Source: Marmoricola sp. (GTDB lineage Bacteria; Actinomycetota; Actinomycetes; Propionibacteriales; Nocardioidaceae). From it: a DNA stretch of 64,000 nucleotides. Both the position numbers and the translations under genes were made by a program. Location: the NCBI GenBank assembly GCA_046598915.1, contig JBKJHO010000028.1, positions 2,039 through 66,038 on the forward strand, read 5' to 3'. Under the pieces are notes generated by a model. It made no database searches. It was not told where the DNA came from and worked only from the letters and a program-made list of their open reading frames with translations. Shown here piece by piece: positions 1 to 64,000 of this stretch. Numbering within the stretch: position 1 is the stretch's first letter; each line of letters starts with the position of its first letter.

Positions 1-77
1 GCCCTCGATGCCGACGGCGCCATCAGACGCCGTGGACAGTGCTCTCACCGATCTCCCTGGGTCTCCTCAGGGTGTGA
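1..77 (+). CDS. Possible 3' end of an upstream small protein (C-terminus ...TPWTVLSPISLGLLRV*), reminiscent of DUF6153-like actinobacterial proteins
   Basis: Frame from nt 3 is open to TGA at 75-77 and is followed by hairpin GCTCGGAGA-ctct-TCTCCGAGC (84-105); family resemblance is from memory only. Confidence 0.3.
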   Translation, partial: PRCRRRHQTPWTVLSPISLGLLRV

Positions 78-257
78 CAGGGCGCTCGGAGACTCTTCTC
101 CGAGCCGACTTCACGCATGCGCCGATCAGCGCGCGCAGCTGCCCACCGGCGTACGCCGGTTGCAGTCCCGACCGGCCCGCCCGGGTGGCGTCCCCACCCC
201 GGCTCGCGGGGCTTTCTGGTCTCCCCACCACTCTCATCACGAAGGATTCTTGATCTC

Positions 258-947
258 ATGGACATGTCAATGCGCTCGGCCGTCCCCGACTGGCTCACCC
301 CGGTCGCCTGGACCTACATCACCTTGTCGCTACTCAGCGTCGCCTTCATCGCCGCCGACATCTACCTGCTTCGTCGCCGCCATCCCCGGGTCGCCCCGGA
401 GTTGGTGTGGATCACCTCTGCGCTCTACCTGGGCCCGTTCGGCGTCGTCGGCTATCTGCGCCGCGGGCGCACCAACCCCGGCCCCGCGACCGTCACCGCC
501 CGTACAGCGGAGACAGGAAGTACGGCGGTCGCCGCGCTTCCAGGCGGAGGGGCATCAGCGGTGGCGCACCTGATCGCGGTGCCGCTGGTAGTTGCGGTCG
601 GCTGGACCATCGCCGGCCTGGCGATGTGGCCGATGATCCTGGTCATCGCCGTCCTGGCGATCGTCATGCTGGCGGCCTACGAGCGGGCGGCCGGCGGGAG
701 CCACGCAGGTCACCGACGCAGCATCTCTGTCGGGGCGGCGCTCGTAGCAGCGATGATCACCGTCGCCGCTTTCGACGTCGGCATGGTCGGGTGGATGCTC
801 CTGCTGCACTTCAACGACCTGATGCCGCCGGTCACCGAGGGCACCTTCTGGTTCCTCATGCAGATCGGGGTGGTTGCCGGCCTGCTGACGGGCTACCCCG
901 CCGTCCGCTGGCTCCTTCGCCGCAACCAGACCGTCGTACCGGCCTGA
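258..947 (+). CDS. DUF4396-family membrane protein
   Basis: Multi-TM protein with ELVWITSALYLGPFG and AFDVGMVGWM...FWFLMQIG...GYPAVRWL motifs; ATG at 258 follows a GAAGGA RBS. Confidence 0.8.
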   Translation: MDMSMRSAVPDWLTPVAWTYITLSLLSVAFIAADIYLLRRRHPRVAPELVWITSALYLGPFGVVGYLRRGRTNPGPATVTARTAETGSTAVAALPGGGASAVAHLIAVPLVVAVGWTIAGLAMWPMILVIAVLAIVMLAAYERAAGGSHAGHRRSISVGAALVAAMITVAAFDVGMVGWMLLLHFNDLMPPVTEGTFWFLMQIGVVAGLLTGYPAVRWLLRRNQTVVPA

Positions 948-968
948 CCTTGCTGGAGTGTCAGCCGA

Positions 969-1010
969 ACCCCGGACTGTTGCCACGGAAGATGGGCGGC
1001 AGTCCGGGGT
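969..1010. terminator. Bidirectional hairpin between convergent genes
   Basis: ACCCCGGACTGTTGCC-N10-GGCGGCAGTCCGGGGT inverted repeat. Confidence 0.65.
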
Positions 1011-1061
1011 GCGGACGGACGGGCCTCGACGTCGGGCGACTCGGTCCTGACCCGGCAGGAT

Positions 1062-1754
1062 TCACTGTGCGGGCAGGTGCCTGGTCCTGATCAGTTCGGC
1101 CGCGACCTCGTGGATCCTCACGTTGCGGGACTGCGAAATGCGCCGGAGCACCGCGAAGGCACGCAAGGCATCGAGGTCGTAGCGATCCATCACGATTCCG
1201 GTTGCCTGGCCGATCAGAGTTCGCGAGTCCAGCGCGAGGTCCTTGCCTTCATCCTGGCGCGCGACGGTGATCGCGATCGCGGTGTGCGCCGCGAAGGACA
1301 TGCCGCTCTCGATGTCAGCCCCACTGAAACCGTTCGCCTGCGAGGAGAAGAGGCTCAAGGCACCGACCTGCTCGCGGTGGGTGAACAGGCGGAAGCACAG
1401 CATGCTCCCGAAACCTGTTTCCCGAGCAACTCGCGTACCCCATTCTCCCCACCTGGGCTCGGCCGCGATGTCAGGACAGGAGACGACCTCTTCGTCCCAG
1501 ATCGCCTTGATGGCGGGGCCGTCGCGTAGATCCTGTTGGATCCGGTCGGCTGTGATCGCACCCTCGTCAGTAGCGGCGGTCGTCTCGATGATCTGGCCGC
1601 GTCGAACCAGGGAGATCGCTGCTGCCTCAGCGCCTTCCACGGTGCCGACAGCAAGCTGGGCCGCCAGCTCCACGGTCTCGCTGGATCCAGTTTCAGCCTG
1701 CAGCGAGCGGGCAACTTCGGCGATGCGACGAGCCAGCGGCTCAGGAACGGTCAT
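1062..1754 (-). CDS. GAF and ANTAR domain protein
   Basis: GAF segment (QQDLRDGP...RW...GALSLFS) and C-terminal ANTAR (ALDSRTLIGQATGIVM...AFAVLRRISQSRNVRIHEVA). Confidence 0.9.
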   Translation of the reverse strand: MTVPEPLARRIAEVARSLQAETGSSETVELAAQLAVGTVEGAEAAAISLVRRGQIIETTAATDEGAITADRIQQDLRDGPAIKAIWDEEVVSCPDIAAEPRWGEWGTRVARETGFGSMLCFRLFTHREQVGALSLFSSQANGFSGADIESGMSFAAHTAIAITVARQDEGKDLALDSRTLIGQATGIVMDRYDLDALRAFAVLRRISQSRNVRIHEVAAELIRTRHLPAQ

Positions 1755-1832
1755 GCTCCATCTTCTCCTGCTCGACCTAGCCCCCCGAACGCGTCCCCAG
1801 CACGGCCCGTCTCGGGCGGTGGCCGGGCGCCA

Positions 1833-1858
1833 GTTTGTCGGGCGCCGGGCTGGGGTAA
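1833..1858 (+). promoter_or_regulatory. SigF/SigB-type promoter
   Basis: GTTT-N16-GGGTAA ending 9 nt before ATG 1868. Confidence 0.6.
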
Positions 1859-1867
1859 CGCCAGTGC

Positions 1868-2389
1868 ATGACAGCGAGACGCTCGACGCTGGTGGACTTC
1901 GAGGAGGGCAGTCCTGCTGCCGTCGCGGGCCGACGCCTGATGTTGTTGCTCGTCCTGACTTTCGTTCTCCTGAACACCGCAGGAGTACTCGGTGTGCACA
2001 CGGCCACCATCACCCGGACCGCTAGTGGCTACACCCTGAGCCTTGATTACCCGGAGGCCGGACGCGCCGGCCTCGACGTGACCTGGCGGGCTCGAGTGGA
2101 TCATCCCGGTGGGTTCGAGAAGGAGCTGACCCTCGCCGTGACCGGTGCCTATTTCGACATCTTCGAGACGCAGGGCTTCTTCCCCGAACCAAGCAAGCAG
2201 ATCCGCGACGGTGACGTGCTGTACCTGACCTTCGACGCTCCCAAGGGGGCGTCCTTCACCGTCGACTACGACGCCTACATCCAGCCCGCGAGCCAGCAGG
2301 GCCGGCGCGCCCACCTCGCGGTCGTCTCCAACACCGGCGGCGGCACCGAGATCGTCGGCTTCGACTACAAGACAAGGTTGGTGCCCTGA
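1868..2389 (+). CDS. Membrane-anchored hypothetical protein coupled to the DUF421 gene
   Basis: N-terminal TM helix followed by a beta-rich domain; stop overlaps the next ATG (TGATG). Confidence 0.75.
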   Translation: MTARRSTLVDFEEGSPAAVAGRRLMLLLVLTFVLLNTAGVLGVHTATITRTASGYTLSLDYPEAGRAGLDVTWRARVDHPGGFEKELTLAVTGAYFDIFETQGFFPEPSKQIRDGDVLYLTFDAPKGASFTVDYDAYIQPASQQGRRAHLAVVSNTGGGTEIVGFDYKTRLVP

Positions 2390-2874
2390 TGGAGATCGTG
2401 GTCCGCGCGATAGTGATGTTCCTGTTCCTCTGGTTGATCACCCGAGCAGTAGGCCGTTCGACCCTCGGGGAACTCAGTACGTTCGACCTGCTCCTCTACG
2501 TGACGATGGGTGACCTGATCCAGCAGGCCGTTACCCAGCAGGACTTCTCGGTGACCGGCGGCATGCTTGCCGTCGGTGTCTTCGCCCTGATGACGGTGCT
2601 GCTCTCCTGGGTGCAGTGGCGGTTCCCGAAACTCCAGCCTGTGGTGAACGGGCGTGCGGTCGTGGTGATCCGCGACGGTGAGCCCGTCGAGAACGCACTC
2701 AAACGGGAGCGGCTGTCTCTCGCTGACCTGATGGCCGCGGCCCGGCAACAAGGGATCCGTTGGCTCGACGAAGTCGACCTGGCCGTCCTCGAGGCCGACG
2801 GTCGGATCTCGTTCTTCACCCGGTCCGAGGACGGGTCCGCCGACGGGGCACCCGAGACCTCGTCCGCGGCCTGA
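2389..2874 (+). CDS. DUF421 (YetF-like) membrane protein
   Basis: GRSTLGELSTFDLLLYVTMGD and AVLEADGRISF motifs. Confidence 0.9.
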   Translation: MEIVVRAIVMFLFLWLITRAVGRSTLGELSTFDLLLYVTMGDLIQQAVTQQDFSVTGGMLAVGVFALMTVLLSWVQWRFPKLQPVVNGRAVVVIRDGEPVENALKRERLSLADLMAAARQQGIRWLDEVDLAVLEADGRISFFTRSEDGSADGAPETSSAA

Positions 2875-2885
2875 CGGCCGCTGGT

Positions 2886-2910
2886 GGTTGAGATCTCCGC
2901 GATCGGGCAT
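2886..2910 (+). promoter_or_regulatory. SigF/SigB-type promoter
   Basis: GGTT-N15-GGGCAT ending 9 nt before ATG 2920. Confidence 0.45.
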
Positions 2911-2919
2911 GAACCAGGC

Positions 2920-3459
2920 ATGGCTGATCTGAATCTCGACCTGCCGACCGAAGGTGACGTCGTCGACCTCATCCTCGCCGACCACCGTCGGTTTGAAGAG
3001 CTGCTCAGAGATCTGCGCGACAGGACCAGCGACCGCGACGCGGTCCGGCAAACCTTCGCGACCCTGCACGTCGCTCACGCTGAGGCGGAGGAAGGCGAGG
3101 TGTATTCGACGCTGCGCAAGGAGCGTGCGATCACCGAGCACGAGAAGGACCATGGCGAGGAGGAGCACGCGGAGGGCAACCAGGCGCTGCTCGACGTCCT
3201 AGAGGCCGAGGACACCAGCACCGAGAAGTTCGACGATCTGGTCGAAGAGCTCGCCAACAAGGTCAGCCATCACTTGACTGAGGAGGAGCTGACAATCCTC
3301 AATCCGGCTCGCGAAGAGGTCGCGGACGAGGTGAAGGCCCGACTCGGAGGGGCCTTCGCCCGTGCGCGCAACACGTTCATCGAATCCGACTGCGGCGCCG
3401 TCGAGAACGTCCGGTCCATCGTCGCTGAGGCGAAGAAGAAGGGCCTCCTCGACGCCTGA
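2920..3459 (+). CDS. Hemerythrin-like (HHE cation-binding) protein
   Basis: ADHRRFEEL...HAEAEEGEVY...EEHAEG...HHLTEEE. Confidence 0.9.
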   Translation: MADLNLDLPTEGDVVDLILADHRRFEELLRDLRDRTSDRDAVRQTFATLHVAHAEAEEGEVYSTLRKERAITEHEKDHGEEEHAEGNQALLDVLEAEDTSTEKFDDLVEELANKVSHHLTEEELTILNPAREEVADEVKARLGGAFARARNTFIESDCGAVENVRSIVAEAKKKGLLDA

Positions 3460-3628
3460 CCCGGCGGACCGGATGTAGGCAGGGTCTGCCGCGCTGGCGG
3501 CGCGGCCGAAGGAGATTCGCGGGGCAAGGTCGACCTCGAGCAGGCGTGGACCGACCCCGACGCCCGGATAGCCCTAGAGTGCGTGCAGGTTCTGGAGGGC
3601 GCGGCGTCGACCTGGCAGGAGTTCTGAG

Positions 3629-5398
3629 ATGAGTCGTACGTACCGTCCGGCGACGGCGACGGCGACGGCGCTGATCGCTGTGGTCCTGCTGGCGTTCTCC
3701 GCTCTCCTGCCGGTGGCTCGGGCTGGTGCCGCCGAGCAGGTCGACCAGACGGTCCGGATCACAGCCTCGGACGGGGTCAGCCTGGCCGCCGTGGTCGAGG
3801 GCTCCGGTCCGCTCGCGGCGCGTCCGACCGTGGTCGAGTTCACCCCGTACGGTGAGATGGGCGCGAGCTTCACCGTCGGGCCGGACTACAACTTCCTGAC
3901 CGTCCAGGTCCGCGGCACCGGCGACAGCGACGGCTCCTTCGACGTCCTCGGACCGCGCTCCCAGAAGGACGTCCTCGACGTCCTGCAATGGGCGTGCACG
4001 CAACCGTGGAGCAACGGTGAGCTCGCCCTCGCCGGGTTCTCCGCCAGCGCGATTATCATCTTCAACTCGCTTCACCAGCAGCTCCCGTGCGTGAAGGCTG
4101 CCGTGCTCCGGTCGGGAACCTTCGAGCTCTACCGCGATCTGCTGGTCCCCGGGGGGGTGCCCAACTCCGTCCCGGGGCTCGCCGTCCTGGCCGGCATCGG
4201 TGGGCTCGCGCTAGCCCAGGGACCTGACCGCCTCGCTCGGAATCCCTCGTCCTCGATGGAGGTCATCACCGGGCTTCTCACCAGTGGCTTCAATGCCGGT
4301 CTGCTGCACCCGACCCTCGACACGTTCTGGCGTGAGCGCGGCTTCCGGGGGAATGTCAACGACATCCCGACCCTGCTGATCGACGGCGTCTTCGACGTCG
4401 AGCCGCGGGGTGACTACCAGGCCTTTCAGCAACTCCGTGCCGAGGGCGACAACCCGCACCTGCTCGTGGTCGGCGGTCACGACGGCGCCCCGCGCGGGAC
4501 CGACAACGGCGTTGTAGAGATCGCCCGGTGGTTCGATCACTACGTCCGCGGAGTCGACAACGGGGTGCAGCACGAACCGGCCGTGCAGATGCTCCTCGCC
4601 AGCGGCGACCGGGAGGACATGCTCGCCGGAGACTTCGCCCGGCTCGAAGGCGAGGACTGGCCGATCCCCGGGACGACGTGGACGCCCCTGACCCTGTCCA
4701 AGGTGAAGTCAGGAGCAGCGGCCTCCCTCAACGACGGCAGTCTCCGGCCCGGCGCCCCCGATGCCGGGACCACCCAGCAGCGCTACCCCGCGACGTTCTC
4801 GCTGCCGACGAACAGCGACCCGAATACGCTTGCGACCGTCGGCGGCGGTGACGGTGGGCCGTTCAACCAGCTCGCTGACTTCATCCCGGCGCTGACCTCG
4901 ATGAACTTGTCCAACCTGACCGGCCTGACCTACACCACTGCGCCGCTCACGCAGGCGGTGACGGCGGTCGGCCCGGCGACCCTGGACGTCCGGTTGGCGA
5001 GCGTGACGCCGACCACGAGCATCTGGGCGGTCATCTCGGACGTCTCCCCGGACGGGCAGTCGCACCCGATGGCGGTCGGCCGCTTGAACACGGCGTTCCC
5101 TGGCGTCGTACCGGGCAAGTCGCTGTACTCCGCCGGCCAGCTGGTCCAGCCGTACGGCGACTACGCGCACGCCAGCATCGGCCTGATCGGGGTGCCGCGG
5201 AGTTACCACGTGGAGTTCTGGCCGATCGGCAACCGGTTCGAGGCCGGCCACCGGATCCAGCTCTCCGTGGTCGGCCAGTCCGCGCTGTCGCTGCCGAACC
5301 TGCCGTCGCTGAACACGGTCGTCGTCGGGGGTGCCAGCGGCACCCGGCTGATGCTGCCGACCGTGCCGGGTAGCGACCTGGTGGGCGCGCTCGGCTGA
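3629..5398 (+). CDS. Secreted CocE/NonD family hydrolase
   Basis: Signal peptide; RPTVVEFTPY, VRGTGDSDG, QPWSNG, GFSAS nucleophile, C-terminal FEAGHRIQL. Confidence 0.85.
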   Translation: MSRTYRPATATATALIAVVLLAFSALLPVARAGAAEQVDQTVRITASDGVSLAAVVEGSGPLAARPTVVEFTPYGEMGASFTVGPDYNFLTVQVRGTGDSDGSFDVLGPRSQKDVLDVLQWACTQPWSNGELALAGFSASAIIIFNSLHQQLPCVKAAVLRSGTFELYRDLLVPGGVPNSVPGLAVLAGIGGLALAQGPDRLARNPSSSMEVITGLLTSGFNAGLLHPTLDTFWRERGFRGNVNDIPTLLIDGVFDVEPRGDYQAFQQLRAEGDNPHLLVVGGHDGAPRGTDNGVVEIARWFDHYVRGVDNGVQHEPAVQMLLASGDREDMLAGDFARLEGEDWPIPGTTWTPLTLSKVKSGAAASLNDGSLRPGAPDAGTTQQRYPATFSLPTNSDPNTLATVGGGDGGPFNQLADFIPALTSMNLSNLTGLTYTTAPLTQAVTAVGPATLDVRLASVTPTTSIWAVISDVSPDGQSHPMAVGRLNTAFPGVVPGKSLYSAGQLVQPYGDYAHASIGLIGVPRSYHVEFWPIGNRFEAGHRIQLSVVGQSALSLPNLPSLNTVVVGGASGTRLMLPTVPGSDLVGALG

Positions 5399-5428
5399 CC
5401 GCGGTCGAGGACCAGTTCCGGACGACTG

Positions 5429-5442
5429 TTGACACGTGTCAA
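5429..5442. promoter_or_regulatory. Perfect palindromic operator (TetR-type)
   Basis: TTGACACGTGTCAA, 21 nt upstream of ATG 5464; contains a TTGACA -35 hexamer. Confidence 0.6.
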
Positions 5443-5463
5443 ATGTTGCCGTTCGATACCGAC

Positions 5464-7248
5464 ATGACCTTTGACGTGATCATCCGTGACGGCCGCTGGT
5501 TCGACGGGACCGGCGGCGCCTCCGCCGTCCGCCACCTCGGCATCAGGGACGGCCGGGTCGTGGCCATCTCCGAGGCGCCGTTGGAGGAGACCGGCGCCGA
5601 GGTCATCGACGCCGCCGGAACGTGGGTGATGCCGGGCATGGTCGACATCCACACCCATTACGACATCGAGGTCCTCGGCGACCCGACGTTGGTCGAGTCC
5701 CTGCGTCACGGCGTCACCACGATTTTCCTGGGTTCGTGCTCGCTCTCCACCGTGCACGTCGACGCTGTCGACGCCGGCGATCTGTTCGGACGGGTCGAGG
5801 CGATCCCGCGCCAGTATGTGATCGAGGGCGTGCAGCGTGCCAAGTCCTGGAGCAGCGCCGCCGAGTACGTCGACGCCCTCGAGTCGCTCCCACTCGGCCC
5901 GAATCTCGCCTCGTTCCTCGGCCACTCCGACATCCGGACCGCGGCCATGGGCCTGGATCGGGCTACCCGCAAGGGGATCAGGGCCTCGACCGATGAGATC
6001 GCGCGGATGGAGGAGATGCTCTCCGAGGCGCTCGACGCAGGCTTCCTCGGGATGAGCTCACAGCAGCTGCTCTTCGACAAGCTCGACGGGGACACCTGCC
6101 GGTCACGGACGCTGCCGTCGACGTTCGCGAGGACCCGTGAGCTGCGCCGCCTCAACTCGATCCTGCGCAAACGGGAACGGGTTCTGCAGTCCGGCCCGAA
6201 CATCAAGAACCCGCTGAACATCGTGGCCCAGTCGTTCTCCTCGCTCGGTCTCTTCCGCAAGCGACTGAAGACCAGCCTGCTCTCGGCAGCCGACATCAAG
6301 GCGCTGCCGGTGGTCATCCGGATCATGGGCCCGATCGCGAGGGTCGTGAACGCGCTGGGCGGCAACTTCCGCTGGCAGCACCTGCCGGTGCCGTTCGAGG
6401 TGTACGCCGATGGCATCGATCTGGTGATCTTCGAGGAGTTCGGCTCCGGGGCGGCCGCACTGCACCTCTCGGAGGAGGTCGCTCGCAACGGCCTGCTCGC
6501 CGACGAGGAGTACCGCCGGAAGTTCCGCAAGGACTACGACTCGAAGTACGGGCCGCGGGTTTGGCACCGGGACTTCTTCGATGCCGACATCGTCGAGTGT
6601 CCGGACGCGTCCGTGATCGGAAAATCCTTCGGTCAGGTCGGTGTCGAGCGCGGTGTCTTGCACCCGGTGGATGCGTTCCTCGACCTGGTCCTCGAGCACG
6701 GGACCCGACTTCGGTGGCGGACGACGATCTCCAACCACCGCCCGGAGTTCCTCAAGAAGATGGCCCAGGAGCCAGGCATCCAGATGGGCTTCTCGGACGC
6801 GGGTGCGCACCTCCGGAACATGGCGTTCTACAACATGGGGCTGCGGTTGCTCAAGCACGTGCGCGACGCCGAGCAGGCCGGCGCGCCGTTCATGACCGTC
6901 GAGCACGCGGTCCACCGTCTTACCGGCGAGCTCGCCGAGTGGTACGGCCTGGACGCCGGACACCTCCGGATCGGTGACCGTGCGGACGTCGTCATCGTGG
7001 ATCCCGAGCGGCTCGACGCGACTCTCGAGGAGTACGCCGAGGCGCCGGTCGACCAGTACGGCGGCCTCTCCCGGATGGTCAACCGCAACCCGGCCACGGT
7101 CCGTGCGGTGCTCGTCGCCGGTCGGCCGCTGTTCCGGGACGGCGAGCCGACCGAGATCCTCGGACGCGAGCGCACCGGCCGCTTCCTTCGGGTCGACCAG
7201 CCCACCGGAACCGGCGCGGCGCCGGTCACCGTCCACGACGTCGCCTGA
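5464..7248 (+). CDS. N-acyl-D-amino-acid deacylase family amidohydrolase (Rv2913c-like)
   Basis: PGMVDIHTHYD metal motif, GFSDAGAH, GDRADVVIVDP. Confidence 0.88.
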   Translation: MTFDVIIRDGRWFDGTGGASAVRHLGIRDGRVVAISEAPLEETGAEVIDAAGTWVMPGMVDIHTHYDIEVLGDPTLVESLRHGVTTIFLGSCSLSTVHVDAVDAGDLFGRVEAIPRQYVIEGVQRAKSWSSAAEYVDALESLPLGPNLASFLGHSDIRTAAMGLDRATRKGIRASTDEIARMEEMLSEALDAGFLGMSSQQLLFDKLDGDTCRSRTLPSTFARTRELRRLNSILRKRERVLQSGPNIKNPLNIVAQSFSSLGLFRKRLKTSLLSAADIKALPVVIRIMGPIARVVNALGGNFRWQHLPVPFEVYADGIDLVIFEEFGSGAAALHLSEEVARNGLLADEEYRRKFRKDYDSKYGPRVWHRDFFDADIVECPDASVIGKSFGQVGVERGVLHPVDAFLDLVLEHGTRLRWRTTISNHRPEFLKKMAQEPGIQMGFSDAGAHLRNMAFYNMGLRLLKHVRDAEQAGAPFMTVEHAVHRLTGELAEWYGLDAGHLRIGDRADVVIVDPERLDATLEEYAEAPVDQYGGLSRMVNRNPATVRAVLVAGRPLFRDGEPTEILGRERTGRFLRVDQPTGTGAAPVTVHDVA

Positions 7249-7263
7249 ACCTGAAGCGCGTAC

Positions 7264-8601
7264 TCAGGCCGAGGTGACCGCGAACAGCGGCCAGCTTCCG
7301 GGCAGGCCCTTCAGCGTGTGCTCGCCCGCCGGCTCGCAGCGGTACGGCGACCCGGCGAGCAGGTCCCCGACGGTCCGGGTGATGAGTACCTCGCCGGGGC
7401 CTGCCTTGCCGGAGACGCGTGCGCCGACGTGTACGGCGACGCCGGCGACGTCGGGGCCGCGGAGCTCGACCTCGCCGATGTGCGCCCCGGCCCGGATCTC
7501 GACCCCGGCCGCCCTCAAGGTCCGGCCGATCGCCAGCGCGGCGGCCACGGCGTCGCTAGGCCGTTCGAACAGTGCCAGGTGGCCGTCGCCCATGCTTTTG
7601 CACACCCGCCCGCTGTGCCGCTTGACCTGGCGCTCGACGGTGCTGTCGATCTCATCGAGGAGGGCGGTCCACTTCAGGTCGGGCGTGGCCGCCAGTCGTT
7701 CGGTCGACCCCACGACGTCGGTGAAGAGAACGGTGAGCAGCCGTCGCTCGGCGTGAGCCAGGGCAGGCCTTTCGATGAAGGTCTCGATCTCGTTGAGCTT
7801 CTCGTCGAGGTGCGTGGTGAAAAAGATGTTGTCGCCGGAGTCGTACTCGACGATGCGCGCGTCAGGAATGTTTGCGGCGAGATAGCGAGCGCCCTCGATC
7901 GGAGCCCACCGGTCGTGGGTGCTGTGCAGGATCAGGGTCGGTGCGGTGATCGAGGGGAGCAGGTCGCGGACATCGGTCGCGAGGGCGACCTCGACGTAGG
8001 CCCGTGCAGTTGCCGGGCTCACCCGTCCGGCGGCCTCGAGCCAGTTCCAGAGATCGGTGTCTGCCGGGTTCGACGGGGTCATCAACATCGGAAGGTCCTG
8101 CGGGCCGAATCCCGCTCCCGGGTGGTCGAACTCGGCGTCGAGCGCGGGGATCACGTGCGTCGGTAAGCCGTACGGCCAGTCGGGGCGGTTGCTCGGACAC
8201 GGCGTTGTGGAGGAGAGGATCAGCTTCGAGACCCGGTCCGGGTGGGTGGCCGCCAGCACCATCGTGGCCTGGCAGTCCCAGGAGTTGCCGAAGATCACGG
8301 CATCCTCAACTTCGAGCGCATCGAGGACGCAGAGCAGGTCGCCCACCTGGTGATCCAGGGTGGGCGGCTCACCGGGAGGCAGCGGATCCGAGTAGCCCAT
8401 GCCACGCCGGTCCAGGCTGATCCGGGTGGTGAAGGTGGCGAGCTGGCGCTGCGTCCGGGAGCAGCGTGGCTCGTCGAAGAGCCCGGCGGAGATGACCGTC
8501 CCTCCGGGCCAGCTGACGAGGAGGGGTCCGTTGCCCATCTTCCAGTAGCCGATGTGGGCGCCGTCGCCCCGCGGTGCGTAGCCGATCTGCGGTGTCGCCA
8601 T
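7264..8601 (-). CDS. Alpha/beta-hydrolase fused to class III adenylate cyclase (LipJ/Rv1900c-like)
   Basis: N-terminal DRRGMGYSD hydrolase fold; C-terminal LFTDVVGST, KSMGDG, DVAGVAVHVGARV; AAGGAGG RBS. Confidence 0.9.
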   Translation of the reverse strand: MATPQIGYAPRGDGAHIGYWKMGNGPLLVSWPGGTVISAGLFDEPRCSRTQRQLATFTTRISLDRRGMGYSDPLPPGEPPTLDHQVGDLLCVLDALEVEDAVIFGNSWDCQATMVLAATHPDRVSKLILSSTTPCPSNRPDWPYGLPTHVIPALDAEFDHPGAGFGPQDLPMLMTPSNPADTDLWNWLEAAGRVSPATARAYVEVALATDVRDLLPSITAPTLILHSTHDRWAPIEGARYLAANIPDARIVEYDSGDNIFFTTHLDEKLNEIETFIERPALAHAERRLLTVLFTDVVGSTERLAATPDLKWTALLDEIDSTVERQVKRHSGRVCKSMGDGHLALFERPSDAVAAALAIGRTLRAAGVEIRAGAHIGEVELRGPDVAGVAVHVGARVSGKAGPGEVLITRTVGDLLAGSPYRCEPAGEHTLKGLPGSWPLFAVTSA

Positions 8602-8673
8602 CGACACCTCCTTAGGTCGGGCCTCGTTCTCCCCGCGCTCAGGCTAACCGTTGGGTGCGGGTGACGACGTCCG

Positions 8674-9024
8674 TTAGACCGGGAGCTCGTCCCCGCGCTT
8701 CTCGATCAGTTCGTCTGACGCACTCAGGCGCCACGCCTCGAAGGTGAGTTCGGCCAGCTCGTCGCGCTCGACCCCGTCGAGGTGGACCACCACCCACCCG
8801 TACCCGCCCGAGGTGAACTGGACCTCGAAGACGTCGGGACGCTCCGCGACCAGGGAGAGCTGCTCGACGACGGTCTGCTTCAGCCCGACCGTGCTGGTGG
8901 CTGGCCACAGGTAGCCGAAGGCGCGATCGTCCACCTCGAACCTGAGCCACTTGTCACGGTCGGAACGGCTGACCCCGGGAAGCTGGGTGACGAGGTCGAG
9001 GAAGTCGGGGATCTGGGTGGCCAC
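8674..9024 (-). CDS. MmcQ/YjbR family protein
   Basis: F-x-V-x-x-R-x-F, GWVVVHL and ELAELTFEAWRL pattern; 116 aa. Confidence 0.75.
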   Translation of the reverse strand: MATQIPDFLDLVTQLPGVSRSDRDKWLRFEVDDRAFGYLWPATSTVGLKQTVVEQLSLVAERPDVFEVQFTSGGYGWVVVHLDGVERDELAELTFEAWRLSASDELIEKRGDELPV

Positions 9025-9052
9025 GGGCTGATCCTGGCAGGGGTTGCCGACG

Positions 9053-9898
9053 TCAGTCGATCGACGGGAGCCCCATCGGGTTGCCGCTGGGTAGGGCGCC
9101 GGCAGCGACGATGGCCCGACCCAGCGGCACCAGCACCTGCCGGATCGCCGCCAGGTCGGGCTGCAGCACCTCGAGCGAGGAGCGGGCCAGCCGGTCGGTG
9201 TCGGTCTCGATCCGGGTGCGGACCTCGGTGCCGGTAGCGGTGAGCGAGGCGTCCTGTTCGAGTAGACCGCGGACGACCAACCCTGCCTCGCCCGCAGCCC
9301 ATTGCTCGTCCGTCCAGCCTCGGTTGGGCTGCATGATCCCGCGGGTCACCGCTCCTGCGCCGATGTGGGTCAGGGTCGTCTCCAGCCCGCTGAGGCCGGC
9401 GTTGGTCGCAGCGATCACGTGACCGTCACCGCGGTGCTCCCGCAGCACTGTCGTCGCCCACCAGAGGCGGGCGGCGAGCCCGTTCGGGACGGTCGACTGC
9501 CACGCGGCGGCCAGGGCTCGTCCGCCGGTGTCGAGGCCTTCGGCAGCGCGGCAGAGGACGTCGACGACCCGCCGTACGTCCTCAGTGCTGCCGCCGTCCA
9601 GGAGTCTGCCCAGCAGCAGGTCCACTGCTTCGAATCGAGCCGCGAGCGCGTCTTCCGGGGTGACCCGTCCCCACACCTTGGGCAACGCCTTCGCCACCAT
9701 CTCCGGAGCGAACCCGAAGAACAGTGCCGTGACCGGGGCGGGGCCGACCGCTCCGAGTGCCGCGGCCCGGCCGGCGAAGTACCCGTTCCAGAAGCCGTGC
9801 AGGCCACGGTCGGCCAGGCACCCGGAGATCGACGACTCGAAGTAGACGATCGCGTGCACGGGCTCGTAGAGGGACCAGAGGTCGCGTTCGGCGCTCAC
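9053..9898 (-). CDS. SCO6745-family protein
   Basis: EPVHAIVYF, YFAGRAAALG, LREHRGDGH, RGWTDEQW. Confidence 0.85.
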   Translation of the reverse strand: MSAERDLWSLYEPVHAIVYFESSISGCLADRGLHGFWNGYFAGRAAALGAVGPAPVTALFFGFAPEMVAKALPKVWGRVTPEDALAARFEAVDLLLGRLLDGGSTEDVRRVVDVLCRAAEGLDTGGRALAAAWQSTVPNGLAARLWWATTVLREHRGDGHVIAATNAGLSGLETTLTHIGAGAVTRGIMQPNRGWTDEQWAAGEAGLVVRGLLEQDASLTATGTEVRTRIETDTDRLARSSLEVLQPDLAAIRQVLVPLGRAIVAAGALPSGNPMGLPSID

Positions 9899-9921
9899 CG
9901 CCGCAGGTTAGCCGGGAACCG

Positions 9922-11166
9922 CTACGCGTACCGGACCGGCAGGTCCTTGATCCCGTTGAGCCAGCCCGATCGCAGCCGCGACACGGGTCCGGTGGCGGTG
10001 ATGTCGGGAGCGAGGTCCGCGAGCGCCTCGAAGATCAGTCCGACCTCGCGCCGAGCCAGGTTGGCGCCGATGCAGTAGTGCGCACCGTGGCCCCCGAAGG
10101 CGAGATGCGGGTTCGGGTCCCGGGTGATGTCGAAGGTGAACGGGTCGACGAAGACGTCCTCGTCGTGGTTGGCGCTCGCGTAGAACATCCCGACTCGCTG
10201 GCCGGCACTGATCTGCACCCCGCCGATCTCGATGTCCTCCAGCGCGGTCCGCTGGAACGAGGTCACCGGTGTGGCCCACCGGATCACCTCGTCGACCATG
10301 GTGCTCGGCCGCTCCCGCTTCCACAGCTCCCATTGGTCCGGGTGGTCGAGGAAGGCCTTCATGCCGTGGGTGGTCGCGTTGCGGGTGGTCTCGTTGCCGG
10401 CCACCGCGAGCGCGATCACGAAGAAGCCGAACTCGTCGTCCGTGAGGCCGCGGCCGTCGACGTCGGCGTTGACTAATCTGGTGACGATGTCGTCGCGCGG
10501 GTTCTCCCGCCGGTCTGCGGCCAGGACCATCGAGTACATCAGTACCTCGGTCGCGGCGGCCGCCGGGTCGTTGTCCTCACGAGCAAGGTCGGCGTCCTCA
10601 GCCCCGGTCATCTGGTTGGTCCAGTCGAAGATCTTCTGCCGGTCCTCGGCCGGGACGCCGAGCATGTCGCCGATCACCTCGAGTGGGAACTGCGAGGCGA
10701 CCTGGTCGACGAAGTTGCCGCTGCCGGTCGCGACGGCTTCGCTCACGATGCGGCGGGCGCGCTCCTCGAGGACCGCCTCCAAGGCGCCGATCGCCCGCGG
10801 GGTGAAGCCACGGCTGATGATCGAGCGGAGCTGGGTGTGGTCGGGGGCGTCCTGGTTGATGATCACGACCTGGGTCATCTCCACCGACTCCCGGGTGGCG
10901 GTCTCGGGCAGCCGGATGATGACGCCGTTCTCGCGGCTGCTGAAGACCTTGCTGTTCTTGGAGATCGCCAGGACGTCGGCGTGCTTGGTGATCGCCCAGT
11001 AGCCGGTTCCGGAGGCCTCGGACATCCCGGCCCGGGCCGTAGCGCCCTGTTCTATCCACGTGATCGGTGTGCTGCCACGCAGGGCGGCGAACTCGGCATG
11101 CGGGATCGAGGCGAGGTTCACGTCGGGGTCGGTGAAGTCGAACCCAGCGGGCAGGGTGACGGTCAT
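9922..11166 (-). CDS. cyp125: Cytochrome P450, CYP125-like (steroid side-chain monooxygenase)
   Basis: EFGFFVIALAVAGNETTRNA, DEVIRWATPVTSFQRTA, heme motif FGGHGAHYCIG. Confidence 0.88.
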   Translation of the reverse strand: MTVTLPAGFDFTDPDVNLASIPHAEFAALRGSTPITWIEQGATARAGMSEASGTGYWAITKHADVLAISKNSKVFSSRENGVIIRLPETATRESVEMTQVVIINQDAPDHTQLRSIISRGFTPRAIGALEAVLEERARRIVSEAVATGSGNFVDQVASQFPLEVIGDMLGVPAEDRQKIFDWTNQMTGAEDADLAREDNDPAAAATEVLMYSMVLAADRRENPRDDIVTRLVNADVDGRGLTDDEFGFFVIALAVAGNETTRNATTHGMKAFLDHPDQWELWKRERPSTMVDEVIRWATPVTSFQRTALEDIEIGGVQISAGQRVGMFYASANHDEDVFVDPFTFDITRDPNPHLAFGGHGAHYCIGANLARREVGLIFEALADLAPDITATGPVSRLRSGWLNGIKDLPVRYA

Positions 11167-11222
11167 GGGGAGCTCCTCAAGTCAGCATCCGGTCTTTGCA
11201 CACAGAATCGTAAGATTGGATG

Positions 11223-11242
11223 TACACAAACACGAATGTGTA
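11223..11242. promoter_or_regulatory. Palindromic operator between divergent P450 and TetR genes
   Basis: TACACA-N8-TGTGTA in an AT-rich intergenic region. Confidence 0.5.
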
Positions 11243-11272
11243 TGATCGTCAAGGAACCATCGAGGAGGTCGG

Positions 11273-11890
11273 ATGAGATCGCACGGCTGGGGCGGACGAC
11301 CGCCGGCAGACGCCGACGAGGCGCGCGCGCGGATCCTCGCCGCCACCCGCGCCCGCCTGTCCGAGTCCGGTACGACGAGCACCTCGGAGATCGCCGAGAT
11401 CCTGGGCGTCACCCGGCAGACCGTGTACCGCTACTTCCCGACGACCGACGAGCTGATCGACGCCGCAGCGATGGACGCCGTCGCTGAGCTTGTCGGCCAG
11501 CTGGTCGCCCACGTCCAGCAACACCTGACTGCGCAGCGCGATCGGGGGCTGCGGGGGGATGCCGCCGACGCGGTTGTCGAAGTGGTCGCCTACGTCTACG
11601 AGCACCTCCGCGACGACCCGGCACTCAACCGGTTGATCGCGCCCGGTCGGATCAGCAGCACCTTGTCAGGCCTGACCGCCCCCTCCTCGATCGCACTCGG
11701 TGGCAAGCTGCTCGCTGGCTTCGGTATCGACTGGTCCGAGGTCGGACTGGCCCAGGACGAGCAGCTGGAGCTCGTCGAACACCTGTTGCGGATGCTGCAG
11801 TCTTTCGTCCTGGACCCGGGTGACCCCGCCCGGACCGGCGACGAGCTGCGCAGCTACCTGCGGCGCTGGGTCGCCCCGGTTCTGCGCTGA
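11273..11890 (+). CDS. TetR/AcrR family regulator
   Basis: HTH IAEILGVTRQTVYRYFPT. Confidence 0.9.
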   Translation: MRSHGWGGRPPADADEARARILAATRARLSESGTTSTSEIAEILGVTRQTVYRYFPTTDELIDAAAMDAVAELVGQLVAHVQQHLTAQRDRGLRGDAADAVVEVVAYVYEHLRDDPALNRLIAPGRISSTLSGLTAPSSIALGGKLLAGFGIDWSEVGLAQDEQLELVEHLLRMLQSFVLDPGDPARTGDELRSYLRRWVAPVLR

Positions 11891-11903
11891 GGCTCACATC
11901 CGA

Positions 11904-11925
11904 CCTCCCGGCAGATCGCGGGAGG
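11904..11925 (+). terminator. Hairpin after tetR
   Basis: CCTCCCG-N8-CGGGAGG. Confidence 0.4.
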
Positions 11926-11998
11926 CAGGTCACCAGGCCGTGTCTACACTCGAGACGAGCGCCAGACACCGGTCCGGCGGCCAGTCGGGAGAGCAGTC

Positions 11999-12601
11999 AT
12001 GGGTCGATCGATCCAAGGTAGTCGTGCGGTCGCAGCGCTGGTGGCCGCAATGGTTGCGTCGGTGGTGCTGGTCGCTTGTGGTTCGGGAGCGGAACCCAAC
12101 GCGGCCCCGGTCACGACGAGCCCGACCGGGGCGGTGCCCAGCCCTGCGCCGACCGAGCCCAACCCGACCTCCACCAAGGGTGCCGAGTCGCAGTCGGCCG
12201 TGCCCGCGATCCTGGACTTCAGCGGTCGCGCCGTCGACGGCTCCTCGTTCCGCGGGAGCAGCCTGGCCGGCAAGCCGGTGGTGCTCTGGTTCTGGGCCCC
12301 CTGGTGCGCGGTCTGCCGCAGCCAGGCTCCGCAGGTCGAGGCGCTGGCTGCCCAGTACGGCGATGACCTTGCGGTGGTCGGGATCGGCTCGCTCGACTCC
12401 GGTTCTGCGATCGCCGGATTCGCAGACGACGTCCAGGGTCCGACGCATCTCAGCGACCCGGACGGAGAACTGTGGAAGCGCTTCCGGATCTCCGAGCAGA
12501 GCTCCTTCGTCGTCCTGGACGCGCAGGGCAGGGAGGTCCTGAGGACCGGCTACAACGACGATGACGAGCTCGCGGCGGCAGTCGAGAAGCTCGTCGCCTG
12601 A
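11999..12601 (+). CDS. Thioredoxin-like lipoprotein (DsbE/DsbF/Mpt53-like redoxin)
   Basis: Lipobox LVAC; GKPVVLWFWAPWCAVC. Confidence 0.9.
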   Translation: MGRSIQGSRAVAALVAAMVASVVLVACGSGAEPNAAPVTTSPTGAVPSPAPTEPNPTSTKGAESQSAVPAILDFSGRAVDGSSFRGSSLAGKPVVLWFWAPWCAVCRSQAPQVEALAAQYGDDLAVVGIGSLDSGSAIAGFADDVQGPTHLSDPDGELWKRFRISEQSSFVVLDAQGREVLRTGYNDDDELAAAVEKLVA

Positions 12602-12616
12602 GTACCTGGCCTGCCG

Positions 12617-13435
12617 ATGGACACCGCTCTGCTGTCGCTGGCCCTCACCGCCGGCGCGGTAGCCGCACTGAACCCGTGCGGATTCGCGATGCTGCCGGCG
12701 TACCTCGGTCTGCTACTGCAGGAGCCGGTCCCGGCCGGCGCCGTAGTTGGCTCACCGCCGGCGCCGCCGCAGGGTTGGCGAGGTGCCGGCTCGGCAACGC
12801 GCCGGGCACTCGGCCTGACAGCGGTGATGACCGCCGGCTTCGTGGTGGTCTTCGCGCTCTTCGGCCTGGTGGTCGCGCCGATCGCGGCCTCGGCCCAGCA
12901 GTACCTGCCCTATGTCACGGTAGTGACCGGCGTGCTGCTGGCCCTCTTCGGCACAGCCCTGCTCCTCGGGCGTGATCTCACGTTGCCGGGCCTCCAGGTC
13001 CGGGGGCGAGCGCTGGACGGTTCGGTGCTCTCGACCTTCGTGTACGGCGTCACCTACGCGCTCGCCTCGCTGACGTGCACCGTGGGGCCGTTCCTCGCTG
13101 TCGTGGTGACCTCGCTGAGGTCCTCGGACTTCCTCGAAGGTCTGGTCCTCTTCGTTGCCTACGCCGCCGGGATGGGCCTGGTCGTCGGGGTCGCCGCGGT
13201 CGCGGTGGCCCTGGCCCGGAACGGCCTGGTCGGGTCGCTGCGCGGTACCGCGCGGTGGGTCCCGCGGTTCTCCGGGGTTCTGCTCCTCGTTGTCGGCGCC
13301 TACGTGGCGTACTACGGGATCTGGGAGATCCGGGTCCTCGACGGGGCCGATCCCGGTGACCCGATCATCGAGGCGGCGTTGTCGTTGCAGGCGAGGATGA
13401 GCGGAGTCGTCCAGGACGTGCTCAGCTTCGGCTGA
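12617..13435 (+). CDS. ccdA: Cytochrome c biogenesis CcdA / DsbD-family membrane protein
   Basis: LNPCGFAMLPAY and SLTCTVGPFL Cys pair; multi-TM. Confidence 0.88.
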   Translation: MDTALLSLALTAGAVAALNPCGFAMLPAYLGLLLQEPVPAGAVVGSPPAPPQGWRGAGSATRRALGLTAVMTAGFVVVFALFGLVVAPIAASAQQYLPYVTVVTGVLLALFGTALLLGRDLTLPGLQVRGRALDGSVLSTFVYGVTYALASLTCTVGPFLAVVVTSLRSSDFLEGLVLFVAYAAGMGLVVGVAAVAVALARNGLVGSLRGTARWVPRFSGVLLLVVGAYVAYYGIWEIRVLDGADPGDPIIEAALSLQARMSGVVQDVLSFG

Positions 13436-13451
13436 GAGGGAGCCGCGAGGT

Positions 13452-14231
13452 CTACCCGGCCGGGGGCCCGAGGGTCGTCACGTTCCCGTCGGCGTCGGTG
13501 GTGAAGAGCTCGACGCCCTCGGACACGTTCGCCGCGTCGGCTCCGAGCGCGACGGCGATCTTGTTGGCCGCGTTGCGCATCACGTCGAGGACGACCTCGA
13601 CAGTCTGCTCCTCGCGGAGGTGCGTGCGGACGGCGGTGACCACCTCGGCCGGGACGTCGTACGGCGCCTGGATGAGGGTGTCGGCCAGGGCGAGGGCTGC
13701 CTTGACCGGATCCGGGAGGTTGCTGCTGGCATGGGTATCGACGGCGTCGAACGCGGACTCGTCGGCGCCCGCGGCGATCGCGTCTTGGCTGCGGCGAGAC
13801 CTGCAGACCGCACAGTCGTGAAGGCGGGCCCCGCGCAGCCGGGCCAGCTCGGTGAGCACCGGATCGAGAGAGCGGAGCCTGGCGACCTCGACCATGAAGG
13901 TCTCCAGCACCGGCCACGTCTCGACGGGCCCGACGACCGGGGCAGGGGCTGGCCAGTCGCTGGCGCCGAAGATCGCATCGAGCACGGAACGCACCCGCGG
14001 GACGAAGTCGTGGGCGTAGATCTGCTGCACCACCGCGAACGCCTGGTCACCGGTCGCACCGAGGAACGCACCCCGCTGGACCTCATCGACGGAGGAGACG
14101 TCGAGCGCGAACTGCTCGGCGAACTCCCCAACGGCCGGATCGGACAGGTCGGGCGCAGGGATCGCCGCGACGACGTCGAAGGCCAGAACCGCGGCTCCGC
14201 CGTCGCGGGCGAGCACGTCCCGGCCGCTCAT
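13452..14231 (-). CDS. Carboxymuconolactone decarboxylase/AhpD-like protein
   Basis: LDPVLTELARLRGARLHDCAVC (CxxC), KAALALAD. Confidence 0.8.
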   Translation of the reverse strand: MSGRDVLARDGGAAVLAFDVVAAIPAPDLSDPAVGEFAEQFALDVSSVDEVQRGAFLGATGDQAFAVVQQIYAHDFVPRVRSVLDAIFGASDWPAPAPVVGPVETWPVLETFMVEVARLRSLDPVLTELARLRGARLHDCAVCRSRRSQDAIAAGADESAFDAVDTHASSNLPDPVKAALALADTLIQAPYDVPAEVVTAVRTHLREEQTVEVVLDVMRNAANKIAVALGADAANVSEGVELFTTDADGNVTTLGPPAG

Positions 14232-14331
14232 CGGCGTCTCCGCCGTACGGCGAGGGTGATCTCCACGACCGCTACCGGGCTGGCGCCGCCAGATCGAGTT
14301 CCCGACGGCTCGTGCGGCATGCCCCGGGGGC

Positions 14332-15828
14332 TCACACCCCGCGGCGCTTCGCGTACCGGAACTTCACCATCTTCCGGACCTGCTCGAAGTCTTCGGGTCG
14401 GCGCGGAAAGGACTGCATGTCCGGGCCGAGCTGGAACCGCTTGTTGGTGGTCGCCTTCGGTGCCGAGAACTCACGCAGGCCGTCGTCACCGTGGAAGCGG
14501 CCGAAGCCGGAGTCGCCGATCCCTCCGAACGGCACCGACGGCATCCCGACGAAAGTCAGCGCCGAGTTGATCGTCGTACCGCCGGCCTTGATGCGTCGGG
14601 CGATGTCCTTGCCGCGCTTGGTCGAGAAGACCGAGGAGCCGAGGCCGAACTTGGTGGCGTTCGCCTTCAGGATCGCCTCCTCGACGTCGGCCACCGTGTT
14701 GATCACGATCACCGGTCCGAAGGTCTCCTCCTGCACCGCCGAACAATCCTCCGGTACGTCGACCAGGACGACCGGGTCGACGAAGGGGGCCCGGATCGAG
14801 TCGACGCCCCCGACCAGCGCGGTCGCGCCGGCGTTGATCGCCTCGGTCACGTGTCGGCGGACCAGGTCGATCTGGGCGGGCACGATCATCGGCCCGTAGG
14901 AGTCCTTCTCCTCCAGGCCGGCGGTCACCTGGTCGGCGATCTCCTTGACCTTGGCGAGGAACGGCTCGCGGACGGCCCGGGTGACGTAGACCCGCTCGAT
15001 GCCGACGCAGGCCTGGCCGCCGTTGAAGAAGCCACCCCAGACGACAGCCCGGGCAGCGGCGTCGACGTCAGCGTCCTCGGCGACGATGGTGACGTCCTTG
15101 CCGCCGAGCTCGAGCAGCACCGGGGTGAGGTTTTCGGCGCACGCCGCCATCACCTTCCGCCCGGTCGGGACCGAGCCGGTGAACGCGATCTTGTCCAGGC
15201 CGGCCTTGCAGAGGGCGGAGCCGGTCTCGGCGAAGCCGGTGACCCAGGTGATCAGGCCCCGGGGTGCGTCCGGGTTGGCCTCGTAGAACGCGTCCATCAC
15301 CAGCACGGAGCTGGCGGGTGCGAACTCGCTCGGCTTCACCACCGCCGCGTTGCCAGCCGCCAAGGCGTAGGCAAGACCGCAGAGCACGGTGTAGATCGGC
15401 ACGTTCCACGGCGCGATCACGCCGACGACGCCGAGCGGCGGGTAGGAGACGCTGGCGTTGTAGTTGAACATCGCCATTCCGGGAGCGACCTTGCGTTCCT
15501 TCAGGACCCGCTTCGCGTGCGCCGCTGCCCACCGGAGGTCCTCCAGCCCGGCGATCAGCTCGAACTGGACGTCGCCGCGCGGTCGGCCGGTCTCGGCGTA
15601 CCCGAGGTCGCAGATCTCGTCGGACTGTTGCGCGATCCGCGCGATCCACGCGTTGATCCGCTTCTTGCGCTCGCCGTAGGTGAGCCCGGCCCACCAGATC
15701 TGAGCCTCCCGACCGGCGGCGAACCGCTCGGCGATGTCCTCGGCGGTGTGGACCGGGAAGGTTCCGACCTCCGCCCCGGTGGCCGGGTTCGTGACGGTGA
15801 AGGTCGTGGGGGTGGCTATCTGGGTCAT
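14332..15828 (-). CDS. Aldehyde dehydrogenase
   Basis: APWN, KPSE, FTGS, LELGGKD, GQACVG, EETFGP. Confidence 0.95.
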   Translation of the reverse strand: MTQIATPTTFTVTNPATGAEVGTFPVHTAEDIAERFAAGREAQIWWAGLTYGERKKRINAWIARIAQQSDEICDLGYAETGRPRGDVQFELIAGLEDLRWAAAHAKRVLKERKVAPGMAMFNYNASVSYPPLGVVGVIAPWNVPIYTVLCGLAYALAAGNAAVVKPSEFAPASSVLVMDAFYEANPDAPRGLITWVTGFAETGSALCKAGLDKIAFTGSVPTGRKVMAACAENLTPVLLELGGKDVTIVAEDADVDAAARAVVWGGFFNGGQACVGIERVYVTRAVREPFLAKVKEIADQVTAGLEEKDSYGPMIVPAQIDLVRRHVTEAINAGATALVGGVDSIRAPFVDPVVLVDVPEDCSAVQEETFGPVIVINTVADVEEAILKANATKFGLGSSVFSTKRGKDIARRIKAGGTTINSALTFVGMPSVPFGGIGDSGFGRFHGDDGLREFSAPKATTNKRFQLGPDMQSFPRRPEDFEQVRKMVKFRYAKRRGV

Positions 15829-15902
15829 CAGGATCCTCGGGGCCTACGAAGCGTGCGGAGCGATGGCGCGGTCTCTGCACGGTATCCGCGAACGGCGAAA
15901 AG

Positions 15903-15916
15903 TGGAACAGGTTCTA
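15903..15916. promoter_or_regulatory. KstR-type operator
   Basis: TGGAACAGGTTCTA matches TnnAACnnGTTnnA; lies upstream of the ALDH gene. Confidence 0.65.
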
Positions 15917-15959
15917 GTCATCTCGCCGGACCTGCACAGGCGTCTGCGACACTGCGGAG

Positions 15960-16139
15960 ATGTCCTCGATCCCCGCCGGCGCCTGGTTCGGCATCGTGAT
16001 CCTGCTGCTCGCAGCCTGGGCGCAGGACATCCGGGGGGTGGTCGTCGGGGTGGTGCTGATCGCGGTCACCTCGATCGCGACAGTACGGCGGCGAGCGTCC
16101 CCAGATCCTGAAGCCGAGCCGTCCGACGGCGGACGCTGA
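15960..16139 (+). CDS. Small 2-TM membrane protein (59 aa, absent from the ORF track)
   Basis: MSSIPAGAWFGIVILLLAAWAQDIRGVVVGVVLIAVTSIATVRRRASPDPEAEPSDGGR*; fills the intergenic gap. Confidence 0.6.
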   Translation: MSSIPAGAWFGIVILLLAAWAQDIRGVVVGVVLIAVTSIATVRRRASPDPEAEPSDGGR

Positions 16140-16157
16140 GCTGGCGCCCAGCCGCTT

Positions 16158-16484
16158 CTAACCCGGTCGGACGGCCTGTCTTCCGAGCAGCCCCTTGCGA
16201 TCCGCTACGACCTCGAAGACGGCTGTCGCGAACGGCGGAATACTCGAGAACAGAGCCCAGAAGGTGGTCCTCAGCGACCAACCGAACGTTCTGCGCGCGG
16301 CCAGCGTGGCCAGCAGGTAGGTGAGGAAGATCCCGCCGTGGATCGGACCGAAGATCTTCACGCCCTGCTCGGTGGTCTCGGGGACGTACTTGATGAACAT
16401 CCCGATCAACAGGCCGAGCCAGGAGGTGGCCTCGGCGAAGGCGACGATGCGGAAGAACTGGCGAATGCGGATCGGGTCGTTCAC
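16158..16484 (-). CDS. DUF3817 family membrane protein
   Basis: FRIVAFAEATSWLGLL...FGPIHG...SSIPPF. Confidence 0.9.
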   Translation of the reverse strand: MNDPIRIRQFFRIVAFAEATSWLGLLIGMFIKYVPETTEQGVKIFGPIHGGIFLTYLLATLAARRTFGWSLRTTFWALFSSIPPFATAVFEVVADRKGLLGRQAVRPG

Positions 16485-16560
16485 GGCGTCACGCTAACGC
16501 GTGCGGCCAAGGCTCCTCGAGCCCCTTGCCGTCCGCGTCTCCGCAGGTGAGACTCCCCGC

Positions 16561-18372
16561 ATGGGCTTCCTTGCTTTCACGCCGCCACCGATTGAGCCGG
16601 CGCAGTTCCTGGCCAGCCCGTTCCGCGAGCGGATGCGGCTCCTGGTCGTCGACTGGGTCGACAACGGCTTCGGTACGCCGCGCTACATCCACCTGATCTA
16701 CATCGCGAAGGTGCTCTTCCTCTACATCGCGCTGGGGCTCTTCCTGATCAGCCGGACCTCCGACGTCGGTGGGCTCAGCGACTTCTCCGCATGGTGGGAT
16801 GAGCCGATCGTCTACCAGAAGCTGGTGGTCTGGACGATGTTCCTGGAGGCCTTCGGGCTGGCCGGGACGTGGGGCCCGCTCTGCGGTCACTTCAAGCCGA
16901 TGACCGGGGCGATCACGTACTGGATCCGTCCCGGCACCATCCGGATCGCGCCGTGGCCGACGAGGGTCCCGCTGACCGGCGGCGACACCAGGACTGTCGT
17001 CGACGTCATCCTGTACGTCGGCCTGCTGGGGTCGCTGATGACTGCTTTCCTGCTTCCGGGCGTGGACTCCGGCTCCCTGACCGCCGTGCTCCCCGACGCG
17101 ACCGGCGGACTGGTCCGCCCCGAGGCGCTGTTCCCGATCATCGTGCTCGCGGTGCTGCTCGGACTGCGTGACAAGGTGATCTTCCTGGCCGCCCGCAGCG
17201 AGCAGTACCTGCCGCCGATCCTGTTCTCGGCGACGCTCTCCTTCACCGACCTGATCATCGCGCTGAAGATGACGATCGTGATGGTCTGGCTCGGCGCCGG
17301 TGTCTCCAAGTTCGGCGACCACTTCGTCAACGTCGTACCGACGATGGTGGCGAACGCGCCTTTCAACCCGTCGAAGCAGATCAGCCGGGCGCACTTCAAG
17401 AAGGTGCCGGACGACCTGCGTCCGTCCGGGCTCGCGTGGTTCATGGCGCACGTCGGCGGGACCACGGTCGAGCTGCTGATCCCGTTGACCCTGCTGCTCA
17501 CCACCAACACCACGGTCGCGCTGCTCGGCGCCGTCGCGATGGTGACCTTCCACCTCTTCATCACCTCGTTGTTCCCACTGGCCGTCCCCTTGGAGTGGAA
17601 CATCTTCTACGCCTTCGCGGCGATCTTCCTTTTCGTCGGCTACCCGTCCGGCGAGGGCTACGCGGTCTGGGACTTCTCCGAGCCGTGGATGCTGCCGGTC
17701 TTCGCCGTCTGCCTGGCGTTCTTCCCGGTGCTCGGCAACCTGCGTCCGGACCTGGTCTCGTTCCTGCCCTCGATGCGTCAGTACGCCGGCAACTGGGCCT
17801 CGGCGACCTGGGTGATGGCCCCGGGCATCGAGGAGCGGCTCAACGAGCTGCCGAAGCCGGCGCCGAACCAGACCGACCAGCTGGTCGCGATGGGCTACGA
17901 GCCGGACTTCTCCGAGATCACCATCCAGAAGGCCCTCGCCTGGCGGGCGATGCACAGCCAAGGTCGTGGCCTCTACTCGGTGATGCTCCGCGAGTACGGC
18001 GACGACATCGAGCGCTACACGGTCCGCGAGGCCGAGTTCGTCTGCAACACTCTGGTCGGCTGGAACTTCGGTGACGGGCACCTGCACAACGAGACCCTGA
18101 TCGCTGCGGTGCAGCGCCGGTTGAACTTCGCACCCGGCGAGCTGGTGGTGATCTGGGTCGAGTCCCAGGCGATCCACAAGAAGACCCAGGAGTACAAGAT
18201 CATCGATGCCGCCGTCGGGGTCGTTCAGCGCGGTACCTGGGTCGTCGCGGAGGCGGTGGCCGAGCAGCCGTGGTTGCCGAACGGGCCGATTCCGATCGAC
18301 GTGACGTGGAGCGACCCGACGTACGTGCGGCCGCGTGACCCGGGCGCGACTCCCGATTCGGAGAGCGTGTGA
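16561..18372 (+). CDS. DUF3556 family membrane protein
   Basis: WVDNGFGTP, AVPLEWN, SFLPSMRQYAGNW, GWNFGDGHLH. Confidence 0.88.
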   Translation: MGFLAFTPPPIEPAQFLASPFRERMRLLVVDWVDNGFGTPRYIHLIYIAKVLFLYIALGLFLISRTSDVGGLSDFSAWWDEPIVYQKLVVWTMFLEAFGLAGTWGPLCGHFKPMTGAITYWIRPGTIRIAPWPTRVPLTGGDTRTVVDVILYVGLLGSLMTAFLLPGVDSGSLTAVLPDATGGLVRPEALFPIIVLAVLLGLRDKVIFLAARSEQYLPPILFSATLSFTDLIIALKMTIVMVWLGAGVSKFGDHFVNVVPTMVANAPFNPSKQISRAHFKKVPDDLRPSGLAWFMAHVGGTTVELLIPLTLLLTTNTTVALLGAVAMVTFHLFITSLFPLAVPLEWNIFYAFAAIFLFVGYPSGEGYAVWDFSEPWMLPVFAVCLAFFPVLGNLRPDLVSFLPSMRQYAGNWASATWVMAPGIEERLNELPKPAPNQTDQLVAMGYEPDFSEITIQKALAWRAMHSQGRGLYSVMLREYGDDIERYTVREAEFVCNTLVGWNFGDGHLHNETLIAAVQRRLNFAPGELVVIWVESQAIHKKTQEYKIIDAAVGVVQRGTWVVAEAVAEQPWLPNGPIPIDVTWSDPTYVRPRDPGATPDSESV

Positions 18373-19793
18373 CCCGGGCGGTCGTCGTCGGCAGCGGGCC
18401 CAACGGCCTTGCGGGCGCGGTCAGGCTGGCGCAGGCGGGACTCGAGGTCACCGTCCTGGAGGCGGCGGACACCATCGGCGGCGGCACCCGTACGACGGAA
18501 CGGATCGTCCCGGGCCTGCTGCACGACGACTGCGCGGCGTTCCACCCCACCGGCGTGACGTCGCCGTACTTCTCGACCCTCGGGCTGGAACAGCACGGCC
18601 TGAGCTGGCTCTGGCCCGAGATCGACTTCGCCCACCCGCTGGACGACGGCCGGGCGGGCGTGGTGACTCGCGACTTTGCCGACACCGATCGGACGTTGGG
18701 CGACGACGCGCGGAGCTGGCGCCGGGTCTTCGAACCGTTGGTCCGGACCTTCGACAAGATCCTGGCCGATGCGATGGGTCCGGCGATACACGTCCCGAAG
18801 CACCCGGTCGCGTTCGGCCGCTTCGGCCCGCAAGCACTTCTCCCGGCGACGGTGACGGCCAAGCACTGGAAGGACGACCCGGCCCGGGCGCTCTACATGG
18901 GTGTGGCCGCGCACGCGTTCGGGCGGTTGGACACGCCCCTGAGCGGATCGGTCGGGTTGCTGCTCGCCGCTGCCGGGCACCGGGCCGGCTGGCCGGTCGC
19001 CGAGGGCGGCAGCCGGGCGATCGCGGACGCTCTGGTGCGGGTGCTGACCTCGCTGGGCGGCTCTGTCCGCACCGGGGTCACGGTGACGTCGCCGCGCCAG
19101 CTGCGTGACGTCCTGGGGCACGACCCGGACGTCGTCCTGCTCGACGTGTCCCCCGCCGGCGTGCTCGACATCTACGGTGATGCCCTGCCAGGGCGAGTAC
19201 TCCGGGCCTTCCGCCGCTACGAGTACGGGCCCGCGGTCCACAAGGTCGACTACGCCATCGAAGGCGACGTGCCGTGGACCAACGAGGACTGCCGTCGCGC
19301 GGGCACCCTGCACATCGGAGGAACCGCGGAGGAGATCGTGAAGGTCGAGGGAGCAACGGCCCGCGGCGAGATGCCCGAGCGGCCGTTCGCCCTGATCGGC
19401 CAGCAGTACCTCGCTGATCCGAGCCGCTCCTCGGGGTCGGTCAACCCGGTCTGGGCCTATGCACACGTACCTGCCGGCTACACCGGCGATGCCACCGACG
19501 CGCTCACCGCCCAGATCGAACGCTTCGCCCCGGGTTTCCGGGACCGCATCGTCGGTACCTACACCCGGTCGGCAACCGAGATGGCGTCGTACAACGCGAA
19601 CTACGTCGGTGGAGACATTGGCGTCGGGGCCAACACCGCCCGCCAGATCGTCTTCCGTCCGCGAGCAGCCCTCAACCCGTACACGCTCGGCATCGACGGG
19701 GTCTACCTCTGCTCCTCGGCCGCGGCTCCCGGCGGGGGGGTCCACGGCATGTGCGGCTTCAACGCCGCAGAGACGGCGCTGAAGCGGCTCTAG
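18369..19793 (+). CDS. Phytoene-desaturase-like FAD-dependent oxidoreductase
   Basis: VVVGSGPNGL Rossmann motif, PGGGVHGMCG; GTGA overlap with DUF3556. Confidence 0.9.
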   Translation: MTRAVVVGSGPNGLAGAVRLAQAGLEVTVLEAADTIGGGTRTTERIVPGLLHDDCAAFHPTGVTSPYFSTLGLEQHGLSWLWPEIDFAHPLDDGRAGVVTRDFADTDRTLGDDARSWRRVFEPLVRTFDKILADAMGPAIHVPKHPVAFGRFGPQALLPATVTAKHWKDDPARALYMGVAAHAFGRLDTPLSGSVGLLLAAAGHRAGWPVAEGGSRAIADALVRVLTSLGGSVRTGVTVTSPRQLRDVLGHDPDVVLLDVSPAGVLDIYGDALPGRVLRAFRRYEYGPAVHKVDYAIEGDVPWTNEDCRRAGTLHIGGTAEEIVKVEGATARGEMPERPFALIGQQYLADPSRSSGSVNPVWAYAHVPAGYTGDATDALTAQIERFAPGFRDRIVGTYTRSATEMASYNANYVGGDIGVGANTARQIVFRPRAALNPYTLGIDGVYLCSSAAAPGGGVHGMCGFNAAETALKRL

Positions 19794-19844
19794 CTGCGCG
19801 GCTCGGGAGATGTCGAGCCTGGCGCTGCGCCGCTGTCCGGGGTC

Positions 19845-20372
19845 TCAGTCGACCGGTGTGATCCCCGCCAGGTGCCGCTGCGCCAGCTCCGCGTAGTACG
19901 CCGGGTTGGCGTCCACCCAGAACTGCGCCATCGTTCCCTCGATCGGCTTCTTCACCTGCGCCGGCGTCCCGGCGGCCAGCACCCCCGGAGGTATCTGCGT
20001 CCCGGGGCTGACCAGCGAACCGGCAGCCACCATCGACCCAGCGCCGAGACGAGTGTCATCGAGCAGGGTGCTGCTGTTCCCGAGCAGCGACTTCTCCTCC
20101 AGCACGGCGCCGTGGACGACGCAGGAGTGCGCGACGGTGGCACCGGGTCCGACCTCGACGACGGCGTCCGGAGCACCGTGGAGGACGGAGTTGTCCTGGA
20201 CGTTGGCGCCCTCGCGGATCACGATCGAGCAGATGTCGCCCCGCAGTACGGCGCCGTACCAGACGCTGGCGCCCTTCTCGACGGTCACGTCGCCGATCAG
20301 GGTTGCGGTCGGGGCAACGAAGGCTTCGGGGTGGACGGTGGGGCGCTTGCCCTCGAACTCGAAGAGATGCAC
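19845..20372 (-). CDS. Gamma carbonic anhydrase family protein
   Basis: Hexapeptide repeats, VLRGD, NVQDNSVLH, AHSCVVH zinc ligands; GTG start at 20372. Confidence 0.9.
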   Translation of the reverse strand: MHLFEFEGKRPTVHPEAFVAPTATLIGDVTVEKGASVWYGAVLRGDICSIVIREGANVQDNSVLHGAPDAVVEVGPGATVAHSCVVHGAVLEEKSLLGNSSTLLDDTRLGAGSMVAAGSLVSPGTQIPPGVLAAGTPAQVKKPIEGTMAQFWVDANPAYYAELAQRHLAGITPVD

Positions 20373-20382
20373 GAGGGCGACG

Positions 20383-21861
20383 TTACTGGGGGTCGGAAGT
20401 TTCGGCAGGCTCGACGTCGACGGCGCCGAGCGGTTCGGGTGGGGCGAGCGGGTGGTCCGGGTCGCCACCGTAGTCAGCGCTGCCGTCGGCGGCGGCGGAC
20501 GCTCGCTGGACCGGGACCGTACCTGGCGTCGTCAGGACGGGTGGCGCTACCAGGGTGTCCTCGATCGTGACCTCGACTGGCTCTGCCATCCCAGAGAGCT
20601 TGATCATCTCGCGGCGCCACCCGGGCGTCTCCTCGAGTGACCGGGCCGTCCCCGGTCCCATCAGGATCTGACCGTCCTGGGCGCGGCTGCAGAGCCGCGC
20701 GGAGAGGTTCACGGTGGTGCCGATGGCGGCGTACTCGAGCTGTTGCGCGGTGCCGATCGCTCCGACGGCGCACTCCCCCGAGGAGATTCCGATACCGATG
20801 CCGAGCGGCGTCTCCGGGGTCGCCCACTTGTCCGTCACGCTTCGGACCCGGGCCATCATGTGCCGCGCGAGGCGGAGGCCAACCCGGGTGTGGTCCGGAC
20901 GTGGGTAGGGCGCCCCGACCAGGATCAGGGCCCCGTCCCCGGCGAAGTCCTTGACGGTCGCGCCGTACTCCTTGGCAGCGTCGATGACGACGGCGTAGTA
21001 CTCCTGGAGCACCTGGACCATGAACTCGGCGCCGTGCGCCTGGGTGAAGCTGGTGAAGCCACGCAGATCGATGCTGACCGCGGTGAGGCTGTAGATCTCG
21101 GTCCGGATGTCCGTGCTGAGCCCGGAGAGGTGCGCGGTCTCGGCAATGTCGGGGGACACGAACCGCGCCATGTTGCTGCGTTCGTCGAAGAGCGTGTCCT
21201 GCTGGGTCTCGATGATCAGGTGGTCCACGTAGGTCTGCCGGGTGATCCACTCCATCGCGAGGTTGAGCACCATTCCGGTCAGCAAGGCGGTCAACGGGAT
21301 GAAGAGCCCGACCGCGAACTGCTGGTCGTCGACGACACCGTCGGCGTGCAGCTGGTAGGCGGCACCGGCCGCGAGCAGGCAGTACGGCGTGACCGAGAAG
21401 AACGCCACCACCGGCGGCAACCGGAACATCGTCAGGCCGAAGTACGCCGCCATCGTCACGCAGGCGCCGGTCAGCGCCGGCTGGTCCATCTTGTAGGTGA
21501 GTGCGACCGCGAGGATGCCACCGACCAGGTTGGCCAGAGCGCTCCAGGTCTGGGTCAGGTGGCTGGTGCTGTCGCTGCGGGAAACCGCGGCTCCGACCAG
21601 CAGCAGCCCGATCATTGCCGGGATCAGCACCAGGGCGAGGCCGCGGAAGTGGTCGAGCGCGCCGAAGATGACAGCTATGAACGCACAGAACGCAGCGCCG
21701 GCGGCGCCGTACATGGCGACGTGGGTGAACGTCCGGACGTGGTCGCGTCGCCACGTCCGGTAGGAAGCCTCAACCGCCTCTTCGGTGAACCGCAACCCCC
21801 ATTGGGTCTCCGGAGAGGTGAGTTCCGAGACGACCGGCCATCCGTCAGGCCTGGTCATCAC
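20383..21861 (-). CDS. 6-TM membrane class III nucleotide cyclase
   Basis: TM N-terminus; IDLRGFT, KDFAGDG, EYAAIGTTVNLSARL. Confidence 0.9.
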   Translation of the reverse strand: MMTRPDGWPVVSELTSPETQWGLRFTEEAVEASYRTWRRDHVRTFTHVAMYGAAGAAFCAFIAVIFGALDHFRGLALVLIPAMIGLLLVGAAVSRSDSTSHLTQTWSALANLVGGILAVALTYKMDQPALTGACVTMAAYFGLTMFRLPPVVAFFSVTPYCLLAAGAAYQLHADGVVDDQQFAVGLFIPLTALLTGMVLNLAMEWITRQTYVDHLIIETQQDTLFDERSNMARFVSPDIAETAHLSGLSTDIRTEIYSLTAVSIDLRGFTSFTQAHGAEFMVQVLQEYYAVVIDAAKEYGATVKDFAGDGALILVGAPYPRPDHTRVGLRLARHMMARVRSVTDKWATPETPLGIGIGISSGECAVGAIGTAQQLEYAAIGTTVNLSARLCSRAQDGQILMGPGTARSLEETPGWRREMIKLSGMAEPVEVTIEDTLVAPPVLTTPGTVPVQRASAAADGSADYGGDPDHPLAPPEPLGAVDVEPAETSDPQ

Positions 21862-21872
21862 TCATCGGTCTG

Positions 21873-22301
21873 TCAGTCACCCTGGTCGCGACGAACCCGC
21901 TCTTCGGTGGCGCCGGTGAGGGCGTCCTTGAAGTGCGGGATCTTCGAGTTCAGCTCGGCCACTGTCTCGGCCGTGAAGTGCAGCGCCTCCAGGGGGGTCT
22001 CGGTGATGACCGTCGCCGAGCGGAGCTTGTGGTTGACCAGTGCCATCTCGCCGACCAGATCACCGGCGCCCACGCGAGCGACCTCGGTGCCGGAGCGACG
22101 TACGGAGACCTCGCCGGACAGGATCAGGTACGCCTTGTCGGCCGGCGTGTTCTCGGCGATCATCGCCCATCCCTCAGGAACGGTCAGGTAGGTCGACGTG
22201 TCCAGGACCATCCGGATCTCGTTGTCGCTGAAATCCTTGAACCGGGTCAGCTTGGCAAGCTGCTGGATCCGTGCTTTGTCGTCGGACTCTTTGCCGCGCA
22301 T
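21873..22301 (-). CDS. Stand-alone cyclic nucleotide-binding domain protein
   Basis: YLILSGEV...GDLVGEMAL...RSATV; GAGGAG RBS before ATG 22301. Confidence 0.9.
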   Translation of the reverse strand: MRGKESDDKARIQQLAKLTRFKDFSDNEIRMVLDTSTYLTVPEGWAMIAENTPADKAYLILSGEVSVRRSGTEVARVGAGDLVGEMALVNHKLRSATVITETPLEALHFTAETVAELNSKIPHFKDALTGATEERVRRDQGD

Positions 22302-22476
22302 TCGCGGACTCCTCTCGTGCGACCCGAACCTGGTCGCGCAGGCTGCTCCCTTGGGTAGATTCTCATGGCTGGAGAGGGGCTTGTCCATCACCCGCCCGGG
22401 TGTGTGCCCGTTGAGTGTTCCGGGCCCGGGGCCGGCCTCGGACCTGGCCAGGGATCGTAGGGGTAGGTTTCGGCCC

Positions 22477-23811
22477 ATGACGGCGACGGTCTGCATCATC
22501 GGCGCAGGGTCCTCGGGGATCACTGCCGCACAGGTCCTGAACGCCCGCGGAGTGGAGTTCGACTGCTATGAGGTCGGCAGCGAGGTCGGCGGGAACTGGC
22601 GCTACGGCAACGACAACGCGATGTCCTCGGCGTACGCCTCATTGCACATCAACACCTCGCGCCATCTGATGGAGTACGCCGCCTACCCGATGCCGGAGAC
22701 GCTGCCGGACTACCCGAGCCATGGGCAGATCGCGGCCTACTTCGACGCCTACGTCGACCACTTCGGATTCCGGGACCGGATCAGCTTCGGTACCGAGGTC
22801 GTCCGCGTCGAGCCGGTCCCCGGCGGCGGGTACGACGTCACGGTCCGGGCCGCGGGAGGTGCCGGCGCGGCCCCGGACACCCGACGTTACGAGCAGGTGA
22901 TCGTTGCGAACGGACACCACTGGAAGCCCCGTTGGCCGGAGCCTTCCTTCCCCGGTGCCGACACCTTCCCCGGCGAGGAGATCCACGCGCACCACTACCG
23001 GACACCGGAACCGCTCACCGGCAAGCGTGTCCTGGTCCTCGGCATCGGGAACTCGGCCTGCGACATCGCAGTGGAGTCATCCCGGGTGGCGACCGCCACC
23101 GACCTGGCGATGCGACGCGGCGCCCACATCTTCCCGAAGTTCATGTTTGGCGTACCGACCGACCACCTGACCGACTCCGCCCTCGCGCGGGGACCGCTGA
23201 AGGTCCAGCAGGTGGCGATGTCGCTGATGCTCCGGCTGACCCAGGGCAAGGTCACCGACTACGGGCTCCCGGAGCCGGACCACGCCGTCCTGCAGGCGCA
23301 TCCGACGGTGAGCCAGGACCTGCTCAACCGGCTCGGGCACGGTGACATCACCATCAGGCCGAACATCGACCGGTTCGAGGGCTCCAAGGTCTTCTTCACC
23401 GACGGCACCGCGGGCGAGTACGACGTCGTCGTCTACTGCACCGGCTACGTGGTGAGCTTCCCGTTCCTCGACGACCGGGTGGTGCCCGCCGAGGACAACC
23501 ACATCGACCTCTACCGGCGGGTCGTCGACCCGGAGAACCCAGGCCTCTACTTCATCGGCCTGATCCAGCCGCTGGGCGCGATCATGCCGCTCGCGGAGGC
23601 GCAGGCCGAATGGGTCGGCGACCTGATCACCGGAGTAGGGGTACTGCCCCCGGTCGAGGAGATGAAAGCGCAGATCGCCGATTACGACCGGAAGCTGACC
23701 AAGCGGTACGTCGCCTCGAAGCGGCACACCATCCAGGTCGACTTCCACGGCTACCGGTCCGAGATCGCCAAGGAGCGCAAGCGCGCGGGACGACGGGCCC
23801 GCAAGCGCTGA
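22477..23811 (+). CDS. Flavin-containing monooxygenase
   Basis: IIGAGSSG, FPGEEIHAHHY (FMO motif), LGIGNSA, YCTGY. Confidence 0.92.
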   Translation: MTATVCIIGAGSSGITAAQVLNARGVEFDCYEVGSEVGGNWRYGNDNAMSSAYASLHINTSRHLMEYAAYPMPETLPDYPSHGQIAAYFDAYVDHFGFRDRISFGTEVVRVEPVPGGGYDVTVRAAGGAGAAPDTRRYEQVIVANGHHWKPRWPEPSFPGADTFPGEEIHAHHYRTPEPLTGKRVLVLGIGNSACDIAVESSRVATATDLAMRRGAHIFPKFMFGVPTDHLTDSALARGPLKVQQVAMSLMLRLTQGKVTDYGLPEPDHAVLQAHPTVSQDLLNRLGHGDITIRPNIDRFEGSKVFFTDGTAGEYDVVVYCTGYVVSFPFLDDRVVPAEDNHIDLYRRVVDPENPGLYFIGLIQPLGAIMPLAEAQAEWVGDLITGVGVLPPVEEMKAQIADYDRKLTKRYVASKRHTIQVDFHGYRSEIAKERKRAGRRARKR

Positions 23812-24396
23812 TCAGGTGCCGTTGTTGAAGATGCCGCTGCCGTTGCCGCCGTACAAGGCGAGGCCGAGGGTGACGACGAGAGCGACGATGCACGCGGACT
23901 CCAGGAACCGGGCCGTCATCAGGCGCTGGGCCGGAGTCGCTCCCGCCGGACCTGCGGCTCCACGCAAGGACAGGATCACCAGGCCGCCGAAGATCGCGAG
24001 CGCGACGGTCGCACACAGGCCCCAGACCAGGCCGGCGCTGAGCGGGTTCCCGACGATCGCGCCGGTACCGAACTGGGCGGGCACGCCCACGACCCTGGCA
24101 GGCAGGATGAAGAAGGTCAGTCCGATCGCTGCGGCGTAGGCCAGCGACCGGTTGCGGAACTGGTCGTGGGTCAGCCGTCGGTGCTCGGACCAGAAGAGCG
24201 CTGCCGCCATGTACGGCGGGCCGCCGATCGCCCAACCGAGGAAGGTCCAACCGTCCGGTGTCGTCGGCGTTTTCTGCAGCTGGACTGCGATGTCCTCGCC
24301 GAAAAGTCGACCGACCACGAGGAAGACGATCGAGAAGGAGGCGATGAGCGCGCCGAAACGCACTCGCCTGCTCAGCGATGTCCAGGTGCTCCCCAT
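23812..24396 (-). CDS. Hypothetical membrane protein
   Basis: About 5 TM helices; TAGATT -10 just upstream of the ATG. Confidence 0.7.
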   Translation of the reverse strand: MGSTWTSLSRRVRFGALIASFSIVFLVVGRLFGEDIAVQLQKTPTTPDGWTFLGWAIGGPPYMAAALFWSEHRRLTHDQFRNRSLAYAAAIGLTFFILPARVVGVPAQFGTGAIVGNPLSAGLVWGLCATVALAIFGGLVILSLRGAAGPAGATPAQRLMTARFLESACIVALVVTLGLALYGGNGSGIFNNGT

Positions 24397-24447
24397 GCGG
24401 TGAATCTACTGGCTAGGGTGGATTGTCCGGAATCAGGCGCGGCCCCG

Positions 24448-24468
24448 GACCCGGGCGGTTTCCGGGTC
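24448..24468 (-). terminator. Hairpin after the RDD gene
   Basis: GACCCGG-N7-CCGGGTC. Confidence 0.4.
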
Positions 24469-25174
24469 AGTACTGCTGAGGCGCTGACGGGTATCCGGGG
24501 GGCAGTGCCTTGGCGCGTCGTACGACGATCGTCTTCATGAGCTTGTCGGCGAACGTCTGGCGCTTGTCGTCCCACAACGGCCAGAAGTAGCCGAGGTAGC
24601 AGGGGAGCTGATCCAGGATGTGCAGAAACTGGCGTCCGAGGGTCTTCCAGCCGCCGATCGGGGTGCCGGTCTGCTCGGAGACCACGCCGATGCCGAGGAC
24701 GGACTTGCCGAGGCTGGACCCGGTGCGGCCCTGACGCAGGATCTGGTTCCAGATCGCGAACGCCGCCCCGGCGACGTAGCTGACGATCATGATCCCGAGC
24801 CCGATGTTCTGGGTGCCCTCGGTCGCGGCGCGGTCGTTGTACAGAGCGCCGCCGATCACGGCGGGGATGTAGAACGGGATCAGCATCGCGCCGTCGAGGA
24901 GGAAGGCCGCGAGCCGGCTGCCCCAGTGCACGTACGGGTTCGACGGCGGGGACTGGTAGCCCGTCGGTTGGTACCCCGGCGGTGGGTACTGAGGCTGCCC
25001 GTACTGGGGCTGCCCGTACTGGGGCGGTGGGTACTGCTGGCCGCCGTTCGGGGGAGGCTGCTGCTCGCCCCACGGCGCGGGCGGCGGGTAGGCCGGCGGG
25101 GGCGGGGGGTAGGCCGGCGGGTCAGCGGGGGACTGCTCGGGCCCCGGGTACTGCGGCGGATTGGGGTCGGACAC
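24467..25174 (-). CDS. RDD family protein with Pro/Gln/Tyr-rich N-terminus
   Basis: WGSRLAAFLLD, GSSLGK, WPLWDDKRQTFADK. Confidence 0.9.
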   Translation of the reverse strand: MSDPNPPQYPGPEQSPADPPAYPPPPPAYPPPAPWGEQQPPPNGGQQYPPPQYGQPQYGQPQYPPPGYQPTGYQSPPSNPYVHWGSRLAAFLLDGAMLIPFYIPAVIGGALYNDRAATEGTQNIGLGIMIVSYVAGAAFAIWNQILRQGRTGSSLGKSVLGIGVVSEQTGTPIGGWKTLGRQFLHILDQLPCYLGYFWPLWDDKRQTFADKLMKTIVVRRAKALPPGYPSAPQQY

Positions 25175-25220
25175 GGGCGCCTCCTCGAGATGGTGCGTCG
25201 AGCCTAGGGCACCAGGACGG

Positions 25221-26213
25221 TCAGCCGGTGCTGTTCAGCGGTGGCAGCACGGACCCGTAATCCAAGCTCAGGGTCCCGCCCTTGCGGTAGGTGGCGACCT
25301 CGCGTGGATCGACGCACATCGCCGCGACGGTGATCAGGTGCGCGTGCTGGGCGGTCGCGATCCGGGTCGCGGCATCCTCGGCCCGGAGGGCCGCGGTGAT
25401 CGCGGGGCGGGTCCTGGCAGCGCCGTACAGGATGGCGGCCTTGCCCACGACCTCGCTCCAGGTAGGGGAATCGAGCGCTGCGATGGCATCCCGGCAGGCC
25501 CCGGTCGCGTTCGAGCCGGCGTCGACCACCTGCCTGACGAGGGTCTCGATGTCTTGCTGCCAGCCGTCGAAGGTGATCGAGAGGCAGGCGGCCTCGCCGA
25601 CGGTGGTGGTGCCTTGGGCGACGTCGCACTGGGAGCCGTTGACGTAGATCGTGGAGACATCCAGGTCGTAGGTGTTGATCGCTGCTACCAACCGGGTGCG
25701 CGGCCCGTCAGGGAGGTAGGGGAGCATCAGGTCCGGGTCCGGGGTGGCCGTCGCGGTGAAGGTGGTGGCCCCGTCGATGCCGCAGCCCTGGAAGACCTGT
25801 TCGAGGGTGCCGTTCAGAGTGCCGTCGGCGGTGCGGGCCCAGGTCCAGGTGAACGCCTCGCCGTAGGTGCCGTGGTTGGTCCCGCCGCACTCGCCTACTC
25901 GGATGTGCTCGCCGGTGAAGCCGCCGGGGCGTGACTCGAGCCGCAGGGTGTTGCCCTGGGGTCCACCGGTGCTGGCGGCGCGCTGGAGCAGGGCCGTGCA
26001 GGCCTCGTCGGCGCAGCTCAGGAAGGCACTCGTCGAGACCTTTGAGTCCCGCCCGGCACGGTTGCCGGGGAGGGTCGACTCGGTGATGACCGTGGAGAGA
26101 CGGTAACCGCCGACCGCATCCCGGGCGACAGGCGTTGGCTCGGCCGGCTCGGCTGAGCCTCCGCACCCGGCGAGCACCAGAACCGCCGCGACGAAGCACG
26201 CCAGCCTGACCAT
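25221..26213 (-). CDS. Cys-rich lipoprotein of unknown function
   Basis: Lipobox LAGC; GGAGA RBS; eight further Cys. Confidence 0.7.
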   Translation of the reverse strand: MVRLACFVAAVLVLAGCGGSAEPAEPTPVARDAVGGYRLSTVITESTLPGNRAGRDSKVSTSAFLSCADEACTALLQRAASTGGPQGNTLRLESRPGGFTGEHIRVGECGGTNHGTYGEAFTWTWARTADGTLNGTLEQVFQGCGIDGATTFTATATPDPDLMLPYLPDGPRTRLVAAINTYDLDVSTIYVNGSQCDVAQGTTTVGEAACLSITFDGWQQDIETLVRQVVDAGSNATGACRDAIAALDSPTWSEVVGKAAILYGAARTRPAITAALRAEDAATRIATAQHAHLITVAAMCVDPREVATYRKGGTLSLDYGSVLPPLNSTG

Positions 26214-26287
26214 CGGTTCTCCTCGCCTTCGACCGCTCGTCCGGGCGGTGACCGAGGTCGAGCGTAGTGCGCGGTCGTCCAGGGATT

Positions 26288-26308
26288 AAAAGTCAGGCTT
26301 GACTGTTT
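26288..26308. promoter_or_regulatory. Operator of the atu-like operon
   Basis: AAAAGTCA-GGCTT-GACTGTTT with core inverted repeat AGTCA-N4-TGACT, upstream of tetR. Confidence 0.6.
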
Positions 26309-26333
26309 GTTGGTTGCGGGGTCACCATGACCC

Positions 26334-26951
26334 GTGACCACTAGCCGGGTGCCCCAGGAGGAGCGGACGCGCGCCATGCGGCAGCGTCTGCTCGAGGCGA
26401 CCGTGCAGTGCCTGGCCGAGTACGGCTGGTCCGGTACGTCGACCACCCTGGTCTCGCAACGGGCCGGGGTCAGCCGCGGCGCGCAGCTCCACCACTTCCC
26501 GACCAAGAACGACCTGGTCGTCGCCGCCGTCGAACACCTCGCACTGATCCGCCGCGACGAGCTCGCCCAAGCAGCAGCCCAGCTGCCGACCGGTGTGCGG
26601 CGGACGCGCGCGGCACTGGAGATGCTCGGCGGACACTTCACCTCCGACGTCTTCAGCGCAGCGCTCGAGCTCTGGGTGGCGGCCCGCAGCGATGCCGCCC
26701 TGCTGGCCGCACTCGGACCGTTCGAGCGGACCACCGGCCGCGAGACCCATCTCCTCACCGTCGAGATGCTCGATGCCGACGAGGCCCAGCCCGGAGCACG
26801 CGAACTCGTCCAGGCGACGCTCGACCTGATCCGGGGCCTCGGGCTGGCCAACACGATCAGCAACGACCAGGCGCGGCGGTCCCGGATCCTCGACCGCTGG
26901 GCCGCCGTACTCGAGGACGAACTGCCTCGCCGTACCCAGGAGCCAACGTGA
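26334..26951 (+). CDS. TetR family regulator of the atu-like operon
   Basis: RAGVSRGAQLHHFPTK HTH. Confidence 0.9.
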   Translation: MTTSRVPQEERTRAMRQRLLEATVQCLAEYGWSGTSTTLVSQRAGVSRGAQLHHFPTKNDLVVAAVEHLALIRRDELAQAAAQLPTGVRRTRAALEMLGGHFTSDVFSAALELWVAARSDAALLAALGPFERTTGRETHLLTVEMLDADEAQPGARELVQATLDLIRGLGLANTISNDQARRSRILDRWAAVLEDELPRRTQEPT

Positions 26952-26973
26952 ACCCGCCGACCGAGGAGACACC

Positions 26974-27762
26974 GTGAATGCCGTGCTGGAACAGGTCCTC
27001 GCTGATCTGAGTGCCGAGGGCGACCAGCTCGAAGCGCTGGTCGCTGGGCTCGACGAACCCGGCTGGCGGAAGCCCACCCCGGCCGAGGGCTGGGACATCG
27101 CGACCACGATCGTGCACCTTGCCTGGACCGACGAGTGCGCGATCGCGGCGGGCACCGACAAGGAGGCCTGGGACGCGCTGGTGCTCAAGGCGATCGCGAA
27201 CCCGACTGGCTTCGTCGACGACGAGGCGTTCGCGGGGGCCCAGGCCACGGCCCCGGAGATCTTCGCCCGCTGGCAGGCCGGCCGCCCGGCCCTGGTCGCG
27301 ATGCTGCGCGACTACCCCGAGGGCCAGAAGCTGCCCTGGTACGGCCCGCCGATGAGCCCGGCTTCGATGGCGACGGCGCGCTTCATGGAGACCTGGGCGC
27401 ACGCCCTGGATGTCGCCGATGCGTTGGGCGTCGACCTGGAGCCCACCGACCGCCTCCGGCACGTGGCCCACCTGGGGGTCAGAACCCGTAACTACGCCTA
27501 CAGCGTCCACGAGCTCGAACCGCCGACCGAGGAGTTCCGGATCGACCTGGTCGCGCCCTCGGGCGAGGTCTGGTCCTACGGTCCGGAAGACGCCGCGCAG
27601 ACGTTGACCGGGTCGGCGTACGACTTCTGTCTGCTGGTCACCCAGCGCCGGAACCTCGACGACCTGGACCTGGTTGCGACCGGTCCGGACGTCGAGACCT
27701 GGGTCGGCATCGCGCAGGCGTTCGCCGGGCCGTCGGGCTCGGGTCGTGAGGCGCGCGCATGA
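26974..27762 (+). CDS. TIGR03084 family metal-binding (MDMPI-like) protein
   Basis: PTPAEGWDI...HL, ARFMETWAH, HVAHLGVRTR. Confidence 0.88.
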   Translation: MNAVLEQVLADLSAEGDQLEALVAGLDEPGWRKPTPAEGWDIATTIVHLAWTDECAIAAGTDKEAWDALVLKAIANPTGFVDDEAFAGAQATAPEIFARWQAGRPALVAMLRDYPEGQKLPWYGPPMSPASMATARFMETWAHALDVADALGVDLEPTDRLRHVAHLGVRTRNYAYSVHELEPPTEEFRIDLVAPSGEVWSYGPEDAAQTLTGSAYDFCLLVTQRRNLDDLDLVATGPDVETWVGIAQAFAGPSGSGREARA

Positions 27763-29537
27763 CGGTGTCGACAGGCTCACCCAACGTGGCGCGCATCGGA
27801 AACTGCAGCGGGTTCTACGGCGACCGACTCACCGCGATGCGGGAGATGTTGGAAGGAGCCCCCGGCCAACCCGGACTCGACTACCTGACCGGGGACTACC
27901 TCGCCGAACTGACCATGCTCATCCTGGGCAAGGACCAGATGAAGGACCCCTCGCTCGGCTACGCGCGAACTTTCGTCACGCAGGTCGCCGATGGTCTCGG
28001 GCTCGCGCTCGAGAAGGGCGTGAAGATCGTCGCCAACGCTGGCGGCCTCAACCCGGCTGGACTCGCGGCCAAGCTCACCGAGGTCACGACCGCGCTCGGT
28101 CTGGACGCGAAGATCGCCTGGGTCGACGGGGACAACCTCGCCCCCCGGGCTGCCGAGCTCGGACTGGGCAACGCCCTCACCGCGAACGCCTACCTCGGGG
28201 CTTTCGGCATCGCCCGTGCCCTGGACGCTGGCGCCGACATCGTCGTGACCGGCCGGGTGACTGATGCCTCCGTCGTCGTCGGACCGGCGATCGCGCACCA
28301 CGGCTGGACGCCCACGTCGTACGACGAGCTGGCCGGCGCCGTCGTCGCGGGACACATCATCGAGTGCGGCACCCAAGCCACCGGGGGCAACTTCTCCGGG
28401 TTCCTCGACCTGCCGCGCGATGCGACGCCGCTGGGCTTCCCGCTCGCCGAGGTCGCCGCGGACGGCTCGTTCGTGGTCACCAAGAATGCCGGCACCGGTG
28501 GCCTGGTCTCGGTCGACACGGTCACCGCGCAGCTCGTCTACGAAGTGCAGTCCACCCTCTACCTGGGCCCGGACGTCACCACCGACCTGGCCTCGATCCG
28601 GCTCGACGCCGAGGGCCCGGACCGGGTCCGGGTCAGCGGTGTCCGTGGGACCCCGCCCCCGGAGCAGCTCAAGGTCTGCGTCAACGAGCTCGGTGGCTGG
28701 CGCAACCAGATGGAGTTCGTGCTCACCGGGCTCGACATCGAGGCGAAGGCCGACTGGCTCAGGACCCAGCTGGATGCCCGGCTCGCCGCACAGCACCACG
28801 CGAGCGGGGGTCCGGCCACGGTGGTCTGGTCTCTCGGTGCGCTCCCGGTGCCGGATGCCGACACCGAGGAAGGCGCGTCCTGCCTGCTCCGGGTGACGGT
28901 GAAGGACCCCTCCGCCGAGGTCGTCGGCAAGCCGTTCAGCGCCGCCGCCGTTGAGCTCGCGCTGGCCTCGTACCCGGGCTTCACGCTGACGGCACCCCCC
29001 GGGCGCGCCTCGCCGTACGGGATCTACCGGCCGGCGTACGTCGACCGCGCCGAGGTCACCGAGACCGTGCACCTCTGGGACGGCAGCGTCGTCACGATCG
29101 ACGGGTCCGCAGGGTTCCCCCAGGGTCAACCGACGATGGTTGAGCCTGTCCAAACCCCTCCGCCTGACCTCTCCGCCCCGGCCTCGGTGCACCCGCTCGG
29201 AACCTTCGTGCACGCCCGCTCCGGCGACAAGGGCGGGGACGCCAACGTCGGCCTGTGGATCGGCAGCTCCGACAGCCTGCCCGCAGAGCTCCGCGAGCGA
29301 CGGATCGGCTGGCTCCTGCACCTGATCACCCCGGACGCCGTCCGGGCATTCCTCCCCGAGGCCGAAGACCTGCCGGTCGAGGTCTACCCGCTGCCGAACC
29401 TCGGCGGCGTGAACATCCTGATCCGCGGGCTGCTCGGCGAAGGTGTCGCTGGCAGTACCCGGTTCGACCCGCAAGCAAAGGCCGTCGGCGAGTGGCTGCG
29501 GTCGCGGCACGTGCACATCCCCGAGGAGCTGTTGTGA
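27759..29537 (+). CDS. atuA: Acyclic terpene utilization AtuA family protein
   Basis: RIGNCSGFYGDR, GDYLAELTM, ARSGDKGG, DPQAKAVGEWL. Confidence 0.92.
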   Translation: MTVSTGSPNVARIGNCSGFYGDRLTAMREMLEGAPGQPGLDYLTGDYLAELTMLILGKDQMKDPSLGYARTFVTQVADGLGLALEKGVKIVANAGGLNPAGLAAKLTEVTTALGLDAKIAWVDGDNLAPRAAELGLGNALTANAYLGAFGIARALDAGADIVVTGRVTDASVVVGPAIAHHGWTPTSYDELAGAVVAGHIIECGTQATGGNFSGFLDLPRDATPLGFPLAEVAADGSFVVTKNAGTGGLVSVDTVTAQLVYEVQSTLYLGPDVTTDLASIRLDAEGPDRVRVSGVRGTPPPEQLKVCVNELGGWRNQMEFVLTGLDIEAKADWLRTQLDARLAAQHHASGGPATVVWSLGALPVPDADTEEGASCLLRVTVKDPSAEVVGKPFSAAAVELALASYPGFTLTAPPGRASPYGIYRPAYVDRAEVTETVHLWDGSVVTIDGSAGFPQGQPTMVEPVQTPPPDLSAPASVHPLGTFVHARSGDKGGDANVGLWIGSSDSLPAELRERRIGWLLHLITPDAVRAFLPEAEDLPVEVYPLPNLGGVNILIRGLLGEGVAGSTRFDPQAKAVGEWLRSRHVHIPEELL

Positions 29538-29643
29538 CCGCCGGCGCAATCGCGCGCCCCCAGGTGATTTCCGCAGGAACGACACGGAATGCGATGTCAC
29601 CACCCAGGTGACCGTGTCGACCATCAGCAATCAGGAGTACCCG

Positions 29644-30786
29644 ATGACCTTTCTGACCGAAGAACGCCTCGCTCTCAAGGCGAGCACGCGAACCTTCGTG
29701 GAGCGCGAGATCATGCCGCATCTGCAGGAGTGGGAGGACGCCGGAGAGATCCCGCGCTCTCTCCACCAGGTCGCGGCCAAGGCCGGCATCCTCGCGCTCG
29801 GTTTCCCCGAGGAGGCCGGCGGTGAGGGCGGTGACCTGCTCGACGCGACCGCGATGCAGGAGGCGTTCTTCGAAGCGGGCGGTTCCTCGGGCCTGGCTGC
29901 TGGCCTCTTCACCCACGGCATCGCACTGCCGCACCTGATCACCCATGGCAGCGCCGACCTGATCGACAAGTACGCCCGCCCGACTCTGGCCGGCGACCTG
30001 ATCGGCTCGCTCGCAGTGACCGAGCCGAACGGTGGCTCCGACGTCGCGGGAATCACCACCACCGCAGTCCGGGACGGTGACCACTACGTCATCAACGGCG
30101 CCAAGACCTTCATCACCTCCGGGGTCCGCGCGGACTTCGTGACCACCGCGGTGCGTACCGGCGTGCCGGGGCATGCCGGGATCTCGCTGATCGTGGTCGA
30201 CAAGGGCACACCAGGCTTCACCGTCGACCGGTCCCTGAGGAAGATGGGCTGGCACTGCTCCGACACCGCCGAGCTCTCGTACGTCGACGTGCGGGTGCCG
30301 GCGACGAACCTGATCGGCGAGGAGAACTCGGGTTTCTACCAGATCGCCGAGCAGTTCGTCGTCGAGCGGATCGGCCTCGCAGTGCACGGGTACGGCGTCG
30401 CCGGCCGGGCCCTGGAGCTCACCGCGCAGTACTGCCGCGACCGACAGACCTTCGGCAAACCACTGATCAGCAACCAGGTGGTCCGGCACAAGCTGGTCGA
30501 GATGCGCCGACTCGTGGAGATCTCCCGGGCCTACACCCACGAGGTGATCGAGCGGCACGCCGCCGGCGAGAACGTGATCGCTGAGGCCTGCCTCGCGAAG
30601 CAGACCGCGGTCGAGGCCTGCGAGGCGGTCGTCGATTCCGCTGTCCAACTGCACGGTGGAACCGGCTACATGCACGGCACCGAGGTCGAGCGGCACTACC
30701 GCGACTCCCGGATCCTGCCGATCGGCGGCGGCGCCACCGAAGTGCTCGCCGACCTCGCCGCACGACTGCTGGGGTACGCGTCATGA
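29644..30786 (+). CDS. Acyl-CoA dehydrogenase (FadE13/AtuD-like)
   Basis: AVTEPNGGSD, KTFITSG, KMGWHCSDT, QLHGG, IGGGATE. Confidence 0.92.
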   Translation: MTFLTEERLALKASTRTFVEREIMPHLQEWEDAGEIPRSLHQVAAKAGILALGFPEEAGGEGGDLLDATAMQEAFFEAGGSSGLAAGLFTHGIALPHLITHGSADLIDKYARPTLAGDLIGSLAVTEPNGGSDVAGITTTAVRDGDHYVINGAKTFITSGVRADFVTTAVRTGVPGHAGISLIVVDKGTPGFTVDRSLRKMGWHCSDTAELSYVDVRVPATNLIGEENSGFYQIAEQFVVERIGLAVHGYGVAGRALELTAQYCRDRQTFGKPLISNQVVRHKLVEMRRLVEISRAYTHEVIERHAAGENVIAEACLAKQTAVEACEAVVDSAVQLHGGTGYMHGTEVERHYRDSRILPIGGGATEVLADLAARLLGYAS

Positions 30787-32408
30787 CCGAGACCTTGGCT
30801 TCGACAAGCTCAACCGGCGAGGAGCCGGGCCGCCGGGAGGCGATGCTCGCCAAGCTCGAGTCCCTCGATGAGCAGCACGCCCTCGCCGTCGCCGGCGGCG
30901 GCGAACGGTACGTCGAGCGCCATCGTGCCCGCGGCAAGCTCACCGCGCGCGAGCGGATCGAGCTGTTGATCGACCCCGGGACCGCGTTCCTCGAGCTCTC
31001 CCCGCTGGCCGGTTGGGGCTCGGACTTCACCGTCGGCGCCAGTGTGGTCACCGGAATCGGTGTCGTCGAAGGCGTCGAGTGCCTGATCAACGCCAACGAC
31101 CCGACCGTCAAGGGTGGGGCGTCGAACCCGTGGACCCTGAAGAAGGGCTTCCGGGCCTCCCAGATCGCGGAGGAGAATGATCTGCCAACGATCTCGCTGG
31201 TCGAGTCCGGTGGCGCGGACCTGCCCACCCAGAAGGACATCTTCATCCCCGGCGGAAGGATGTTCCGTGACCTGACCCGAGCCAGCGCGAGGCGTCAGCC
31301 GACGGTCGCCCTGGTCTTCGGCAACTCAACTGCCGGTGGCGCGTACATCCCCGGGATGAGCGACTACACCGTGATGGTGAAGGAGCAGGCGAAGGTCTTC
31401 CTCGGTGGCCCGCCGTTGGTGAAGATGGCCACCGGTGAGGAGTCCGACGACGAGTCGCTGGGCGGCGCCGAGATGCACGCCCGTACCTCGGGCCTGGCCG
31501 ACTACCTCGCCGTCGACGAGTACGACGCAATCAGGATCGGCCGTCGGATCATCGCGCGGCTGAACCGCAAGGAGAAGCCCTCTTCAGGCTCGACCGGCGG
31601 GAGAGTGACGTTCGCGGAGCCCGAGGAGGACCCGGACGGTCTGCTTGACCTGATCCCGACCGACCTCAAGGAGCCGTTCGACCCGCGCGAGGTGATCGCC
31701 CGCATCGCCGACGGTCGCTCGGCCACGAACGGTGCCGTCTTCGACGAGTTCAAGCCGCTCTACGGCAACTCGCTCGTCACCGGCTGGGCCAAGATCCACG
31801 GCCACCACGTCGGCATCCTGGCCAACGCCCAGGGCGTGCTCTTCTCCGAGGAGGCCCAGAAGGCAACCCAGTTCATCCAGCTGGCCAACCAGATCGACGT
31901 GCCGCTGCTCTTCCTGCACAACACCACCGGCTACATGGTCGGCGCTGAGTACGAGCAGGGTGGCATCATCAAGCACGGCGCCCAGATGATCAACGCGGTC
32001 AGCAACTCCCAGGTGCCGCACATCTCGGTGGTGATGGCGGCGTCGTACGGCGCTGGCAACTACGGCATGAATGGCCGCGCCTTCGACCCGCGTTTCCTCT
32101 TTACCTGGCCGAGCGCGAAATCGGCGGTGATGGGACCGGCTCAGCTTGCCGGCGTCCTGTCCATCGTCGCGCGGGCCGCCGCGGAGTCGAAGGGCAAGGA
32201 GTACGACGAGGAGGCTGACGCCGGGATGCGCGCCTTCATCGAGGCCTCGATCGAGGAACAGAGCCTGCCGTACTTTCTCTCCGGGATGCTCTACGACGAC
32301 GGGGTCATCGACCCGCGGGACACCCGCACCGTCCTGGGCATCTGCCTGTCCGTGATCAGCAACAAGCCCATCCAGGGCACGGACCGCTTCGGCGTCTTCC
32401 GGATGTGA
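30783..32408 (+). CDS. Acyl-CoA carboxylase beta subunit (AccD2/AtuC-like)
   Basis: GKLTARERI, VESGGADL, STAGGAY, SYGAGNYGM. Confidence 0.93.
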   Translation: MTETLASTSSTGEEPGRREAMLAKLESLDEQHALAVAGGGERYVERHRARGKLTARERIELLIDPGTAFLELSPLAGWGSDFTVGASVVTGIGVVEGVECLINANDPTVKGGASNPWTLKKGFRASQIAEENDLPTISLVESGGADLPTQKDIFIPGGRMFRDLTRASARRQPTVALVFGNSTAGGAYIPGMSDYTVMVKEQAKVFLGGPPLVKMATGEESDDESLGGAEMHARTSGLADYLAVDEYDAIRIGRRIIARLNRKEKPSSGSTGGRVTFAEPEEDPDGLLDLIPTDLKEPFDPREVIARIADGRSATNGAVFDEFKPLYGNSLVTGWAKIHGHHVGILANAQGVLFSEEAQKATQFIQLANQIDVPLLFLHNTTGYMVGAEYEQGGIIKHGAQMINAVSNSQVPHISVVMAASYGAGNYGMNGRAFDPRFLFTWPSAKSAVMGPAQLAGVLSIVARAAAESKGKEYDEEADAGMRAFIEASIEEQSLPYFLSGMLYDDGVIDPRDTRTVLGICLSVISNKPIQGTDRFGVFRM

Positions 32409-32461
32409 GGCCCTGCGTTGGTTGAGCCAGTGGAAACCTCAGACGTCCTCGAAGGAATCTC

Positions 32462-34491
<2,030 letters not shown>

Positions 34492-34495
<4 letters not shown>

Positions 34496-35658
34496 GTACC
34501 GTTCCGTTCACCGAGTCCGAGGAGCGGGTCGCTCTTCGGGAGGCCGTTGCGAAGCTGGCCGGCAGCTACGGCCACTCCTACGTCGCGGAGAAGACCCGCA
34601 ACGGCGGGAAGCTCACCGAGCTGTGGCAGGACATGGGCAGGCACGGCTTCCTGGGGGTGAACATCCCGGAGGAGTACGGCGGCGGGGGCGGTGGCATGGC
34701 CGATCTGGCGGCGGTGCTGGAAGAGGCGGCCGCGGCCGGCGCCCCGCTGCTGATGATGGTCGTCAGCCCCGCGATCTGCGGCACGATCATCACGCGTTGC
34801 GGCACCGAGGAGCAGAAGCAGAAGTGGCTGCCGAAGATTGCCGACGGCTCGATGATCATGGCCTTCGCGATCACCGAGCCGGAGGCGGGGTCGAACAGCC
34901 ATCAGATCACTACGACCGCCACCCAGGACGGCGACGAGTGGGTGCTCAAGGGTCAGAAGACCTATATCTCCGGGGTGGACGAGGCCGACGCGATCCTGGT
35001 CGTGTCCCGGACCGCTGACGCCAAGACCGGCAAGCTGAAGCCCGCGCTCTTCGTGATGCCGACCGACGCCAAGGGCCTCGAGCGTCAGGTCATCCCGATG
35101 GACTTCCACGCGCCGGAGAAGCAGTTCCAGCTGTTCATCGACAACGTCCGGTTGCCCGCCGACGCTCTGGTCGGCGACGAGGACGGCGGGCTCTGGCAGC
35201 TCTTCGCCGGGCTGAATCCCGAGCGGATCATGGGCGCGGCGTTCTCCAACGGGATGGCGCGCTTCGCGCTGGACAAGGCGGTCGAGTACGCCAAGACCCG
35301 GCAGGTCTGGAAGGACGTCATCGGCACCCACCAGGGGATCGCGCACCCGCTCGCCAAGTCGAAGATCGAGCTGGAGCAGTCGCGGCTGCTGGCGCAGAAG
35401 GCTGCCGCGCTGTACGACGCCGGGGACGACATGGCGGCCGGTGAGTACGCGAACATGGCCAAGTACTCCGGGGGCGAGGTCGCCTGCAACACTCTCGACG
35501 TCGCCGTACACACCCACGGCGGCAACGGGCTCGCGCAGGAGTACGGCCTGGGCAACATGCTTCTCGCCGCGCGGCTCGGCCGGATCGCACCGGTGAGCCG
35601 GGAGATGATCCTGAACTTCGTGGCCATGCACAGCCTGGGTCTGCCGAAGTCCTACTAA
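34492..35658 (+). CDS. Acyl-CoA dehydrogenase (FadE12-like)
   Basis: FAITEPEAGSN, GLNPERI, HTHGGNG, IAPVSREM. Confidence 0.92.
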
Positions 35659-35716
35659 TACCCGTCGAACCGGAATCGCGCGGCCCACCATCCCCTACTC
35701 GACGTCGAGGAGCGCC

Positions 35717-36469
35717 ATGAGCGAGTACGACGAACTGGTCCACTATGCAGTTGCGGACGGCATCGGCACGATCACCCTGGACTCGCCACACAACCGCAAC
35801 GCCCTCTCGCGCCAGCTGATCAACGAGCTCTTCCAGCGACTCGACGAGACTGCCGCGGACGACGAGGTCCGGGTCGTCGTCCTCCGATCAGCCGATCGGG
35901 TCTTCTGCTCCGGGGCTGACCTCTCCGAGGCGGCGTCCGGGTCGATGACCGAGGGAGCCGGCGCTCTCGTCGAGCTGCAGCGGGTGATCCTGAGTCACCC
36001 GAAGCCGATCGTCACGCGTCTGGGTGGCCCGGTCCGTGCTGGCGGGCTCGGGATCGTGGCGTCGAGCGACCTGGTGATCTGCGGCGACGACGTCACCTTC
36101 GCGCTGACCGAGTCGAGGCTCGCGCTCGCACCGGCGGTGATCTCGTTGACCCTGGTCCCACGCCTGACCAGCCGGGCGGCGTACGACACCTTCCTCTCCG
36201 GCCGGGCTTTCGACGCGGCCGAGGCAGCGGCGATGGGCCTGGTCACCCGTACCGTTCCGGCGGACGAGCTAGACGCAGCCGTCGAGCAGACCTGCGCCGA
36301 TCTACTCACCGCGCACCCGCAAGGTCTGCGGGAGACGAAGAAGGTGCTGTCGCGGGGGATTTTGGAGTACCTGGAGGCGAACGCCGACGACATGATCGCC
36401 CTCAGCGCAAAGCTCTTCTCCTCCGACGAGGCCCGCGAGGCAATGCTCGCGTTCTTGACCAAGAAGTAG
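35717..36469 (+). CDS. Enoyl-CoA hydratase (EchA7-like)
   Basis: LDSPHNRNALS, FCSGADL, VRAGGLG. Confidence 0.92.
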   Translation: MSEYDELVHYAVADGIGTITLDSPHNRNALSRQLINELFQRLDETAADDEVRVVVLRSADRVFCSGADLSEAASGSMTEGAGALVELQRVILSHPKPIVTRLGGPVRAGGLGIVASSDLVICGDDVTFALTESRLALAPAVISLTLVPRLTSRAAYDTFLSGRAFDAAEAAAMGLVTRTVPADELDAAVEQTCADLLTAHPQGLRETKKVLSRGILEYLEANADDMIALSAKLFSSDEAREAMLAFLTKK

Positions 36470-36481
36470 TCCGACCATGAC

Positions 36482-36520
36482 GGAGCCCGGCCCGATCGCA
36501 CCGCGATCGAGCCGGGCTCC
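36482..36520. terminator. Long hairpin ending the atu-like operon
   Basis: GGAGCCCGGCCCGATCGC-acc-GCGATCGAGCCGGGCTCC. Confidence 0.7.
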
Positions 36521-36559
36521 TCGGAGTCAGCGACCCGGGCCCTGCAGTTCAGATCCGGG

Positions 36560-37171
36560 TCAGCGGTAGACCTTCGCCGACAGGACGAGCGGTGCGTCCT
36601 CGACGAGCGGGCCGTTCTTGAAACCGTCGTCGACGAACAGGGTGTCGTTCGCCCCGTAGGTCCCCGTGCCGAAGCCGACCTGAACGGCACCCGGCTTGAC
36701 CCCGGAGACAGCCAGACAGGTGCGCGGGATCGAGACGATGACCAGCTTGGCGGTGTAGTCGATCTTGTGGGCCAGCCCGGGGCACTTCACCGGGCTGCCG
36801 AATTTGGTGCTGAGCGCCGACTCCCCGGCCCAGCCGCCGGGGCCGGCGAAGATACCAACCGAGCGCTCGGTCTTCGAGGTGACGAGGCGCAGGCTGTGGA
36901 ACATGAACGGACCCGCCTTCACCAAGGCGCGGTAGCTTGCCGAGATCCGCAGGGTCTCGCCCTCAAAGCTGGTCCGGACCTTGGTGATGTCTCCCTGTTT
37001 GCGGTCCGGCGCCGGAGCGGTTGAGGAGGTGTCGGTCGCGTCGTCGTAGGTGATGCCCACGATGTCGCCGACGGTGTCGTAGTGGGTCGCAGTGTCAGCG
37101 TGGGCGGCAGTGGGCGCCAGGACGACGAACGCGGCAGCGGCAGCGACCGTGGCGGTACGGAGGAGCTTCAT
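36560..37171 (-). CDS. Secreted beta-rich hypothetical protein
   Basis: Signal peptide ending AHA-D; GAAAGG RBS; Cys pair. Confidence 0.75.
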   Translation of the reverse strand: MKLLRTATVAAAAAFVVLAPTAAHADTATHYDTVGDIVGITYDDATDTSSTAPAPDRKQGDITKVRTSFEGETLRISASYRALVKAGPFMFHSLRLVTSKTERSVGIFAGPGGWAGESALSTKFGSPVKCPGLAHKIDYTAKLVIVSIPRTCLAVSGVKPGAVQVGFGTGTYGANDTLFVDDGFKNGPLVEDAPLVLSAKVYR

Positions 37172-37286
37172 GGTGACCTTTCGTGGCGGACGGTCGCCGC
37201 GAATGGCGACCGGCCGCTGACCTTAGCCACCAGATCGCAGGTACGTCCTGAGTTTCAGAACCCGCCGGTTTCTGTTCGTCTCCCGG

Positions 37287-38534
37287 TCACTCGAGATGCG
37301 CGACCGGTAGCGAGAGCCACCCACGGACGAACGCCGACTCGTGCCGGGTTCCGTCGGCCGGATCGACCTGGATCCGCGGATACGCGGCGAGCAGCTCCTC
37401 CAGAGCGACCTGGGCCTGCAGCTTGGCCAGGTGGCTGCCGATGCAGAAGTGCGGGCCGCTGCTGAACGCGAGGTGCCGGCGGATCTCTCGGCGTACGTCG
37501 AGCTGGTCGGCGGTCTCCCCGAACTCGCGCGGGTCGCGGTTGCCGGCGGCGTACAGCATCATCACCTTCTCGCCGGCCGGGATCGTGACCCCGTCGATCT
37601 CGACGTCACTCAGCGTCGTCCGGGCCAGTCCCTGCACCGAGGACTCCAGCCGCAGGAACTCCATTAACGACCCGGAGATCAGCCTCGGATCGTCCAGCAG
37701 CAGCTGCCGCTGGTCGGGTGCAGCGCCCAGCAGGGTGACGGCGTGCGAGATCAGGCTGGCTGTGGTGTCGGTGCCACCGGCGACCACGACGAAGCAGAAG
37801 CCGAGGATGTCCCAGTCGGTGAGGCGCTCGACGGTTCCGTCCGCTCCCGGCAGCTCCGCCGCGACGAGCGCGCCGAGGAGGTCGTCAGCGGGGTTCGTAC
37901 GACGCTCGGCGATCGCGTGGGTGAAGTACTCCATCATCTCGGCCATCGCCGTCAGCGCGGCGACCTTGCTCGCCTCGGTGCTGGCCAGGTCGAGGGTGAA
38001 CCCGTCGTTCTGGACCTGCGTGAGCGCGCGCACCCACGGTGCGAACCGCTCCTGGTCGCCGAGCGGGATCCCGAACAACTCTGCGAGCACGTACGTCGGG
38101 ATGGTGGCGGAGAACTGGGTGTGCAGGTCGGCGGTACCACCGGCCGCAGCGGTCTCTGCCATGGTCGCGATCCGGGCCCGGACGAAGGTACGGATCCGTT
38201 CCTCGAGGGCGGTCACCCGCTTGGGGGTGAAGCCGCGGCCAATCAGGTTCCGCAGCTTCGTCTGCACCGGGGGGTCGAGCATCACCATGGTCGGCGGGAT
38301 GCCGAGCTGACCGATCTCGTCGGCGAAGAAGGTCAGGCCGCTGGCCGAGGAGAAGACCTCCGGGCGTCGTACGGCATCCCAGATGTGGTCGAAGCGGGAG
38401 AGCGCCCAGAAGCCGGGGGACCGGTGGTCTGCGGCATGGAAGTGGACCGGGTCGTGCTCACGCAGCCAGTCGTACGCCGGGTAAGGGTCGGCCAGGAAGC
38501 CGGCGTCGAGCGGGTCGTAGGTAAGGGTGCTCAT
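37287..38534 (-). CDS. Cytochrome P450 (CYP130-like)
   Basis: MVMLDPP, AGGTDTT, EFLR, FSSGPHFCIG. Confidence 0.9.
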   Translation of the reverse strand: MSTLTYDPLDAGFLADPYPAYDWLREHDPVHFHAADHRSPGFWALSRFDHIWDAVRRPEVFSSASGLTFFADEIGQLGIPPTMVMLDPPVQTKLRNLIGRGFTPKRVTALEERIRTFVRARIATMAETAAAGGTADLHTQFSATIPTYVLAELFGIPLGDQERFAPWVRALTQVQNDGFTLDLASTEASKVAALTAMAEMMEYFTHAIAERRTNPADDLLGALVAAELPGADGTVERLTDWDILGFCFVVVAGGTDTTASLISHAVTLLGAAPDQRQLLLDDPRLISGSLMEFLRLESSVQGLARTTLSDVEIDGVTIPAGEKVMMLYAAGNRDPREFGETADQLDVRREIRRHLAFSSGPHFCIGSHLAKLQAQVALEELLAAYPRIQVDPADGTRHESAFVRGWLSLPVAHLE

Positions 38535-38543
38535 CGGGCTTTC

Positions 38544-38575
38544 TAACGGAGTTTGTTAATAACGGGTGTTCGTTA
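38544..38575. promoter_or_regulatory. Tandem operators between divergent P450 and TetR genes
   Basis: TAAC-N7-GTTA and TAACG-N6-CGTTA, overlapping a TAGTAT -10. Confidence 0.55.
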
Positions 38576-38587
38576 GTATGTGTGCTC

Positions 38588-39187
38588 GTGGCCCGCGACG
38601 CAACCCTCACCCGTGCCCGGCTGATCCGTGCCGGAGAGCAGCGGTTCGCTCGCGACGGGGTCGCCGGTGCCAGGATCAGCGACATCGTCCGCGACGCGGG
38701 CCAGCGCAACGACTCCGCGGTCGGCTACCACTTCGGATCCCGGCAGGGCCTGCTCACCGAGATCGTCGCCAAACACATGGGGGAGATGGAGAAGCACCGC
38801 GTCGTTCCTCCCGAGGGCGCCGATCTGCGGGCCGTCGTCGAGGCGATCGTGGCGCCGACGGCCGCCCTGCTGGCCACCGAAGCCGGACGGGACTTCCTCC
38901 GGATCACCGAACAGCTCGCGGCTTTCTCCGGCGTAGGCAGCGGTCAGCCCAACGATGTCCTCCGCAACACCGCGATCGGCGATCAGCTGGCACTCCTGGA
39001 GCCCTTGCTCCAGACCCGGCTGGACCCGACCCTGACCCGGGAACGGATCTCCTTGATGGTGACGTTCCTGACGGCTGCACTGGCCGAAAGAGCCCGTTCC
39101 CGCGAGGCGGGCACCCGCCAGCGGCTCAACCACGAACGTTTCGTCGGACACTTGGTGAATGTGCTCAGCGGAGCCCTCGCGGCCTGA
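38588..39187 (+). CDS. TetR family regulator
   Basis: DIVRDAGQRNDSAVGYHFGSR HTH. Confidence 0.9.
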   Translation: MARDATLTRARLIRAGEQRFARDGVAGARISDIVRDAGQRNDSAVGYHFGSRQGLLTEIVAKHMGEMEKHRVVPPEGADLRAVVEAIVAPTAALLATEAGRDFLRITEQLAAFSGVGSGQPNDVLRNTAIGDQLALLEPLLQTRLDPTLTRERISLMVTFLTAALAERARSREAGTRQRLNHERFVGHLVNVLSGALAA

Positions 39188-39199
39188 CATTCTTGCGCG

Positions 39200-40120
39200 G
39201 TGCATCGCAAGGATCCCCGAATACTTCTCGTCGCGGCGACCTTGGTTCTTGCATCGTTGAGCATCCTTCCTTTCGATGACGCGGGCGCTCCGAGGGCGTC
39301 GGTCGAGGCGATGCTGACAGCAGTGAAGGTCACGTCGAAGGCCACCACGACGGTTCCCGCGCAGGCCGGGGCGAAGGCCCGGGGGAAGACCCAGCGGAAG
39401 GCCCGGGCGAAGACCCAAGGGAAGACCCGGCGAACCTGTCGGTCCGGCTCGATCACTCTGACCTTCGACGACGGTCCGTCGCCGGTGATGACCCCGCGGC
39501 TGGTGCGGGTCCTGGTGCGGGAGCAGGTCCCGGCAACGTTCTTCATGGTCGGCGAGAAGGTCCGTCGGTCGCCAGCCGTTGCGCGGCTGGTCCGGGACCA
39601 GGGCTTCACGATCGGGAACCACACCTGGTCGCACCCGGACCTGACCCGGCTGTCCTCCCGTCGGGTCCGGGGCCAGGTGCTCAAGGCCGGCGCCGAGCTC
39701 CGTCGTCAAGGCATCCGCACCGGCAGGCTGATGCGGCCGCCGTACGGCGCTATCAGCGGCCGGGTCAGCCGCGAGATCCGTCGGATGGGTCTGGTGCCGG
39801 TGCTCTGGACCGCAGACTCGCTCGACTGGAGCGGTGGCTCGGCACCGCAGATCGCCCGCCGGATCTTGGCCCAGCTCCGCCGCTACCGGACCAATGTCGT
39901 TCTCCAGCACGACGGCGTGGGCAACTCGGCGGCCTCCGTCGCCGCCGTGCCGATCTTGGTCCGGGCTGCCCGGGCGCGCGGCTACTGCTTCACCGATCTC
40001 GGCCCTGGTGGCGGCGTCGCCCGCGCAAGGTCCACCCGGGTGCGAGCCGGGGACAGCGCCACGACAGCGCGAATGTCGGGGCCGGTAGCGGCTTCCTGGC
40101 CGGTCCCGCAGTCGCGCTAG
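39200..40120 (+). CDS. Polysaccharide deacetylase (CE4/NodB), exported
   Basis: TFDDGP, HTWSH, RPPYG, LQHD. Confidence 0.9.
   Translation: MHRKDPRILLVAATLVLASLSILPFDDAGAPRASVEAMLTAVKVTSKATTTVPAQAGAKARGKTQRKARAKTQGKTRRTCRSGSITLTFDDGPSPVMTPRLVRVLVREQVPATFFMVGEKVRRSPAVARLVRDQGFTIGNHTWSHPDLTRLSSRRVRGQVLKAGAELRRQGIRTGRLMRPPYGAISGRVSREIRRMGLVPVLWTADSLDWSGGSAPQIARRILAQLRRYRTNVVLQHDGVGNSAASVAAVPILVRAARARGYCFTDLGPGGGVARARSTRVRAGDSATTARMSGPVAASWPVPQSR
39373..39432 (+). repeat. Five 12-nt tandem units (GAAGRCCCRR..) encoding a KARG/KTQR basic linker
   Basis: GAAGGCCCGGGG GAAGACCCAGCG GAAGGCCCGGGC GAAGACCCAAGG GAAGACCCGGCG. Confidence 0.7.
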
Positions 40121-40959
40121 GAGACCTCGACCTCGTCGCCGACCGCTATCCGGCCGCTGCTCTCGGGGATCAGGTGGATGGCGAACATCGGCTTGCGGTC
40201 GACCAGACGGTGCCGGGCGAGGGTCCCGATCGGTTCCTTGGTCGAGGTGAGGTCCGTCGGCGAGACGGTGGTCATCAGGCACCGGTCGACCGGCTTCGGC
40301 TTCCGGAAGCCGATGCCGCCGATCACCACTCGGTCCCAGTCGTCCTCGGCGTACGGCGCTGCGCCGGTGATCACCACGTTGGCGCGGAAGCGCTCGATCG
40401 GCAGGGGTGCCGGCGGTGTCTCGCCACGCTCGAGAGCGCCCTGGGTGATCCAGTCGTTGAGCCGGGCCAGCGAGCTCAGCGAGGCCAGCGTCACCGGGCA
40501 GCTGTCGGCGTACGCCGAGTGGTCCCCGGGGCGGGCCCAGCTGCGGTCGAAGGTACGGCGGGCGGGGTCGTCGCACCAGATCAGCCGCAGGTCGTCGCGA
40601 GCGGTGACGTCACGCAGCCATTGGTTCGCGTGGTCGGCGGCCGGGCGTCCTTGGAGGGCGTGGCCGAACATCTTCACGTCCACCAGGGCGGTGCTGGGCT
40701 CGACCACATCGACCGGCTCGAAACCGCGGGCCCGCATCCGGAGCGGCACCGCGAGACCTGGCTCGGTCTCCGGGGTGTCCGCGACGACCCGGAAGAGCGA
40801 CCGCAGCTCCCGGGCGCTGACCAGCGTGCCGGCGGAGTCGACCACCATCCAGCGCCGGTCCCCGGCCAGCCCCCAGGGCCGGACCTCGGCAGCGGTGACC
40901 GGCCGGATCGCGGTGCTCTTCACCGGGTGCAGGCCCAGGCCGACGACGGTGATGATCAC
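40117..40959 (-). CDS. MOSC domain protein (YcbX/mARC-like)
   Basis: HPVKS, GDRRWMVVD, RFRANVV, DRC; GTGA overlap with the aminotransferase stop. Confidence 0.9.
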   Translation of the reverse strand: MIITVVGLGLHPVKSTAIRPVTAAEVRPWGLAGDRRWMVVDSAGTLVSARELRSLFRVVADTPETEPGLAVPLRMRARGFEPVDVVEPSTALVDVKMFGHALQGRPAADHANQWLRDVTARDDLRLIWCDDPARRTFDRSWARPGDHSAYADSCPVTLASLSSLARLNDWITQGALERGETPPAPLPIERFRANVVITGAAPYAEDDWDRVVIGGIGFRKPKPVDRCLMTTVSPTDLTSTKEPIGTLARHRLVDRKPMFAIHLIPESSGRIAVGDEVEVS

Positions 40960-42158
40960 GGGCTCAGCCACGCGGCGAGCCGGTCGATCCCGCGGGTGAT
41001 GTCCGCGCCGCTGCCGGCGAAGGAGAGCCGGACGAACTGGTTGCCGCGGCGGGTGTCGAAATCGACCCCCGGTGCGATGGCGACGCCGGTCTCGGCGAGC
41101 AACCGTTGGCACCAGGCATAGCTGTCGTCGGTGAGATGCCCGATGTCGGCGTAGACGTAGAAGGCGCCGTCTGCTGGGGCCAGCCGGTCGATGCCGAGCC
41201 GGGGGAGGCCGTCGAGCAGGATCGCCCGGTTCTCGGCGTACCGGGAGACGTGCCCGTCGAGCTCGGCGTAGGACTCCGGGGTGAACGCGGCCAGGGCGGC
41301 GTACTGGGAGAGCACCGGTGGGCAGATGGTGAAGTTCCCGGTCAGTACGTCGACCGGCCGGCGCAGGTCCTCGGGCACCACCATCCAGCCGAGCCGCCAG
41401 CCCGTCATCGAGAAGTACTTGGAGAACGAGCCGAAGATGACGCCGGTGTGGGAGGTCTGCCAGGCCGAGGAGGTGGCGCTGGACGAGCTCGGTCGCGACC
41501 CGTAGGTAATGCCGTGGTAGATCTCGTCCGAGATCAGCCGGACTCCGGTCTGCTCGCACCATGCGGCGATCGCGGCGAGCTCCTCGGCTGGGATCACCGT
41601 CCCGGTCGGGTTGGCGGGAGAAGCGATCACCACACCGGCAATCGGTCCTGATCCTCGGTCGTGAGCCGCCGCCAGCAGGTCGACCGTCGGCTGGAACCGG
41701 GTCTGCGGCCCGCAGTCGATCTCGACGACCTCGACGCCGAGGGCGGCCAGCACGTTGCGGTAGCACGGGTAGCCGGGGCGGGCCATCACGACCCTGTCAC
41801 CCGGCTCGAAGGCGGCGAGGAAGGCCAGCAGGAAGCCGCCGGAGGAACCGGTGGTCACCACCACGTCCTCGGCGCTGACCTCGATCCCCGACGTACGGCG
41901 GTGGTGCTCGGCGATCGCGGTGCGGAGCTCGAGGATCCCGGTGGCCACGCTGTAGCCGAGCAGGTCGGTCTCGAGCAGCCGCTTCGCTTCCTCCCGTACG
42001 GCACGTGGCGCGCCCGTCGACGGCTGACCAGCGACGAAGTTGACCAGGTCGCCGTGGCTCGCAGCCCGTCGCTGGGCCGCCGCCAGCAGGTCCATCACGT
42101 GGAACGGCGGTACATCGGCCCGCTGGGCCACCTTCAGGCGCTGGTCGATCTGGCTCAC
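40956..42158 (-). CDS. Class I/II PLP-dependent aminotransferase
   Basis: SPANPTG, ISDEIYH, SFSKYFSMTGWRLG. Confidence 0.93.
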   Translation of the reverse strand: MSQIDQRLKVAQRADVPPFHVMDLLAAAQRRAASHGDLVNFVAGQPSTGAPRAVREEAKRLLETDLLGYSVATGILELRTAIAEHHRRTSGIEVSAEDVVVTTGSSGGFLLAFLAAFEPGDRVVMARPGYPCYRNVLAALGVEVVEIDCGPQTRFQPTVDLLAAAHDRGSGPIAGVVIASPANPTGTVIPAEELAAIAAWCEQTGVRLISDEIYHGITYGSRPSSSSATSSAWQTSHTGVIFGSFSKYFSMTGWRLGWMVVPEDLRRPVDVLTGNFTICPPVLSQYAALAAFTPESYAELDGHVSRYAENRAILLDGLPRLGIDRLAPADGAFYVYADIGHLTDDSYAWCQRLLAETGVAIAPGVDFDTRRGNQFVRLSFAGSGADITRGIDRLAAWLSP

Positions 42159-42196
42159 CCGCTCACGCTAGCCGCTCTGGTCGGCCGGGCCGGCGA

Positions 42197-42847
42197 TCAG
42201 CCGGTCGGCTGCCCGGCCTTCAGCTTCTCGGGCTTCTTGGTGAGCAGGAACCGGACGTCGTCGGCGAACTGCGACGGTGCGGTGTCGCCGCTCCAGAAGA
42301 TCGGTGCTTCGTGGTCGTCGTTGATGCCGATCACGTAGGAGCCGTGGCTGTTCGGGTCGTACCCGCCGTCAGGGAGCTCCTCGCCCGAGTCGACGAAGAC
42401 ACCGACCGACTCGCCTACCTTCGCGACGGTGTCGACCTCGCCGCTGAGCCCGATGATGTTTCGGTCGAACCGGTCCAGGTAGGTGCGCAGAACCTTCGGG
42501 GTGTCCCGGGCCGGGTCGCTGGTCACGAAGACCACGTCGACCTGGTCTCGTTGCGCCTCGGTGAGCTTCAGCAGGCCCGAGGTGATCGAGCTGAGGACTG
42601 CAGGGCAGGTGTCGGGGCACCCCGTGTACCCGAAGAAGACCAGGGTCAGCGGTGCGTTGGTGTCCCGGGAGAGCGAGTACGGCGTGCCGTCGGTGGTGGT
42701 CAGCTCGTCGCTCGCAACGGTGAACGGCGGGTCCACGACGGTGCCGTTCAGGTCGACCGACTTCTCCTGCCCGCAGCCGGTCGCCAGCACCAGGGTCGCG
42801 ATCACGAGGGCGAGGAGACGCAGGGGCGCCCTCGGGGCGGATGTCAT
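42197..42847 (-). CDS. SCO family copper chaperone lipoprotein
   Basis: Lipobox ATGC; FFGYTGCPDTCP; DPARDT; His in NSHG. Confidence 0.9.
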   Translation of the reverse strand: MTSAPRAPLRLLALVIATLVLATGCGQEKSVDLNGTVVDPPFTVASDELTTTDGTPYSLSRDTNAPLTLVFFGYTGCPDTCPAVLSSITSGLLKLTEAQRDQVDVVFVTSDPARDTPKVLRTYLDRFDRNIIGLSGEVDTVAKVGESVGVFVDSGEELPDGGYDPNSHGSYVIGINDDHEAPIFWSGDTAPSQFADDVRFLLTKKPEKLKAGQPTG

Positions 42848-43395
42848 CTGATCTCCAGTGCGGCGAGGATGGTGGCCTTGTCGGGGAACGGGCCGATATG
42901 GACGGCGATCGCCTTCCCATCGCGGATCAGGACCGAGGCCGGGATCCCGTTGATCGGGATCTGGCCGTCCAGGGCGAGGGCGACTGTCGCGTCGGGGTCC
43001 AGCCAGTTCGGGTAGCTCACCTTCGCCGCGTCCAGGGCCTCGGTGGCCCAGTCGCGGTTCCGGTCCCGGGTGAATCCGATGACGTGGAGCTTCCCGCTGT
43101 CGGCGACCTCCTGCAGCAGCGGGAGCTCCTCCCGACACGGCTCGCAGAAGCTCGCCCAGATGTTCAGGACGGTGGGGGCTCCAGGTGCCACCGGAGTGCC
43201 CGGCTGCGGCTGGTCGGCGCGCACCGGGTCCTGTGTCGGCAGGTCGATCTCGATCGGATCGATGCCCTGCCAGCCGGCACCTGCCATCGGCTGCTTGCCG
43301 CCGGGCTGGGTGTCGACGTACGTCGTGGTGCCGCAGGAGCTCAGGACGAGCGCGCAGGCGACCGCGATCAGCAGTCGGACGGGTCCTCTGAGCAC
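42844..43395 (-). CDS. TlpA-like thiol-disulfide oxidoreductase lipoprotein
   Basis: Lipobox LSSC; WASFCEPC; ATGA overlap with sco; start approximate. Confidence 0.85.
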   Translation of the reverse strand: MLRGPVRLLIAVACALVLSSCGTTTYVDTQPGGKQPMAGAGWQGIDPIEIDLPTQDPVRADQPQPGTPVAPGAPTVLNIWASFCEPCREELPLLQEVADSGKLHVIGFTRDRNRDWATEALDAAKVSYPNWLDPDATVALALDGQIPINGIPASVLIRDGKAIAVHIGPFPDKATILAALEIR

Positions 43396-43481
43396 CACGA
43401 GATCGTAGTCGACCCGCCAATCCGCCACCGGCGCGGGTGGTTACCCGCGGCGCTGCGGTAAACCGCTCGCACCGGGTCGGG

Positions 43482-44948
43482 TCAGTGGTGCGCGGCTGCG
43501 TGCCGACCTGCCCGGCGACCGAAGTACGAGCCCTCCGCCAGCTGGGTGCCGGACGCATAGCCCTTGCCGTCCTGGGCGATGTTCGCGGCGCAGGCGCCCG
43601 CGGCGTACAGGCCGCGGATGACCGCGCCGTCGGCCTGCTGGACCTGGCCGTCGAGCGAGCACTTCATCCCGCCGAGGGTGAAACCGGCGTACAGGGCTTT
43701 GCCGAGGGTGAGGTCGTAGGCGCCCCAGGGGCCGTTGTCCTGCGGGGCCACCCAGTCCGGGTGCTTGTGGAACTCGGGATCGTGCTTCTCGTGCGCGAAC
43801 TTGTTGTACGAGTCCAGGGTCGAGACCAGGTTGCCCGCTGGGATGCCGAGCGCGGACTCCATCTCCTCGACCGTCTCCCAGCCGTCGATGAACGGCGTCA
43901 GCGGCATCGAGGGGTGCTCGATGTGTGCGGAGTCGACGATCAGGTACGCCGCCTGGTCGGGTTGGTCCATCACGAAGCCCGAGGTGCGCGAGTGGTAGCT
44001 GTCCTCGGCGACGAACCGGTCACCGTTCTTGTTCACGATCACCCCGGTGACCAGGACGGACGGCGGGTAGAACGGCGCAGTGATGAACGGCTCGTTCATG
44101 AACTTGAGCTCGGCGCCGACCGAGGCGCCGAGACGCAGGCCGAGGCCGTCGTCGTAGGTGTTGCCGAGGACGAAGAGCTTCTCGCCGAGGGCCGGGGTGT
44201 TCTCGGCAACCATCTCGGGGTTCATCACGAAACCACCGGCGGCCAGGACGACCGCCTTGGCCCGCAGGACTCCGGTCTCCTTGAAGCGCTTCCACGCCAC
44301 GCCCACGACCTCGGGCTCGCCGCTCGGACCTGTCGACAGCACCAAGTGGGCGGCGCCGGTCTCGTAGCGGACCTCGACACCGGCCTCGAGTAGCCGCTCG
44401 TTGAGCAGATCCATCACCATCTGGGTGCCGCCGGTGTCACCGGGAACGGGCACCTTGTGGCCCCGGGGTGCCGGGACCGCGAGGTCGCGGAACGGGTGCA
44501 CCTTCTCGTTGCCGGTGAACATCAGGCCCTCGGTGTTGGGCTGGATCACGGCCTTGCCGGGGAAGTAGGAGCGTTCGAACTCGAAACCGAGCGCCTCGAT
44601 CCAGTCGAAGTGCTCGACGCTGTCGTCGCAGAACACGCGGATCTTCTCCGGCTCCGGCTCCTTGCTGATCGCGAGCAGGTACTTGTACATTTCCTCGGCG
44701 CTGTCCTCGTGACCGGTCGCCTGCTGCACGGCGGTGCCGCCGCCGAGGTAGAAGTGGCCACCGGACATCGCGCTGGTCCCGCCGTACGTCGCGGCGCGTT
44801 CGAGCAGGACCACCTTGGCGCCGGCGCGGGCCGCCTCCAGAGCGGCACAGCCGCCGGCGATGCCGAAGCCGACAACGACGACGTCGGTCTGCTCCTCGTC
44901 ACCGGAGAGGGTGGCGGCAGGGACGACGTCGGGAAGGGCAGTGGTCAT
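43482..44948 (-). CDS. FAD-binding flavoprotein, 3-ketosteroid dehydrogenase-like (delta4-5alpha KSTD type)
   Basis: VVVGFGIAG, GGTSAMSGG, TLGG, GYASGTQL; upstream KstR box. Confidence 0.8.
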   Translation of the reverse strand: MTTALPDVVPAATLSGDEEQTDVVVVGFGIAGGCAALEAARAGAKVVLLERAATYGGTSAMSGGHFYLGGGTAVQQATGHEDSAEEMYKYLLAISKEPEPEKIRVFCDDSVEHFDWIEALGFEFERSYFPGKAVIQPNTEGLMFTGNEKVHPFRDLAVPAPRGHKVPVPGDTGGTQMVMDLLNERLLEAGVEVRYETGAAHLVLSTGPSGEPEVVGVAWKRFKETGVLRAKAVVLAAGGFVMNPEMVAENTPALGEKLFVLGNTYDDGLGLRLGASVGAELKFMNEPFITAPFYPPSVLVTGVIVNKNGDRFVAEDSYHSRTSGFVMDQPDQAAYLIVDSAHIEHPSMPLTPFIDGWETVEEMESALGIPAGNLVSTLDSYNKFAHEKHDPEFHKHPDWVAPQDNGPWGAYDLTLGKALYAGFTLGGMKCSLDGQVQQADGAVIRGLYAAGACAANIAQDGKGYASGTQLAEGSYFGRRAGRHAAAHH

Positions 44949-44970
44949 GGCGACAAGCGTAGGCCGAAAC

Positions 44971-44984
44971 TAGAACAAGTTCTA
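44971..44984. promoter_or_regulatory. KstR-type operator
   Basis: TAGAACAAGTTCTA, a near-perfect palindrome matching TnnAACnnGTTnnA. Confidence 0.75.
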
Positions 44985-45062
44985 CCCTTCTGCCGGACCC
45001 CGGGACCGAAAGCGCAGCGGATAGACTTGCCGTCACACCCCAAACCGCCGAGGTGCCGCAGC

Positions 45063-46559
45063 ATGACACTCGACGTCGACACTCTGAACCAGGGTCTCCT
45101 GGCGGGTTGTGGCGTCCTTTTGGTGGCGATCCTGGCGGTCCGGGCCTCGGTCGGCGCTGGGCTCCCCAGTCTGCTGCTCTACCTGCTGATCGGCGTCGGC
45201 CTTGGTGAAGCGGGTCTGGGGGTGGCGTTCTCCGATGCCGAGCTGGCGAACGCCCTCGGTTTCGCGGCCCTCGTGGTGATCCTGGCCGAGGGTGGTCTGA
45301 CCACCAACTGGAACGAGATGCGTCCGGTCGCCAAGCTCGGCCTCTCCCTGGCGACCGTCGGCGTCGCGGTCAGCGTCACGGTCGTCGCTGTGTTCGCGCA
45401 CGTCGCGCTCGGGATGAGCTGGCAGTTCGCGGTGCTCCTCGGGGCGCTCACCTCGCCCACCGACGCGGCCGCGGTGTTCTCGGTGCTGCGCCGGGTGCCA
45501 CTGCCCAGGAGGTTGACCTCGACCCTGGAGGCAGAGTCCGGCTTGAACGACGCCCCGACCGTGGTCCTGGTGACCCTGGTCAGCGCAAGTGGCCACCACG
45601 GCGCGACCGGGGTCCTTGGCGAGGTAGCACTCGAGCTCGTGATCGGCGTCGCGGGTGGCCTGGTCATCGGCTTCGGTGGCGCCTGGCTGATGCGGCGCGC
45701 GGCGCTGCCGTCGTCCGGTCTGTACCCGCTCGCCGTGCTCTCGCTCGCAGTCCTGGCCTACGCCGCCACCGCCACCGTGCACGGCTCCGGTTTCGCGGCG
45801 GTCTATGTCGCCGCACTGATCCTCGGGAACTCCGAGCTACCGCACCGGGCGGCTACCCGCTCGTTCGCCGAGGGGATGGCCTGGCTCGCGCAGATCGGGC
45901 TCTTCGTGATGCTCGGACTGCTGGCCTCGCCGGGACGGATCACCTGGGAGCACGTCGGGGTGGCGATCGCCACGGGCCTGGTCCTCACCTTCGTGGCGAG
46001 ACCGATCTCCGTCTTCGTCTCGGCGATCGCACAGCCGATGCCGGTGCGGGAGCTCGGTTTCATCAGCTGGGCCGGACTGCGTGGCGCCGTACCGATCGTG
46101 CTTGCCACCATCCCGCTCTCGGCCGGTGTCACCGACGCGAGCGTGCTGTTCGACGTCGTGTTCGTGATGGTGGTGATCTACACCCTGATCACCGCGCCGA
46201 CCCTGCCGTTGGTGGCGCGGGTCCTGAAGGTGGCCCGCCGCAGCGAGCCGCGCGACCTCGACGTCGAGGTGGCCCCGCTCGAGAAGATCGCCGCCGACCT
46301 GCTGATGGTGACCATTTCGCCGAAGTCCCTGATGCATGGCGTCGAGGTGGCCGAGCTGAGACTGCCGAAGGGGTCCTCGGTCTCGTTGATCGTTCGCGAC
46401 GGGACCACGATGGTCCCTCAGCTGCGAACGGTCCTGCGACGCGGCGACGAGCTCCTGGTGGTCACGCCGAGGAAATCCCGGGAGAAGACCGAACAGCGCC
46501 TCCGTGCCGTGTCTCTCCAGGGACGTCTCGCGCGGTGGTTCGACGCCGACAAGGCGTAA
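45063..46559 (+). CDS. K+/H+ antiporter (NhaP2/CvrA-like) with TrkA-C domain
   Basis: TDAAAVFS, LEAESGLND, WAGLRGAVPI. Confidence 0.92.
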   Translation: MTLDVDTLNQGLLAGCGVLLVAILAVRASVGAGLPSLLLYLLIGVGLGEAGLGVAFSDAELANALGFAALVVILAEGGLTTNWNEMRPVAKLGLSLATVGVAVSVTVVAVFAHVALGMSWQFAVLLGALTSPTDAAAVFSVLRRVPLPRRLTSTLEAESGLNDAPTVVLVTLVSASGHHGATGVLGEVALELVIGVAGGLVIGFGGAWLMRRAALPSSGLYPLAVLSLAVLAYAATATVHGSGFAAVYVAALILGNSELPHRAATRSFAEGMAWLAQIGLFVMLGLLASPGRITWEHVGVAIATGLVLTFVARPISVFVSAIAQPMPVRELGFISWAGLRGAVPIVLATIPLSAGVTDASVLFDVVFVMVVIYTLITAPTLPLVARVLKVARRSEPRDLDVEVAPLEKIAADLLMVTISPKSLMHGVEVAELRLPKGSSVSLIVRDGTTMVPQLRTVLRRGDELLVVTPRKSREKTEQRLRAVSLQGRLARWFDADKA

Positions 46560-46575
46560 AGACGGTTCCGGCGCC

Positions 46576-47568
46576 TCAGCCAGTGCGGCCGAACGCGTTC
46601 AGGCCGGTCTGTTCTGCCGACCAGGCCCAGAGCCGGGTCGCCTCCGCCGGGTCCGTCGCGTGCGGGAACACTCCGAGCGCCTGGCCGGTCACCCGTCCGT
46701 CCGGATTCGCGACCGGTGCGATGTCGCAGTCCTCGAGGTAGAGGCCGCCGAGTCCGTCGAGGAGGGGGGAGGTGGCTGCGAAGACGGGGGTGGCCGCGCC
46801 CGCTTCGGGCGACTTGAACTCCGGCATCAGCGGCTCGCCGTCCTTGCCGTAGGCGAGCAGGGATTCCACGTCCGCGGCCTGCAAGTGGCGGCCCAAGGGC
46901 GTCAGGATCGCGCCGGGGTGAAGAGCGAACGCGCGTACGCCGCGGTCCCGGCCGAGGCGGTCCAGCTCGACGGCGAAGAGCACGTTGGCGGTCTTCGACT
47001 GACCGTAGGCCAACCACTTGTCGTATCCCTCGTCAAAGGCCAGGTCGTGCCAACGGATGCCCGAGAACTGATGCCCTCCCGAGGAGACGCTGACTACCCG
47101 GGAGCCGGCTGCCGCCTCTGTGCTGTGCAGCAAGGGCCAGAGCCGGTTCACCAGGGCGAAGTGGCCGAGGTGGTTCGTGGCGAGCTGCAGCTCCCAACCC
47201 GGGCCGACGTGCTGCTCGGGAGTGGCCATGATCCCGGCGCTGTTGATCATCAGGTCGAGGTGCTCGCCCCGGGACAGCACCTGCTCGGCGTACGCCGCGA
47301 CGCTGGCCGGGTCGGCCAGATCCATCGTGCCGACCTCGACGCCTTCGACGCCCCCTAGTTCTTCTCGGGCGAGCTCGGGCCGCCGAGCCGGCACCAGCAC
47401 CCGGGCCCCCGCGCCGACCAGCGCGCGGACGATCTCGATGCCGATCCCGGAGTAGCCCCCGGTCACCAGGGCGAGCCGGCCGCTCAGGTCGATCCCGTCG
47501 AGGACCTCACCGGCAGTGCTGTGCGAACCGAAACCGGTGCCGAGCGGTTCCTGGGCCGAGCGGCTCAT
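46576..47568 (-). CDS. Short-chain dehydrogenase (retinol-DH-like)
   Basis: TGGYSGIG, NHLGHF, YGQSK; ATGA overlap. Confidence 0.9.
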   Translation of the reverse strand: MSRSAQEPLGTGFGSHSTAGEVLDGIDLSGRLALVTGGYSGIGIEIVRALVGAGARVLVPARRPELAREELGGVEGVEVGTMDLADPASVAAYAEQVLSRGEHLDLMINSAGIMATPEQHVGPGWELQLATNHLGHFALVNRLWPLLHSTEAAAGSRVVSVSSGGHQFSGIRWHDLAFDEGYDKWLAYGQSKTANVLFAVELDRLGRDRGVRAFALHPGAILTPLGRHLQAADVESLLAYGKDGEPLMPEFKSPEAGAATPVFAATSPLLDGLGGLYLEDCDIAPVANPDGRVTGQALGVFPHATDPAEATRLWAWSAEQTGLNAFGRTG

Positions 47569-48398
47569 GCTCGCGGGAAGTTCACGTCGCGGGTGGTGGC
47601 TTCCCACTCGTCGATGGACGTGCTGAACGCAGCGAGCTTCTCGCGCACGGCCGCCAGGACGTCGTGGCCGAGGAGGAGCCGTAGTGGTGGGTCGTCGAGA
47701 CCGGCGAGCATCAGCACCGCCGCGGCCACCTTCCGCGGGTCGCCGGGGAGGTGATCGGCGAACTGCTTGATCAGGTCCTTGCGGACGCCCACGTCGTCGG
47801 CGTACGCCTCGATCGGTGCCGCGGACTCGTGCATCGACCGGCTGGCCCAGTCGGTCCGGAACCCACCGGGCTCGACGGCGCAGACCTTGATCCCGAAGGG
47901 GCCGACCTCCTTGGAGAGCGCTTCGGTCAGTCCTTCGAGGGCGAACTTGGTCGAGCTGTAGAAGGCGTTGGGCGGATTCGCGACCAGGCCGGTCATCGAG
48001 GAGATGTTGATGATGTGTCCGTCGCCCTGTGCGCGCATGATCGGCAGCACCTGCTGGAGGGTGTCGACGACGCCGAAGTAGTTGGTGTCGAAGAGCGCCC
48101 GGATCTCGGCGTCCTCCCCTTCCTCGACGGCGGAGAGGTAGCCGTACCCGGCGTTGTTCACCAGCACGTCGATCCCGCCGAAGGCCGCCTGCGTCGCCGC
48201 GACCACGTCCGCGATCTGGGCCCTGTCGGTGACGTCGAGGGCGAGAGCCAGCGCCAGGTCACCGAAGTCCTCGGTGAAGTCAGTGACTGCCTCGACCTTG
48301 CGTGCGGTCACGGCCACCTGGTGGCCGGCTTCCAGGGCAGCGCGAGCGATCTCGCGTCCGATACCGGTCGAGCAACCGGTGATCAACCAGCGGGCCAT
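47565..48398 (-). CDS. Short-chain dehydrogenase
   Basis: TGCSTGIG, NNAG, YSSTK. Confidence 0.92.
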   Translation of the reverse strand: MARWLITGCSTGIGREIARAALEAGHQVAVTARKVEAVTDFTEDFGDLALALALDVTDRAQIADVVAATQAAFGGIDVLVNNAGYGYLSAVEEGEDAEIRALFDTNYFGVVDTLQQVLPIMRAQGDGHIINISSMTGLVANPPNAFYSSTKFALEGLTEALSKEVGPFGIKVCAVEPGGFRTDWASRSMHESAAPIEAYADDVGVRKDLIKQFADHLPGDPRKVAAAVLMLAGLDDPPLRLLLGHDVLAAVREKLAAFSTSIDEWEATTRDVNFPRA

Positions 48399-49642
48399 CA
48401 GAGGACTCCTTCCGGGAGGCGGCGTAGATAGCCGCTCTGACGGGTAGCCAGCTCCGTAGCTCGTTCGTCCGCAGTGACCGGGACCAGACCTTCCTCGTCG
48501 ACCTTGTCCAGATCGACGACGCGGCCCTTGGCCGCGAGGTCAGGCCGGGGGCCCGTCGGTCCGAACTCCGCCATCCGTAGCGTCAGGATGCCCTCGGGCA
48601 GCCCGTCGGTGTCGATCCAGTTGGCGACACCGGGGTCCTCGCTCGCGATCACGTAGGTGTAGGTGCCGTCCTGGTTGGGCCGGGACTGCGCCTTGTTCAA
48701 GCTGCCGGTGCTGTTGAAGATGTCCAGCGTGGTGCCCCAGATGTTCGAGAGCGGCACCGTGAAGTACTCCGCGCCGCCGTCGCTGACGTCGACGACGAAA
48801 GCCTGACCAGGCTCGAGGTCGAACCGGCCGGCGACGTACACCTGGTTGCGCAGGGCGCCGGTGTCGTCGGCCGTCCAGCCGAGCGAGAAGTGGTTGACCG
48901 GCGCTTTGTACATACCGTGGCTGAGTTTCCCGGTGAAGTCGGCGAAGTGCGCCATCATCGTCGCGGTGGCCTCGGCCTGCTCGTCGCGGGTGAGCGCCGG
49001 CCGGTCCCCGCTGGTCGAGGTTCCGAGCCTCTCGACGGTGATGTGGTTCGGGTCGTCCTTGCTCCAGTCGAGGAGGACGTCGCGGATGTAGAACTCGTGC
49101 GCCTCGGGGGTGGACTGCACGTGGTTCGGGCGACCGTCGGCAGGCGAGGAGTCCACGGTGATGACGTACGAGCCGTCCGGGCCGACCTCCATCGTGCGCC
49201 CATTCAGGACGTCGACGTTGCCCATGTGAGCGTTCCAGAGGGTGAAGTAGTTCTCCGTCATCCGGTTCGCACCGACCTTGCCGCGGATCTCGTAGCGCTC
49301 GTCACCCGAGATCGGGATGACCCGGTAGACCGTGTCGGGATTGTCGATGCCCCACCGGGTGCCGGGGATCCGGACGCCCTCGACCTCGTGGGCGAGCCGG
49401 GTGATGCAGGTGACCTTTGGTCGCAACGGGTCTTGATTGCTCGACCAGATCGCGGCGGAGAACATCACTTCCTCGTACGCCGCCTCGAAGCGCTCGCGCA
49501 TCGCCTCCGACGCCTTGGCCCGGCCCAGCCAGGTCTCGGCGACCTGGGTGTAGGCCGCCCGCACCGTGGGGTGCTGGATCAGTTCGAGAGCTGCGAGCTC
49601 GTGCTCGTGCTGGGTGGCGGTGGCGACGGGATGTTCGGACAT
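48398..49642 (-). CDS. DUF1214-like conserved protein
   Basis: GIDNPDTVYR, DGTYTYVIASEDPGVANWIDT; ATG at 49642. Confidence 0.75.
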   Translation of the reverse strand: MSEHPVATATQHEHELAALELIQHPTVRAAYTQVAETWLGRAKASEAMRERFEAAYEEVMFSAAIWSSNQDPLRPKVTCITRLAHEVEGVRIPGTRWGIDNPDTVYRVIPISGDERYEIRGKVGANRMTENYFTLWNAHMGNVDVLNGRTMEVGPDGSYVITVDSSPADGRPNHVQSTPEAHEFYIRDVLLDWSKDDPNHITVERLGTSTSGDRPALTRDEQAEATATMMAHFADFTGKLSHGMYKAPVNHFSLGWTADDTGALRNQVYVAGRFDLEPGQAFVVDVSDGGAEYFTVPLSNIWGTTLDIFNSTGSLNKAQSRPNQDGTYTYVIASEDPGVANWIDTDGLPEGILTLRMAEFGPTGPRPDLAAKGRVVDLDKVDEEGLVPVTADERATELATRQSGYLRRLPEGVL

Positions 49643-49672
49643 GGAGCGAAAGTAACAGGAAATCCGATAAAA

Positions 49673-49686
49673 TGTCAGTACTGACA
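49673..49686. promoter_or_regulatory. Perfect palindromic TetR operator
   Basis: TGTCAGTACTGACA between divergent genes. Confidence 0.7.
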
Positions 49687-49705
49687 AAAGTGCTAACCTC
49701 GGCGG

Positions 49706-50266
49706 GTGAGCAAAGCTGAGCGCACCCGAGCAGCGCTCCGATCCGCAGCCCTGCGGCACTTCGTGGCCGACGGCTTCGAGGGGTCGAGCGTGACGGCGAT
49801 CGCCGCCGAGGTCGGAGTCACCGAGCGAACCTTCTACCGGCATTTCGCCACCAAGGACGAGGTCCTCTTCGCCGACCTCGTCGAAGGGTTGGCCTGGTTC
49901 CGCTCCGCGATCCGCTCGCGCCCTCCGGGCGAGGAGCTGAGTCGTGCGGTGCTGGAGGCGCTGAGCTCGGCGCCGACCGATCCGAGGCTGCTGGTCGAGA
50001 TCGCACGGCTCCGTCGGGAGCTGCTCAGCCCGGAGCGGATCGAGCGGGTCTTCCGGGACCGCCAGGCCGCGATGGCGACCGAGCTGCGGGCGCTGTTGGG
50101 TGAGCGCGGCGTGCCCGACCTCGAAGCCGCGGTGCGGGCTGAGGCCCTCGCCGGCGCGGTCTTCGCCGCGGTCGCCGTATGGGGCGACGGTCCTGAGCCG
50201 CACGACCTGCGCAGCCTCTTCGAGCTGACCGCGCAGGCGCTCGAGCAGATCCGCCCGCTGCTCTAG
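49706..50266 (+). CDS. TetR family regulator
   Basis: IAAEVGVTERTFYRHFATK. Confidence 0.92.
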   Translation: MSKAERTRAALRSAALRHFVADGFEGSSVTAIAAEVGVTERTFYRHFATKDEVLFADLVEGLAWFRSAIRSRPPGEELSRAVLEALSSAPTDPRLLVEIARLRRELLSPERIERVFRDRQAAMATELRALLGERGVPDLEAAVRAEALAGAVFAAVAVWGDGPEPHDLRSLFELTAQALEQIRPLL

Positions 50267-51441
50267 CGGAAGGTCCGTTCGTAGTCGGCGAAGCGCTCCC
50301 GGATCTGCGCCTCGCTCAGGCCGTAGGTCTCGGGCCGGTATTCCGGACGGCTCTCCTCGCGCGGACGTCGGGCGATCCAGTCCCGCATCGAGGCCTCGGC
50401 GGTGGCGTCGAGGTCGAGCCCGATGGCGTCGTACACCCGGGCGACCTGGGCGATCGGGTCGGCCACGACGTCCTCGAACCTCAGGTCGGTGACCAGCTCG
50501 GAGGCCGCTGGATCGGCGGACCAGGCGGCGCGGGTGGTCAGGGCGCGGTCGTTCGTCCAGCCCATCCGTTCGATCCACTGCGACCCCACCCGTTGCAGGT
50601 CGACCGTGTCGGAGTGCATCGCGTGCAGGGTGGCGTTCAGGCTCGCGCCGGAGCCGATCGAGGCCACGGGGTCACGGTGCAGGTGAACCAGGTGCAGATC
50701 GGGGAAGCGCGCACGAAGAGTGTCGAGGTACCCGAGGTGAGCGGGCGTCTTCAGCACCCAACGGCCGATCTGCTCGCCGCGCCGCCGCTTCTGCCATTGA
50801 AGCAGCTGCAGCATCGCATGCAGGTGGTCGTAGGCCGGGGTGAAGTCCTGGTCGTCGAGCCACTTCCGGTACGTCGGCAGGTTCGCTCCGGCCTCCGGCA
50901 CGTGGGAGAGGAACGCGGCGTCGAGGAAGACGATCTCCTCCTCGGCCTCGAGCGCGTACATCGGGTGGATGGCGAAGAGGTCCGGCATGAACTCCTGGGT
51001 CTGGGCCTGCCGGGTCAGGGCGGCCGGCACCCGGGGGTCGTCGGCGTTCCAGTCGTGGGTTAGCCGGGGTGCGACCTCGATGACCTCCCAGCCGTGGGCG
51101 CAGGTGAAGCGCGGGTCGGCGGCGAGCAGGCGCTGGGCCAGGGTCGTGCCGCTGCGCATCATGCCGACTACGACGACGGGTGCCGTGATCACCTCGTCCT
51201 TGATCTCCGGGTGCAGACGGCGCCATTCCTGGGCCCGGAGCCGCATCCGGAGGTGGTGCACCAAGCCGCTACGCACGATGTGGGCACCGAGCTCGGAGAG
51301 GTCGGCACCCAGATAGTCCTCTGCCAGGACGCCGAGGGGCTCCTCGAACGGCGAGGCGCCGAAGTCGTCCAGCGCTTCCTTGGCCCGGGCCGTACCCAGC
51401 AGGGCCGGTGCCGCGAAGTTCTTACTCAGGTCCACGCGCAC
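50263..51441 (-). CDS. Sulfotransferase family protein
   Basis: 5'-PSB GMMRSGTT, WVLKTPAH, 3'-PB HRDP...S; start 51435-51441. Confidence 0.88.
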   Translation of the reverse strand: MRVDLSKNFAAPALLGTARAKEALDDFGASPFEEPLGVLAEDYLGADLSELGAHIVRSGLVHHLRMRLRAQEWRRLHPEIKDEVITAPVVVVGMMRSGTTLAQRLLAADPRFTCAHGWEVIEVAPRLTHDWNADDPRVPAALTRQAQTQEFMPDLFAIHPMYALEAEEEIVFLDAAFLSHVPEAGANLPTYRKWLDDQDFTPAYDHLHAMLQLLQWQKRRRGEQIGRWVLKTPAHLGYLDTLRARFPDLHLVHLHRDPVASIGSGASLNATLHAMHSDTVDLQRVGSQWIERMGWTNDRALTTRAAWSADPAASELVTDLRFEDVVADPIAQVARVYDAIGLDLDATAEASMRDWIARRPREESRPEYRPETYGLSEAQIRERFADYERTFR

Positions 51442-51460
51442 GGAGCCTATGCTCCGGGCC

Positions 51461-51904
51461 ATGGACAGCGCACGCGAGATCGAGAATCTCCTCTACACCT
51501 ACGCCGAGCGGATCGACGCCGGCGACCTCGACGGGGTGGCGGAGCTCTTCACCCACGCCACCATCTACGGCCAGGAGAACGGTCCGCCGGAGACCCAGTT
51601 CGTGGGAGCGGAGGGCGCTCGGAAGATGTACGCGATCTCGACCCGGCTCTACGAGGACGACGGCACGCCGAAGACGAAGCACATCACCACGAACCCGATC
51701 ATCCACGTCGATGACGAGGCGGGTACCGCCACCTGTCGGTCCTACTACTGCGTCGTCCAGGCCACCCCGGTGCTGCCGTTGCAACCCATCATCGCGGGCC
51801 GCTACCACGACACGTTCCACGTCGTCGACGGAGAGTGGTGGTTCGGCACCCGGACGCTCTTCGTCGACCTGATGGGCGATCTGAGCCAGCACCTGAAGTG
51901 GTGA
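51461..51904 (+). CDS. SnoaL/NTF2-like protein
   Basis: EIENLLYTYAERID, KHITTN, GRYHDTF. Confidence 0.88.
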   Translation: MDSAREIENLLYTYAERIDAGDLDGVAELFTHATIYGQENGPPETQFVGAEGARKMYAISTRLYEDDGTPKTKHITTNPIIHVDDEAGTATCRSYYCVVQATPVLPLQPIIAGRYHDTFHVVDGEWWFGTRTLFVDLMGDLSQHLKW

Positions 51905-51929
51905 TGCGACCCCGGCTCGATCCGGCGAA

Positions 51930-52454
51930 CTACTCGCAGACGGTCGCGGGCTTGGGCAGGTTGACCTTCGTGGGCGCGCTCGACTTCAGCTTGGTGAACT
52001 TGTCGCCGATGAAGGCGTCGATGCCGGGGCCGTAGTCGTCGTCGACGACGACGACCTTGGTGTCCTTGCCGAAGGCGGCGGCGACCAGCTTGGCAGCCGG
52101 GTTGTCCCGCCGGGTGGTGCGGACCTCGGCCCGGGGGACCTTCAGGTCTGCGGGAGCGTTTCCGACCGCACCAGGCCTGAAGCCGGCGCCCTCCAGGAGG
52201 TCCAGGGCGGCCTGGGCCCGGCCGGAGCGCTTGCCGGTGTTGTAGACGCTGACGGTGACCTCGCCCCGGCGGACCACCCGGACGATGCTCTGGTCCTCCG
52301 GTGCGCAGCCCGGCCCTCCGCTGCTCGACGAGACCAGGTCGTCGATCGGCGCGGTCAGCGCCTGGAACCCCCAGATCGCCATGACCAGGGTCACGACGAC
52401 GAAGGCGGCCAACGTGATCGCCGAGGTGCGCCCGCGGTTCGCGACCTGGATCAT
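51930..52454 (-). CDS. LytR C-terminal domain membrane protein
   Basis: TM helix, then VSVYNTGKRSGRA...GF...VGNA. Confidence 0.85.
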   Translation of the reverse strand: MIQVANRGRTSAITLAAFVVVTLVMAIWGFQALTAPIDDLVSSSSGGPGCAPEDQSIVRVVRRGEVTVSVYNTGKRSGRAQAALDLLEGAGFRPGAVGNAPADLKVPRAEVRTTRRDNPAAKLVAAAFGKDTKVVVVDDDYGPGIDAFIGDKFTKLKSSAPTKVNLPKPATVCE

Positions 52455-52747
52455 GCGCCGGCCTCGTGGACCCGGGCGTGGACGACGTGCCGCTGCTGGA
52501 GTGCGGCGCGCAGGGCGCGGTGCAGCCCGTCCTCGAGGTACATCTCGTCGCGCCAGAGCACGACGTGGGCGAAGAGATCGCCGAAGAAGGTGGAGTCCTC
52601 GTCGAGCAGGGCGGCCAGTTGGAGGGTGTCCTTGGTGGTGACCAGCTCGTCCAGGCGCACCGGGCGTGGGGGCAGCGCGGCCCAGTCCCGAGGCCCCAGT
52701 TCATGGTCGGGATACGGGCGCCCGTCGCCGACGCGCTTGAAGATCAC
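52451..52747 (-). CDS. Conserved actinobacterial small protein (often labelled VapB antitoxin; ParB-like motif)
   Basis: MIFKRVGDGRPYPDH...LEDGLHRALRAAL. Confidence 0.8.
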   Translation of the reverse strand: MIFKRVGDGRPYPDHELGPRDWAALPPRPVRLDELVTTKDTLQLAALLDEDSTFFGDLFAHVVLWRDEMYLEDGLHRALRAALQQRHVVHARVHEAGA

Positions 52748-52817
52748 GTGGACATCATAGGAAAGGGTTGCGAAACACTGCTCCGTGGCCGTCCTCCGGC
52801 GCGGCTACAGTCCTGCC

Positions 52818-54377
52818 ATGGGCGTTGACGGGACTGCCGCGGAGATCAGTACGACGGTGGCGGCGGGCTACCAGTTCGACGGACCAGCACTCGAGCTCGG
52901 GGCCTTGATGACCGGCGCCGAAGAGGTCTCGGATGTGCCCATCCGGATCCCGATCGCGATGCTCAACCGCCACGGCCTGGTAGCCGGGGCGACCGGAACC
53001 GGCAAGACCAAGACCCTCCAGCTGATGGCCGAGCAGCTGAGTACGGCGGGGGTGCCGGTCTTCGCTGCCGACATCAAGGGTGACCTCTCGGGGCTATCCA
53101 CATTCGGCGAGGGCGGCGAGAAAATCACCGCGCGAGCGAGCGCGGTCGGCCAGACCTGGAAGACGACCGCGTTCCCGGTCGAGTTCTTCGCCCTTGGCGG
53201 CCAGGGCACCGGGATCCCGCTGCGGGTGACGATGTCCGCGTTCGGACCCACCCTGCTGAGCAAGGTGCTGGGACTCAACGACACCCAGGAATCGTCGCTC
53301 GGACTGATCTTCCACTACGCCGACACGGCCGGGCTGCCGCTGCTCGACCTCGCTGATCTGCGCGAGGTCACCAAGTTCCTCGTCTCCGACGAGGGCAACG
53401 CCGAGCTCGAGGACCTCGGCGGGCTCTCGTCGGCGACGGCTGGGGTGATCCTGCGCGAGCTGATCGCCTTCTCCGCGGAGGGCGCCGACGTTTTCTTCGG
53501 CGAGCCCGAGTTCGAGAGCCGTGACCTGCTCCGGACGACCCCCTCCGGTAAGGGTCTGATCTCGCTGGTGGAGCTTCCGAACCTGCAGGACCGTCCGGCG
53601 ATCTTCTCGACCTTCCTGATGTGGCTGCTCGCCGACCTGTTCCACGACCTCCCCGAGGTCGGCGACATCGACAAGCCCAAGCTGGTCTTCTTCTTCGACG
53701 AGGCACACCTGCTGTTCAACGACGCGTCGCCGGCGTTCCTGGACTCGATCGCGCAGACGGTCCGGTTGATCCGGTCCAAGGGGGTCGGCGTCTTCTTCGT
53801 GACCCAGTCGCCGACCGACGTGCCGGACGAGGTGCTGGCACAGCTCGGTTCCCGGATCCAGCACCAGCTGCGGGCGCACACACCGAACGACGCCAAGGCG
53901 TTGAAGGCCACCGTGAACACCTACCCGACCAGCGCCTACGACCTCGGTGAGGTGCTCACCTCCCTCGGCATCGGCGAGGCGGTGGTGACCGTGATGAACG
54001 AGCGCGGTGCTCCGTCGCCCGTCGCCTGGACCCGGCTCCGCGCACCGGAATCGCTGATGGGGACGGCCGACCCGGCAGCGGTGGCGAAGACGGTCGAGTC
54101 CTCCGCGCTGGCGCCGAAGTACGCGGTCGCGATCGACCGTGAGTCCGCCCACGAGATTCTCGGCGCGAAGCTCGACGCCGGTGCGGAGAAGGCCGCTGCC
54201 GAAGCCGGTACGCCGGCCCCACCCGCGACGACGGCGAAGAAGACGTCCACCCGTTCCCGTCGTGCCGACGACAAGGGCATCGTGGAGGAGGTCGTCACCT
54301 CGACGACCTTCCGGCAGGTGCTTCGTACGGCGGCCCGCGAGATCGTCCGCGGAGCGTTCAAGACCGGTCGTCGTTAG
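52818..54377 (+). CDS. DUF853 / HerA-like P-loop ATPase
   Basis: NRHGLVAGATGTGKT, FFFDEAH, RSKGVG, QHQLRA. Confidence 0.92.
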   Translation: MGVDGTAAEISTTVAAGYQFDGPALELGALMTGAEEVSDVPIRIPIAMLNRHGLVAGATGTGKTKTLQLMAEQLSTAGVPVFAADIKGDLSGLSTFGEGGEKITARASAVGQTWKTTAFPVEFFALGGQGTGIPLRVTMSAFGPTLLSKVLGLNDTQESSLGLIFHYADTAGLPLLDLADLREVTKFLVSDEGNAELEDLGGLSSATAGVILRELIAFSAEGADVFFGEPEFESRDLLRTTPSGKGLISLVELPNLQDRPAIFSTFLMWLLADLFHDLPEVGDIDKPKLVFFFDEAHLLFNDASPAFLDSIAQTVRLIRSKGVGVFFVTQSPTDVPDEVLAQLGSRIQHQLRAHTPNDAKALKATVNTYPTSAYDLGEVLTSLGIGEAVVTVMNERGAPSPVAWTRLRAPESLMGTADPAAVAKTVESSALAPKYAVAIDRESAHEILGAKLDAGAEKAAAEAGTPAPPATTAKKTSTRSRRADDKGIVEEVVTSTTFRQVLRTAAREIVRGAFKTGRR

Positions 54378-54486
54378 CCGGTTTGCCCCTCAACCGAGGG
54401 CGAAACTCGCATCGGCCAACTATTGACAGATGTTCAATGACGTACGACGGTGTGGACATGACCCACCACTCCGCGAGGGGCCGATC

Positions 54487-55395
54487 GTGAAGCGTCCGAG
54501 TGTCACCTCCGCCGACGGGACCCGGCTCGCGGTCTTCGAGTCCGGCAATCCCCAGGGCCCCGTCGTCGTCGCGATCCACGGCTACCCCGACAACCACACC
54601 GTGTGGGACGGGATCGCCGCCGAGCTTGGTGACGCGTTCCGGGTGGTCACCTACGACGTCCGCGGTGCCGGTGACTCCGATAAGCCGACCGGCACGTCGG
54701 CGTACAAGATGGACCGGCTCGCCGAGGACTTCCGCGCCGTGATCGACGACGTCAGCCCTGACGCCCCAGTGCACCTGCTCGCCCACGACTGGGGCTCCAT
54801 CCAGTCCTGGGGGCCGGTGACCGATCCGACCTTCGCCGACCGGATCGCCTCGTTCTCCTCGATCTCAGGTCCCTCCATGGACTACGCCGGCGTCTGGATG
54901 CGCGACGTCCGCGCGCACCCCGGCGCCTCGCTCCGCCAGTTGTTCGCGTCCTACTACATGGCGCTCTTCCAGGTCCCGGTCCTGCCGGAGAGGTTGGTCG
55001 GCCTGACCTTCGTCGACCGTGGGATCGCCAAGGCGGAGCTCGCCACCCGCTCGGACGCGGCCACCGCGATCCCGGTGGCCCGCGCACTTCCCGACAAGAC
55101 GAACGGGATCAACCTCTACCGGGCGAACGTCCTGCAGCGCCTCCTGCGACCGAAGCCGCGGCGTACGACGGTGCCGACCCTCGTGCTCGCGCCGGTCGAC
55201 GACCCGTTCGCCCGCCTGGCGGTCTCGACGGGTGCTCCGGTCCCGTTCGTGGACGACCTGACCATCGTCGAGATCCCGGGCAGCCACTGGGTGGTGACCG
55301 CCCGCCCGGACCTAGTCGCGATGCACGTGCGCGACTTCATCCAGGAGCGTCTCCCGGCTCCGTCGTCGGCTCCGCGGCGGAAAACGCGCCGGTAA
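54487..55395 (+). CDS. Alpha/beta hydrolase (epoxide hydrolase-like, EphD N-domain type)
   Basis: HGYPD, YDVRGAG, AHDWG, GSHW. Confidence 0.88.
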   Translation: MKRPSVTSADGTRLAVFESGNPQGPVVVAIHGYPDNHTVWDGIAAELGDAFRVVTYDVRGAGDSDKPTGTSAYKMDRLAEDFRAVIDDVSPDAPVHLLAHDWGSIQSWGPVTDPTFADRIASFSSISGPSMDYAGVWMRDVRAHPGASLRQLFASYYMALFQVPVLPERLVGLTFVDRGIAKAELATRSDAATAIPVARALPDKTNGINLYRANVLQRLLRPKPRRTTVPTLVLAPVDDPFARLAVSTGAPVPFVDDLTIVEIPGSHWVVTARPDLVAMHVRDFIQERLPAPSSAPRRKTRR

Positions 55396-55432
55396 CCAGT
55401 CAGACCTGCCGGGTCGCTCATCGCGACGCGGT

Positions 55433-55485
55433 GATCTGGGCCCAAAGATCTGGGCCAGAGATTGGGGCCTGAGATTGGGCCTAGA
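55433..55485. repeat. Four degenerate 13-14 nt tandem repeats
   Basis: GATCTGGGCCCAAA GATCTGGGCCAGA GATTGGGGCCTGA GATTGGGCCTAGA. Confidence 0.7.
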
Positions 55486-55750
55486 GCGAGGCGTCGAAAC
55501 CGGTGTTCTTCTCGGCCGGCAGTTCCGCGATGAACGCGTAGGCGCGCTGGGCGGCGTCCGTCTTGGCGCTGCCGATCTCTCCGCCGAGACGCTGGAGCGG
55601 GACCACGGGGGCGGCCGGGGTGACCTGGGTGACCGGGGTGACCTGGCGGACGACCGGAGTCATCGGCGGAATCACCGAACGCGAGGCCTCGGTGAGCACG
55701 ACGGCGCATGCTGCTGCGAGCAATACCAGTGCGAGTGCGATAACCAGCAT
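55481..55750 (-). CDS. Small exported/membrane-anchored hypothetical protein (89 aa)
   Basis: GGAGG RBS; hydrophobic N-terminus; VTP/VTQ repeats. Confidence 0.55.
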   Translation of the reverse strand: MLVIALALVLLAAACAVVLTEASRSVIPPMTPVVRQVTPVTQVTPAAPVVPLQRLGGEIGSAKTDAAQRAYAFIAELPAEKNTGFDASL

Positions 55751-55896
55751 GTCGGCCTCCGGGTCTCGGTCACCGCAACTGTCGCGATGATCTGACCGGT
55801 TAAACGAGTCCCAGCAAGGAGGGTTACGCCGATATCTTCTGATTGTCAGGGTTCGCGCCCCGATATTCTCGGGCGACCCGGTGAAGGAGCGACCCG

Positions 55897-56913
55897 ATGA
55901 CGACCACGGTAGCGACCGATGTTGCCTTCCACGACGGACCCGAGAAAATGATCGACCGGGTGCAGGAGGCCGAGCGCCGGGAATCGGTCGCGGGGTTGTT
56001 CGTCGCCGAGGCCGCCCACGACCCGTTCGTGGCGCTGGCACTCGCCGCGGTCGGCTCCGAGAGGATCGAGCTCGGGACGTCGGTCGCCGTTGCTTTCGCC
56101 CGCACGCCGATGGAGATGGCCTACTCCGCCCACGACCTGCAGCGGCTCTCGGGGGGCCGGCTGATCCTCGGTCTCGGCTCCCAGATCAGGCCGCACATCA
56201 CCCGCCGTTACTCGATGCCCTGGTCGGAGCCTGCCAAGCGGATGCACGAGTACGTCGAGGCCCTCCGGGCGATCTGGAACGCCTGGCAGAGCGGTGAGCC
56301 GCTCGCTTTCGACGGCGAGTTCTACACCCACACGTTGATGCCGCCGCTGTTCTCGCCCGGGCCGCTGGCAACGCCCCCTCCGCGGATCTGGGTCGCGGCG
56401 GTCGGGCCCCGGATGGTCGAGACCGCCGGCACGATCGCCGACGGGATCATCTGTCACCCGTTGCTCTCCCGCTCCTACCTGGCTGAAGTGCTCGCGCCGC
56501 AGGTGCACGCGGCGCGCGCGACCGCCGGTCGCGCCGAGGAACCCTTCGAGCTCTCGACCCTGGCGATGGTCGCGACCGGCCGGACCGAGGAGGGCCTGGC
56601 CGACGCGATCGCCGGTGTACGCAAGCAGATCGGCTTCTACGCCTCCACCCCGGCGTACGCGCCGGTCCTGGAGCACCACGGGTGGGGTGATCTCCACGCC
56701 GAGGCGAACGCGCTCACCAAAGCGGCCAGGTGGAACGATCTCGCCGCACTGGTCGACGACGAGGTGCTGAATACCTTCGCTGTCGTGGGCGAGCTCGAGA
56801 TCGCCGGGCCGGCGTTCCGAGAACGCTTCTCCGGAATCGCCGACCGGATCACCGTCTCGATGCCGTACGCCGCCGACGAACTGCTCGCGATGGACGTGAC
56901 CGGGGCGGGCTGA
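55897..56913 (+). CDS. F420-dependent LLM oxidoreductase (TIGR03617-like)
   Basis: EAAHDPF, GLGSQIRPHI, FYASTPAY. Confidence 0.88.
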   Translation: MTTTVATDVAFHDGPEKMIDRVQEAERRESVAGLFVAEAAHDPFVALALAAVGSERIELGTSVAVAFARTPMEMAYSAHDLQRLSGGRLILGLGSQIRPHITRRYSMPWSEPAKRMHEYVEALRAIWNAWQSGEPLAFDGEFYTHTLMPPLFSPGPLATPPPRIWVAAVGPRMVETAGTIADGIICHPLLSRSYLAEVLAPQVHAARATAGRAEEPFELSTLAMVATGRTEEGLADAIAGVRKQIGFYASTPAYAPVLEHHGWGDLHAEANALTKAARWNDLAALVDDEVLNTFAVVGELEIAGPAFRERFSGIADRITVSMPYAADELLAMDVTGAG

Positions 56914-56917
56914 GGAC

Positions 56918-57511
56918 TCAGGGGCTTTCGAACCAGGGCTCCCGCAGGTCGTAGAAGGTGGCGCTTTCCATGACCTCCTGCAAGGCCGCGGCGACCTCGG
57001 GCGGGGGCGGCTCGTGGCCGGCCTCGCCCTCGCGGGCGCTCGTCTCGTCGTTGAAGGCGACGGTCTCGGTGAACGATCCGTCCTCGGCGAAGGCCCAGGT
57101 CGCGCCGACGATCTCCGGACGCATCCTGCGTAGCTCCTCGGGAGCGGAGAGCAGTACGTCGAGGGAGGCCCGGTTGGCGGTCCGGCCCTGGATGATCTGC
57201 ACGAACCCGGCATCGTCCGAACCCCCGTCGAGGAGCACCGCGACGTCGTCGTAGTCGCGGAACTCCGGCGGGGAGTCGAACGCCGCGACGAACCGCTGCG
57301 CCCAGGCGTCCTGCTCGGGTCGCGAGGAGTTCGCCATCGCCTGCTCCCGGGACGCGAACCGGATGACGCCGAAGAAGATCCCGGCGTCGGTGAATCCGAA
57401 GGTCCCGCCGAGCCAGCCGTCGGCTGCGCCTACGTCGGTACGCCACGACTCGGTGACGGCACGGAGGTCGTCTTCGTGAGAACACTGTCCCTGAATTACC
57501 TGGATGAACAT
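56918..57511 (-). CDS. Conserved hypothetical protein with internal duplication (dimeric alpha/beta barrel-like)
   Basis: FIQVIQG...F-x-S/D-x-E repeated as FVQIIQG...FNDE; GGAGG RBS. Confidence 0.75.
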   Translation of the reverse strand: MFIQVIQGQCSHEDDLRAVTESWRTDVGAADGWLGGTFGFTDAGIFFGVIRFASREQAMANSSRPEQDAWAQRFVAAFDSPPEFRDYDDVAVLLDGGSDDAGFVQIIQGRTANRASLDVLLSAPEELRRMRPEIVGATWAFAEDGSFTETVAFNDETSAREGEAGHEPPPPEVAAALQEVMESATFYDLREPWFESP

Positions 57512-57730
57512 GGCGGCCTCCGCTCCTGGCCCCGCGGGGTCGGGGCCACCTTCGACGCTAGGCAGTTCGACGTCGTACGGCCAGAGGTCCTGAGCGGTAC
57601 CGGAAACCAGACCTCCGGGTCTCCTCCGCTGGCGTCCTCCGCGGAGGGACGGGGCGATGGTCCCGCTCGGCCAACGGGGGGGGTGTCGCGCCCGATCACC
57701 GCGAGGGAGCTGACTGGGTATCTTGTCCCG

Positions 57731-60076
57731 GTGAACTCCGCCCCCTTCGCCAACGAGCTCCTCGTCCCCCTCGCGTGGCAGGCGGGTGGTGCCTCGCGGG
57801 CCTTCAACCCGACCCTCGCGGCCGTCCCCGGCGGGTATGCGATGTGCTACCGAGTGGTCCAGGAGGGTTCAGACCTGCGTCGGTTCGCCACCTGCCGGCT
57901 CGACACCGACCTCCAGGTCGTCGACGGTTCGGTAACAGCGCTCTCGGACGAGGTCACCTTCGTCGACCAGACCCTGCCGGAACGTTCGCTGGTCTGGCAC
58001 GCGGACCCGCGGTACGTCCGGCTGGGCGGTGAGCTCTACCTGCTCTGGAACGACGGCGCTCTGCGCCCTGCGAACCACCAGTTCCTGGCCTCGGTGACGT
58101 CAGACGGCCTGCACCTGGCCGGCCCGGCTCGCGAGCTCACCACCCCGAACCGGCGGACGGTCGAGAAGAACTGGGCTCCGTTCGAGGTCGACGGGAAAGT
58201 CTTCCTCACCTACAAGTCGCGACCGCACGTGGTGCTTTCGCTCGACCTCGACGACCGCGCCGAGAGGCTCGTCGCCGAGCCTGCGTACCAGAGCGGTTTC
58301 GCGAGCACCTACGAGATGATGTTCGGCATTCTCCGCGGCGGCGCGCAGCCGGTCCGCGACGGTGACAGCTTCCTGGTCCTGGGTCACTCGAGCTTCGTCG
58401 GAGTGCACGGGCGCACCTACCGGGCGGCGTTCATGCGGATCGATGCGCAGGCCCCGTTCCGGGTCACCGAGATGTCGACGGTGCCATTCGACCTACCCAA
58501 CGAGCTGGGGGTCGACGTCGCCTTCGAGCGTCTGAACGAGCTGGTCGGGGACGTCATCTACCCGTGCGGGTTGGTCCCTGACGGTGACGACTGGGTCGTC
58601 TCGTACGGGATCAACGACGAGCGGTGCGCGGTCGCGCGGGTCAAGCGGGCCGACGTCGCGGCCTCGATGGGTCCGGTCGAGACGTCGTTCATCATGAGCC
58701 AGGACGAGCCGCGTGCGGGCGGTGGGCGCTCGCTGATCTCCCGCCTGCGCAAGGACAAGATCGTGGAGGCGACGGCGCCGGCCGGTTCCACGTTGCCGCT
58801 CTTCTGGTACGACGCCAAGAACACAGCCTTCGACGGGGTCAGCAGCCGACGGATCTTCCGGACCGGCAACTTCGGGGACATCGCCTCCAGGGATGTCGTC
58901 GAGAAGGTCGCCGGGATGAAGACCAGCAAGCCGATCGAGGGCCGGCCACGCCTGCTCGGGATCGGCTCAGTGCTGCACCGGGCACAGCCCGGCGACGTGG
59001 TCTGGGGCTCGGGCGTCAAAGGCGGTACGGCCCCCCTGCCCGAGGGGCTCGACATCACGGTCGCCGCGGTCCGCGGCCCGCACTCGGTCGAGTATCTGAA
59101 GAACAGCGGTATCGACACCTCGCGCATCACCGAGCTCTTCGACCCGGGCTGCCTGCTGCCGCACCTGTTCGCGGACAAGATCGCTACCTTCGAGCCTCGC
59201 GGCGGTGACCGGATCATCCCGCACTACCGCGACGACATGATGCTGCGCCGGTCGCACTACGCCCGCATCGACGACTTCGTCTCCGTCGATCGCAGCCCGC
59301 TGAACATGATCAAGCAGATCGTCGGCGCCGACCGTGTGTTCTCGAGCTCTCTGCACGGCGTGATCTTTGCCGAATCCCTCGGCATCCCGGCGTACTGGCT
59401 TGCACCGATCGGCAACGAGGACGAGCTGAAGTACTACGACTACTACTACGGCACGGACCGGCACGACGTGAAGCGCTTCGAGTCGCTCGAGGAGGCGCTG
59501 CGTTCGGACCCAATGCCGCTGCCCGCCTTCCGCCCCGAGGCCTACCTGGCGACCTTCCCGACCGACGTACTCGGTGCCCTGACGTTCCAGGGGGTCCGAC
59601 CCGGTCAGCGGCTGGATCTGCTGCACTTCGACAAGAAGGCTCTCGGCGGGGCCATCGCGCACTCCGGTTTCGGGTTACGCGATCACCGCGGGATGTGGAT
59701 GACCGGCGAGCACGCCTCGCTGGCAACGACGTTGCGCGCGGAGCCAGGCGAGCTGGTGCATGTCGCGATCGCGCTGCGTCCGTTCAACCCGGCCAAGCTG
59801 CGGAGCCCGCAGTCGCTCCGGGTCTCCGCGAACGGCGGCCCGGCGAGCGTGGTCGACTGGAAGGTCGGCAAGCGGGATTCCCTCGAGGTGGTTCTGGAGG
59901 TCGAGGCCTCGGCCGCGGAAACGTCACTCACGATCAACTTCGAGGCCCGGCACGCCGTGTCTCCCAAGGCGATGAACAACGCCGACATCGCCGAGAACGT
60001 CGCCGCGATCGTGATGGGCCTGCGGGTCTCGACGATGGAGCAACCTGCTCCGGCCTTGAAGGCGAAGGGCGTCTGA
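57731..60076 (+). CDS. Fusion of GH130-like beta-propeller, ExoV-like polysaccharide pyruvyltransferase and C-terminal beta-sandwich
   Basis: FNP, ADPR, EKNW, RGG, IYPCG, YGIND; then GNFGD, IGSVL, WGSG, AVRGP, DPG, IPHY, SSSLHG, KYYDYY. Confidence 0.8.
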   Translation: MNSAPFANELLVPLAWQAGGASRAFNPTLAAVPGGYAMCYRVVQEGSDLRRFATCRLDTDLQVVDGSVTALSDEVTFVDQTLPERSLVWHADPRYVRLGGELYLLWNDGALRPANHQFLASVTSDGLHLAGPARELTTPNRRTVEKNWAPFEVDGKVFLTYKSRPHVVLSLDLDDRAERLVAEPAYQSGFASTYEMMFGILRGGAQPVRDGDSFLVLGHSSFVGVHGRTYRAAFMRIDAQAPFRVTEMSTVPFDLPNELGVDVAFERLNELVGDVIYPCGLVPDGDDWVVSYGINDERCAVARVKRADVAASMGPVETSFIMSQDEPRAGGGRSLISRLRKDKIVEATAPAGSTLPLFWYDAKNTAFDGVSSRRIFRTGNFGDIASRDVVEKVAGMKTSKPIEGRPRLLGIGSVLHRAQPGDVVWGSGVKGGTAPLPEGLDITVAAVRGPHSVEYLKNSGIDTSRITELFDPGCLLPHLFADKIATFEPRGGDRIIPHYRDDMMLRRSHYARIDDFVSVDRSPLNMIKQIVGADRVFSSSLHGVIFAESLGIPAYWLAPIGNEDELKYYDYYYGTDRHDVKRFESLEEALRSDPMPLPAFRPEAYLATFPTDVLGALTFQGVRPGQRLDLLHFDKKALGGAIAHSGFGLRDHRGMWMTGEHASLATTLRAEPGELVHVAIALRPFNPAKLRSPQSLRVSANGGPASVVDWKVGKRDSLEVVLEVEASAAETSLTINFEARHAVSPKAMNNADIAENVAAIVMGLRVSTMEQPAPALKAKGV

Positions 60077-60089
60077 CCCGGCCGGCCTG

Positions 60090-61922
60090 CTAGGCCTCGA
60101 CCTCTTCCTCGTCGAAGGCCTCGGCGAGCTCGTCGTAGCGCTCTGTGTAGGTGGCCATCGCATCCTGCAGAGCGTCCTCGATGCCGTCGAGCACGCTCGG
60201 CGCGATCGTGACCGTGTTGAGCAGGTCGTCGAAGTTCGTGGCGGTCAGGTCGGGAGCGACCGTCGTCGGCAGGACGACGGGCAGGTCCAGACCGAGGGCG
60301 TGGTCCTCGTAGGCGAACGCCTGGACCGGGCTCGGCTCACCGAAGGTGACCGGCGCGACCGGCACGGCAAAGCTCTGGCACAGCGCCATCACCGCGAGGC
60401 TGGAGGTGACGACACCGTCGTACCCGACGAGATCGGTGAGGAAGGCGCGGATCGCGTCCGGGCGGGAGGCGAACGGGCTCAACTCGTCGATCCGGTCGCC
60501 GGTGATGACGTCGAATTTGGTGTGCTCGTAGTGCCGGACCAGCGCGAGTCGGCCGTTGGTCTCCTTGCGGCGAACCGGCAGTGCCCGCGACGCGAGGACC
60601 AGTGGGTCGCCGTACCGGGTGGCGGCCCTGCCGGCGACCAACTCGGCCGTGCGCGGCCCGCGGACCGAGACGTACGTCGCGTTCGGGTGAAGCACGTCGT
60701 TCGGCAGCGCGCCGAGACCGACGGCGATGGAGCTGCCGCTGAGGTGCCGGGCCACGCGCCCGTGCATCACCAGGTGCGGGAAGTCCGCCGGCGGGGTGGC
60801 GTAGCTGACCGGGTTACCGGAGACGTACTTGAGGAGCAGCGGGTTGATCCAGTCGGTGGCCATGCCCGGGAACGGCCGGATCTGCCACAGCAGCGCGGTC
60901 GCGGGGGCATCGCCCTCCTGGGAGTAGCGGGCGAATGCCTCCGCGGCGTGCTGGGCGTTGAGCTCCAGGTCGCTGGGCCGACCGTCGCGGCGCAGCAGCG
61001 TCGCGACCTCCCGAACGTTCTCGGGCTCGCCCCGCTGGCCGGCGGTGAGCATCCGGTTGACCAGGTCCGACCGTTTGGAGTCGGAGAACGCCGGCGGCAC
61101 CGCGGTCTCCCCGTCCTCGAGGTCGTCCTCGTCGTCGACGCCTTCGTCGCCCCCGATTCCCCGACGGGCACTGGCCCGACCGAACCGCATCGCGCCACCG
61201 GAGAGCTGGCTGAGCTGGCCGTAGAGCAGCCGCATGCCGAGCAGCATCACGATGGCGTCCGTAGGTCCGATCCGCCCGCGCAGGGTGAACAGCAGTACGG
61301 CGGCCAGGGCGATCGCCATCGCGAGGCTGGACAGGGCCGCGCCGAGCTCGGCATCGAGGAGTCGCTGGCGGACCCGGTCGCCCACCTCGGTGGGGGTGGG
61401 GGTGTTCGACTTGACGTAGCCGATCTGCTTGTTGAGGTTGCGCGAGTAGAGCACCGAGATAAGCGTCATCACCAGGGCCACGATCACGGCGTTGACGATG
61501 CCCACGAAGCCGTCGAGGAAGATGAACAGGACTGTGAGGATCGTTGCCTGGACCAGCGCGACGGTGACGATCGAGAGCTCGAAGGCGAGCGCCCACTCCC
61601 AAGCGGCCCGGGACGCCTGGGAGTTGCCCGCGGAGACCCGGAAGGCGTACCGCACCGCGATCACGCGGGCGAACCTGCTCCAGTGGTGGATGCCCCGGGT
61701 CACGGCGAAGAGGAGGAAGAAAATCGCGGCCTGCTGGTAGACGCGGCTCGGGTCCTCGGCGTAGATCTTCTGGCCGCGGGTGATCAGGTGCGAGAACATC
61801 CGGATGACCAGCAGCTCAGCGACCGGAACCAAGGCGATCAGCAGGATCATCGCGATGACGGCGATCTTGGCCCCGACGGTCGTGAATAGGGACCGGAAGG
61901 TCGCGAGGAGTTGGCGGAACAC
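60090..61922 (-). CDS. Fusion of multi-TM (ABC-membrane-like) domain and degenerate ExoV-like pyruvyltransferase
   Basis: About 6 TM helices, acidic linker, then SVRGPRT, YGDP, VRHY, VTSSL. Confidence 0.7.
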   Translation of the reverse strand: MFRQLLATFRSLFTTVGAKIAVIAMILLIALVPVAELLVIRMFSHLITRGQKIYAEDPSRVYQQAAIFFLLFAVTRGIHHWSRFARVIAVRYAFRVSAGNSQASRAAWEWALAFELSIVTVALVQATILTVLFIFLDGFVGIVNAVIVALVMTLISVLYSRNLNKQIGYVKSNTPTPTEVGDRVRQRLLDAELGAALSSLAMAIALAAVLLFTLRGRIGPTDAIVMLLGMRLLYGQLSQLSGGAMRFGRASARRGIGGDEGVDDEDDLEDGETAVPPAFSDSKRSDLVNRMLTAGQRGEPENVREVATLLRRDGRPSDLELNAQHAAEAFARYSQEGDAPATALLWQIRPFPGMATDWINPLLLKYVSGNPVSYATPPADFPHLVMHGRVARHLSGSSIAVGLGALPNDVLHPNATYVSVRGPRTAELVAGRAATRYGDPLVLASRALPVRRKETNGRLALVRHYEHTKFDVITGDRIDELSPFASRPDAIRAFLTDLVGYDGVVTSSLAVMALCQSFAVPVAPVTFGEPSPVQAFAYEDHALGLDLPVVLPTTVAPDLTATNFDDLLNTVTIAPSVLDGIEDALQDAMATYTERYDELAEAFDEEEVEA

Positions 61923-62024
61923 GTCAGACGGTTCTCGGCAGCGGGTGCATCACGGAGAACATCTTGCCGTATGCCCGGGTGCGGGTTCTCGTCCTGTGTC
62001 CGTGGTTCCGGGCAGGATGTCGCC

Positions 62025-62399
62025 ATGGCGTACGACGAAGAGCTGGCGGAGCGGGTCCGGATCGTCCTGGAGGCGCGCGTCGAGTTCGCCGAGCTTGCGA
62101 TGTTCGGCGGCCTGGCGTTCATGGTCAACACGCACCTAGCCTGCGGGCTGATGAGCCAGGGCCTGATGGTCCGGGTCGGCAAGCCCGGGTACGCCGCAGC
62201 CCTCGAACGCGGGGCGGAGGAGCTGCAGATGGGCGCCCGGACCATGCGCGGGATGGTCCTCGTCCCCGGTGATCTGGTCGCCGGCGACGACGGCTTGGAG
62301 TCGTGGGTGGGGTCCGGTGTGGAGTTCGCGCTCGCCGAACCGCCGAAGAAGCAGAAGGTGCAGACCCGGCCCGCGTCATCGAGCGCGCCTAGGACCTAG
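62025..62399 (+). CDS. TfoX N-terminal domain protein
   Basis: MAYDEELAERVR...MFGGLAFMVN...LMVRVG. Confidence 0.88.
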   Translation: MAYDEELAERVRIVLEARVEFAELAMFGGLAFMVNTHLACGLMSQGLMVRVGKPGYAAALERGAEELQMGARTMRGMVLVPGDLVAGDDGLESWVGSGVEFALAEPPKKQKVQTRPASSSAPRT

Positions 62400-62409
62400 T
62401 GGCGACGAA

Positions 62410-62436
62410 GAAGCCCGGGCCGATGGCCCGGGCTTC
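62410..62436 (-). terminator. Terminator of tRNA-Ser (probably bidirectional)
   Basis: GAAGCCCGGGCC-gat-GGCCCGGGCTTC followed by TTCGT on the minus strand. Confidence 0.75.
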
Positions 62437-62463
62437 CCACGTGATGTCGCGACTCATCACATC

Positions 62464-62550
62464 GGCGGAGGATAGGGGATTCGAACCCCTGAGAGCTTTC
62501 ACTCAACCCGCTTTCCAAGCGAGCGCCATAGGCCACTAGGCGAATCCTCC
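62464..62550 (-). tRNA. tRNA-Ser(GGA)
   Basis: GGAGGAT/ATCCTCC acceptor stem, anticodon loop TTGGAAA, long variable arm, GGTTCGAATCC T-loop; 3' end reads G-CC-G, so CCA is incompletely encoded. Confidence 0.95.
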
Positions 62551-62612
62551 GTCGGGAAGGTTACCCGCCCGGATTCGCCCCCGCGAAATCGGTCTCCTAG
62601 ACTCCCTCCTAA

Positions 62613-62696
62613 CCCCCCATGCGGCGGTATCTCACTGAACTCCCCCAGGGCCGGAAGGCAGCAAGGGCAGGTGGGCTCTTCCGGGTGCATGGGGGG
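62613..62696 (+). ncRNA. ffs: Signal recognition particle RNA (small, 4.5S type)
   Basis: CAGGGCCGGAAGGCAGCA helix-8 motif; terminal CCCCCCATGC/GCATGGGGGG pairing; tRNA-Ser-ffs-dnaX context. Confidence 0.93.
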
Positions 62697-62742
62697 CCTC
62701 TGCTTGTGGGGGTTCTGTCCGGTTTGTGCCTAGGATCGTGAG

Positions 62743-63699
62743 ATGTCGATCGGGCGCGCACGACCAGGGGTCCTGCTCGGTGCTGCCCTGCTGGTTCTGA
62801 CGGCTTGTGGCGGAGGTACTTCGTCGGACGGGCCGGCGGCGGCCGCCTCGAGAACGGCGAGCCCGACGCCGACCGCTGAAGGCAACGGTCCGGCGGTGCC
62901 GGAGCTGGACCTGGACCTGGACTTCCTCGATTTCGTCCTCACCCCAGGGCCGACCGCACGCGCTGCGCTGCGGAGCGACCGGGTCTTCGGTGCCGACGTG
63001 GGCTGGCCGCAGTGCCCGGACGGGATGGGGATCCCAGAGCGCCGGGCCTCGGGCCAGCCGATGCCGACCAAGGCGGCCGAGTTCGTCATCATCGGCCTCA
63101 CCAACGGGCCGTCCTTCACCACGAATCCGTGCTTGGCCAGCCAGGTCCGCTACGTCGACGACCGGAACCTGCTCGGGGCGGCGTACGCGGTGCACAGCTT
63201 CCCGGACGCCCGCACCCTGCGCCGGTACGGCGGCAGCGGTCCGTTCGACTCCGGGACCCGCGCCGGGAAGTTGCGAAACGCCGGACACGCGGCGGCCCGG
63301 TTCAACCAGGCCACGATGCGCCGGGCGGGCATGCGGAGCCCGGTGATCTGGATCGACGTCGAACCGGTCGGGCTCTTCCCGTGGAGCGGGAGCAAAGGGG
63401 CCAACTCGGCGGTGGTCCAGGGCGCGATACGGGGATATCAGGACGCCGGTTTCCGGATCGGGTTCTACTCCACGAAGTTCCTCTGGCGCAAGATCGTCGG
63501 CGACCTCCGGACCGGCGCCCCGGAGTGGCGGGCAGCGGGGCAGACCTCGATGGCCGAGGCACTCCGGCGGTGCGGGACGAGCTCGTCATTCCAGGGCGGT
63601 CGGGGCGTCCTCGGGCAATGGGTGGAAGCTGGCCGGGACCGGAATGTCACCTGTCCTGGCGCTACCACCAGCCTGGCGGAGTGGTTTCACCAGTATTGA
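62743..63699 (+). CDS. Lipoprotein with GH25/DUF1906-like glycoside hydrolase domain
   Basis: Lipobox LTAC; GADVGWPQC, WIDVE, GFYST, QW. Confidence 0.7.
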   Translation: MSIGRARPGVLLGAALLVLTACGGGTSSDGPAAAASRTASPTPTAEGNGPAVPELDLDLDFLDFVLTPGPTARAALRSDRVFGADVGWPQCPDGMGIPERRASGQPMPTKAAEFVIIGLTNGPSFTTNPCLASQVRYVDDRNLLGAAYAVHSFPDARTLRRYGGSGPFDSGTRAGKLRNAGHAAARFNQATMRRAGMRSPVIWIDVEPVGLFPWSGSKGANSAVVQGAIRGYQDAGFRIGFYSTKFLWRKIVGDLRTGAPEWRAAGQTSMAEALRRCGTSSSFQGGRGVLGQWVEAGRDRNVTCPGATTSLAEWFHQY

Positions 63700-63768
63700 G
63701 CGCGTCCTGGGGCGAGACGGACCGAGCGCGCCCGACTGTTTGTCCCCGGCAGTGGTTAGGGTTTGGGT

Positions 63769-64000
63769 GTGGAGCACAACCTCGCTTTATACCGCCGGTA
63801 CCGGCCGGAGTCGTTCGCCGAGGTGATCGGGCAGGACCACGTCACCAACCCGCTCCGGGCGGCGCTAGCCAGCAACCGGGTCAACCACGCCTACCTCTTC
63901 TCCGGCCCTCGCGGCTGTGGCAAGACCACCAGCGCGCGGATCCTGGCCCGGGCGCTGAACTGCGAGAAGGCGCCGATCGCCGATCCATGCGGTGAGTGCC
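63769..64000 (+). CDS. dnaX: DNA polymerase III subunit gamma/tau (5' part, truncated by window)
   Basis: LALYRRYRPESFAEVIGQDHV...HAYLFSGPRGCGKTTSARILARALNC. Confidence 0.97.
   Translation, partial: MEHNLALYRRYRPESFAEVIGQDHVTNPLRAALASNRVNHAYLFSGPRGCGKTTSARILARALNCEKAPIADPCGEC

Follow-up and report, generated by a model that had tools for sequence, protein, structure and literature searches.

A three-gene locus in Marmoricola encoding a stand-alone CNB protein, a six-helix class III cyclase with a non-canonical base pocket and a gamma-carbonic-anhydrase-like protein

A locus on the minus strand of the window, the whole stretch of 64,000 nucleotides analysed from Marmoricola sp., a soil actinobacterium of the Marmoricola/Nocardioides group, raises the question of which cyclic nucleotide its atypical membrane cyclase makes and whether the small CNB (cNMP-binding) protein and the gamma-carbonic-anhydrase-like (gamma-CA-like) protein encoded beside it belong to the same signalling module. 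An earlier note had described three co-directional genes with gaps of 10-11 nt and had read them as a self-contained module for cGMP or another non-cAMP nucleotide. The layout is as described, with gaps of 11 nt and 10 nt, and the quoted motifs are all present: IDLRGFT (D265), VKDFAGDG (K304, D305, D309), LEYAAIG (A378) and VNLSAR (N385, R389) in the cyclase and LRSAT (R94-T97) in the CNB protein. The features are as follows.

22359..22387, minus strand: promoter-like site TGGACA-17-GAGAAT upstream of the CNB gene; a consensus match only
21873..22301, minus strand: CNB gene, 142 aa, stand-alone, without an output domain
20383..21861, minus strand: cyclase gene, six-TM class III nucleotidyl cyclase, 492 aa from GTG
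21247..21780, minus strand: membrane anchor of the cyclase, residues ~28-205, six helices with very short loops
20557..21099, minus strand: catalytic domain of the cyclase, residues ~255-435, with D265 and D309 (metal) and N385 and R389 (transition state)
20947..20952, minus strand: codons of K304-D305, Asp305 lying at the canonical site of the substrate-defining Lys
20728..20730, minus strand: codon of A378, the second base-selecting site
19845..20372, minus strand: gamma-CA-like gene, 175 aa from GTG, left-handed beta-helix of the CamH/YrdA/PaaY type

The promoter-like site is the sole sigma-70-like match between 19600 and 22700, where 0.1 would be expected by chance, and a Shine-Dalgarno-like run, GAGAGGAG, stands immediately ahead of the ATG of the CNB gene at 22301. 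The cyclase more likely starts at the ATG at 21858, because its orthologues align from residue 2.

The membrane protein is a class III nucleotidyl cyclase, as seen from its match to the PF00211 profile (1.4e-15, 57.8 bits against a cut-off of 21.9) and from its cyclase fold. The AF2 model (mean pLDDT of 84.8) contains six TM helices (DSSP helices 28-65, 73-95, 100-123, 128-145, 150-173, and 179-232), and residues N111, G115, R147, P150, E204, and R208 of the anchor are invariant. In the Pfam scan, no family matched the anchor above its cut-off and MASE8 was unmatched; MASE8 and other known membrane sensors were rejected for the anchor, the precomputed MASE8 match of one distant homologue not being reproduced by the scan. 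The top full-length structural match is the class IIIa enzyme Rv1625c/Cya of M. tuberculosis (7YZK), which is also actinobacterial and shares the six TM helices, the helical transducer, and the single, obligately homodimerising catalytic domain. However, Rv1625c has the canonical Lys296/Asp365 pair, the two anchors have no sequence similarity, and we know of no CNB or gamma-CA neighbours of Rv1625c.

The metal-binding D265 and D309 and the pair N385 and R389 align with those of solved enzymes and are invariant in 121 of 121 homologues, which bears out the retention of both pairs proposed earlier. The same invariance in these homologues, down to 39% identity, extends to the GFT phosphate loop and to R267. 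Since the catalytic residues are retained, the enzyme is predicted to be catalytically competent, although its activity could be low, as Ser423 takes the place of the gamma-phosphate Lys (Ser or Ala in most of the clade). The base-selecting sites were placed by HMMER alignments to five solved cyclases (2w01, 6fht, 3r5g, 1wc1, and 1wc0), which are ungapped between base site 1 and the metal Asp. D305 corresponds to Glu in Cya2 (2w01) and to Lys in both CyaC and CyaB, and A378 to Gly in Cya2 and to Thr in the other two, so that the non-canonical pocket proposed in the earlier note, with Asp at the first base site and Ala at the second, is supported. A canonical adenylyl cyclase (class IIIa-d) would have Lys at the position of Asp305 and, at that of Ala378, Asp (IIIa/c) or Thr/Ser (IIIb). 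Guanylyl cyclases combine Glu at site 1 with Cys, Ser, Thr, His, Ala, or Gly at site 2 (PMC4215837); Ala378 agrees with the latter, but Asp305, though aligned with the Glu of Cya2, is not the expected Glu.

Lys304 directly precedes D305, and residues 302-307 form one beta-strand in the AF2 model. The ungapped alignment to F-x-G-D and this single strand led us to reject Lys304 as a replacement of the canonical Lys, the two adjacent residues being expected from strand geometry to point to opposite sides. A shift of register at K304-D305 is unlikely, because relatives of the KD-type cyclase keep [DE]-[RHK]-F with unchanged spacing. The Lys of KDF thus lies off the canonical site in the alignment, a point against which the earlier note had asked that its reading be checked.

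The KD-type cyclases, in which Asp replaces the substrate Lys, are a large family of more than 100 full-length members that extends from Actinobacteria to Proteobacteria. KDFAGDG, with its K-D, is found across phyla in 118 of the 121 homologues; at site 2, 88 of the 121 have Ala and 33 have Thr, the Thr types being more distant, and the Ala378 clade is monophyletic in the tree (84 tips, support of 1.0). Among the characterised class III cyclases in the literature searched, none carries Asp at the position of the substrate Lys, and it appears from the same literature that no KD-type family member has been characterised.

The CNB protein matches PF00027 in the profile search (9e-15, 54.8 bits against a cut-off of 27.5) and resembles the CNB domains of PKA-R, PKG, MloK1, and CRP. 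Its phosphate-binding cassette, GEMALVNHKLRSATV (G84-V98), has the form G-E-x-A-L ... R-[ST]-A and is invariant among 28 aligned homologues, and the length of the protein is almost constant, at ~142 aa, among 271. Several sources name it a CRP/FNR transcription factor, a name that we reject, since the C-terminal helix-turn-helix is absent and the CNB domain alone matches; residues 23-138 cover only positions 10-131 of the 214 of the CRP model. One longer form, P0242 (CNB plus Hexapep), comes from a locus without the cyclase and is an artefact of a frameshift, and the homologues searched included no genuine fused form, an absence that is weak evidence.

The R-S-A-T of this cassette had been taken in the earlier note as a hint of cGMP. 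A paralogous CNB protein in the same genome is 47% identical and has the cassette GEVAIVSHTLRTASV in place of GEMALVNHKLRSATV (R-T-A-S versus R-S-A-T); it keeps the equivalents of F124, A127, L128, G130, and R135, with Asp for E134. Its gene, at L126:2445-2846, lies immediately upstream of that of an Rv1264-type Lys/Asp cyclase (1y10, 2.7e-28), a pairing present in 27 of 28 related loci from the genus and a second family. Because a near-identical cassette (R-T-A) partners a canonical Lys/Asp adenylyl cyclase, R-S-A-T is not diagnostic and the hint of cGMP falls. In both this pair (G000:C52; L126) and the pair studied here, the gene for a CNB protein of ~135-142 aa immediately precedes that for a class III cyclase, whereas the Rv1264-type cyclase is soluble, carries the Rv1264 N-terminal regulatory domain and the Lys/Asp residues, and has no gamma-CA beside it. 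The genome encodes at least 15 cyclase domains, including at least 8 canonical cyclases of the K/D and K/T types and another cyclase with a Glu/Thr pair, and 8 CNB genes. The trio is one of several CNB-cyclase pairs and not, in any special way, the self-contained module suggested previously; the pairing of CNB with cyclase is a lineage-wide theme. The CNB gene probably derives, as a paralogue, from the CNB gene that partners the Rv1264-type adenylyl cyclase, an origin which suggests that a small CNB protein with a cyclase is a design of the whole lineage.

The linkage itself is conserved, the CNB gene being directly upstream of the cyclase gene in all 15 Ala-clade genomes sampled. The full order of the trio is found in 13 of 15 species-level clade genomes and in at least two differing flanking contexts, and one Ala-clade locus with CNB and cyclase has other flanks (BTAD/NB-ARC). 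The conserved neighbours are housekeeping genes (FMO, FAD oxidoreductase, and DUF3556), with no defence island. Cultured carriers include N. marmoriginsengisoli Gsoil 097 and N. marmorisolisilvae KIS18-7, both with the trio, Marmoricola sp. RAF53 and OAE513, and N. pocheonensis Gsoil 818, the last without gamma-CA. At one locus (L162) the CNB gene is followed directly by the gamma-CA gene and the cyclase is missing; this loss may be a recent deletion, and the assembly is error-rich. We tentatively regard the three-gene operon as vertically inherited in the Marmoricola/Nocardioides clade, within an explanation to which, taken whole, we give slightly less than even confidence.

It has also been proposed, in the earlier note, that the module is linked to CO2 or bicarbonate through the gamma-CA. 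The third protein matches Hexapep (8.5e-14) and, below the curated cut-offs, NF050158 (3e-44, 150.6 bits against 250), PaaY (132 against 319.6), and CaiE (114.5 against 305); its further matches are 6ive (4.5e-41), 3vnp, 1v3w, and the plant complex I gamma-CAs. It contains His65, His82, and His87, which we take, from the structure of 1V3W, to be the metal ligands. With the beta-helix and the three His residues it is, as judged from its sequence, a putative gamma-class carbonic anhydrase (CamH/YrdA/PaaY). Gamma-CA was rejected as an obligate partner, since CNB-cyclase, CNB-gamma-CA, and gamma-CA alone are all found. The class IIIb markers of a response to bicarbonate/CO2, a Thr/Ser polymorphism at site 2 and the substrate Lys (PMC2613629), are both lost in the clade, where Ala378 and Asp305 stand instead. 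The facultative occurrence of gamma-CA and the loss of these residues weaken the proposed link. However, the marker is indecisive for a response to CO2, because Rv1625c, which is stimulated by CO2, and Slr1991 remained CO2-responsive as the K296A and K177A variants, respectively (PMC2613629).

The linkage of cyclases to receptors, and complexes between them, are known from XC_0250/XC_0249 of X. campestris (PMC3770947), gcyB-gcyC-cgrA of R. centenum (PMC10187061), and CyaC-Clr (PMC10463352), and the trio is a new variant of such operons. As in the Xanthomonas and Rhodospirillum-type arrangements, a class III cyclase gene is linked to a cNMP receptor gene, and the second substrate-specifying position of XC_0250 is likewise occupied by Ala. 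Unlike XC_0249 (cNMP-GGDEF) and cgrA (CRP helix-turn-helix), the CNB protein here has no output domain; the Asn/Arg pair absent from XC_0250 is kept, and the cyclases of both systems are soluble, in contrast to the 6-TM anchor of the present enzyme. cGMP has been demonstrated for those two systems; for the present one it is a candidate product. Among solved enzymes, the one closest in sequence to the catalytic domain is the guanylyl cyclase Cya2 of Synechocystis PCC 6803 (2W01; 3e-23, ~30% identity), which shares an acidic site 1, a small site 2, the F-x-G-D-G motif, and the Asn/Arg pair. Cya2 nevertheless has Glu/Gly rather than Asp/Ala with Lys at position -1, it lacks a 6-TM anchor of this kind, and an adjacent stand-alone CNB gene is unreported for it, its cGMP receptor being still awaited (PMC10187061).

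The sequence cannot tell which nucleotide the cyclase produces. We lean, at a little short of an even chance, to cAMP or to a relaxed purine specificity. In this explanation the homodimeric 6-TM cyclase would take up a membrane or lipid-phase signal and make a 3',5'-cyclic nucleotide; the 142-aa CNB protein, presumably co-translated, would bind that nucleotide, serving as its dedicated receptor or as a regulatory subunit, and might feed back on the cyclase or act on an unlinked target. The pocket formed by Asp305, Ala378, and the small Ala307 is non-canonical, and the product would be cAMP or, with a relaxed purine specificity, cAMP and cGMP; the gamma-CA-like gene, presumably co-transcribed in most members, is a facultative add-on whose product would at most tune local CO2/HCO3-. 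We lean this way because the pockets of the two paralogous CNB proteins are nearly alike and because characterised non-canonical actinobacterial cyclases remain adenylyl cyclases: the mycobacterial Rv1900c (Asn/His) and Rv0386 (Gln/Asn) are non-canonical and still mainly adenylyl cyclases. The argument from the paralogue is only moderate, as such cassettes can bind both cAMP and cGMP.

Somewhat less probable, but to be taken seriously, is a guanylyl cyclase with a dedicated cGMP receptor; such a cGMP pathway would be without precedent in Actinobacteria. Asp305 would then act as the guanylyl-cyclase Glu, accepting N1-H/N2-H, and Ala378 and Ala307 would give room to the base. The acidic site 1, fixed in 118 of 121 homologues, and the small site 2 follow guanylyl-cyclase logic (PMC4215837) and count against the cAMP or relaxed reading, as do the closeness to Cya2, which is also the top PDB match, and the tolerance of Ala at site 2 by the guanylyl cyclase XC_0250 (A150; PMC3770947). 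Receptor-linked guanylyl-cyclase genes are a known bacterial pattern (PMC3770947, PMC10187061), the change from Thr to Ala at site 2 coincides with the gain of the CNB partner and could mark a change of specificity, and the Glu/Thr cyclase of the same genome suggests that cGMP chemistry may exist in the lineage. However, Asp305 is one methylene shorter than Glu, and the catalytic domain is structurally as near to the adenylyl cyclase CyaC (TM-score of 0.85-0.89) as to Cya2 (0.82-0.83). Moreover, the CNB pocket is about the same as that of the adenylyl-cyclase-partnered paralogue, which has the more PKG-like R-T, and Rv1900c and Rv0386 make mainly cAMP despite their residues. To our knowledge, every characterised guanylyl cyclase has Glu at site 1. 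Of the cGMP claim of the earlier note, the Asp/Ala pocket and the CNB linkage thus stand, while the undiagnostic R-S-A-T and the Asp in place of Glu leave cGMP unproven.

Readings other than these two are improbable, even taken together. In one, which we consider quite unlikely, the CNB protein would sense the cAMP that the cell's many canonical cyclases produce and, as a subunit that can detach, would regulate gamma-CA or the neighbouring cyclase, irrespective of the product of the latter: the likeness of its pocket to that of the adenylyl-cyclase-linked paralogue, the number of canonical cyclases, the CNB-gamma-CA order at L162, and the precedent of the CyaC-Clr complex (PMC10463352) are in favour, but contact with the cyclase or gamma-CA has no direct support, L162 may reflect the deletion mentioned above, and CNB-cyclase pairs without gamma-CA also occur. 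A pyrimidine cyclase that produces cCMP or cUMP within an anti-phage system of the Pycsar kind is very improbable. The cyclase and the CNB protein do match the PADLOC PycC and PycTIR models (7e-14 and 6.7e-18) and the pocket is not purine-canonical, but these are generic matches: a class IIIa cyclase of the genome with the canonical Lys/Asp pair scores 45.8 bits against 49.7 here, and the paralogous CNB proteins score 46-48 bits. Neither a TIR nor a TM effector domain is joined to the CNB protein, and the locus is vertically inherited among housekeeping neighbours, outside a defence island. Membership of Pycsar was rejected on the missing effector domain and the similar scores of the control proteins. 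Equally doubtful is a weak or dead cyclase domain serving as a receptor or scaffold, as might be thought from the loss of the substrate Lys, the site-2 Asp/Thr, and the gamma-phosphate Lys, since the invariance of the metal Asp residues, the Asn/Arg pair, the GFT loop, and R267 is hard to explain without catalysis.

Two residues usually serve to predict the substrate of a class III cyclase, and the KD family, which is broad and strongly conserved, breaks this rule in a defined way: the Lys has changed places with the acidic residue before it, giving K-D instead of D-K. It is conceivable, though less likely than not, that the KD-type cyclases make a non-cAMP nucleotide (cGMP, mixed, or pyrimidine) and that the Ala378 clade, with its dedicated output-less CNB protein and in most cases a gamma-CA, represents the first actinobacterial cGMP-type pathway, which might be tied to CO2/HCO3-. 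If the product were cGMP or another such nucleotide, non-cAMP signalling would extend to Actinobacteria, and the specificity code on which genome annotation and optogenetic engineering draw would gain an Asp-type determinant. The recurrent pairs of an output-less CNB protein of ~140 aa with a cyclase, one of them with a canonical Rv1264-type enzyme and conserved across the genus, suggest that detachable subunits with a receptor or regulatory role form a class not described before.

The window carries all three genes on its minus strand, and their products were assigned as follows.

21873-22301, minus: cyclic-nucleotide-binding (CNB) protein, 142 aa (Pfam cNMP_binding, 9e-15)
20383-21861, minus: class III cyclase, 492 aa (Pfam Guanylate_cyc, 1.4e-15, residues 262-412)
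19845-20372, minus: hexapeptide/gamma-carbonic anhydrase (gamma-CA)-like protein, 175 aa (Pfam/NCBIfam)

The co-directional arrangement described in the earlier note was seen as claimed, with gaps of 11 and then 10 nt. Given these short gaps, a divergent FMO-like monooxygenase gene (22483-23811, plus) on one side and a convergent FAD-oxidoreductase gene (18369-19793, plus) on the other, the trio is a well-delimited three-gene transcription unit. Only one site in the region gives a sigma-70-like match, 58-86 nt before the ATG of the CNB gene; this ATG is preceded by GAGAGGAG. The FAD-oxidoreductase gene overlaps by 4 nt (18369-18372) that of a 623-aa DUF3556 membrane protein (2.7e-242), and this pair (16501-19793) also adjoins the trio in several relatives. 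The source genome is a 2.6-Mb MAG, 74% complete, whose nearest named relatives are Marmoricola and Nocardioides (Nocardioidaceae).

In the AF2 model of the cyclase, built on 30 homologues (mean pLDDT 84.8), a membrane part of six TM helices is joined to a class III catalytic domain, with TM6 continuing into the cytosol as a long helix. The top whole-chain Foldseek match is the 6-TM adenylyl cyclase Rv1625c (7yzk). Among solved structures, the best sequence match is to the guanylyl cyclase Cya2 (2w01, 3e-23); next come its Lys-engineered form, CyaB, and CyaC. The key strand of the trio cyclase, T-V-K-D-F-A-G-D-G, aligns without gaps with T-I-D-E-F-M-G-D-G of Cya2 and T-[IV]-D-K-F-V-G-D of CyaB and CyaC; therefore, Asp305, rather than the Lys of K-D-F, occupies the substrate-defining Lys/Glu site. 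Lys304 adjoins it in the same beta-strand (302-307), and strand geometry implies that its side chain should face away from that of Asp305. Ala378 aligns with the Thr of class IIIb adenylyl cyclases and the Gly of Cya2, so the Asp plus Ala pair read earlier at the base-selecting sites holds. The two metal Asp residues and the Asn/Arg pair, also recognized earlier, are unchanged throughout 121 homologues, as is the D-L-R-G-F-T loop; this conservation speaks for an active enzyme. At the position of the gamma-phosphate Lys, the protein deviates further, with Ser423.

Full-length homologues, with identities from 87% down to 39%, range from Nocardioidaceae to Nevskiales, Betaproteobacteria, and Armatimonadetes. 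K-D-F-A-G-D-G is retained in 118 of the 121, which carry Ala (88) or Thr (33) at the second base site. In a maximum-likelihood tree, the Ala-type sequences form a single clade of 84 tips inside the Thr-type ones (support 1.0). Distant catalytic-domain relatives from Bradyrhizobium, Rhodopseudomonas, and Burkholderiales have D-R-F, E-R-F, or E-H-F at equal spacing, which indicates that the first site varies across the whole family; judged from these motifs, the usual acidic-basic pair seems to be swapped in the K-D form. These relatives (loci L076-L125; T-L-D-R-F-A-G-D-G, T-I-E-H-F-A-G-D-G) replace the substrate Lys by Arg or His, often have Ala or Ser at the second site, and are probably another uncharacterized specificity class.

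Gene linkage was compared in 15 species-level genomes of the Ala-type clade, with duplicates between tools removed. The CNB gene is immediately 5' of the cyclase gene in all 15, so that the linkage proposed earlier is conserved, and the gamma-CA gene is immediately 3' in 13, in some cases with an overlap at the cyclase stop; in one of the 13 the surrounding genes are quite different, and a BTAD/NB-ARC regulator lies upstream. The two genomes lacking the gamma-CA gene are N. pocheonensis and an uncultured Actinomycetota MAG. Neither gene is adjacent in any of 11 Thr-type or more distant full-length homologues. In a sister-clade locus (L045:3501-7105), the cyclase has lost K-D for S-G (T-V-S-G-F-S-G-D-G), and a CNB orthologue (67% identical) lies 1.8 kb 3' of it, beyond SDR and queuosine-synthesis genes. 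The gamma-CA gene is also found without the cyclase: solo beside a BTAD gene in a further member of the genus (82% identity), and directly after a CNB gene in a metagenomic locus (L162:5001-6068; 83%). Thus, the CNB-cyclase pair forms the conserved core, to which the gamma-CA gene, placed in the module by the earlier note, is often but not obligatorily added.

The CNB family comprises 271 matches of about 142 aa with the invariant cassette GEMALVNHKLRSATV. The protein lacks an output domain, DNA-binding or otherwise, although databases name it "Crp/Fnr". The sole longer form, a 355-aa CNB-Hexapep "fusion" (P0242, from L162), is a frameshift artefact; frameshifts in that assembly also break the neighboring FMO gene. 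The source genome encodes a 133-aa paralogue, 47% identical, whose cassette is GEVAIVSHTLRTASV and whose C-helix closely resembles that of the trio CNB protein; its gene lies immediately 5' of that for a soluble Rv1264-type cyclase bearing the canonical Lys/Asp pair.

L126:1338-2846 (contig C52 of the source genome, G000:C52:4837-6345), minus: CNB paralogue and Rv1264-type cyclase bicistron

This pair is kept in 27 of 28 loci of the genus and a second family, showing that a small CNB protein with a cyclase is an old design in the lineage, of which the trio is a later copy. Since the partner of a canonical adenylyl cyclase carries an even more PKG-like Thr after the Arg, the hydroxyl of R-S-A-T does not discriminate the nucleotide and no longer serves as a hint of cGMP. 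The near-identical pockets provide moderate evidence that both proteins would bind one nucleotide, most simply cAMP.

We tentatively place cAMP production or relaxed purine specificity first. A cGMP-selective cyclase, as in the earlier note, whose observations stand but whose interpretation is partly supported, is possible though less probable. It would fit the acidic Asp305, the small Ala378, and Ala307, likewise small, at the third position of the pocket. The base sites of guanylyl cyclases carry Glu plus C/S/T/H/A/G (PMC4215837); Xanthomonas XC_0250 has Ala at the second site and a linked cNMP receptor gene (PMC3770947), and R. centenum has gcyB-gcyC-cgrA (PMC10187061). However, the first site is Asp rather than Glu, superposition of the catalytic domain gives guanylyl cyclases no edge (TM-scores of 0.85-0.89 for CyaC and 0.82-0.83 for Cya2, about equal), and the near-identical CNB pocket of the paralogue serves a canonical adenylyl cyclase. 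Moreover, the non-canonical mycobacterial Rv1900c and Rv0386 are still mainly adenylyl cyclases. Cross-talk, pyrimidine, and inactive readings jointly take the remainder. A Pycsar signal was rejected, as the PADLOC PycC/PycTIR matches are generic and canonical cyclases and paralogous CNBs of the same genome score alike.

Fifteen cyclase domains were found in the source genome, eight with a canonical K/D or K/T pair; the others include one Glu/Thr, two Asp/Lys, and two tandem K-D/Thr paralogues. The Glu/Thr enzyme (537 aa; L129:1555-3165, G000:C47:234554-236164, minus; N-E-F-A-G-D-G and T-Y-T-A-I-G) scores highest of the set against the PycC model, at 92 bits, and by the standard rule is a better guanylyl cyclase candidate than the trio cyclase. 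The tandem pairs lie on contigs C23 (L130:1222-5283; Asp then Lys, the charge-swapped canonical pair) and C30 (L128:1896-4706; K-D-Y-A-G-D-G with Thr). The window holds a second class III domain (7267-8643, minus; PF00211, 4e-7) with canonical Lys/Asp in a 459-aa open frame.

The gamma-CA-like protein is of the typical CamH/YrdA type (6ive, 4.5e-41; 1v3w, 3vnp), with His65, His82, and His87 present; its NF050158 match (3e-44, 150.6 bits) falls below the 250-bit cut-off. Class IIIa and IIIb adenylyl cyclases are both CO2 stimulated, and what the substrate Lys contributes to this response is disputed (PMC2613629), so the pocket residues speak neither for nor against a CO2 link, which the facultative linkage makes a secondary feature.

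The trio belongs to the known kind of class III cyclase plus linked cNMP receptor; what distinguishes it is the conserved Asp-for-Lys pocket and a receptor without an output domain. The paralogue/Rv1264-type bicistron may stand for a general class of small CNB proteins that partner cyclases.
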